Shown: positions 1 through 48,210 of the stretch, in pieces | Numbering within the stretch: position 1 is the first letter of the stretch | Layout: every line of letters starts with the position of its first letter | Assembly (NCBI RefSeq): GCF_001194135.2 | Contig: NC_069005.1 | Coordinates: 8,266,810-8,315,019, forward strand | DNA length: 48,210 bases | Reading direction: 5' to 3' | From: Octopus bimaculoides | Taxonomy: Eukaryota | The notes under the pieces: model-generated | Told to the model about the DNA's origin: nothing | Databases searched by the model: none | Seen by the model: the letters and a program-made list of their open reading frames with translations, nothing else | Position numbers and translations under genes: made by a program

Positions 1-56
1 AGTGGGACTGAACCCGGAACCATGTGGTTGGGAAGCAAGTTTCTTACCACACAGCC
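1..56 (-). mobile_element. SINE family A, 5' (tRNA-like head) fragment
   Basis: Reverse complement of GGCTGTGTGGTAAGAA.CTTGCTTCCCAACCACATGGTTCCGGGTTCAGTCCCACT, which recurs more than 15 times in the window and has A-box/B-box-like motifs (TGGTAAGAA, GGTTCAGTCCC). Confidence 0.85.
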
Positions 57-84
57 CCCCCCCCACACACATACACATTCTCTC

Positions 85-86
<2 letters not shown>

Positions 87-128
<42 letters not shown>

Positions 129-187
129 ATAAAACCATAAGCATTATAAACCTAGTGGAGCCAACTCCACTCAAGGGTTGAACCTAG
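87..187 (+). mobile_element. Very short non-autonomous Helitron-like element with (ATCT)n at its 5' end
   Basis: A|TC start followed by TATATAAAA; hairpin AGTGGAG-CCAA-CTCCACT (154-171); 12 nt spacer; CTAG (184-187) followed by T. Matches the Helitron signature of 5'-TC, subterminal hairpin, CTRR-3' and an A|T target. Confidence 0.6.
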
Positions 188-299
188 TTTATTTCTTTCA
201 AAGTGAAAGTATGTGTTAGGAGAAAGAGAGAGAGAGAAGACTAATCAGTTGCCTGTATGTGACTTGTACTTTGTTTATCGACCCTGAAAGAATGAAAGG

Positions 300-780
300 A
301 AAACGAGATGCATGGGATTGTAGTGTGAGATTATGAAAGTTGCAGAAAAGAGGTCTTGAAAAAAAAACAAATTATTAGGCTCATTATGAGATGCATTTTG
401 ACTTTGCGCCAAAAAGTACCACAGATGCTGTCTGCCTTGTGAGACAATTGCAGGAGTCTCTACATTGCATTCACTGACCCTGAGAAAGTTTTAACAAGAT
501 CCTTTACTCTGTTATCTGGTGGCTGCTAAGGAAATAAGAAGTAGATGAATAGCTTGTGTGGGCTGTACCAATGATGTACAGAGATGCTGTCAGCCAGTTG
601 AGATAAAAAATGGGTTCAATGATGAATTTACAATGCATGAGTTTAAGATTGGCCATTTGTAGGTACTCTCGTATGCTGGAGGCCTTGATCTTACAGCAGA
701 ATATATGGAGGATTTTGGGGTAAGATTTCAGACATGGAAACAGAGCTTGGAATTAATGAGTCTTCAAGTAAATTCTGTGG
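300..780 (+). mobile_element. RTE-clade LINE reverse transcriptase fragment, degenerate
   Basis: Manual translation with stops/frameshifts: STTDAVCLVRQLQE..YIAFTDPEK..VIWWLLRK*EVDE*LVWAVPMMYRDAVS..LSYAGGLDL (decayed YADD)..RFQTWKQSLELMSLQVN. Confidence 0.85.
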
Positions 781-784
781 AGGT

Positions 785-960
785 ACATAATTTAGTGTTG
801 CACTTGTGATCATAAGATTGTGGTTCCAATTTCTGGACTGGGTGGCATGTTATGTTCTTGAGCAAAACACTTCATTCCACATTGCTCCAGTCCACTCAGC
901 TGTAAATTAGTTCCAATTATAGCCAGGAAGTTAATCCTATTACGGACTGGTGTCTTGTTC
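785..960 (+). mobile_element. tRNA-derived SINE (CORE-like) inserted into the RTE relic
   Basis: GGTTCCAATTTC B-box-like motif then GTTCTTGAGCAAAACACTTCATTCCACATTGCTCC; related copy at about 39265-39545; interrupts the RTE frame. Confidence 0.6.
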
Positions 961-1074
961 AGGAGTGAGTGTTGCAATCTTAGTCATCTATATACCATGG
1001 AAACTAAATTAAGTCCTGACTTTATTAGTCATAAGGCTCATGAAAAAAGAATCAAATTTAGTCAAGACTAATGT

Positions 1075-1800
1075 TATGCTAAGAAGAAAGGTTGAATTCT
1101 GCTGTCATTAGGGAATGACCATGCATGGTATGTAGCAGAGGAGTAGTTAGACTATCCATACAGTGTTGTCAGTGTAAACAATGGATGCACAAGATTTGTA
1201 ATGGAATCACCAGCAGGCTAACTGCAAGAATATCTTTATAAGTGGCATATGTACAATGACATCAACCATAAACAACATCCAGGAAATAGATTCTCTCAAC
1301 TAACCTGTTGGCCTCTATAGAAGCAGTGAATAGTTTTTGTTATTTGGGTGATCTTATCAATAGCAGGAGTGGGTGCTCTGAAAGCGTAGTAGACCAGATG
1401 AGATTACGAATGGGCAGGGAAAAGTTCAGGGAGCTACTACCTTTGCTGGCCACAAAGCATCTCTCTCTCTCTGAGTGAAGGGCAGATTGTGATGCTTGGG
1501 TGCAAAATACAATGCTGCACATTAATGTAACTTGGGTTTTATGAATAAAAGATTTGAGAAAGTTACATCAATGAATGAAGTGACTGTGGATGACTGGATG
1601 TGTGAAAGATGGTGCACAAATTCCCCAAGATAAAATCTGTGTATCAGAGGAATCAAATGGTGTGTGCAAGAGAGTAAATTTTGTTTGTATGGACATGTGA
1701 TGCAAATGGATGACAACAGCTGCATAAAAGTGCGCTGAACCATGGAATGGCTGGTGCCTGTGGAAGAGGAAGACCTGGTAAGAGGAAGTGGTGAAAATTG
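1075..1800 (+). mobile_element. RTE-clade LINE, C-terminal part of RT ORF, degenerate (continuation of 300-780)
   Basis: PCMVCSRGVVRLSIQCCQCKQWMHKIC...SFCYLGDLINSRSGCSES...KFRELLPLLATK...; 3' end resembles the GHVMxM and GRGRPxKTW motifs. ORF-track entries 1340-1522 and 1522-1743 are its antisense. Confidence 0.85.
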
Positions 1801-1814
1801 GTCCTAGGGTTGTC

Positions 1815-2005
1815 TTTTACTTATTTCAGTCATTTTTTTCTGTGACCATACTGGGGCACCTCCTTGAAGAGCTTAGTTGAGCTAATCAACCCAAGACTTA
1901 TTTTAAAATCTTATTCTATCAGTTTCTTTTGATGAACTGCTGAGTTACAGGTATGTAAACAAATCAACACTGGTTGTCAAGCAGTGGTGTGGGACACACA
2001 CATAT
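1815..2005 (-). mobile_element. SINE family A, 3' half
   Basis: Antisense match to the 3' half of the full copy at 5111-5544. Confidence 0.7.
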
Positions 2006-2083
2006 GAGAGACTAGACTGGCATATGGTACTGGAGGAAACCCACGTTCTAGGGCAAGCATTGCAGAAAGGACATTAAAACTGT

Positions 2084-2307
2084 TTAATCCTTTAGCATTT
2101 AAACCGGCCTTATCCGGCCCAAATTTTCTATTTCTTTCATGTTCAAACCATCCAGATCTGGCCTCTCATATCCTAGAATGACATCCTCAAAATAAACATT
2201 CACGTCATCAAATTCTCAGAGCTACAAGCTAATGCAGGATTAATTCAAAACAATGTGAATAAATAAGCATTACATTTGACAGAGTAATCTGAATGCTAAA
2301 GGGTTAA
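2084..2307. mobile_element. piggyBac-type MITE (TTAA target duplication)
   Basis: TTAA|(T)CCTTTAGCATT ... AATGCTAAAGGG|TTAA; homologous copy at 25449-25664. Confidence 0.8.
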
Positions 2308-3479
2308 GGTGATTGGGATACTTTCACTGCGTTCATCTTTAGCTCTCATCTGCTACCTCTGTTACATTGTCATCTTTTTCTCTCACTCCTCTTGCTGTAT
2401 TCTTCTACTGCTCATCAATGCTTGCCTCTTTTTTCCATCACTGACCCTCTCCATACAGCTAGTCTGGCTCCTTGTCACCTTCAGCCCTGTCTCATTTATG
2501 CACTCCTCTTCCTACCCACCTGTTGGTATTAATTCTTGTAATGTACTGGTGGGGGTGGGGCATAGTGCTGGATGCTTCCCCACCACTCAACCTGCTCCAT
2601 CATCTGTACTGTTCTGTCTCTCACTTTCTCATTTCATTAACCTCCTACACTGGCCCATCCCATTTCCCTTGCCCCACCCAAATACCTGCCATCTCTGTTT
2701 CATTTTTTTTTACAACTACCCTTCCACAAAAAGGAGTATTCTTATCATCATACTTCAACACTTCTTGACGCCTTGCCCTAAAGTCTTCATTCTCTTGTTC
2801 TCACTATCAGTTGTAGGGGCTCTAGAAAAAAATGGGGGTCAGTCTACACTATAAAGTGGTTACTAAATCAAGCAGAGACAATGCAGAGTGAGAGGACTCT
2901 CTAGTCTTGTGAAGGGTTATGTGCTGGGGCTGAGAAAAAAAAATGCACCCAGTGCACTCAGTCAGCATGGTCTGCAGTTGATCTGAGGTTTCTGTGATGA
3001 GCTTGATGTGACCTATGAACTGGAGCTGCATTACTAGCTCACTGTTGGTTTTGACGACACATTACCATGCATACGGCATAGATATGTATTTGTTGTATAT
3101 AGAATAAATTATAATTCAAGTTACATCCTCATGAAGCACACCTGTATATTCTTGCTATCAATTGTATGTAGATGTTTTATTTTAATTGAACATCATACAT
3201 AAAAATTGTCAAGTATATTATTCACAGTCTGTATGTACTAAAACAAATATGGTATTATTTGGTGTTGAGGGGCTAAAGTATGGTCAACAGACAAGTATAG
3301 GTGAGTATAGGTGCCCTTGTTGATGCCAGGCACCCTTCCTATATATCCTTTTTCTGAAAAGCAGGTAAGAGTTGGTAACTGGAAGAAGTTCAGTCAGTAA
3401 AACATTTTCAAAATCAATTTATGTCTAGCATGGAAAAACAGATCTTAAATGAACAATCTTATGTATATCATGCACATGC

Positions 3480-4045
3480 ACACATGAGGGTTTTACTGAA
3501 TGTAATGCATAAGTGGGTTTGATTGTTTTTCTTAACTGATATCATTCAAACTGCACATGCTGGTAGAGAAACTTTTCCTCTATACAAAGGTACTATTGAA
3601 CAAAGTCTACTTCCAAAGCAATGAATTTGTGCATTTCTTGAACCTAACTCTCAAAACCTCTTCTAAGAAAATCCGGGTGTGCCCTTCACTGTTATTTTCA
3701 CCTCATCTACCATCATGTCATTGACCCTGAAAAATTTCCTTCACTGGCCTGAATAGGTAAATCACAGAGGGCACCAGATTTTGTCTGTATGGTATATGGG
3801 GGTGAGATGGTGGATGGGGACTACTCATGCCCCATTTTCTGGTTTGTTGCCAAGATGTGTGTAGCCGCACATTGTCTTGGTGAATGTGGCTCAGTTTCAG
3901 ATTCTTGATCAGTTTTTTCCTCTTTATGGCTTCTCTAAGCTTTCTAAATGCTTCATTGTACCTTTCTCTGTTCATGGTACAACTACATCCCAGAAAACCA
4001 TAGAGAATGATGCCTTTGTCACAATGACTTTCTGTGCTGTATTGC
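3480..4045 (-). mobile_element. mariner transposase relic (C-terminal DDD domain) with one terminus
   Basis: Minus-strand decayed motifs VFWD, ERYNEAFRKLREAIKRK, HQDNVRLH (cf. HHDNARPH), PYRQNLVPSVIYLF (cf. PYSPDLAPSDYHLF); TIR-like GAGGG near 3487. Confidence 0.85.
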
Positions 4046-4254
4046 TTGCTTGCATGTCACCGTCATGAAAATAGTGGTGGTTGTGTCCAGTCATCATCAT
4101 CGTTTAACGTCCTCCTTCCATGCTGGCATGGGTGAGACAATGACCTGCAGAAACATGTCTGGCCATACAGAGAAGACACTTTGCTTGGAAACCAATGAGG
4201 TTTGGAGATAGGAAAGGCATGCAGCCATAGAAAATATCTGCTTCAGCAAATTCT

Positions 4255-4377
4255 GACCCATATATAAGTATGTACATACGTACATATGTATGTACATATG
4301 TACGTATGTAATACACATATTCTAAGTATGTATGTAATATACATATATATTCTATGTATATATGTATACATATATGC

Positions 4378-4430
<53 letters not shown>

Positions 4431-4571
4431 GTTGTATGATGATGTATGCCTGTGTTTGTGCATGTATTATATACATGCTGGTGTATATATATATATAGAT
4501 ATTATATACATATGTTGTATGTATGTGTATATGTACTTTTATGTTGTATGTATGCATACATATATGTTGTA

Positions 4572-4629
<58 letters not shown>

Positions 4630-4720
4630 TGTATGTGTATATGTGTATATCTGTGAGTGTGTGTATGTACACATATACATGTATGTGTAAGTATGCATAC
4701 ATGTATCTAACACCCATGGT
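4255..4720. repeat. Compound microsatellite (TA)n/(TG)n/(CA)n/(TATG)n
   Basis: Seen directly; source of the YIYI/VCVC/HTHT ORFs. Confidence 0.97.
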
Positions 4721-5110
4721 TTCCTTTGGTTAATCATTCCACCAACACCACCATCACATAATTCACATATACATGAACGTCAACAAAATATTCATAATTT
4801 ATATTGTCAGTGCATATGCCCTCATACAGACACGCACACTGATACAGTAATCCATAGACACACGCTTGCTTTCTATATCTCCTCTCTCTCATGCATATAT
4901 ATACGATGTAGGAACCACCTGCTTCTGTTTCTCATATGCATATTTAGCCCGAGGTCAGACCTGATCGACCAGACATATGATGAAGCACATTCCAACATTT
5001 CTGTTTGTTTAGAAGTATAATGGTGTCTATATTATCTAATGTGTCCTTTGATGCAGCTATTTCAGAAAAATTTGGCTCCTATATCTAGTACATCGAGTTG
5101 GGCTGCTGTC

Positions 5111-5281
5111 GGCACAGGCTGGGTGTGTAGTTAAAAAGCTTGCTTCCCAACCATGTGGTCTTGGGTTCGGTCCCACTGTCCAGTACCTTGGGCAAGTGTC
5201 AACTATAGCCCTTGGCCAACCTAAGCCTTGTGAGTGCATTTCATAGATGGAAACTGAAGAAGTGTTGGGTGTGTATGTGTT

Positions 5282-5324
<43 letters not shown>

Positions 5325-5544
5325 GGTGTGTGTTTTTTGTCCCCACCCTAACTTGACAACTAGTGTTGGTTTATGTCCCTGTAGCTTAGCAGTTTGGCAA
5401 AAAAGTTCCATAATAGAATAAGTTCCAGGTTTAAAAAGCAATTAAATACTGGCTCAATTTGTTCCATTTAACCCTTTGAGTGGTGCCCCAGCCTGGCCAC
5501 AGTCCAATGACTGAAACAAGTAAAAGATAAAATAAAAGATAAAA
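5111..5544 (+). mobile_element. SINE family A, near full-length with internal (TG)/(TA) microsatellite and TAAAAGA-type tail
   Basis: tRNA-like head, GGCAAGTGTC..CTATAGCC body, GGAAACTGAAGAAG, internal microsatellite, 3' half ending ATGACTGAAACAAGTAAAAGATAAAATAAAAGAT. Confidence 0.9.
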
Positions 5545-5774
5545 TGTTGCTTTTGGGTTGTCCAAAGTCTTGTGGGTGAGATAGGGCAAACAGAAACAGT
5601 TTTGAAGCTTGTCAGATAATTAAAAACCTTTAATTTAAAGGCTCAGTCTGGGCATACATCAAACCTACTTGAGATAATGATTATATTAAGAATACACACC
5701 TTAGGTATACTCAGCCATTTATTTTTGTATAAGGTGTAAGGATCCACCAATGTAGAGGATGATGTTATTTATCA

Positions 5775-5990
5775 TCATTGTTTTAATGTTCACCTCTCCG
5801 TGCTTGCATGGATGGAATTTGTTCGGGCAGATTATCTATAACTGGATGCTTTTCCTGTTGCCAATCCTCACCTGTTTCTCAGTAACCTAATACTTCGCCA
5901 TGACTAGACATGTTTCCACAGAAGATTAGAAATGGACATCAATTGCATAACAATGACACTCATTTACAACCATCATGCAATGTCAAGGCA
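5775..5990 (-). mobile_element. Retroposon family C, variant subfamily
   Basis: Antisense of the GGAAGGGCATCC.GC..TA.AAA...GGACGTTAAA.GATGATG module; same variant at 10370-10520 (-) and 29010-29215 (+). Confidence 0.65.
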
Positions 5991-6004
5991 AGGAGACAGT
6001 AATA

Positions 6005-6092
6005 AACACACACACATCCATCCACATACACATCCATCCACATACACATCCATCCACATACATCCATCCACATACACATCCATCCTTCCATA
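6005..6092. repeat. Minisatellite, unit about CATCCATCCACATACA(CA)
   Basis: Four to five tandem units visible. Confidence 0.85.
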
Positions 6093-6094
6093 CG

Positions 6095-6262
6095 CACACA
6101 TAAATATGACGGATTTCTTTTAGTTTTTGCTTATGAAATCCACTAATAAAACTTTGGTCAACACAGTGCAATAGTAGAAAAAACTTGCTCAAGGTACCAT
6201 GCAGTGAAACTGAACTCAGAACCATGTAGTAGAAGCAAACTTCTTAAGCACACAGCAACCCT
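6095..6262 (-). mobile_element. SINE family A, 5' half
   Basis: Antisense match to the head and body of 5111-5544. Confidence 0.75.
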
Positions 6263-7008
6263 TTCTGCCTATATGATAATAATCATGACAATAGTAGTAA
6301 GTTGTCTTAACGAAGGCTTGAAAACAGGAGATTGTTTCAGGGGAGATAAAACGTTTAGATGCTGTGTCGTAACATTCTGTTTGAGTTGATAAAATACAAG
6401 CTGAACACTGGGTCGATGTAATTGATTAATCTTTACTCTTAGATTTCCTGGCATTGTGTCAAAATTTGAAAGAATTATGGTAATGCAGTCAAAGATGTGT
6501 ATTTTTCTGTGTATAACAAGAAAAACAGTAAAAATTAATGTTTTATTCTTCATAATCTTCCTTTAATAACCATAATAATTATGATTTCTTTTATTGGCTA
6601 CAAGAGCTTAAGACATTGAGGACTTTGTCAAAGATGAAATACAACATATTAAAAGTTGGGGTTTACGTCAATCAAAAGGGAAACCAACAACAATCAGGAT
6701 ATAACAAAAGAAATAAAAATAAAATTCAGAAAAATAAATACAATGCTGGGACAATACTCTTTTAATTTGCTACAAGGAAATAATTATTATTGTTATTTCT
6801 ACTTGGGTCCAGTCTTTCATTCAATAAAATGCACACAAAGGTGCTACAAATATGAGTGGATAAATACAACAAAGTTATATAAAATAAAAGATGAAAGAGG
6901 TAGTACAAGAGCATAAATTTGTGGGAGAGTGTACAAATCGAAATCCCACACATGACTGTTACTTCTTATATCTATTCTAAGAAAGAGCAGCCAAATATCC
7001 CTCAAATG

Positions 7009-7412
7009 ATGTGGCTGTGTAGTAAAAAGTTTGCTTCCCAACTACATGGGTCCAGATTCTGTCCCACTCTATGGCACCTTGGGCTAGTGTCTTCTACTAT
7101 AAACCTCGGACTGAACAAAGCCTTATGAGTGGATTTTGTAGACAGAATCAGAAAGAAGCCCATTGTGTGTGGGTGTGTGTGTGTGTGTGTGTATGCACAC
7201 ACACACACACACACACACACGGATGTGTATTTGTCCTCTCCATCACCAGTAGACAACCGATGTGGGTGCGTTTATGTCCATATAGCTTAGCAGTTTGTCA
7301 AAGAGACTAAAACAATAAATACCAGACTATAAAAAAAAATAATAAATACTGGGGTTGATAAGTTTGAATAAAATTCTTCAAGGCAGTGCCCCAGTATGGC
7401 CACAATCAAATG
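7009..7412 (+). mobile_element. SINE family A, near full-length
   Basis: Colinear with 5111-5544, including the internal microsatellite. Confidence 0.88.
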
Positions 7413-7689
7413 GAAGAAATGCTGCTAAGCATTTTATCCAATGCTGTAATGATTCTGCCAGCTTGACCTCTTAATGATGATAATTCTACAAACGCACCAT
7501 CACAGTCAACCTACTTACTTGGGCCAGCCTTGCTACATTCATCTACCTTTCAAGAAATCTATTGGGCACAGAGACCAGCACTGCCCTCTCCACCTTCCTA
7601 ATATACAGAATGAACACAGAGATAATGGAGTCCTCCTGATATTCTCCAGGAAATTCTCCAGCTAGGGCCAATTAAGGAACCCTACAGAT

Positions 7690-8350
7690 ACAGTTTTGCC
7701 TTGACCACTAAGGGCACAAGCCTCCACCCATCTGTTGTTTACCAATCTACTGGTGCATGCTCAGAGGAGTTCCATTCCAATTTTGTCATGGTCATCCGTG
7801 TTTTGACTAATTTACTGGGGGAGAGAGTATTTCCCTTTCCAAGGGTTTGACCAAAGAAGGAAGTGTTTATCTTCACTCGTTTCAGCTTCATCCACTGCAT
7901 AACCTCTTTCACCATAACCACCAGACAGACAAACACTGTCTGTCCCACCACCTTGTCAAAGGTGAGTAATGGGGCAATCCTTGTGATGGACTCAATTGAG
8001 AGCGACAGCAGCAGTTCAACATAACTCCACAAGCCAGCAATGTTCAGACAGTGGATGAGTGTATGCAGTACAATTTTGTCACTCTGTGCACATCTTGGAC
8101 AGTCAAGCCTGATGGCTTTCCATGTTTGTCAGGTTTATTTCAAGCTGATAGTGCAGCCAATAGGTACTCTCAGGAATTTCTGAGATTCCCTGAAGTTATT
8201 GGTACTAGTCCCCAGCCCAAAAGTCGTCTGAAGTGGACCAGCCACGTCTTCCTCATCAATACCTAGAATTTCCCCAAGAGGCTCATCACTCCTACTCATA
8301 CTTTGTTCATTAAAGTAGATGACAAGTGACTGGGTAACTTGCTGTAATTG
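7690..8350 (-). mobile_element. L1/Tx1-clade LINE ORF2 3' fragment with CCHC zinc knuckle, degenerate
   Basis: Minus strand reads CPRCAQSDKIVLHTLIHCLNIAGLWSYVELLLS (C-x2-C-x8-H-x4-C, the C-terminal knuckle of L1/Tx1 ORF2), flanked by EPLGEILGIDEEDVAGPLQTTFG and FVCLVVMVKEVMQWMKLK; frameshifted. Confidence 0.75.
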
Positions 8351-8384
8351 AGAAGACACATCAGGCTAACTGAAATTGTTGTTT

Positions 8385-8620
8385 AGGGGCAGTGCCATTG
8401 ACATGTACAAGACACCCATGCTGGGGACACACAAAGGCACCTGTGGCGGTGACATGTAAAAGGAACCCAGTACACTTTGTAGAGTGGTTGGCATTAGGAA
8501 GGGCATCCAGCTGTAGAAACCAAGCCAAAACAGACTGGAGCCTGGTGCAGCTCCCCAGCTTACTAGCTCCAGTCAACTTGTCTAACCCCTACTATCATGG
8601 AAAAATGGATGTTAAGTGAA
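8385..8620 (+). mobile_element. Retroposon family C
   Basis: AAAGGAACCCAGTACACTTTGTAGAGTGGTTGGCATTAGGAAGGGCATCCAGCTGTAGAAACC...GGATGTTAA; further partial copy at 8830-8950. Confidence 0.85.
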
Positions 8621-8642
8621 AACAAAAAAATTAATATAAAAA

Positions 8643-8673
<31 letters not shown>

Positions 8674-9424
8674 CATACACACACACACCCACCCACACAC
8701 AATGGGCTTCTTTCTGATTCTGTCTACAAAATCCACTCATAAGGCTTTGTTCAGTCCGAGATCAAGATTTCTTTAAATTTAAAGCAGTGTAACTGTATCA
8801 TTAAGTTGTGACATGTGTATGTGATCCGTAACAGGCACTCATACTGGTGACACATAAAGGGCACCCATGCTGGTGACATGTAAATGGCACCCAGTACACT
8901 CTGGAGTGGTTGGCCTTAGGAAGGGCATCCAGCCATAGAAACCAAGCCAAAACATATGCTCATGCATATTATATATAAACTATGAAGGATAGATTATATA
9001 TGCACATTTGCTTATATATATAATATATACATATGAGTGCAATGTACATACAATGCCACATACCTGTTTGCTCATGAATGGGTGTATGTGTACACATGCA
9101 TAGTATGCTTATGAATGCTATAATAGTAATAGAAACACGTTTCCTTTATATTCTCATCTATGTATAACTAAGATTCACTGCATCTACAACACATTAATAT
9201 GGCATTTGTTTAAGCTTGTTGTATTTGTTCAACACGTGGTGGTCAGCTCTGATTGATCCCATTCCAGCTGTGACCATCCAGTGGTTCTCTTCAAACGTAA
9301 TATTTCTAGAACTATGTTAATCAATGTTGGCTTTACTGTGAAAGTGAAGTTAAGTCTGATGTGAGGAATGTATGGGTGTTATTTCTAGCAGATGAAGTGA
9401 TACAGCATTTTACTACATTTTAAA

Positions 9425-9469
9425 ATATATTTATATTTATACACACACTCATATTTATACATACATACA

Positions 9470-9567
<98 letters not shown>

Positions 9568-9741
9568 TGTATAATACACACATACATAGACACACATGCA
9601 TGTATATATACTTAAACACGCATATATATACATACACACATCTACATATACACACACGTACAGTATCTATCTTATCTGCCTATCTTATATGTATGTCTGT
9701 CTATCTATCAATCTATATGCATATATACAGGTTATATTTAT

Positions 9742-9780
<39 letters not shown>

Positions 9781-9810
9781 CACACAATAAATATATATGT
9801 GTGTGTGTAG
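9425..9810. repeat. Compound microsatellite (TACA)n(TA)n(CA)n
   Basis: Seen directly. Confidence 0.97.
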
Positions 9811-10716
9811 ACAACATATAAAAGTATAGTGTGAAATTATCATTTTTTTAACTGTCAACTTCAAAGCTGTGTTTATACAAATGTCTGCTTGCAGAAATAT
9901 GTGATTGATTGATTGATTGTGTGTATGTTTTATGTATGTGTATATGCATATCATCATTTTATATCTGCTTTTCATTTTGGTATGGGTTGAACAAGTTTTT
10001 ATGATCTGAATTCTTTTTTTACTGGAGCTAATACTGTGATAGGCTTGTGCTTGCACACATCATTTTGACTCTGTTTCTACAGATGGATGCTCTTCCTATC
10101 ACCAACCACTTTACAGAGTGTAATCAATGCATTTTCATTAGCAAGGTTCATGAATTCTTATTGAGACAAGACTAAAGGGACCTCACAGCCATACTTTACC
10201 TCTGATCACCACAAATTTCTGTAGGAGAGCTTATGAGAAGGATTTTCATTATGGTACCAACATATGATTGGGGTTACTTGTACATGTATATATATAATCA
10301 TTGTCAGTATTTTTATGTAGGCTTGTTTTTTGATATGGTGGCATAAGCTGGACAAGACTTACTGAGGCTGTATTCCACAGCTGGGTGCTCTTCCTGTTGC
10401 CAACCCTCACCTGTCTCCAAAAGCAAGGTAATATTTCCCATGGCCAGACATGTTTTTCACAGAAGACTGGAAATGAAAGCATTGCTTGTATGACAGTGAC
10501 ACTCATTTTACAAACATCATGTGATGATTTCAGCTCACACACACACACACACACACGCACACACACACACATGCACACACACACACATGCACGGCTCATA
10601 AGATATTGACCAACCCTTGAGGCTATAACAGACACTTGTCAAAGATGCCACAAGGTGGGATGGAACCTGAAATCCCATGGTCGCAAAATAAGCCCCATAA
10701 CTGCACATCCATACCT

Positions 10717-10755
<39 letters not shown>

Positions 10756-10789
10756 CTCTCGCTATTTAATAATCTTTGATTTCTATTTT

Positions 10790-11292
10790 TCTATTCTGCT
10801 GCCCCATACTATCAGATATTCTCTACTCCTCTCACTTATTCCTGTCACCTCTGCCGCACTCGTTCCTACCCACTTTATATCTTAAAGGTCCACTCTAACA
10901 CTTCATCACCAATTTCCAGCTCCACCCCATGCAACTGTCTCTTCTAAAACATGAATAGTCATGTAGCTACTCATTCAGTGACAAACCTGTTCTGTTTTGG
11001 CTTTCTTCTCTCATAATTTACCTCTCTGTCTACTCCTAGCATAAACTCCGTCTTCCTCACTCAAGATTCGTAGTCTTGCAAGCTACAAGGTAGTTCCACT
11101 GGTGTTGGTGGCACAAAAATGGCACTTCAATACATGCTGTAAAGTGGTTGGCATTAGGAAGGGCATCCAGCCATTGAAACCATGCTAAAGCAGAAACTGG
11201 AGTATGATGTGCTCCTTGGGCCCATCAGATCCTGTCAAAAAATCCCAATCTAATCCAACATGGAATTTGGATGCTAAACGATAATGATGATG
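10790..11292 (+). mobile_element. Retroposon family C with long pyrimidine-rich 5' body
   Basis: CT-rich tract leading into GTCTTGCAAG.TAC...GTGGTTGGCATTAGGAAGGGCATCCAGCC...GGATGCTAAACGATAATGATGATG. Confidence 0.75.
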
Positions 11293-11657
11293 ATGTTCTG
11301 TGCCATTTCGTGATAACCAAAGAACTTGCTTATAGTTTCATTATTTCTGTATCCTCTGCTGTTGATTTGGTCGGCTGTTTGATCTTTTCAAATCCTAAAG
11401 TTGTGAAACAATCATTTTGTTTCTTTGTTACTTTCATTTTTCTTATTTTTCTTTCATTCTACTTTCTGTCTGCTTTCTTCCTTTGTTTTCTTTCTTTCTT
11501 CATTTCCTTTCTTTTATTTCTTTTCTTATTTTAATCTCTAAGCTTCCTTCCTTCCAAACTTTGTAAATGGGTTTGGACTAAAATACTTGAAAAGGATTTA
11601 AAGCATTAAGTTCTTAACCATTTTCACCATTGCACTAGCTATCTGCCTGCCTGTCTG

Positions 11658-11698
<41 letters not shown>

Positions 11699-11797
11699 TG
11701 CACACACACACGCACACACNNNNNNNNNNNNNNNNNNNNNNNNNNNNNNNNNNNNNNNNNNNNNNNNNNNNNNNNNNNNNNNNNNNNNNNNNNNNNN

Positions 11798-11849
<52 letters not shown>

Positions 11850-12425
11850 CTCTCTCTTTCTGTCTCTTTTATCCATCATTGGTACCAGTTAAAGGGTACA
11901 TGAATTAAAAGAAGCAGAATGGCTGGGGCACTTACAAATTATGGGAATTTCTTCTCGCTAAAATTCTAATAGGTTTGCCTCCAAACTATTAGCTAATGAT
12001 TTGCTTTTGCCCTCACAGACAAAAAAAAAATGAAAATTATAGTTGATGGTTCATTCATGTGTGTGTGTGTGTGTGTGTGAGAGAGAGTGAGAGTTATGCA
12101 AATGTGTGTGTTGTGTCTACTATGTATCTATATATGTGTGTGTATGTGTATGTGTGAGTTATGCAAATGTGTGTGTTGTGTCTACTGTGTATATATATGT
12201 GTGTGTGTGTGTGTGTTAGTGTGCGCGTGTCTGCTGTGTATATTTGTGTGTGATTGATGTGTATAGTTCTGTGTGAATCTGTGTGTTTGTAACTTTGCAA
12301 GTTTGTCTTTTTTTTTTTTTTGGTTGTTGCATTTCTATAATTTTGCCTTCTTTATACTTGGTTGATCTTTATAAATACCGGTGGATGTATTTTGGGAGAA
12401 AGTGAAAAAAAAAACAAAACAAAAC

Positions 12426-12461
<36 letters not shown>

Positions 12462-12788
12462 GAAAAAAAAAAGAAAAACTGGAGAGAACAATAACATCAA
12501 TGAGAACAACAAAAAGAACAGCAATAATATTAAACAAACATCTCTTTTCCATTGCCGCTCCTCAATACTTTCATCACATTTCCATCGCAGCGAGTACGCA
12601 GGTGGTACATGCTAGCAGAGTGATTACAAATCACTTCCTGGCTTTGATTTCATTTATTGAAGTTGGCGAGAGACAAGGCATGTTATGTTCTCTCATTGAA
12701 TTGTTCTATGAGAATGTTAGATGTTTGTTAGTTGTGTAATATAAATATATATACTTTACAGCAAACTGATTCTCTTTGTGTGTGTGTT

Positions 12789-12845
<57 letters not shown>

Positions 12846-12999
12846 GTGTGTGTGTGTGTATGTATGACCCTGTATGCATGTGTATGTATGACCCTGTATG
12901 CATGTGTATGTATGTATGTATGTGACTGTGTGTGCATATATGTGTGATATATATATATATGCACATGCATCTAGGATATGTATACGTGTATTTTTTGTA

Positions 13000-13030
<31 letters not shown>

Positions 13031-13145
13031 GTATGTGTATATATANNNNNNNNNNNNNNNNNNNNNNNNNNNNNNNNNNNNNNNNNNNNNNNNNNNNNNN
13101 NNNNNNNNNNNNNNNNNNNNNNNNNNNNNNNNNNNNNNNNNNNNN

Positions 13146-13182
<37 letters not shown>

Positions 13183-13229
13183 ATACATAGATATACTCAC
13201 ATATTTGCATATACATACACATGTATGTG

Positions 13230-13590
13230 TACTAATAATATTGATAATGAGCCTATTGTATACAGTGCTCAGGTGCAGTGTAACTTGTTGGAAAAGGGTA
13301 AATGAAGGGACGGAAAACAGCAGTAAGTCAAATAATAAAAGACTGCAATGAAAGCTAAAAGTACTTGCACAGCACACAGTATAAAGCACAGGAAGACAGA
13401 AAAGTGAACAGGATAAGAGCCAGAAGAAGTGGATGCATTTGGCATGTCAGGAGTGGTGTTGGTGAGTTTGGGGGAAGCGTAGGCATTTTGGAAGATGCAG
13501 TGTCCTGACAGCTAATAAGTGACACAGGTGGTTTGTTCCATGCTTTGACAACTCTGAGTGTGAAATATTATTTCTGAAATTCATGTATAG
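13230..13590 (-). mobile_element. CR1-group LINE 3' end, degenerate
   Basis: Minus strand HEFQK*YFTLRVVKAWNKPPVSLISCQDTASSK (cf. CR1 RKHFFxxRVVxxWNxLP); the 3' UTR is shared with 33330-33695. Confidence 0.8.
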
Positions 13591-14004
13591 ATGTGTCTGT
13601 GTATATATATACATTTATATATGCACATGTGTGTGTGTGTGTATGTATGTATATATATATATATATATATATACATACAAGCGTTTATGTGTGTGTGTAT
13701 AAATATGTATATACACACATGCATGTTTGTTCCATCTGTACAGACACACATTCACACAGATAAATGTATGTTTGTTCCATCTGGTGGGAATTTTCAAAGT
13801 TTAGCTTCCCTAGAACAATATTCCTTGGGTGTACCAACAACTCTGGATATGGTTTTCAAGGATTGGTTCATTGAAGATGAGACAGAGAAGGCACGAAGAA
13901 ATAGAGCTGAATATATCGTGGCAATAATGAGACATGAAGATGAGACAAGCATACTCCAAAGGTACAAAGAAGTTCTATATGGCTTCAGCCCCTGTTATGG
14001 GGGC

Positions 14005-14165
14005 TGTGTGTGGTTGTGAGGTTAAGACACTTGCTTTCAACCATGCAGTCTTGAGTTCGGTCTCAGTGCACAACACTTCAGACACGTGCCTTCTACTATA
14101 GCCCTGAGTCAATCAAAGCCTTGTGTGTGGATTTGGTAGACAGAAACTGAAAGAAGCCTGTTGTC
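14005..14165 (+). mobile_element. SINE family A, 5' half
   Basis: GGTTAAGACACTTGCTTTCAACCATG...GGATTTGGTAGACAGAAACTGAAAGAAGCC. Confidence 0.8.
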
Positions 14166-14685
14166 TCATCATCATCATTTAACATCCATTTTCCATGCTG
14201 GCATTGGTTGGATGGTTTGATTGGAGCTGGCAAGTAGANNNNNNNNNNNNNNNNNNNNNNNNNNNNNNNNNNNNNNNNNNNNNNNNNNNNNNNNNNNNNN
14301 NNNNNNNNNNNNNNNNNNNNNNNNNNNNNNNNNNNNNNNNNNNNNNNNNNNNNNNNNNNNNNNNNNNNNNNNNNNNNNNNNNNNNNNNNNNNNNNNNNNN
14401 NNNNNNNNNNNNNNNNNNNNNNNNNNNNNNNNNNNNNNNNNNNNNNNNNNNNNNNNNNNNNNNNNNNNNNNNNNNNNNNNNNNNNNNNNNNNNNNNNNNN
14501 NNNNNNNNNNNNNNNNNNNNNNNNNNNNNNNNNNNNNNNNNNNNNNNNNNNNNNNNNNNNNNNNNNNNNNNNNNNNNNNNNNNNNNNNNNNNNNNNNNNN
14601 NNNNNNNNNNNNNNNNNNNNNNNNNNNNNNNNNNNNNNNNNNNNNNNNNNNNNNNNNNNNNNNNNNNNNNNNNNNNNNNNNNNNN

Positions 14686-14875
14686 TTGCCTTTAGTTAAT
14701 TTAGTACGATCGTTTCACAGTTAAGAGTAAAGAATACTCTATTCTGATCTTCAGCTAAATATTCTAATAAATTTGTTAATGTCTAAATAACTCACGTTAA
14801 TTTTGACCATGTGAACATCAATACCACGTGAGGAAGACGTTAAGAAATTTATCGTACTAAATTAACTAAAGGCAA
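14686..14875. mobile_element. Short element with perfect 25-bp (or longer) terminal inverted repeats, probable MITE
   Basis: TTGCCTTTAGTTAATTTAGTACGAT (14686-14710) is the exact reverse complement of ATCGTACTAAATTAACTAAAGGCAA (14851-14875); left end runs into a gap. Confidence 0.7.
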
Positions 14876-15041
14876 GTGTTTTTGCTCTTCTCTACTGTTT
14901 TTTGTTCTGTGTGTATCAAAAATATCGCTATCAATCTGGAGTAATAATTTGTAGTTTTGAAATCAGTAGTTCTTTGACTGCTATTTCTGAATTCTCAGTA
15001 TGTTGGAGAGGCAGGTTACTGTCAATCCCTATATATTTATG

Positions 15042-15109
<68 letters not shown>

Positions 15110-15114
15110 AATGA

Positions 15115-15325
15115 GTGTGTATGTCCTCCTCCACTGCTTGATAACTGGTGTTGGTTTGTTTAAGTCCCTGTAACCCTTAGCAGTTTGGCAAAAGTGACCA
15201 ATAGAATAAGAACCTGGCTTAAAAAGAAGTGCTGGTGCCAATTTGTTTGACTAAAAACTCTTCAGAGTGGTGTCTCAGGATGGCTGTAGTCTAATGACTG
15301 AAACAAGGAAAAAAGATAAAAGACA
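15115..15325 (+). mobile_element. SINE family A, 3' half
   Basis: GCTTGATAACTGGTGTTGG...ATGACTGAAACAAG. Confidence 0.78.
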
Positions 15326-15895
15326 ATGGATGAAACAGAAAAAGAGGAAAAAAAAAACTAAAAACAAAAGCATTTCCCTTCCGTGACAGGAGAGGATAAA
15401 TGGATTATTGAAGACCAGAAAATCCACGATTGGAAAGTTTCTGGATTTCTAGAGCCACTGTGGATTGAGTGAAGAAAAATGACTGATAGAGTAGTATGGT
15501 AAATTTAATGGTTAGTTAGCTTGATTGATTAACACTTTGTTTCCTTATCTAATTTTCAGCATGTTTCACTAACTATCTTGTCCAGTTAGAAGGTTTCTTC
15601 TTAGTTGTTGCATTGCCAGCTGCTTCTTTATCAGTTAATAATAATAGCCTCTGTGTGTGTATGAATAAATTGGATGACAAGTGAACAAGAATTATACAAT
15701 CAACTATATTGGCTTGCAGCTGTTCCTGCTATATGACACTGTGCACCCAGAGTGTTTGTACATCACTATATTAGCTTCTTGAGATCCATGGAAACTATTC
15801 ATATTATGTTCTGTATTTGTCTAATGTTTTATTCTGAAGCATTGTAACAATAATTTTGCAATGCATAAGCTAAATCATAATGCCAACATACATTC

Positions 15896-15935
<40 letters not shown>

Positions 15936-16596
15936 NNNNNNNNNNNNNNNNNNNNNNNNNNNNNNNNNNNNNNNNNNNNNNNNNNNNNNNNNNNNNNNNN
16001 NNNNNNNNNNNNNNNNNNNNNNNNNNNNNNNNNNNNNNNNNNNNNNNNNNNNNNNNNNNNNNNNNNNNNNNNNNNNNNNNNNNNNNNNNNNNNNNNNNNN
16101 NNNNNNNNNNNNNNNNNNNNNNNNNNNNNNNNNNNNNNNNNNNNNNNNNNNNNNNNNNNNNNNNNNNNNNNNNNNNNNNNNNNNNNNNNNNNNNNNNNNN
16201 NNNNNNNNNNNNNNNNNNNNNNNNNNNNNNNNNNNNNNNNNNNNNNNNNNNNNNNNNNNNNNNNNNNNNNNNNNNNNNNNNNNNNNNNNNNNNNNNNNNN
16301 NNNNNNNNNNNNNNNNNNNNNNNNNNNNNNNNNNNNNNNNNNNNNNNNNNNNNNNNNNNNNNNNNNNNNNNNNNNNNNNNNNNNNNNNNNNNNNNNNNNN
16401 NNNNNNNNNNNNNNNNNNNNNNNNNNNNNNNNNNNNNNNNNNNNNNNNNNNNNNNNNNNNNNNNNNNNNNNNNNNNNNNNNNNNNNNNNNNNNNTATATA
16501 TCTATTGTTTTAAGGGAATTTCATTTCTCCAAAATACCAGGTATTGAACTAGTATTTCCTTGGTTGCAATCATCCCTTCACAAGGTTAACATATCC

Positions 16597-16637
<41 letters not shown>

Positions 16638-18365
16638 AGTAGTATAATTTCTTACATACTGAAATTAATAGTACAAAAAAAGGTTGCAAAAGAACTGTAT
16701 CATATGGAAGTTATATAGTTGAATAAATCTATTTTCACTTCTCACACCTGACATTTTGCTTTATATATATAAATGTGCGTATGTATGGCTTTTCTGTGTT
16801 TTTGATGTACACTTGCTCTACAGAAACTGTTTAAACTGTTTTGTAATACAATTTACTAGTTATTGGTCGATTTCACTATCATTTCACAAGCAAAATTCCT
16901 TATGGTATTTCTTCTACTTCTTTATATTCTGATTTTGTCATTCATTCTTCCAGGATTGATAAAATGCAGTATCAGTCAAGTATTGAGTTAGGCTAATTAT
17001 GCATTCCTCTCTCTCTCCAAATTTCTAATCTGCCTAAGTTTTATATATTTATAAGTTGTATATATTGTATGTACATTATCGAGTGATTGAGGGTACAATT
17101 GCTCACTGCAATTAGTAGAGAATCCTTGAGCTGTTTGAAATGTCTCTACTGACAGCTTTCCTAAATTCTGTGAAACACTTCGTTATAAGAATAAGTTTCA
17201 TAAAATTCTTTAACAGATATAACGTCAATGTAAGTTGCAGCTGCATGGATAATTTCATCTCCTTTTTAGCTAGAATTAATAGGAAAGAAATAGTTCTCTC
17301 TCCCACAAATGATTCCTTGCCTTAGTGCAACAGTCTTAACAGGAGTTCATGCCTTCTTTACAGTAAGTGTCTTCAGAAAAAGAACTGTTTACTGTGCCAA
17401 GCTTTCCACAAATGATAACACCAATGCTACAAAATTCTGTTTTGGCTTTCCAGGGACTCATGAGTGAATGGGCAAATATAATGAATTAAGAACAAGGGTT
17501 GAGAAGTGGTTTGTGCTAAATGTTTGAGGGAAGATAGTGAAGAGTAGGTGATGGCTGTAGAGACTGGGTAGTGTTGTGGGCAAGATGTAGTGAATATTGG
17601 TCAAAGGTGATTAGGTGACAGATGACACAAATAAGTTGGAGGAAGATAGTAGAAAGTAGATAATGACTTACAATATAGGAAGGGATGAGGAGCAGCAGAT
17701 TATTAATAATAATAATACAGTAGAGAGGGGAGGGATGAGAGGGAGATGACATTTGAGTGGGTAGGTTGCAAGTGTGTGATGGGAGAGGCAGACATAGTGC
17801 ATAGTGAGTGAGAGATGTATAGTAGTGAAGAAGGGGTTACGTGGTACAGAAAGGTAATCAATGTAAAATATGAATGGAGAAGGACGATGTTAAAGAAAGA
17901 TGGTTTCTTAAGAATATCCAAAACTTAAAAGCTTCATTTCCATAAACAAAACAAACATTTCTCGTCACTTGCATTGCTGAAGATACCCTTTATTTGATAT
18001 GGGTATAAAGTAATCTGCAAAAAGAAAAAAAAGAAGAATAAGAAAAAACAATACTAAAATGTTTATTTTACGATAAGTATAGAAAAAGTACCCTCAAAGT
18101 GATTGGGTCAAAATGTGACAGGGCTTTCTTTCCAAGTTTCATAAATACAATGTATAAAGCTGTTGCTCACTTATACAACTTTAAACTGAATATAAAAAAC
18201 ATATATTAGTTGATAATTTAAGTTCAGTGGTCGGCTTCAGTAATGCATCTAACCTCTGATCTTCCCTGGCATTTGGTCCACTGTTATCGATGGAATAATA
18301 TGTCTGTCTGTCTATCTACACACACACATGTATATGCATATGCACATACATAGTGAATATTTGTG

Positions 18366-18424
<59 letters not shown>

Positions 18425-18959
18425 TGACACAGACATGCAGATGATTTCCATTTTACTTTCGTAAATTTCTAGCAATATTCTTATTCTTTTTCCATTTCCC
18501 TTTTTTTAACTTTCCAACCTATTTTTGCTCAGCTGAAAATCAAAACACTTTGAAGTTATGGGACACTGATTTTTTTTGTTTTTGTTATTGTTTTCGTTTT
18601 TTTTTTGTTGTTTTACTTTTGTTGTTTGGAAATATCTTATGAATGGAAAATGTTTGAACTTATTGTTTTTACTTTTTACTGTTATTTTTTCTTTCTTTTT
18701 TTGTTTTGTTTTCAATGTTTTTTTGTCTTGTTTTTCATTTCTTTCGTTATTTTCTAGAGTGAGAATACGAATAGTCTATATTGTGTCTGTTTGTCTTTTT
18801 CACTCCTTCTTCTCTCTCTCTCTCTCTCTTACGCACACACATGCATACATAGGCATCATATATATTTCATTCAAATTCTGTCTATAATGAACACTTTTCT
18901 GATGCTAAAATTTGAATAATAAGAAAACTAGTGAACATTAATAATATATATATATATAT

Positions 18960-19655
18960 ATGTATATATGCCTGTCTCTCTATCATACTCTAACCTCTCA
19001 ACACCTGGCATAAAGCCACCTCCCCCCTCTACTTCAACCTCACTCACTGGAAGGACTTTTCTTTGTCATACAAGTTACTTGGCAACCTAACTAGTGCTGG
19101 TGTCATGATAAAATGCCCAGTACACTTTGTAAAGTGGTTGCCATTATCAAGGGCATTCACCAGTAGAAACCATATCAAAATAGATATTGGAGCTCAATTG
19201 CAGTCTTCTATTCATTTAATCCTGTGAAACCATTCAATACATACTCTCTTCCTCTCTACCTCCCCCTCTCTCTGGTTAGGTAAACATGTACCTCCTTTAT
19301 AGCAAGACACCCATCTCTGCCTCTCTGTCACATTCTAATCTTTCATCTGACACAAGATCACCTCCTTCAATGCCTTCTCTCCTTTCAAAATTCCTTGTCT
19401 TGCAAGTTACTTGGTGACCCTGCCAGTGCAGGTGCCACTTAGGGCATGAAGCTGTAAAAACCTTGCCAAAGTTGACCTTGCCTGTGCTGGTGCTACATAA
19501 AAAGCACTCAGTCCACTCTGCAAGGTGGTTGGTGTCAGGAAGGGCATCCAGCTGTAAAAACCATGCCAAAAGAAACACAGAAGCCTGGTCAGCTCCTATG
19601 AAAACCACCCAACCCATGCCAGCATGAAAGGGGGGCATTAAAGGATGATGACGAC
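18960..19655 (+). mobile_element. Two tandem family C copies (about 18960-19240 and 19250-19655), each with a pyrimidine-rich leader
   Basis: Both contain CAAGTTACTTGG and GTGGTTG..AGGGCAT(T/C)C; the second ends GGCATTAAAGGATGATGACG. Confidence 0.8.
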
Positions 19656-19968
<313 letters not shown>

Positions 19969-20227
19969 TACATATATTTATCTTTTTATATCTGTTCTTT
20001 TCTTGGTAGTATAGGTTAGACAAATGGATTACTGAGTCATTGCTTTACTGCTGGATTTCCTTTTTGTTATTAACCCTTGTTTTCCAAATAAAGTACATCT
20101 TATTTCTAATGTTTTCAAAAGTAGGGGAAAATGACATCAAGGTTACTGTCTGTAGCTGAGCATTATTTGGAGATGTGCAAAAATAAACAAATGTACACAC
20201 ACACACACACACACACACGTGTGTAGA

Positions 20228-20345
20228 CATGGCTGTGTGGTTGAGAAGTTTGCTTCACAACCTCATGGTTTTGGGTTCAGTCCCACTGTGTGGAACCTTT
20301 GGTTGGTGTTTTCTGATATAGCCTTGGGACCAAAGCCTTAACTTA
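20228..20345 (+). mobile_element. SINE family A, 5' fragment
   Basis: ATGGCTGTGTGGTTGAGAAGTTTGCTTCACAACC...GGGTTCAGTCCCACTG. Confidence 0.8.
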
Positions 20346-20974
20346 TGAGTGGATGGTCGTGCATTGATGCTGATTAAGCAGACTTGTGTTCAAGGGGCTG
20401 CAGCCATAGTCATCCTGTTTTTTTTTTCTCTCTAGATAAAATGCTTCTTCTAGAAATACATCATCCAATGTTATTCTGTTTTAAGATAGAAATACATGGT
20501 TTGAGAGACTTGGTTGTTATTTCTGGCAGCTGAAATGAATACACATTGGGTCATGTTTGTGTGTGTATGTGTACATGTGTGTTCATATATGTGTGTGTGT
20601 GTGTGTGTGTGTGCATGTGTTTTGATGAATGTGTGCTTATGTCTTTGTGAAAATGGAGACCATAACAGCATACGTAATATTATCCCCATTGGGGGAATTA
20701 CTTACATGTTAATATGTCATTAATTTTCCCCATTTTCATAAAATTCAAATATGGTTTATTTATTATTTTTGTTTTTCAATTTTAATTTTGTAAGTGCTGT
20801 ATTCTGTTTCTTTATCATTTGATATAAAACACCCCCTGAAGAGATTTCAAATGGCTTGATTCTGTAAAGCTATTATCTCAAATGCTCTAAACTGTCATAA
20901 AATAATTTTTCATCTTCTTTGACTATTTCCAATAATAATAATAATGATAATGATAATAATAATAATAATTCTTT

Positions 20975-21335
20975 CTGCTATAGGCAGAAGGCCTGAAATT
21001 TTAGAGTAGGGGGCTAGTCGATTACATTGACCCCAGTGCTCAACCAGTACTTATTTTATCAACCTTAAAATGACAAAAGACAAAGTTGACCTCGGTGAAT
21101 AATTACAATAATAATGGTTTCAAATTTTGGCACAATGCCAGCAATTTTGGGGGGAAGTTGATTACGTCTCCCCACCTCCCCAATGCTCAAATTGTACTTT
21201 GTTTTATCAACTCTGAAATGATGAAAGGCAAAATTGACCTTGGTGACATGAGAACTAAGAACATAAAGAGCTGAAAGATGTATTGCTAAGCCTTCTGTCT
21301 GATGCAGTAACAATTCTGCCAGCTTGTCACATTAA
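20975..21335 (-). mobile_element. SINE family B, tandem degenerate copies
   Basis: Antisense of TTTGCCTTTCATCCTTTCGGGGTCGATAAA.TAAGTACCAG...CTGGGGTCGATGTAATCGAC (young copy at 28714-28939). Confidence 0.75.
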
Positions 21336-21357
21336 TGGTTTCAAATTCTGGCACCAG

Positions 21358-21497
21358 CTACATGGTTTCAGGTTCAGTCCCACTGCGTGGCACCTTGGGC
21401 AAGTGTCTTCTGCTATAGCCTTGGGCTGACTGAAACTTTGTGATTGAATTTTGTAGGCGGAAGTTACTACTGCATGTGTATATGTCTGTGCCACTCT

Positions 21498-21528
<31 letters not shown>

Positions 21529-21675
21529 GGGGAATATATATATATATATATATATATGATGAGCTTTCAATTTCCATCTACCAAATCCACTCTCAAGGCT
21601 TTGGTCTGCCCGAGGCTATAGTAGAAGACACATGCCCAAGGTGCCATGAACTCAGAACCATGTTGCCACACAGTC
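21358..21675. mobile_element. Two family A 5' fragments in inverted orientation (+ 21358-21465; - 21572-21675) around a (GA)n/(TA)n spacer
   Basis: GGCACCTTGGGCAAGTGTCTTCTGCTATAGCCTTGGGC is nearly complementary to GCCCGAGGCTATAGTAGAAGACACATGCCCAAGGTGCC. Confidence 0.85.
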
Positions 21676-21789
21676 ATCAATTTATGGTTTCATACTTTAT
21701 CCAGCATTGTCACATTATTGTACTTACTTGCACAGAATCAGAAATTTTTCACTACAGAAATACCTTTTGATGAAACATAAAATTTTTTT

Positions 21790-21867
21790 TCCCTACAAAA
21801 CATCCTTGTAAAATAGGGGTACATCATCTTATGCAAGGGTGCATCTTATATGATGGCAAATACGGTA
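21790..21867. mobile_element. Single Tc1/pogo-type terminus
   Basis: GGGTGCATCTTATATGATGGCAAATACGGTA resembles the reverse complement of a TA|CCGTATT...TATAAGA.GCACC TIR; partner end not found. Confidence 0.45.
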
Positions 21868-23827
21868 AATATTTTTGTAGCAGTGTACATATCGCACTGA
21901 ATATGTAGAAACTAAATTTGAACTCAGAACTGTGAAGTACTGAACTAATAAATCATGCAACCCTTTCTCCTTCATTCTTTTTTCATATCAAAATTGCTGT
22001 TTATAATCTAATACAATTCTCTGCAGACTCAGAGATTTTTTTCTTTCTTTCATTGTGTGTGTGTGTGTGTGTGTGTGTATGCATGTGCATGTCAGTGTGT
22101 AAATATGTATGTACAATGTTGTGTGTGTATATACACACACTTAGATAAATATACTTGCATGTCTGTATGTGTATATACATATATAAATATGTATATAAGT
22201 ATATATATATATATATATATNNNNNNNNNNNNNNNNNNNNNNNNNNNNNNNNNNNNNNNNNNNNNNNNNNNNNNNNNNNNNNNNNNNNNNNNNNNNNNNN
22301 NNNNNNNNNNNNNNNNNNNNNNNNNNNNNNNNNNNNNNNNNNNNNNNNNNNNNNNNNNNNNNNNNNNNNNNNNNNNNNNNNNNNNNNNNNNNNNNNNNNN
22401 NNNNNNNNNNNNNNNNNNNNNNNNNNNNNNNNNNNNNNNNNNNNNNNNNNNNNNNNNNNNNNNNNNNNNNNNNNNNNNNNNNNNNNNNNNNNNNNNNNNN
22501 NNNNNNNNNNNNNNNNNNNNNNNNNNNNNNNNNNNNNNNNNNNNNNNNNNNNNNNNNNNNNNNNNNNNNNNNNNNNNNNNNNNNNNNNNNNNNNNNNNNN
22601 NNNNNNNNNNNNNNNNNNNNNNNNNNNNNNNNNNNNNNNNNNNNNNNNNNNNNNNNNNNNNNNNNNNNNNNNNNNNNNNNNNNNNNNNNNNNNNNNNNNN
22701 NNNNNNNNNNNNNNNNNNNNNNNNNNNNNNNNNNNNNNNNNNNNNNNNNNNNNNNNNNNNNNNNNNNNNNNNNNNNNNNNNNNAACCACTTAAGTCATAA
22801 AATGTCTAAGAACTTCAATTATGAAGTCAAGACTCTATATGTTGAGATGTGCTGTGTTGCATCTTCCCTTCTTTAAAAATATATTCATAAAAGCAACATG
22901 TCTATGTATGTAGTGGTGTGTGTTTTTTTCCTTTGTTTTTATTTTTTTTCTGAATATATCAGATATTGAAATAATTTTTTTTTGTCTTCAAATTACATAT
23001 ATTTTGAATGAAAACAAAAAAAAGTGAGTTAATTTTCATAAAGTCTGAACAAAAAAAAAAAAAATGAAAATAAATAACTTCTTCGTTGAACTTGTTAAAA
23101 CTTTAACAACTGATTGGCAGATATAGAAAGACCAAAATAAATAAATTTTTAAAAATAGGTATAAAAAAACCCATCATATCTAATGATTGAATTCTATTGC
23201 AGAAAATTGTTATATAATGATATAACAAAAAAGAATAAAACAAACTCAGGTGAAAAAAAAAAATTACTTGAAATATGACAATAAGGAAAAGTTAAAGCAA
23301 TCTATTGTAAATGTTATGTTATTTAAAAAAATGAAGAAATTCTCCTCACAATGAGGTTTGCCTGAATACTATTGGGGAGAAAAACATCTTAAGATTTTGA
23401 GATTTTTGAGTTGGGGCCCTTCATTTGTGATGAATAAAGTTTGAGAAAAGATTAATGATCATCTCTGCCTTGCAGTAGCAGCTAATGAAAGAGTTTTTGC
23501 ATAAAGTAGATAGATCTGTCTTTGTCAGTTTGACTTGTTCAGTGAAGGAAGGTACAAGTTTGATTGTGTGGTTAAGAAGATTCTTTCATGACCACATGTT
23601 TCCAGGTTCAACCCCACTACATGTTACTTTAAGTGTTCTTCTAATATAGTAATTCCTTTGATAGATGGAAGCTGTACAGAAGTCTATCGAGTGTGTATGT
23701 ATATATAACAACAAAAATAGAGATAGAGAAAATCACATCTTTAATTGTAATTATATATATATNNNNNNNNNNATATATATATATATATTTGTGTGTGTAT
23801 ATGTTTCTGTGCATGTGGCTCTATGTC

Positions 23828-24262
23828 CAAGGCCGATAGGAAGCGGTCCAGCTTCCTAGGGCTAAATAGTAGCAGTATGATTCCCTTATTGGGACTGTCA
23901 CTTTGAGTTGACAGTATACAACTGTTTTATGGTAACACTGCTGCTTAATTCTCTCTGTGAAATTTATAATTAGATCATTTCTAATTTTTGTAATCAGTGA
24001 ATGTGTTTTCACTAAAAATATATATATTTGTGAGAGCTTGGCAGGCATTTTCAACCAGCTAGTGTTGCTACTTCAGGCTGATGACGAGCAATGACTCAGA
24101 AACATGTCCCTGAATGCACACTGAGCTGGGTGGAGGTGCTTGTCTCCCCCTTGCTGGAAATGTGTCAAGGCTGACAGGAAGTGGTCCAGCTTCCTAGGGC
24201 TAAATAGCAGCAGTATGATTCCCTTATTGGGACTGTCACATTGAGTTGACAGTATACAACTG

Positions 24263-24268
<6 letters not shown>
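23828..24268. repeat. Direct repeat of 103 bp (23828-23930 and 24166-24268), period 338 bp, i.e. about 1.3 tandem units
   Basis: Manual alignment, ungapped, 6 mismatches in 103 nt; bounded by (TA)n on both sides. Confidence 0.95.
24055..24129 (+). ncRNA. Minimal type I hammerhead ribozyme (predicted dimer-type)
   Basis: Helix I TTCAGG (24072-77)/CCTGAA (24109-14), extended by TGC/GCA, GTG/CAC and CCAGCT/AGCTGG; core CTGATGA (24078-84); helix II (C)GAG-CAATGA-CTC(A); GAAA (24099-102); palindromic ACATGT; cleavage triplet GTC (24106-08). Confidence 0.8.
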
Positions 24269-24296
<28 letters not shown>

Positions 24297-24370
24297 GGGC
24301 TCTGTAAAGTGTGACACATAACCAAAGATTAGGTTCAGTAGTGGGTTCTAAACCCGCCTCCAGTAGCTAG
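24266..24370 (+). mobile_element. Short Helitron-like element (3' terminus clear, 5' end lost in (TA)n)
   Basis: (TA)nTAAAGGGG start; hairpin GTGGGTT-CTA-AACCCGC (24341-57); 9 nt; CTAG (24367-70) followed by T. Confidence 0.5.
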
Positions 24371-24659
24371 TGTAGTATGACGTATTTATTGTGGGACACT
24401 GATGAGGTGAAGTACACGATGGCATAACATTTCTAAAACTTGTGTAACTATTTCGGCACTTTGATGAAACCTGTATGTTGTACATAGTATTAAATACCAA
24501 ACCTGTTTTCTGCTTATATATTTGTGGGTATATAAGTGCATATATTTATGTGTACGTGTGTATGTTTCCCCTCTCAATTCAATTATCATGGTCTTGATTT
24601 TCATTTAGAGAGTAGCCAATAATGATATAAGCCATTTTAGAACAATATCAAAATATATT

Positions 24660-25320
24660 TTAATGGTATAGACAAAGGTGGAAGGAAAAACCTCATTACT
24701 CTTCAGACGGCCTCCAAGACTGCTGGGAAGAGAGGGAGGGAGGAAGTTATTCTCCGATCAGAGATCTGGCCTGAATGCTTACAACAGAGTGGATTCTGCT
24801 GAAAGTAGCTGAGAGTCTAGTGTTGTTAAACCAGGTAACAGGTCAAGTCTATCACCCATGACATCTAGCAGTATTGAGAGGTATTAGATAAAGAAATGAG
24901 ATTATATGATGCACAACCTATGTCACTGAGGAGCGTTATCAATACACTGAAGGCAGACATGGTAGACTTGGTCAACTGAGCACTACATTTGCTCTCCCTT
25001 TTCATTTAGAATCAGTTGTTTGCATCTTAAAGTTGTTTGGTGTGAGTGAGGCTATTGATGTCACAGCTGTTTCTGTATATATGTGTTATATTTATTTGGA
25101 CTAAGTGAGAAAGATGGTGTTTTTAATACATCGTTGAAGTAGTGCTCTGGGGTGTTGCACATGTGTTTGGATATTTGGAAGTGAAATTTCATGTAGTGAT
25201 AGGGACTGTGAGGAATTGAAACTTCAGTTACTCTTAGCAGATATTGTAAAAGAATGGATCTGATATAGCTAAAAGGGAAAAGTGTAGTGTTTTTACTATC
25301 TCTTAGATATAAAAACTCCA
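24660..25320 (-). mobile_element. Highly decayed CR1/L2-group LINE 3' region
   Basis: Minus strand ...DLLPGLTTLDS...NNFLP...RLKSNEVFPST resembles the NSFxPRxxRLWNxLPxxVFP end of CR1/L2 ORF2; many stops. Confidence 0.45.
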
Positions 25321-25448
25321 TGTAAGGTTTTTAACCATCATTAAATTAGGTGAGTCACATGTAGGTTTTTTTTTCTCTAAAAATCACATGAAGTTTATAA
25401 CTACTATTTAATTATGAAAGTTATAAATAGGCTTTTAAATTATGAGAA

Positions 25449-25664
25449 TTAACCCTTTAGCACTTAAACCAGCCATATCCGGCCAAAATATGCTACCTGT
25501 TTTATGTTCTAACCAGTTAGATCCAGCCCATCTCACCTCAAAATATACAATCTCATCATCAAAATTTCAAAGCTACAAAATAATGCATGATTAATTAAAA
25601 AACAATGTAAATGAAAAAGCATTATATTTGACAGAATAATCTGAAAAAAAAAAAAAGAGTTAAA
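25449..25664. mobile_element. piggyBac-type MITE, second copy
   Basis: TTAA|CCCTTTAGCACTTAAACC...ATTTGACAGAATAATCTGA(A)n GAG|TTAA, colinear with 2084-2307. Confidence 0.8.
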
Positions 25665-25815
25665 TCTAGGGTTTTTGGGTTGTGTTAATATAATTTCAAT
25701 AGCTAGAGGCCTAATCCGCATGCAAAATTGAAGCGTATGCTTGTATGAGATGAATGGATCATATGCTGAGTGGAAAGGAGATATACATGCACATGCGTAC
25801 ACATGCGCACGCATG

Positions 25816-25846
<31 letters not shown>

Positions 25847-26140
25847 TAGAAGAGGAAAATAATAACTGACTTTAGAGGTGGGAAGGAAAAATTTAAAACC
25901 AAGTAAGAATTCTTCAATGAGAACTCGGAGAACAGGAATTCACTGATATGGAACTGCTAAGTAGATTCTTCCTAGCCTATGCTTACTCCAGAAATCTAGA
26001 TATTTCTTTAAAAGTATTGATGATGATGGTGAAGAAAGATTAGCACAGTAGTTTCTATATCATTATGCTGGATAATTTCAATATTGCCAGCATTATAATG
26101 TGAAGGAATATCTTGAAGAAACCAATTACATAAAATTGCA

Positions 26141-26183
26141 CTCTTACCAGAATTGTTCTCTTACCAGAATTGTTCTCTTACCA
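26141..26183. repeat. Short tandem repeat, unit CTCTTACCAGAATTGTT x about 2.5
   Basis: Seen directly. Confidence 0.85.
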
Positions 26184-26754
26184 TTCAAGTTATTAAGCCG
26201 TGTTAAACACTGCATCTCCAATCCATTGGAAAGATTTCTTTCTGAGATTATGCTTTATTAGCATAATCATCATCTTTGTCCTCATTATCGTCTGTCTCTT
26301 TACTGTCATTATTTTGTGTATCATCATTTATACTATCTTTCCATCAAAATCATCAAAAAAAAACAAAAAACCCCCACAAAATTATATTGAATATTTAATT
26401 AAGATTCCCTACTGCCATTAATTTTGATGCATTTCTCTCTTCTGTCAAGTTGTCTTCCCTTGGCTTGTATTTATTACCACAATAAGCTCTGCTTTTTAAA
26501 GTACCAAATTTTTCCATCTTCACTTATCCTTCATGTTTTCTCTCACTTGTAAGACATAAATGAGACAACCCGAGCCAAACTAGTGTCCTACCTAAATGAT
26601 GGAAATGCAAGATTTACCTGTCATTCAAATACATCTAACTCTGCAAAATCTAAAGATTTTTGGCACTGTTCCCATTGAACAATAGAAATCCATATAGATA
26701 TTAGCTAGAACTAGATCCACATGTTGAATGTAGCCTTCCCTCGTTAAAGGAGAA

Positions 26755-26875
26755 AAACAACTTGGTTTTGGGTTGAGTCCCACTGCATAGAATCTTAGAC
26801 GAATCTTCAATAGCCCTGTGCTGGTCAAGATTTGTGGGTGAATTCAGTAGACAGAAACAGAAAGAAGCCTGTTGT
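26755..26875 (+). mobile_element. SINE family A fragment
   Basis: GGGTTGAGTCCCACTGC...GTAGACAGAAACAGAAAGAAGCC. Confidence 0.7.
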
Positions 26876-27134
26876 GTGTTTGTTCACATTTGTGAACTAT
26901 GAAAATTATGAGCTACAAGTATTGATGTTAGTTCTCATGTCAACAAATCATCTGCTAGCTTTTTACTCTGAAGATGTGCGAAATAAGAGATCCCTTATTT
27001 GATAAACAGGTAAGGCTTAGCAACAAGAATGACAACTGGCTGAAAAACAATGCTTCAATAATATGATATTCATCTAAGCCATGTTAAATTGGAAAAACAG
27101 ATATGAAACAAGCAAACGATATCTATCTATACAC

Positions 27135-27397
27135 ATCATCATCATCATCATCATCATCGTTTAACGTCCGCTTTCCATTCTGGCATGGGTTGGACGATTT
27201 GACTGAGGACTGGTGAAACCGGATGGCAGCACCAGGCTCCAATCTAATTTGGCAGAGTTTCTACAGCTGGATGCCCTTCCTAACGCCAACCACTCAGAGA
27301 GTGTAGTGGGTGCTTTTACGTGTCACCCGCACGAAAACGGCCACGCTCGAAATGGTGTCTTTTATGTGCCACCCGCACAAGCCAGTCCAGGGGCACT
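27135..27397 (-). mobile_element. Retroposon family C, young CpG-intact copy running into a gap
   Basis: (CAT)nCGTTTAACGTCCGCTTTCCAT...GGATGCCCTTCCTAACGCCAACCAC. Confidence 0.9.
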
Positions 27398-27964
27398 NNN
27401 NNNNNNNNNNNNNNNNNNNNNNNNNNNNNNNNNNNNNNNNNNNNNNNNNNNNNNNNNNNNNNNNNNNNNNNNNNNNNNNNNNNNNNNNNNNNNNNNNNNN
27501 NNNNNNNNNNNNNNNNNNNNNNNNNNNNNNNNNNNNNNNNNNNNNNNNNNNNNNNNNNNNNNNNNNNNNNNNNNNNNNNNNNNNNNNNNNNNNNNNNNNN
27601 NNNNNNNNNNNNNNNNNNNNNNNNNNNNNNNNNNNNNNNNNNNNNNNNNNNNNNNNNNNNNNNNNNNNNNNNNNNNNNNNNNNNNNNNNNNNNNNNNNNN
27701 NNNNNNNNNNNNNNNNNNNNNNNNNNNNNNNNNNNNNNNNNNNNNNNNNNNNNNNNNNNNNNNNNNNNNNNNNNNNNNNNNNNNNNNNNNNNNNNNNNNN
27801 NNNNNNNNNNNNNNNNNNNNNNNNNNNNNNNNNNNNNNNNNNNNNNNNNNNNNNNNNNNNNNNNNNNNNNNNNNNNNNNNNNNNNNNNNNNNNNNNNNNN
27901 NNNNNNNNNNNNNNNNNNNNNATATATGTATATATATATATATGTATATATAATTTTTTTTTAT

Positions 27965-28560
27965 GTCTTGCAAGTACTTGGTGACTGTCAGTGCAGGTGC
28001 CACTTAAAAGCACCAAGTCCACACTGTAAAGTGGTTGGTGTTCGGAAGAGCATCCAGCTATAAAAACCTTACCAAAATTGACCTTGCCTGTGCTGGTGCC
28101 ACATAAAAAGCACTAAGTCCACTCTGCTGAGTGGTTGATGTTAGGAAGGGCATCCAGCTGTAAAAATCCTGCGAAAACAGTCACAGAAGTCTGCTACAGG
28201 CTTCTGCCTGGCTGGCTCTTGTGAAACCATCCCACCCATGCTAGCATGGAAGGCAGACATTAAACGATGATGATAATGATAAATAACTTGACATGAGAAA
28301 CCATATATATCATCTTTATTCATGATGTAAACAATATATATGTATGTATTGCAAGTTACTTGGTGTTCTCACTGGTGCTGGTGCCATGTAAAGAGCACCC
28401 CATACACTCTGTAAAATGGTTGGTATTAGGAAGGGTATCGAGCTGTAGGAACTATGCTAAAGTAGACAGTAGAAATTTGCAGTCTTCTGACTTGCCAGCT
28501 TATATCAAACTGTCCAATGCATGCCAGCATGGAAGGAAGATGTTAAATGATAATGGTGAA
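27965..28560 (+). mobile_element. Family C copies (27965-28280 with an internal duplication of the core; 28350-28560)
   Basis: Repeated GTGGTTG..TTAGGAAGGGCATCCAGCT core and GATGATG tails. Confidence 0.85.
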
Positions 28561-28713
28561 ATGAAGATTTATGTATGTAGATAGGCACAGATGTGACTGT
28601 GTGGCTAAGAAGCTTGTTCCCAGTCATATAACACATGGGAAAGCGTCTTCTACCTTAGCCCTGGGCTAATCAAAACCTTGTGATTGTGTTTAATGGACAG
28701 AAGCTGAATAAAG

Positions 28714-28939
28714 GCGGCGAACTGGCAGAAACGTTAGCACGCTGGGCGAAGTGCTTAGCGGTATTTTGTCTGCCGTTACATTCTGAGTTTAAATTCCGCC
28801 GAGGTCGACTTTGCCTTTCATCCTTTCGGGGTCGATAAATTAAGTACCAGTTACGCACTGGGGTCGATGTAATCGACTTAATCTCTTTGTCCTTGTTTGT
28901 CCCCTCTATGTTTAGCCCCTTGTGGGCAATAAAGAAATA
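28714..28939 (+). mobile_element. SINE family B, full-length young copy with 15-bp target-site duplication, nested in a family A copy (about 28590-28965)
   Basis: TSD AGAAGCTGAATAAAG at 28699-28713 and 28940-28954; CpGs intact; tail AATAAAGAAATA. Confidence 0.93.
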
Positions 28940-29009
28940 AGAAGCTGAATAAAGTCTGTCATTTATAAATGTTTGTGTGTGTGTATGTTTGTGTATGATG
29001 GTGGTATAT

Positions 29010-29215
29010 GAGCATCACTGTTATACAAGTGATGTTGCTCATTTCCAGGCTTCCATATAAATGTGTCTGGCCTTGGGGAAATATTAACTTGCTTGGAAAC
29101 ATTTGAGGGTTGGTGACAGGAGCAACATCCGGCCATAGAAAATCTTTTTCTACAAATTCTATAAGATCCATGCAAGCATGGAAAAGTGGATGCTGAATGA
29201 TGATGATGATGATGA
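29010..29215 (+). mobile_element. Retroposon family C variant
   Basis: GGGGAAATATTAACTTGCTTGGAAAC...GGTTGGTGACAGGAGCAACATCC...GGATGCTGAATGATGATG. Confidence 0.75.
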
Positions 29216-30174
29216 TGTTATGGTGTTTTCTTATAATAAAGAAGTGTCTAGAGTAAGCAAGTGTCTCTTTTTCAGTTTATGTGGCATGACAGAGTAACTG
29301 ACAAAACAGTATTGATGTGACGTGTGGACATCCATTTACTATATTACTATATTCAAAATCATATCCGTAAGACATGCTATAACTATGAAATAATACTGGC
29401 TATTTATAAATAAAATCTCTTTCAGCTCTAGGAATTTTCCATGAAAGACACTGGTGGTGGTGATGGTAGTAGTGGTGGTGGTGGTGGTGGTGGTGGTGTG
29501 TGTTATGACAATCACAATATACATAATCATATTTTCATATTCTGAGTCTATGAGATGTGATAGTTTGTCAAAATTTGACGATGACCTAATAACTACCAAT
29601 AAATATGTAAAAAAAAAACAACAAAAAATGAACTTAAGAAGGTGAGAAAGAAAGAAGAAAATGGAAGAAGAAGGTGCTTAGTTATAATGTTTGTTCATTG
29701 TTGATCAATGAAGACACTGACTTAAGACCATGCAGCATCTCAACTGAGGACACATTCACACAAGAAGGGGTGGGCAGGCAAAGACTCACTACTGTTCCTG
29801 CATATAGAACACCCTTTATGTACCTGAAACAATGGAAGTGATGTTATCTTATTGTAGCAAATGTGTGATAGCCTCATCACCACAATGAAAGGTTCACCAT
29901 ATGAAGTTCTAAGAAGTTGCAGCCGTAACTAATAACTAACTACTGAGGACCATAACTAACTACACAACACTTCAACAAGGGATGTGGTTGCATGGTAGAG
30001 AGCTTATAACTCTGACTGCTCTCAACTACATTACACCTACCATGCACCTGTAACAATGGCTCCAGCAGGATTTCATTTTCACAACAAATGCACAGAATAC
30101 CTCAGCCACAACAACAAGACCTTTCAACCATTAGCTGGAGGTCTGTTAGACTAGTGCAAGTTTCCTTTATAAAC

Positions 30175-30560
30175 TGAGAAAGAACTGTGTGTGCATCAAA
30201 CTCTCATTCTCACTCAATATGCATGGTGACAAAATAGTTAAGACAACCCAGCTTGTATGAAAATGCAGTGTTGGTGTGTCTGTTTCTGTAGCTTTGTGGT
30301 TTGGCAAAGAGATCGATAGAATAAGTACCGGGTATAAAGAAAAAAATGAAGTAGGGTTGATTAATTTGACTAAAAATTCTTGAAGGCAGTGCTCCAGAAT
30401 GGCCACATTCTAATGACTGAAACGAGTAGAAGATAAAATATATACACACATATTACACTCAGACAGTTTCTGTCTACCAAATCCATTCACAAGTCTTTGG
30501 TTGACATGGGACTATAGTAGGTGCCATACAGTGGGACTGAACCTGAAACCATGTGGTTTC
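30175..30560 (-). mobile_element. SINE family A fragments (3' half 30175-30435; 5' part 30455-30560)
   Basis: Antisense-oriented pieces and homology to the 5111-5544 copy (GAAGGCAGTGCTCCAG.ATGGCC..TGACTGAAAC; CAGTGGGACTGAACC). Confidence 0.55.
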
Positions 30561-31279
30561 TCCTTCAGTGGAAGAAAAATGTATTGTATACTAAAAATTT
30601 ATAATTGTAATTGTAATGCCTTTTTTCCTTTAGTCTTCAATGGAGTGAGTTTAGTTATATTTGTTAGTTTATCAGAATCTTTATTTCTAATTTGTATATT
30701 TGTAGTAGGTGTGGTGAGAGATTTAAATGCTTTGTGCTAAATAAGGAAAAATAAAAGTAAAAAAAAAAAAATTAAAAAAAGAACTGTAAAATAGAATTAC
30801 TTTCTATCTTAATGAATTGAAAAAATCATTTACGACATTTAAATTGATTTTCTTTTGATTGAATCAGTGTTTTATGATAGTGAAAGGGTTAATTTTTTGT
30901 TTTTGTTTTTAATATCATTCTATACCAAATTCTCTACCAAGAATATATTTTCAGGATGTTAAAGATTAGAATTATATTTNNNNNNNNNNNNNNNNNNNNN
31001 NNNNNNNNNNNNNNNNNNNNNNNNNNNNNNNNNNNNNNNNNNNNNNNNNNNNNNNNNNNNNNNNNNNNNNNNNNNNNNNNNNNNNNNNNNNNNNNNNNNN
31101 NNNNNNNNNNNNNNNNNNNNNNNNNNNNNNNNNNNNNNNNNNNNNNNNNNNNNNNNNNNNNNNNNNNNNNNNNNNNNNNNNNNNNNNNNNNNNNNNNNNN
31201 NNNNNNNNNNNNNNNNNNNNNNNNNNNNNNNNNNNNNNNNNNNNNNNNNNNNNNNNNNNNNNNNNNNNNNNNNNNNNNN

Positions 31280-31312
<33 letters not shown>

Positions 31313-31317
31313 TATAT

Positions 31318-31690
31318 CATCATCATCGTTTAACGTCAGTTTTCCATGCTTGCATGGGTTTGACGGTTTGACTGGGGACTGGCAAGCCAGGAGGCCGCAC
31401 CAGGCTCCACTCTGATCTGGTAGTATTTCTACAGCTAGATGCCCTTCTTAATGCCAACCACTCCGAGAGTGTAGTGGGTGCTTTCTACATGCCACTGGCA
31501 TGGAAGCCAGTAAGGCGGAACTGGCATTGGCCACGTTCAGATGGTGCTTTTTACTTGCCACCGGCACGGGGAGCCAGTCAGGTGGCACAGGCAACAACCC
31601 ACACGTGCATTGTGCTTATTGCATGCCACCAGCATGGAAGCCAGTCAGGCAGCACTGGCATCGGCCACAACTACAGTTTCCATTTGATTG
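31318..31690 (-). mobile_element. Retroposon family C with an internal tandem array of about 67 bp
   Basis: (CAT)nCGTTTAACGTC start; units beginning GCCAC..GCA.GG.AGCCAGT at 31491, 31557, 31625. Confidence 0.85.
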
Positions 31691-31929
31691 TGATTTGATT
31701 TGAATTTTGATCCTGATTTTGCTTGACTCAATAGGTCTCCTCAAGCACAGAATGTCGCCCAATAATTCAAAGGTACATTTTGGGGAAGGCCAGTTTATGG
31801 GATTACCTTAGGTTTCCTGTCCATAAAAGGTTTAGCTTTATGGAGTATCGTCAGATCCCCAAACCTGTTACTGGCCTTCCCCATTTCTAATATAAAATAT
31901 ATTTTTAATATAGAGTGTGCTGAGTAGTT

Positions 31930-32090
31930 GGTGACATAACTGTGTGGTTATGAAGCTTGCTTTGCAACCATGTGGATTTAGGTTCTGTCTCACTGCATGA
32001 CATTTTGGGCAAGTGTCTTTTACTATAGTTCCAGGCTGACCAATGCCTTGTGAGTGAATTTGTAAAATGGAAATTGTGGAAGCCTATCAT
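31930..32090 (+). mobile_element. SINE family A, 5' half
   Basis: GTGTGGTTATGAAGCTTGCTTTGCAACCATGTGG...GGGCAAGTGTCTTTTACTATAG. Confidence 0.78.
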
Positions 32091-32723
32091 GTTAACGTGT
32101 ATGTGTGTTGGTTTGTTCATGTCCCTGTATGATGAAATTTTTATTATNNNNNNNNNNNNNNNNNNNNNNNNNNNNNNNNNNNNNNNNNNNNNNNNNNNNN
32201 NNNNNNNNNNNNNNNNNNNNNNNNNNNNNNNNNNNNNNNNNNNNNNNNNNNNNNNNNNNNNNNNNNNNNNNNNNNNNNNNNNNNNNNNNNNNNNNNNNNN
32301 NNNNNNNNNNNNNNNNNNNNNNNNNNNNNNNNNNNNNNNNNNNNNNNNNNNNNNNNNNNNNNNNNNNNNNNNNNNNNNNNNNNNNNNNNNNNNNNNNNNN
32401 NNNNNNNNNNNNNNNNNNNNNNNNNNNNNNNNNNNNNNNNNNNNNNNNNNNNNNNNNNNNNNNNNNNNNNNNNNNNNNNNNNNNNNNNNNNNNNNNNNNN
32501 NNNNNNNNNNNNNNNNNNNNNNNNNNNNNNNNNNNNNNNNNNNNNNNNNNNNNNNNNNNNNNNNNNNNNNNNNNNNNNNNNNNNNNNNNNNNNNNNNNNN
32601 NNNNNNNNNNNNNNNNNNNNNNNNNNNNNNNNNNNNNNNNNNNNNNNNNNNNNNNNNNNNNNNNNNNNNNNNNNNNNNNNNNNNNNNNNNNNNNNNNNNN
32701 NNNNNNNNNNNNNNNNNNNNNNN

Positions 32724-32767
<44 letters not shown>

Positions 32768-33329
32768 GTATGTATATATGAAATATGCACTGAAAAAAAA
32801 ATCATTTGTGGTCATTTGTTTTTGAATTGGTTTAAATTGAACATGTCAAAGACGAAACAGTAGTTCTTTCTGTTCACTCTTTCCCAACCAATATTTTTAA
32901 TGCAATACCCTGTTTGTATTTTAATTAGTTTTCTTTTTTAAATAATCAAAAAGAGATTTGGAGGGATATAATGAAATAAATTTTACATTATTAAGCTGGT
33001 AATCCCACCAAGATCAGCTTTGCTTTTGTTATAATGGAGTTGATAAAGTATAAATCAGGTGCTGTTGACGAAGTCAATGGGCAGTTAGTTAGTGGAGACA
33101 TTAATGATTTGGAAGGAATGCTCTCTGGTTTTTGTTCAGGCTGTCAACACACTGAGTTCAAATTCTGCTAAGGTCAACTTTGATTTTTAATCTCTCATGG
33201 TTAATAAATAATCTTTCCAGTACTAGGTTAGCTTGACTTTCTTTCTCTGTGGCAGAAATCCAGCTGTGTTCATTCCTGGAAAGAGAGGGGTTTAACCAGA
33301 TTTAAAATGCCCAAAATGTGCTTTATATT

Positions 33330-33695
33330 GTGACATAACCTCTATGGCACCTTGAAGAGTTGCAGGCTCAGGGAAGAAAGGAACCTGTCTCTTGAAATAA
33401 TGATATAATGAACTTATTGTATACATTGCTCAGGTGCACACAATTCATCAGAAAAAGTAACCAAAACTGCATGAACAGTACATAGAATATACACAGTAAG
33501 TGAACAGTGAATGTCTCTCTACAGAGAAAAAAAAAAAACTTGGGTGTTGGCGAATTTCAGGAACATGAAAATTTTGAAGGATATAGTGTCTTGACAGCTA
33601 ACAACTGATATGAGTAGTTAATACCATGCTTTAGCAATTCTGAGCATGAGAAAATGTTTCTGAAAGTCATGGGTGCTGTGTTGCTTTTTGATTTT
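33330..33695 (-). mobile_element. CR1-group LINE 3' end, degenerate
   Basis: KIKKQHSTHDFQKHFLMLRIAKAWY*LLISVVSCQDTISFK; 3' UTR homologous to 13230-13300. Confidence 0.8.
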
Positions 33696-33699
33696 GTAA

Positions 33700-33945
33700 G
33701 CATGTCTGTGTGGCATGAAAATTGCTTCCCAGCCACATTGTTTCGGATTGTGGCACCTTGGGCAAGTGTCTTTCACTATTGACTCGTGAGTGGATTTGGT
33801 AAACAGAAACTGAAAGAAGCTTGTCATATATAGATAGGTATATATCTATGTGTGTGTCTGTGTTAGCCCCCTCCCTTGCCATCACCGCTTGACAACAGGT
33901 GTTGGTGTCTTTGACGTCCCCATAACTTAACGGTTCAGCAAAAGA
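33700..33945 (+). mobile_element. SINE family A
   Basis: GTGTGGCATGAAAATTGCTTCCCAGCCAC...CGCTTGACAACAGGTGTTGG...CGGTTCAGCAAAAGAG. Confidence 0.82.
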
Positions 33946-33959
33946 GAAATTATATTCTT

Positions 33960-34375
33960 TTCTAAGTGAAAATTTACGACAAAATTTTCACTTTTATATT
34001 TCGTAATGATTGATTATCTGACCTGCCCCACCATTGAGTTTTATATAAAAATAAAGCTAAAACATTCTTCTACATGCTTATATGATTTTTAACAAAACTT
34101 AGAATATGGCGCTCGAATGCATTGAACTGGAACAAAGGCTGCCTTTCAGCAGGCAAAAAAAGACAAAAACGGGACAAACTTTGAAAATGCATGAAAATAC
34201 CAGGGTGTTCGAGGGACCCTGACATGATATGTAACCATCAGATTTTAAAACTATATGAGAAGAAAGTTCATACCCAAAGCTTTCAAATTATATATAATTC
34301 TCTATGGAAGATATTTATTTTCACATGAAAAGAATAAAGCAAAAAAAAACGTGTTTTTTTGTGTCCCACACTGTG
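33960..34375. mobile_element. Possible DNA-transposon remnant ending in a CACAGTG terminus (Transib-like?)
   Basis: CpG-retaining non-coding block ending ...GTGTCCCACACTGTG; only one end visible. Confidence 0.3.
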
Positions 34376-35409
34376 GCTGTCTCCAATTTACGGCGTTCTA
34401 TAGTGATACCTAATTAAAGCAATACATTGCTATATATTTGGTTCAAAATTCAACCTTGGTAAATAGTTTCAGGCTGTAGTCACTTATTAAATTAAGAGGT
34501 ACTGTGAGTGAATAAAAGATAAATAATTTAATTTCATATATTTTTTACTTTTTTTCAATATCCCCCCCCCCCCCTCCACCCTTTATCTGTCTTGAGTCTG
34601 TTTCTATCTGCAAGCAGTGCAATTAACACCTTGAAAAGGCATTTAACTCTGTTTGCCCAAGGCTTTACGTTTAATAGAGAAAAATTGTTAATTAAAATTT
34701 TAATTGTGGTAGTGATGACTATAGTGGTGTGAATTTATTAAATTTTGTGAAAATTCTTTGAGATTTTATGTCAAGACAAACTCACAATGCTCTAGAGATT
34801 CTACCATAGATTTCAGTTCAGTGGATCTCAGTTAGTTTCATTAAAGATCATATCTTTCATGTCATCGTTCAAACCCAGGTCAGTGCTGATCAAGCAAGTA
34901 TATGATCAGAAGCATTTTAACCATCACCATCCTGTAATTTTATTTCAGGACTATCTAATGTATCCTCATTTGTATTAATAAATTCTCTTTCTGAAGCAAT
35001 TTTTGCTTCATTTAATGTTAAGATAGTAGTTGGGGTTGTCTACAAAATATATGTATGGTTCCTTTGATTTTTGGAAAATTGTATAATGGGTTCCACACCA
35101 AAATAAATTTTGGAACCAGTGCTAACTATTTATAAGTTTTTTGTAGATAAAAATAAAGACAAATACACACTGCTAACACAAAAGTCAGACACAATATTGA
35201 CTTGTAAATCTTTAATATACTTGTTGATATACCATGGTTGCAAAATGAAATATTGGGTCCTTGCTAGCTATTGATGTTTAAGTCCTAACTGTATCACACT
35301 CAATAAGAAGCTTCACATTGATAACTCAATCTGCTAAAAATAGCCAAGTTTTCCTCAAATAACATTCTGAAAGAAAAGAAGGACACATTTTGGTAATGTA
35401 GTTCTGGAT

Positions 35410-35620
35410 AGATAATTCTAATTTTGGCACAAGGTTAGCAGTTTTTTTAGAGGCTGAGGCAAATTGATTATATCAATCCCAATACTTGGCTGGTATTTTA
35501 TTTTATTGACTGCAACAGGATGGACAGTAAAGTTGACCTTGGTGGCATCTGAACTCAGAATGGAAAGCCAGAAGAAATGTTGCTAAGAATTTTTTCTGGC
35601 ACAATAACAATTCTTACTGT
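35410..35620 (-). mobile_element. SINE family B, degenerate
   Basis: AAAGTTGACCTTGGTGGCATCTGAACTCAGAA...AAATGTTGCTAAG. Confidence 0.7.
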
Positions 35621-36114
35621 CTTAGTCTTGGATATATAGATAAGATGGATGATCAAGGCTGGGATGTCTTTGAATATAGACAAACTTAATCATAACTGAA
35701 CAACAACAACAACAACAACAACAATAATGATATTTCCAGAGAAAAAAAAAAAAGTTATTTGAAAATTTCCATCAAAAATAAATAGACTAAAAGGTCAAGG
35801 CAAAATACAAAACAATCAACAAATTACTAAAACATTCAGATTCCATGACCCGGAGGGAGCTTTGATGTGGCTTTTAAGATGTCTGAGTATCAACATTTTG
35901 ATTTTAACTTCATCTTTTAATCTATTTGATGGTTACAACATCACTTAAATGTTCTTTTATGGATTGTTGTTGTTTGCTCAGAGACACAGACAGTGAACAA
36001 AAGTTTATTTTAATGCTGTGTTTTATGGACATAATGGTTTCATTGTTTAAACTAAATATTCCTGTTCATAGCTGTTAAGTGATGTCATGCACTGTTCAGA
36101 GGTGGCAGGAAGTC

Positions 36115-36940
36115 ATCATCATCAACCGTATGGGTTGGACTGTTTGACAGGATCCAACAAGTCACAAGACTGTATTAAGAACCAATGCCATCTTTTACAT
36201 GGTTTCTATGGCTGGATGCCCTTCCTTATGCCAACCACTTTTTAGAGTCTACTGGTTGCATTTTCCCTGCTACCAGCTCCAGTGATGTCACCAAGTAACT
36301 TGCAAGACAAAAAGAAAAAGCTCCTTCAATTGAGTGTGGTGGTGGTGGGGGATGTATATGAGTGATCGAGAAGTGGCTTTATGCCAGGTTTTCAAATGTT
36401 CGAGTATGATAGCGGGATGAGTACAGGTTGTCTCACTATAGAAGAGATTCATGGCTACTCAGCATTTAGGGTGGTTGTGTGTAATTGGAAAGAAGATGGA
36501 GATTGTGGTACCGAGGTGCCAGAGTGAATGCTCAAGGTACAAGTGAGCACAAGAGAGAACCCAGAGAGTGGATCAGGGGGAAGAGAAAGTAGGTAATTTC
36601 ATTAAGAGTGTAGAGAATGTGTTACAGCTGGCCAGAAATGGGGATGGAAGAGAATGTAGTGAGTGGTGAACAAAAGTGAAAATGTGATTGAGGAGAAATA
36701 TTGATATGGAGAGAGAAGATTAGGTGAGAGGGATAGAAGTGGCTCAGGAAGGAGGATAGATTAGAAAGGAGAGGGATGATGTGCAAGGTGATGTACAGTG
36801 ACAAAGATGGAGGTCAGAAGTACACAAGGGTGGCTGTAATAAATGGGGTGACAGTGGTGGGAGGTGGCATCAATGGTAGATATGAGAGGGTGTAGTGAAT
36901 GAAAGCGGATATGAGAAGTGTTAAAGGTAAGGTGGCAAGC
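36115..36940 (-). mobile_element. Retroposon family C with about 650-bp body (purine-rich on +)
   Basis: GGCTGGATGCCCTTCCTTATGCCAACCAC core, CACCAAGTAACTTGCAAGAC, then AAGTGGCTTTATGCCAGGT (antisense of ACCTGGCATAAAGCCAC at about 19003) and a long GA-rich tract. Confidence 0.7.
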
Positions 36941-37105
36941 AGGTAGAATCGTTAGCAGGTTGGGTGAAATGCTTAGTGGCATTTCGTCCATCTTTATATT
37001 CTGTGTTCAAATTCTGCTGAGGCCGACTTAGCATTTCATCCTTTTGGGGTTGATAAAATAAGTACCAGTAGAGTACTGGGGTTGATGTAATTGACTTCAC
37101 TACTC
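36940..37105 (+). mobile_element. SINE family B
   Basis: GGTGGCAAGCAGGTAGAATCGTTAGC...CATTTCATCCTTTTGGGGTTGATAAAATAAGTACCAG. Confidence 0.82.
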
Positions 37106-38344
37106 TGCCGAGCCATGTTGAGCCAGAGTGACAGAATTGACTCATCAAACCAGAATCATCTCAAGCTCAAATTCCTGGCCTCCACATGAGACAGTGGTTG
37201 GTGAAGAAAACATGCTGAGGCCTCGTTTTGTAGTAGACTGAACATGGGCAACCCAATCCAAAAAAGATGAGGTATGCCAGGTCTAAGATATAGTGCTGAA
37301 GAGAGAGGGAAATATAATTGAAGGTGCAGAAAAAGGATGATTGGTGAAAAATACTGTGGGTAGGAATGAGAGTGAGGGATGGATATTAATAGGAAGTGGT
37401 TCCAATGTGAGATGATAAGTGTTATTTAACCCGAGGTCATCTCTGAGCAAGCAAACTTATGTTCAAAAGTATTGTGTGTCTTCCCTGGACAGGGTTTCCC
37501 AACGTCTTTATATGACTGTTACGTATCAATAACTAGTAATTATAATTGTCTGAACATGTTGATTGCTTATAAATCAGCTGCTAAAAAGATATTTATGCAT
37601 TTGTTGCTTTAATTCCATGTTAGTTCTAATTAGACTAACCATTAACTAAAAAACGTCCCAGTTATGACCAGCCTGTTTTATTTCCATGCATAGAGGACTA
37701 CATTATTTACTGCATCCTTTTTTTTTTAAGATAATAGGTTGAGATTGAAGTGGTATTTAACTTCTGTTTCTGGCAGGACAAGTAACTATGTAGAGGAACC
37801 CTCATTGTGTTGTGTTTGTAAATTAATGTGACTGATGTGGCTGGGGGCACTTACTCTGCTTCTAAGTTGTGTGCCCAGTTGAATGTGTGCTTCATCTCTT
37901 ATATCATTAACTGCTTATCACTTTAAACCAGAGATTAAATGATTTAATTTTTCCTGTTGTGTAGTATTTAGTGAATGTTGTGCTTGATCAGATATGAAAC
38001 CAGCTAATCATGTTTAGAATGTGTCTTGAAAGAAACTTATGTTTGAATCAGCATTGAAACATCAAAAGTTCAAACATGACTTGTCTAAATGTTTCATCTG
38101 TAATAAAAGAGCCAGTAGATGCAGTGTGTTAGTGAATGAGTCAGTCTTTGACAATCAATCAAATGGTTTTTCTCACTATGCAGTCTAGTATGTTTATACA
38201 TGTGTGTGTGTGTGTGTGTGTGTGTGGTAGCAGCAATGTTTTAGTTACTAAACCCCCTTCTCTTTCTTAGTTTAATGATGATGAGAAGATGCTTTCAATG
38301 AGATCAACACCAGTGATTGGCTGATATTTTATTCACCCTGCCAA

Positions 38345-38610
38345 TTTTGTGTGGCTGGCCACATTCTCCATTCAGCTAATCAATGGTACTTGAAAACAGC
38401 CATGACTTGGGATCCACCTGTCGGCCACTGTAAAAGGGATAGGCTGAAAATCACTTGGTGGTAGGCATTTCTTGATTACTGACCTGAAGACAGTCAACAT
38501 TATGTAGCATGAAGGAGTAAGAGAAGCAGCTGACCAAACAAGGGGAAGAAGCTTGCCATCCAATGTGCTGAAGATCATAAGAGGCTTAAGCCAAAAAAAA
38601 AAAGAAAAAA
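38345..38610 (+). mobile_element. RTE-type LINE 3' terminus with A-rich tail, degenerate
   Basis: WLATF../..WDPPVGHCKRDRLKITW..DLKTVNIM (cf. WxPxGxRxRGRPKxTW...DL), ending in AAAAAAAAAAGAAAAAA. Confidence 0.6.
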
Positions 38611-39264
38611 AGCTAGAAATGTGAAAGTATATTCAACCAGGAGTGTACATGTGAGTAACAGCAACAGTGGTCCCAGATAACTGAGCAATACTTCCATATG
38701 AGTCACATGAGTGTTTCATAGAAGATTGGCAATTGATCAGAGTGGAAATATATTTTGGTCCAGAAAACTCGATACTATCCCATCACCTCTTCATAACTAT
38801 AATGGATAAAGGTGCTGCTATGCTACATATTTGGCATAACTTCTGAAGTTGGGTGTTTTTCCTAACGCCAACCACTTATCGTGAGTGAACTGGGAACGTT
38901 GTATCATAGCACCAGCACTAAAGAGCTTGTCTTCTCAGTCATACGTTGTTTCTATTCCTTCACCAAACACTTGGCAGTGTACTCTACCTTTTGTCATGAT
39001 AACGGTGCAATCAATTACATCAGTTCCACTACTGGTCTGGTATTTTATTTCATTGAACACATAAAGAAGAGAGACACATAGTCAACCCTGCTTGGATTTG
39101 AACCTAGACTTTATATAGATAATGGTAAATATTGCATGGCATTTTAGCAGTTTCATTTCTAATACTTTTGATTATGATCTGTCTTGTTTATGCACTAATG
39201 TCTATTATGCCGCAGTGTCTTCTTTGCTCCTTCATTCCACAAAATGTTGACTGTGTTAGGGTCA

Positions 39265-39545
39265 TCAGGAAATTCCTCCCACTAAGATCGTGAGATCATG
39301 GTTTCAATTCCTAGATGGGCTGATGTATTGTGTTCTCGAGCAAAACATTTCATCTCACATTGCTTTGCCATCACTTCAACATCTGATGTGTGGTACACAA
39401 AGCACCTACTCAGGAAACATTGAGTTGATGGAGAGAGTGATCTAATGTGCAGCACAAACATTTGACAACTATAAACAGTTCATTTGGGCAGGTCATTCGG
39501 CAAAAGCTGAATGCTTGTTCATTATCTTCAGTGGGAGAGTTTATC
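39265..39545 (+). mobile_element. tRNA-derived SINE (CORE-like), related to 785-960
   Basis: GAGATCATGGTTTCAATTCC...TGTGTTCTCGAGCAAAACATTTCATCTCACATTGC. Confidence 0.6.
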
Positions 39546-39782
39546 ACACACACACACACACACACACACATACATATACTTACATGCATATATGTATACA
39601 TGAATATATATACATGTATGTATGTATATCTCCATACATATATGTGCGTGTGTGTGTACGAGTGTACATAGCTGTATATAGAATATATATTTCCAGCTAT
39701 GCATATATGCATACCTAATCACCCTCACAATACATTCATTCGAAGATATGCTTACTTATCTATATCTGTATCCATCCATTCA

Positions 39783-39815
<33 letters not shown>

Positions 39816-40824
39816 TTGTGTGTATGGGTGCATACAACCTCTGGATTTAATTATCACATTGTGAAAATGAATGACAAATCCAAAACAAAGAATCAGAAAA
39901 GTAATAAAGAAATTATGGAAAAAAAAAAAAAAAATTACAAATAAGTGAAAGACAACCAAATATGTTTTAAAGGTTTGGCTTTAAGTCTGTTTTCCTAATG
40001 TAATTAAATCCAACTTCGTATTGTAAAGGAAAAATATGACAGGGAATTAAGGAGTGGAAGGAAATAACTTGGTTTCTTGACTTTGTTTTGAAGTTGCTTG
40101 GATGTTTGNNNNNNNNNNNNNNNNNNNNNNNNNNNNNNNNNNNNNNNNNNNNNNNNNNNNNNNNNNNNNNNNNNNNNNNNNNNNNNNNNNNNNNNNNNNN
40201 NNNNNNNNNNNNNNNNNNNNNNNNNNNNNNNNNNNNNNNNNNNNNNNNNNNNNNNNNNNNNNNNNNNNNNNNNNNNNNNNNNNNNNNNNNNNNNNNNNNN
40301 NNNNNNNNNNNNNNNNNNNNNNNNNNNNNNNNNNNNNNNNNNNNNNNNNNNNNNNNNNNNNNNNNNNNNNNNNNNNNNNNNNNNNNNNNNNNNNNNNNNN
40401 NNNNNNNNNNNNNNNNNNNNNNNNNNNNNNNNNNNNNNNNNNNNNNNNNNNNNNNNNNNNNNNNNNNNNNNNNNNNNNNNNNNNNNNNNNNNNNNNNNNN
40501 NNNNNNNNNNNNNNNNNNNNNNNNNNNNNNNNNNNNNNNNNNNNNNNNNNNNNNNNNNNNNNNNNNNNNNNNNNNNNNNNNNNNNNNNNNNNNNNNNNNN
40601 NNNNNNNNNNNNNNNNNNNNNNNNNNNNNNNNNNNNNNNNNNNNNNNNNNNNNNNNNNNNNNNNNNNNNNNNNNNNNNNNNNNNNNNNNNNNNNNNNNNN
40701 NNNNNNNNNTATCATGTTTGTTTGATTGACTGTTTGGGTGTCTTTTCTGACATCTAAGCAAGTATTGAAGCCCCAGGAAATCAAAGTTTCATATTTTGTA
40801 TGATACATGTCTAGATATTTTTGA

Positions 40825-40960
40825 TGCATGACTGTGTGGTAAGAAGCTTGCTTCCTAACCACATGATTCCAGGTTCTGTCCCACTACTCTTCTACTATAG
40901 CCTCAGGCTGACCAAAGCCTTGTGAGTGGATTTTGTAGACAGAAACTGAAAGAAGCGCAT
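40825..40960 (+). mobile_element. SINE family A, 5' half with internal deletion
   Basis: GTGTGGTAAGAAGCTTGCTTCCTAACCACATG...GTAGACAGAAACTGAAAGAAGC. Confidence 0.85.
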
Positions 40961-41078
40961 CATTATATATATATATATGTGTGTGTGTGTGTATGTGTCT
41001 GGATTTGTGTAGTTATGGGCATGAAGTTATATACATAATATATATGTCTGTATATATAATGTATTACCATTTGCTGTT

Positions 41079-41305
41079 GCACTGGACATTAGGTAATCAA
41101 TTATCTAATGACTGTGTTTGTCGGAGATGGCTAGTCTGGAAAAAATGACAACTGCTCTCTGTTACTAGAGGTAAAGGGTCCTACCCACTCACCAGATGTA
41201 ACTCTTTCTCACTTCAAGTAATAGAGAGCAGTTGCCATTTTTTCCATACCAGCCATGTCGGTCAAGCACACTTATTAAATAATCTGATTTCCTAATATCC
41301 TGTGT
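41079..41305. mobile_element. Foldback (long inverted repeat) element, probable MITE
   Basis: Arms of about 88 bp, e.g. ATGGCTAGTCTGGAAAAAATGACAACTGCTCTCTGTTACT (41127-66) vs AGTAATAGAGAGCAGTTGCCATTTTTTCCATACCAGCCAT (41217-56); complementarity extends out to GCACTGGACATTAGG / CCTAATATCCTGTGT; 50-nt loop. Confidence 0.8.
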
Positions 41306-41448
41306 GAAGTCGATTTGTAAGATTGGCTGTAATGGCTCCATAATACTATATATATATATTGATTAATATACCATCTCTATTGATAAATACACAAGTGCAT
41401 ATTGTTTTGACTTACAGATTCTAAGACAACCACACGCACACACACACA

Positions 41449-41712
41449 CGAGGGGGTGCTGAAAAGTTCTGGTTTTGGGTAAAGGAAAATTCAGGAGGAT
41501 CTGTTAATTACGATTTTATTCAACATATTCCCCTCTCAGGTTCATACAATTATTTCAGCAGTCCTTAAATTTTTCTAAACCCTGTAAAAGAACTTGGAAG
41601 TTTAGGCCTCCAACCAGGCCTTTCACAATACCCTTAAAGCCAGGAACTTTTCAGCACCACCTCATATATATATATATATATATATGAGCGGGTGCCGAAA
41701 AGTTCCTGGCTT
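41449..41712. mobile_element. mariner-type MITE (41449-41665) plus a lone TIR (41685-41712)
   Basis: CGAGGGGGTGCTGAAAAGTT ... AAAGCCAGGAACTTTTCAGCACCACCTC|ATA; then GAGCGGGTGCCGAAAAGTTCCTGGCTT. Confidence 0.85.
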
Positions 41713-42509
41713 ATAAAATATTATTATTTACAGATTTGTAAAATCAACACAGCTTACCAAAAAACAAAACAAAACATTGCATATNNNNNNNNNNNNNNNN
41801 NNNNNNNNNNNNNNNNNNNNNNNNNNNNNNNNNNNNNNNNNNNNNNNNNNNNNNNNNNNNNNNNNNNNNNNNNNNNNNNNNNNNNNNNNNNNNNNNNNNN
41901 NNNNNNNNNNNNNNNNNNNNNNNNNNNNNNNNNNNNNNNNNNNNNNNNNNNNNNNNNNNNNNNNNNNNNNNNNNNNNNNNNNNNNNNNNNNNNNNNNNNN
42001 NNNNNNNNNNNNNNNNNNNNNNNNNNNNNNNNNNNNNNNNNNNNNNNNNNNNNNNNNNNNNNNNNNNNNNNNNNNNNNNNNNNNNNNNNNNNNNNNNNNN
42101 NNNNNNNNNNNNNNNNNNNNNNNNNNNNNNNNNNNNNNNNNNNNNNNNNNNNNNNNNNNNNNNNNNNNNNNNNNNNNNNNNNNNNNNNNNNNNNNNNNNN
42201 NNNNNNNNNNNNNNNNNNNNNNNNNNNNNNNNNNNNNNNNNNNNNNNNNNNNNNNNNNNNNNNNNNNNNNNNNNNNNNNNNNNNNNNNNNNNNNNNNNNN
42301 NNNNNNNNNNNNNNNNNNNNNNNNNNNNNNNTTTTGATTTAGTAATTGAATATTTTGTAATTATGTCCTTTCATTGCTAAAACTGGTTTTCAAAATTATG
42401 GTCTTTGTCTCTTTTTGAACAGTTTTTTTCTTTTTTAAATTTATATACAAGAACACAAACATTGTAATTACCCACTTGTTCAAACTTAATTTATGAAGAT
42501 ATATATATA

Positions 42510-42565
<56 letters not shown>

Positions 42566-42824
42566 ATTATATATGCATTTGTATAGATATGTCTACACAT
42601 ACTTGTGTAGACATATCTGTGTCTACATATATGCACACACACACATGCATGCATGTGCACACGTGTGTGTGTGTGCATATATATGTGTGTATGTAGATGA
42701 AAATGGGAAAATGGATTTTCCATCATTTTCAGTGATGAGTATTTCAGTTATTCAATCATCTGAATGACATGCTCATTATATTAACTTTATAAGTAACTGA
42801 ATATTCCACAACATCCTTAACTTG

Positions 42825-43155
42825 ACACAGTGTGTGATAAAGCTAAGTACCAAACTTAAAAAATAAATACTGTGGTAAATTTATTTGACTAAAAACCCTT
42901 AAAGGCAGTGCCCCGTGATGACTGCATTTCAGTGAATAAAACAAGTAAAAGATAAATATGATACTTCATCACCACTTATATCACTTTCTAGCTTCAACCC
43001 ATAACCTCTCTTGTAAAATGCTAGGAGTCATGTTGCTCCAATAGAATAAATGCCAATCTTAAAGAAAATTACTGGGGTCAGTTTGTTTGACTAAACCCTT
43101 GAAGGCAGTGCCTTAGCATGGCTGCAGTTGACTGAATGAAACAAGTAAAAGATAT
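42825..43155 (+). mobile_element. Two SINE family A 3' fragments
   Basis: TTTGACTAAA..CCCTT.AAGGCAGTGCC...GAATGAAACAAGTAAAAGATA twice. Confidence 0.72.
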
Positions 43156-44759
43156 GTATAAGACATAAAGAAAAATGATCTCTGTTTCAGATGCACATTT
43201 CTTTTAATGGTGTAACTATGTTTTTCTTATTGTTTAGTCTTTGGTCAGCTCTAATTGAACATAGGTGCTGCCTATGATCAAAATAACTCCATCCGTGACA
43301 AACCCATATTTTTGGCTGACTTTTTGTTCTGCATTATCTAATGTGTTATTTGTTTCCTAAGATGATATATGATGCGATTTGAATGAGATCGGTCTGTTAT
43401 TTTTAGCATGTTGAGTAAACATATTGAGACTCTCTTGTTGTTTTATTAAAATGAAGTAAAGTATGCTAAATTAGGAGACTGGTGACAAAGTAGTTCAATT
43501 TACTATTTTGATATTGCTTCATACCATTTAATTCCGAAGGATCTTTTCAGATAAAGTGAGAGAAATATAATTTTCTAAGCAAGAGAGAGAGAGAGAGAGG
43601 TCGTGATGATAAGAGAGAAAGTCAGTGAATGAAAGAAAAACAGACATTTAAAAGAAACAAAATAAAAAAAGGACATTAGTATAATGTTAGTACAAGTCTG
43701 CAAATTTAAAATATTGTAGCTTGAAGTTGTAATGTATTAAATCTCTTTTCTGAAATTATTGCATTTGTGTTTCATCACCGCAGTAACAGGAGGTGAGAGC
43801 GGAGAAGGGAATTTCTCCCAAGCTTAGTATCCAGTTGTTGTCCACCTTGGAATTATAGGTCAATGGTTGGCTTGATTCTAATTATTGATTATATGGAAGT
43901 TGTGAAGAAATTCTGGTGTCTGTTTTTATATATTGGAAAGATCTTTTATGCAACTGGGGAAAAGGAGTGAAATAAAAGAAGAGTGTGTGTGTGTGTGTGT
44001 GTCTGTATTCCACTTGATAGAAAAAGGAAAAAAAGGAGAAAAATTGGCCTTGTTTAGCACAGATGAAGTGAATTGGTTGGAATTTAACTGTTTTTTTTAA
44101 TTTTTTTTTTTAGTACCATCACACTTAAGTTGTTTCTGATAATTCATATAGCAATAGTTCTTCTATACAGCTATATGGCTTACTAAATAAAGATACCAAA
44201 TGTCCCTCATATTACACCATCTACTGCTTTTTTAACAACAGCAAAAAAAAAAAAGATGGAGACAGGCATTGGATAGTATTGTCTTGGATATACAAAAGAG
44301 ATGGCGTCATCAAGGCTGGAATGGATTTGGATCATAAGTCTGCTTGAAATGTACTGTCTTGGGACTAAATGTTAGCAACTGAATCTGTAATCTGGAGGTG
44401 CAACTGTGTGTGTGTATGTGTGAATTGGTGGCTCAGGTAATTACATGTCCAAATGCATTTATATAATAGCTCTCTGTCACATATTCAAACATGAAAATGA
44501 GACTGAATTGAACACTATCTCTTTGGTTTCTTATAGTGCAGACATGCTGAGGTATTTTTATTTATTTATTAAAAATAATAAGAGAAGAAAAAATACTTAA
44601 TCAGAGAGGATAATGGCTGATAATGGAAGATCACGATACCCCAGATCAGAGACTTTGTCTAAATGTTTACAATAGAAAAAATAGAGGACTCCACTCAAAG
44701 TACCCTAAGGGCAAGATGATTGCATTGAAATAGGGTTTTGGTCATGTATTATTATTCAT

Positions 44760-45298
44760 TGGCAGAATCATTACCGTACGGTATTTAGTTACAACATTTT
44801 CTGAGTTCAAATCCTGCCAAGGTCAGTTTTGCCTTTCATCTTTTCAGGGTCTATAAAATTGATCCAATATCAAGTACTGGAGTCAGTTTAATCAGCTGTT
44901 CCCTTCCCACCAATTTTCTTCTCTTGGGCCTATATTAGAAACACTTTATTACAAGCGAAGTCATTAGAACATTGAACAAAATGCTTTGGAATATTTTGCC
45001 GTGGCTTCTAAATTATGAGTTCAAATCCTATTGGGATAAACTTGGTTTTCCTTCTTTTTTGTATTGATATAAGATACCAGTCAAGTACTGGGGGTTGATG
45101 TAATTGACTAACCCTTCCCTTCAGATATGCTGATTTATATGCCTAAATTATTATTATAGAAATCAAGGAACAACTGATTAAAGTGATCACAGTATATTAC
45201 TGGTACTTATTTTTTATTGATACTGTATGAAAAGCAAAATGCACTACGGTGTGATTTGACCTAAGGGATTTAAGTAAATAATAATAATAATGATAATA

Positions 45299-45330
<32 letters not shown>

Positions 45331-45560
45331 TAATGATAATGGTTTCAAATTTTGATACAGGGCCAGCAGTTTTTGAAGGGAAGAGGAAGTCACTTATATT
45401 GACCCCAATGCTCATCATCCTTTAGGGGTTGTTTCATCAGCCCCTAAAGGACAATGAAAGGCAAACTTGACCTTGGCAGCGTTCGAATTCAGATTTTTAC
45501 AGAATCAGAGGAAATATCACTAGGCATTTTATCAGATGCACTAACGATTTTGTCAACACA
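44760..45560. mobile_element. Cluster of family B copies (+ 44760-44940, + 44950-45150, - 45330-45560)
   Basis: TTCTGAGTTCAAATCC...TTTGCCTTTCATC...AAGTACTGG in both orientations. Confidence 0.75.
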
Positions 45561-45580
45561 TTGCATTAATAATAAAAATA

Positions 45581-45622
<42 letters not shown>

Positions 45623-46140
45623 TAATAATAATAATGATGATGATGACACATACAACAACAATAATGATGATGATGATAAATATCTAATTTTCTTGACTGA
45701 ATTAAATTTGTTGCTGAATATCTATAAACTCTGATAAGAAATATAAAACAAAAATGGAAAAGGAAAAACTTATGGTATATTGTTTCCTGTCAAATATGTT
45801 GTGTTCTTTATAGAAATAGATAGAAATTTATTAAAAAAAAATCAAAAAGAAAATCATGTTTATTCTTTGATAGATGTAGTCAATTCCATTACATGATACT
45901 GAGAGAGCTACATCTGCAGGATTTCTTCAAAAGGGGGAAGAGAAATATATATGCTAAGAAAAGCTTGCACACAGATATTTCAAGTAGAGAAATTCAATGT
46001 TTTATACTTAATGCTTTTAAGTTTCTTACTGCAAGCAGATTTTTGGGCTTCAATCTTTCTTGGAATGTATATTTATATAAAAAAAAAAACTAAAAAAAAA
46101 CCTACACACTCTACTGCCTTAGTATTGAGTTTCTCTCTCA

Positions 46141-46192
<52 letters not shown>

Positions 46193-46255
46193 GTAATAAT
46201 AATAATAATAATGAAAATAATAATAATAATAATAATAATAATATTAATAATAATT
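46141..46255. repeat. (AAT)n microsatellite (others at about 20932-20970, 45280-45340, 45570-45680)
   Basis: Seen directly. Confidence 0.97.
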
Positions 46256-46819
46256 ATCATGCAATTATGTGCACATACACACAATGTGTATCAATGTGCA
46301 CAGTGGTATGCACACTAGTATACATATTTTCTGCAAACAGACATGCATTTACATATATATACACACACATACTCACACACAAACACAAAACGTGTGCCAA
46401 TGTGTATATTAGTATGCACATTTGTATACTTATTCTATACATTTGTGTGCATTTGTATAACACATTTTCTGCACACACACCTGCAGACATACTCAAACAC
46501 TCATATGCATATACACATAGCCATTTTAGCAGAATTGTAGCTCCCCTCCCACCAGGTAAATCAATGCACTAAGCCCTATAAATTTATTTATTGAGAACAA
46601 GCCACATACATATATTAGAATTGGGCCCTTAGACTCATGTGGATCCTGAGCAATTACCCAGTGTGCCCATATCTGAAGATGACTGTGTGTGTGTATATTA
46701 TACATATATGTGTTGTGTATGTGTGTGTGTTTATATTCCCAACTGACACACATTTTCTTCATATCTGTTGAAGTCCTGATTACTGCTGTTAGCTTTACTC
46801 ATCCAAGTGACCCAGATTA

Positions 46820-47150
46820 ATATCATCTATCTTCTATGCTGGCATGGTTTAAACAGTTCAACAGGAGCTGATGAATCAGAGAACATTTGTCTTCTCTGAC
46901 AAGGCTTCTATCTGCATGCACATTCTAACACTAACCACTAACTCTGTAAAAAAATGGCCCCAGTAAAGAGAGTACTGGGTGCTTTTTTTCCTTCTTTTTT
47001 TTTGTGGCACTAGTACTAATGAGGTCACCATGTAACTAACAGGGCCAAAGAGGCTCTTTCACTGAGTGGAAGTTATAGCAGAGAGAAAGGTGGCTTTGTG
47101 CTTGGTGTTGAGAGGTTAAAGTAAGGTTGATGTAGAAAGTATGATAGACC
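46820..47150 (-). mobile_element. Retroposon family C, degenerate
   Basis: CTATGCTGGCATGGTTTAAACAG...CACTAACCACT...TACTGGGTGCTTTTT...GGTGGCTTTGTGC. Confidence 0.6.
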
Positions 47151-47619
47151 ATAGTTTCAAGAATAAGAAATTAATTTTAAAAAAATTTAGATCCCAAGCA
47201 AAATTGTTGACCTTGAACTAAAATTTCAAACACACAAACACACACACACACACACACACAAAACAAAACAAAAGAAAAAAAAAATTCTTAAGCAACTAAT
47301 CCAAACTTCAAGCAGAATATTGCTGCTTCAAAACCACAAGCTAAATAAATCTAGCGAAAACCCTTCCACTAACAACTACAATTATAGTAACACCAATAAT
47401 TTCTCACTCAATAATAGCTGTTTAACTAAGGACATAGTCTATAAATGCATAAATGTGTTGTTGACACTCACCATTCATCCAGTGTGTGTGTGTCTGTATA
47501 TACACACACATACATAAATGCACTATGTGGTCAAAACCGCATTAACTGTTATTGTGTATGTGTTTTCCTCCTTTTAACTAAGTATTGTGTGATTTGAGGG
47601 AGATTTAGTTGCTACATCT

Positions 47620-47815
47620 AGCATTATTATCCAGCTATCCCATTCTTGGTCTACCCATAGCCTACTGGTTGGCCCACCTTGGAGAATCCATCTTGCAATT
47701 CTTTCCTGCAACACTCTAATCGCATGTCCATAGTACTTGAGCTGTGACCTCCAAATGCAGAGAAGTGGAAGCTCAACTTGGAGAGTCTCTCTCTGAGCTA
47801 AGCACCATGTCAAAT
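47620..47815 (-). mobile_element. RTE-type LINE C-terminal fragment
   Basis: WRSQLKYYGHAIRVLQERIARWILQG (cf. RxRQLRYxGHxxRxxxERxAxxILxG). Confidence 0.55.
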
Positions 47816-48116
47816 AATGTTACTCTAAAAATCCTTGATGTCTGTAGTAAAAAAAAGAAAGAAAAAGTTTAAACAGATAGGTCCTTGGTAGTGAAAAGGT
47901 TGGAAATCACTGACTTGGAGAATTCCTCATTGGCTTATAATTGAGTCATTTGGTTAGTGGCAGTGATGAATATCCTGCTGTAAAAGTAATTACTGTAACA
48001 AAAGTAAATCCTATCAACATGTCAGCATGGAAAATTGGATGTACAACGAGCTTTCTGATAGCAGAAATAAAATTGAGATTTTATAAAATTCTTTAATAGA
48101 TGCAACTGACACTAGC

Positions 48117-48152
<36 letters not shown>

Positions 48153-48210
48153 GGGGGGTTGGGTTCTTGTTCATTCAGAATACATCAACGATATTGCGTT
48201 TGTCTTGGAT

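What the first reader, a model, noticed from the sequence alone, without database searches (positions are those of the whole stretch)
24055..24129. Minimal type I hammerhead ribozyme with a palindromic helix III (dimer-activated type)
Seen: every conserved core nucleotide in correct order (C3UGAUGA9 at 24078-84, G12AAA at 24099-102, GUC17 at 24106-08). Helix I is a perfect 6 bp closing the core, extended by about 13 more pairs out to CCAGCU/AGCUGG. Helix II is GAG/CUC. Helix III has only 2 bp and a 2-nt loop, but is the palindrome ACAUGU. Known: minimal type I hammerheads with palindromic helix III occur in Penelope-like elements and metazoan tandem repeats and are thought to cleave as dimers. 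Caveat seen: the basal helix II pair is C24085-A24098, a mismatch that one CpG transition from C-G would explain, so this copy may be weakened. Predicted cleavage is 3' of 24108.
Basis: partly seen in the sequence, partly recalled or inferred. Interest (0 to 1): 0.88.

Follow-up and report, generated by a model that had tools for sequence, protein, structure and literature searches.

The report
Hammerhead ribozyme in a retrozyme-like repeat
This is a real but ordinary hammerhead self-cleaving RNA motif of the kind that animal genomes carry by the thousand inside small mobile repeats, and this copy is a lone, mutated and probably weakened one.

Summary
The full hammerhead core, a 6-bp helix I extended by 13 more pairs, a 3-bp helix II with a C·A mismatch at its base, and the palindrome ACAUGU as helix III are all at the stated coordinates.

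It is not chance. My descriptor expects 0.004 such motifs per shuffled window. A covariance model built only from four experimentally validated animal retrozyme hammerheads ranks it first in the window (20.6 bits, E about 0.001). Rfam's own models do not detect it.

The motif sits in 1.3 tandem copies of a 338-bp, 41% GC unit (about 23828-24268). The unit is strongly self-complementary (z = -5), has (TA)n on both sides, and no coding sequence lies nearby. That is the architecture of metazoan non-LTR retrozymes, the non-autonomous relatives of Penelope-like elements. Helix III (GAAACAUGUC) is identical to that of an axolotl retrozyme hammerhead that cleaves efficiently only as a dimer.

This locus has one ribozyme, about 6% divergence between its repeated parts, and a probable CpG-decay mutation in helix II. 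It is most likely a fossil copy.

A second hammerhead-like motif lies at 14699-14760 on the minus strand.

No related copies could be retrieved, so covariation is untested. Verdict: new member of a known kind, low interest.

The parts
23828..24268 (+). Whole element: 1.30 tandem copies of a 338-bp non-coding unit (retrozyme-like insertion). The 5' boundary is about 23824-23828. The 3' boundary merges into (TA)n at about 24268-24270.
   Evidence: Direct repeat D8 with spacing 338. Gapped alignment of the two ends. No other copy in the window. No coding ORF.
23828..23930 (+). First copy of the 103-bp segment that is present twice.
   Evidence: D8, 94% identity.
24166..24268 (+). Second copy of the 103-bp segment. 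It has 6 differences from the first: 5 C/T transitions (2 at CpG) and 1 transversion.
24055..24129 (+). Type I hammerhead motif including the extended helix I.
   Evidence: MFE -26.6 kcal/mol, z = -3.3.
24072..24077 (+). Helix I, 5' strand (UUCAGG).
   Evidence: Pairs with 24109-24114, six Watson-Crick pairs.
24078..24084 (+). Core C3 U4 G5 A6 U7 G8 A9.
24085..24098 (+). Helix II (C·A mismatch at 10.1/11.1, then GAG/CUC) capped by loop 2, CAAUGA.
   Evidence: The mismatch is marked 'v' in the model alignment.
24099..24102 (+). Core G12 A13 A14 plus A15.1.
24102..24107 (+). Helix III, the palindrome ACAUGU. As a monomer it forms 2 bp with a 2-nt loop. Between two copies it forms 6 bp.
   Evidence: Identical to axolotl Ax330. 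Self-duplex -6.0 kcal/mol. Double-hammerhead fold -23.0 kcal/mol against -15.8 for two monomer folds.
24108..24109 (+). Predicted cleavage site, 3' of C17 (C24108).
   Evidence: Inferred from the hammerhead rule (cleavage 3' of H17). Not tested.
24109..24114 (+). Helix I, 3' strand (CCUGAA).
23773..23787 (.). (TA)n microsatellite upstream. A 10-N assembly gap lies at 23763-23772, and 36 nt of TG-rich sequence (23788-23823) separate the microsatellite from the element.
24266..24293 (.). (TA)14 microsatellite directly abutting the 3' end of the element.

Best explanation
The motif is a genuine hammerhead ribozyme of the canonical metazoan type I class. It is carried by a small non-coding retroelement of the non-LTR retrozyme kind, the non-autonomous relatives of Penelope-like elements.

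Inferred life cycle of the family:
1. Tandem units of 338 nt are transcribed.
2. Hammerheads of neighbouring units pair through the palindrome ACAUGU into a double hammerhead and cut 3' of C17.
3. The released 338-nt RNA, which is strongly self-complementary, is ligated into a circle.
4. A Penelope-type reverse transcriptase copies the circle for more than one round.
5. The product inserts at (TA)n microsatellites. This would give exactly the kind of 1.3-unit copy flanked by (TA)n seen here.

This particular locus is most likely an old, solo insertion. It has a single ribozyme, so no unit-length RNA can be released. Its duplicated parts have diverged by 6%. Helix II has lost its basal pair (C24085·A24098), probably through CpG to CpA decay. 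At most it would cut a + strand transcript once, between 24108 and 24109, and inefficiently.

Shown: the anatomy, its statistical significance, and its similarity to validated retrozyme hammerheads. Inferred: cleavage, dimer dependence, circular RNA, and the mobilisation route.
For: - Core and helices verified.
- Descriptor hits: 2 observed against 0.004 expected per window.
- Model R1 was built only from coral, mussel and two axolotl retrozyme hammerheads taken from Supplementary Table 2 of PMC7229834. With filters off it ranks the motif first in the window at 20.6 bits, E about 0.001.
- Architecture matches the published definition: helix I 6 bp, helix II 4 bp, helix III 1-2 bp with a palindromic loop (PMC4209133).
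- Helix III is identical to Ax330 / HHR_Amex1, which needs a dimer for efficient cleavage.
- A mismatch at the base of helix II (U·U) occurs in the active axolotl HHR_Amex2.
- Host unit: 338 bp in 1.3 tandem copies, GC 41%. This compares with 'about 300 bp monomers, GC <45%' for animal retrozymes.
- The predicted circular monomer folds at -106.2 kcal/mol against -82.1 +/- 4.8 for shuffles, z = -5.0.
- (TA)n flanks and the partial-tandem form match the insertion habits of Penelope-like elements (PMC8557442).
- Retrozymes are argued to be non-autonomous PLE derivatives, with solo monomers common (preprint 10.64898/2026.07.22.740005).
- Signs of decay: CpG observed/expected 0.215; transition-dominated 6% divergence between the repeat copies.
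Against: - Rfam's hammerhead models give no hit even at E<=10.
- R1's score is driven mostly by the core string. Decoy loci selected for carrying that string reach 18.2 bits.
- No related copy was found in the window, in viral contigs, in metagenomes, or through spurious-ORF protein search. Conservation and covariation are therefore untested.
- The 10.1/11.1 pair is broken, and even if restored it would be C-G rather than the usual G-C.
- Only one ribozyme is present.
- There is no Penelope-like ORF in the 48 kb.
- The source organism could not be identified with the tools.
- No target-site duplication could be shown. A GGCTCT hexamer on both sides is weak evidence.
Confidence: 0.8

Rival explanations
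1. Chance: an ordinary hairpin in repeat-rich DNA whose loop happens to spell the hammerhead core.
For: Rfam finds nothing. Core strings alone are common in large databases, with 34 viral and 9 metagenomic matches, and they score up to 18.2 bits with R1. No homologous copies are available to show conservation.
Against: - Expected 0.004 per window with helix I and II pairing required. None of the 43 decoys has both helices.
- Helix I is extended by 13 further pairs.
- The motif sits in a 338-bp tandem unit of retrozyme size and composition with z = -5 folding.
- A second independent motif with a palindromic helix III is in the same window.
Confidence: 0.04
2. A live retrozyme array collapsed by the assembly. 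The real locus would hold several near-identical 338-bp units, each with a hammerhead, able to form dimers and release circular RNA.
For: The scaffold is a gap-rich draft with 11 N gaps. One gap lies 55 bp upstream of the element. Short-read assemblies collapse tandem repeats, and 1.3 copies is what a collapsed n.3 array would look like.
Against: Both junctions of the element with unrelated sequence are assembled. The two overlapping parts differ by 6%, which is unlike a young homogeneous array. The only hammerhead visible carries a helix II mismatch.
Confidence: 0.1
3. A solo pseudo-LTR or other fragment of an autonomous Penelope-like element, rather than a non-autonomous retrozyme.
For: PLE pseudo-LTRs carry type I hammerheads. 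PLEs insert in (TA)n as partial tandems, often with 30-40-bp tails. A 36-nt stretch lies between (TA)n and the element.
Against: No RT or GIY-YIG ORF or remnant was seen in the window. The repeating unit is 338 bp, not 3-4 kb. The motif has the canonical form (helix III present, 4-position helix II, 6-bp helix I), not the min-HHR form described for metazoan PLE pLTRs.
Confidence: 0.1
4. A C/D-box small RNA or other structured small RNA, suggested by the UGAUGA and CUGA boxes.
For: Weak Rfam matches to archaeal C/D-box families (sR9 12.2 bits, sR47, sR41, sR3) on 24061-24126.
Against: All are far below gathering scores, with E of 3 or more in an 86-nt search. The boxes are only 25 nt apart. The CUGA lies inside helix I rather than next to a terminal stem. 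The matched families are archaeal, while the window is a eukaryote-like scaffold.
Confidence: 0.01

Closest known systems
Metazoan non-LTR retrozymes with canonical type I hammerheads (Cervera & de la Peña 2020, PMC7229834), for example axolotl Rtz_331 (HHR_Amex1) and Rtz_353 (HHR_Amex2), mussel Mg353, coral Amil224
   Same: - Type I topology with a 6-bp helix I and a short helix II.
- Very short palindromic helix III; GAAACAUGUC is identical to Ax330.
- Unit length 338 bp, against 330-353 bp.
- GC 41%, non-coding, tandem arrangement, highly structured monomer.
- A basal helix II mismatch also occurs in HHR_Amex2.
- Top hit of a model built from these four sequences.
   Different: - Only 1.3 units and one ribozyme, where the described arrays run from dimers to large multimers.
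- C·A at 10.1/11.1 instead of G-C or U·U.
- No detectable sequence similarity outside the ribozyme.
- Expression, cleavage and circular RNA are unknown.
- Host organism unidentified. My recollection that the SINE-like repeat at 20264/21361/26761 is an octopus SINE is unverified.
Newt/salamander satellite 2 and Schistosoma Sm-alpha hammerhead repeats
   Same: Repeats of about 330-335 bp carrying a type I hammerhead with a weak helix III that acts as a dimer (as described).
   Different: Those are high-copy tandem or SINE-like families with demonstrated transcripts. Here a single decayed copy is seen and nothing is known genome-wide.
min-HHR of Penelope-like element pseudo-LTRs (Cervera & de la Peña 2014, PMC4209133)
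   Same: Type I, dimer logic, association with the PLE-style insertion signature ((TA)n, partial tandem).
   Different: min-HHRs lack a helix III/loop 3, have a longer helix II (7-8 bp) and a shorter helix I (4-5 bp), and flank an RT-EN ORF. None of that applies here.

Membership tests
Hammerhead ribozyme, type I | Conserved core C3 U4 G5 A6 N7 G8 A9 / G12 A13 A14 / A15.1-U16.1 / H17, in this order | tested here: met
   CTGATGA 24078-84, GAAA 24099-102, T24107, C24108.
Hammerhead ribozyme, type I | Three helices around the core, with helix I open-ended | tested here: met
   Helix I has 6 bp plus 13 further pairs. Helix II has 3 bp. Helix III has 2 bp as a monomer or 6 bp as a dimer.
Hammerhead ribozyme, type I | Paired 10.1/11.1 at the base of helix II (usually G-C) | tested here: not met
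   C24085 lies opposite A24098. Three of the four validated comparators have G-C and one has U·U.
Hammerhead ribozyme, type I | Match to the Rfam hammerhead covariance models (Hammerhead_1 and relatives) | tested here: not met
   No hammerhead family listed at gathering score or at E<=10.
Hammerhead ribozyme, type I | Site-specific self-cleavage 3' of position 17 | not testable with these tools
   Needs in vitro transcription or RNA end mapping.
Hammerhead ribozyme, type I | Conservation and covariation of the helices among homologous copies | tested here: inconclusive
   No homologous copy could be retrieved. The source genome is not available in the collections.
Canonical metazoan type I HHR of non-LTR retrozymes | Helix I 6 bp, helix II 4 bp, helix III 1-2 bp capped by a 2-4 nt palindromic loop (PMC4209133) | tested here: met
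   6 bp; 3 bp plus one mismatched position; 2 bp plus a 2-nt loop within the palindrome ACAUGU.
Canonical metazoan type I HHR of non-LTR retrozymes | Similarity to validated members when scored by a model built from them | tested here: met
   R1 gives 20.6 bits, E about 0.001, rank 1 of the window. The margin over core-string decoys is modest, with the best decoy at 18.2 bits.
Canonical metazoan type I HHR of non-LTR retrozymes | Embedded in short tandem repeats (about 170-400 bp) of low GC, non-coding | tested here: met
   338-bp unit, 1.3 copies, GC 41%, no ORF.
Canonical metazoan type I HHR of non-LTR retrozymes | At least two consecutive units each with a complete hammerhead (criterion for an 'active' retrozyme in preprint 10.64898/2026.07.22.740005) | tested here: not met
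   One hammerhead only. The second partial unit ends 103 bp in.
Canonical metazoan type I HHR of non-LTR retrozymes | Loop 1 - loop 2 tertiary contacts | not testable with these tools
   An internal loop UAC/U sits 6 bp from the core and loop 2 is the 6-nt CAAUGA. Whether they interact needs structure probing or activity data.
Canonical metazoan type I HHR of non-LTR retrozymes | Unit-length linear and circular RNAs in vivo | not testable with these tools
   No transcriptome data. The only indirect support is that the predicted monomer is unusually stable (z = -5.0).
PLE pseudo-LTR min-HHR | Located in direct repeats flanking an RT plus GIY-YIG ORF | tested here: not met
   No such ORF among the ORFs of 90 aa or more in the window.
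PLE pseudo-LTR min-HHR | No helix III/loop 3, helix II 7-8 bp, helix I 4-5 bp | tested here: not met
   Helix III present, helix II 3-4 positions, helix I 6 bp.

The most novel reading that the evidence does not exclude
The 338-bp unit could represent an undescribed, still active retrozyme family in a lineage where none has been reported. If my unverified recollection of the SINE is right, that lineage is a cephalopod. The family consensus would carry an unusual flipped C10.1-G11.1 base pair, and other loci would produce abundant 338-nt circular RNAs. This locus would then be one decayed offspring of that family.
Probability: 0.3. Interest if true: 0.35.

Novelty: new member of a known kind. 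Interest (0 to 1): 0.22.

Why it matters
Hammerhead-bearing retrozymes are a known, very abundant class of animal mobile elements, so one more copy changes little.

Its value is practical:
- It flags that this genome harbours at least two hammerhead-carrying repeat families that Rfam's models miss.
- It gives a 338-bp query for cataloguing them.
- It provides a natural C·A variant at the base of helix II that could be compared with its presumed C-G ancestor.

If the family proved active, it would extend circular-RNA retrozymes to another animal lineage.

Tried and rejected
- Rfam cmscan at three scales found no hammerhead. The weak hits (DUF3085, mir-1994, mir-133, archaeal C/D sRNAs, SECIS_3) all have E above 1 and are rejected as noise.
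- blastn of the unit against the window found no other copy, only microsatellite matches.
- A viral-contig scan for the core string gave 34 loci, all without helices, so chance.
- A metagenome scan with a stricter string gave 9 loci, all chance-like. L038 is marginal, with a 5-bp helix I of which 2 bp were forced by the pattern.
- I tried to reach paralogous copies through spurious ORF products. The 83-aa minus-strand ORF of the unit has no homologue in the protein collection.
- Organism identification failed. Two window ORFs are not on record, a full-text search for the SINE string found nothing, and there are no tRNA-like genes.
- A search for PLE coding remnants found no convincing ORF. Four TE-like fragments were scanned against Pfam, and only a sub-threshold mariner Transposase_1 match appeared.
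- The third R1 hit, 31489-31527, lacks the core and helix III and is rejected.
- CTGATGAG at 24399 downstream has no GAAA and no helix I partner, so it is rejected as a hammerhead by inspection.
- The dimer cofold MFE is not the double hammerhead: -28.6 against -23.0 kcal/mol. Thermodynamic prediction therefore neither proves nor excludes the dimer mechanism.

Full report
**Observation**

- CTGATGA (C3-A9) at 24078-24084.
- GAAA (G12, A13, A14, A15.1) at 24099-24102.
- The palindrome ACATGT at 24102-24107.
- C17 at 24108.
- Helix I is TTCAGG (24072-77) paired with CCTGAA (24109-14), six Watson-Crick pairs.
- Beyond an internal loop (UAC 24069-71 opposite U24115) the stem continues for 13 more pairs to CCAGCT/AGCTGG. 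One U (24066) and one G (24123) are bulged.
- Helix II is GAG/CTC with the 6-nt loop CAATGA. Its basal position is C24085 opposite A24098, a mismatch.

As a free 75-mer the RNA folds at -26.6 kcal/mol, z = -3.3. The minimum-energy fold keeps helix I and its extension but pairs part of the core with helix III.

**Is it more than chance?**

I wrote a type I descriptor requiring CTGANGA, helix II with at least 3 of 4 pairs next to the core, GAAA, A15.1...U16.1, H17, and at least 5 contiguous helix I pairs.
- It finds two motifs in the window: the finding, and a second one on the minus strand.
- Over 3000 dinucleotide-preserving shuffles of the window it finds on average 0.0043 motifs with a 6-bp helix I and 0.009 with 5 bp.
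- As a negative control, the bare core-plus-helix-III string occurs in 34 viral contigs and, in a stricter form, in 9 metagenome contigs. None of these combines a helix I of 5 or more pairs with a helix II of 3 or more contiguous pairs.

Rfam 15 does not recognise the motif. There is no hammerhead hit at gathering thresholds over the whole window, nor at E<=10 in 301-nt or 86-nt stretches.

I therefore made an independent test.
- I took four experimentally characterised retrozyme hammerheads (coral Amil224, mussel Mg353, axolotl Ax353 and Ax330) from Supplementary Table 2 of PMC7229834.
- I aligned them (A1), built a covariance model with the textbook structure (R1), and searched the window on both strands with filters off.
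- The finding is the best hit at 20.6 bits, E about 0.001 with rough calibration.
- The second descriptor motif is next at 16.2 bits, E about 0.02.
- Everything else is at E of 0.1 or more and lacks the core.
- A caution: the score comes largely from the core string. Decoy loci chosen from huge collections for carrying that string reach 18.2 bits.

The strength of the case therefore rests on the combination of core, helices, the 13-pair extension and the context.

**Context**

- The window is a eukaryote-like draft scaffold with 11 N gaps, dense TA/TG/CA microsatellites, 20-40% GC, and no tRNA genes.
- There are no convincing coding ORFs. In particular there is no reverse transcriptase or GIY-YIG endonuclease.
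- The motif lies between two 103-bp direct repeats, 23828-23930 and 24166-24268. They are 94% identical and spaced 338 bp start to start. The locus is therefore 1.30 tandem copies of a 338-bp unit.
- The 3' end runs straight into (TA)14 (24266-24293).
- On the 5' side there is a (TA)n tract (23773-23787) preceded by a 10-N gap. It is separated from the element by 36 nt of TG-rich sequence.
- The unit has no other copy in the window.
- The RNA that two cleavages would release is 24109-24165 joined to 23828-24108: 338 nt, 41% GC. As a circle it folds at -106.2 kcal/mol, against -82.1 +/- 4.8 for 200 shuffles (z = -5.0, none as stable). Helix I continues into a long closing stem.

**What it is**

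These features match published descriptions.
- PMC4209133 defines the canonical metazoan type I hammerhead as helix I of 6 bp, helix II of 4 bp, and helix III of 1-2 bp capped by a 2-4 nt palindromic loop. That helix III is too weak for monomeric activity but active when two copies pair.
- PMC7229834 shows that such motifs reside in tandem repeats of about 300 bp with GC below 45%. These non-LTR retrozymes are expressed as unit-length linear and circular RNAs.
- In the same paper, axolotl HHR_Amex1 has a one-pair helix III with a palindromic tetraloop and needs a dimer. HHR_Amex2 carries a U·U mismatch at the base of helix II and still cleaves (22% in 1 h, better as a dimer).
- The candidate's GAAACATGTC is identical to Ax330.
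- PMC8557442 reports that Penelope-like elements insert preferentially in microsatellites such as (TA)n. They insert as partial tandems, often with a 30-40-bp tail and with inverted 5'-truncated copies.
- The 2026 preprint 10.64898/2026.07.22.740005 argues that animal retrozymes are non-autonomous PLE derivatives, and distinguishes solo monomers, dimers and multimers.

A 1.3-unit copy between (TA)n tracts is what more than one round of reverse transcription on a circular 338-nt template, followed by PLE-type integration, would produce. That step is inference.

**State of this copy**

- Only one hammerhead is present, so a single transcript of this locus cannot form the double hammerhead or release a monomer.
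- The two 103-bp copies differ at 6 positions. Five are C/T transitions, two of them at CpG. This indicates an old insertion.
- The window is strongly CpG-depleted: observed/expected 0.215, with TpG+CpA at 1.40.
It would restore a 4-bp helix II, CGAG/CUCG.
- It is not proven, because no other copy is available. The restored pair would also be C10.1-G11.1 rather than the usual G-C seen in three of the four comparators.
- Nearest-neighbour energies give -23.0 kcal/mol for a double hammerhead, with swapped helix I strands and a 6-bp intermolecular ACAUGU helix. Two monomeric hammerhead folds sum to -15.8 kcal/mol. A different extended duplex is the dimer MFE at -28.6. These calculations allow the dimer mechanism but do not demonstrate it.

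**Rivals**

- Chance is very unlikely for the reasons given above.
- An assembly-collapsed live array cannot be excluded in a gap-rich draft. However, both junctions are assembled and the overlapping parts are 6% diverged.
- A solo PLE pseudo-LTR is possible, but the repeat unit is 338 bp, no ORF remnant is nearby, and the motif is not of the min-HHR form.
- The C/D-box-like Rfam hits are noise.

**Limits**

- No homologous copies could be obtained from the window, viral contigs, metagenomes or the protein collection.
- The organism could not be identified. My impression that the SINE-like repeat at 20264/21361/26761 is an octopus SINE is from memory only.
- No paper in the library describes hammerhead retrozymes in cephalopods. 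That is absence of evidence within one library.

**Verdict**

In the published nomenclature the motif is the canonical retrozyme type rather than the 'minimal' PLE type. It is a new member of a well-known kind and probably a decayed solo copy. Interest is low, about 0.2. The main by-products are the 338-bp host unit and a second hammerhead-like motif in the same window.

Noticed in passing
window 14699-14760, minus strand (context 14686-15110): A second type I hammerhead-like motif: AUUUAG CUGAAGA UCAG...CUGU GAAA CGAUCG UA CUAAAU.
- Helix I is 6 bp. There is a U·U at the base of helix II. Helix II is long and interrupted.
- Helix III, ACGAUCGU, is an 8-nt palindrome.
- It was found by my descriptor and is the second-best hit of model R1 (16.2 bits, E about 0.02).
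- Its 3' helix I strand is part of a perfect 25-nt inverted repeat (14686-14710 / 14851-14875).
- It abuts the N gap 14239-14685. (TA)38 lies at 15030-15106.
- It is unrelated in sequence to the first element and may be a PLE-type insertion with an inverted truncated copy.
   Followed up: partly
window 20264-20328, 21361-21425, 26761-26825: A dispersed SINE-like repeat (…GGTTCAGTCCCACTGCGTGGCACCTTGGGCAAGTGTCTTCT…) in three copies at 60-85% identity. From memory it resembles an octopus SINE. A full-text search for the string found nothing, and ARAGORN finds no tRNA-like head.
   Followed up: partly
window 3820-4056, minus strand: A decayed mariner-like transposase fragment: Pfam Transposase_1, E 2.5e-4, 21.3 bits, below the 24-bit cutoff. 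LINE-like RT C-terminal-looking fragments at 1290-1475 (+), 38285-38461 (+) and 47577-47819 (-) gave no Pfam hit.
   Followed up: partly
window 22185-22746 and 27398-27959: The 'inverted repeats' of about 560 nt at 98-99% reported by the repeat finder are runs of N (assembly gaps 22221-22783 and 27398-27921) with TA-rich edges. They are an artefact, not a feature.
   Followed up: yes
window 23817-23822 and 24299-24304: The hexamer GGCTCT occurs just upstream of the element and just after the 3' (TA)14. It is a possible remnant of a target-site duplication, but it is short enough to be chance. The 36 nt at 23788-23823 between (TA)n and the element could be the 30-40-bp 'tail' described for PLE insertions.
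   Followed up: no
window 19297-19758 (-) and 27213-27400 (+): Two ORF translations share the string FLQLDALP(D/N)(T/A)NH. This indicates another dispersed repeat family in the window. It was not characterised.
   Followed up: no
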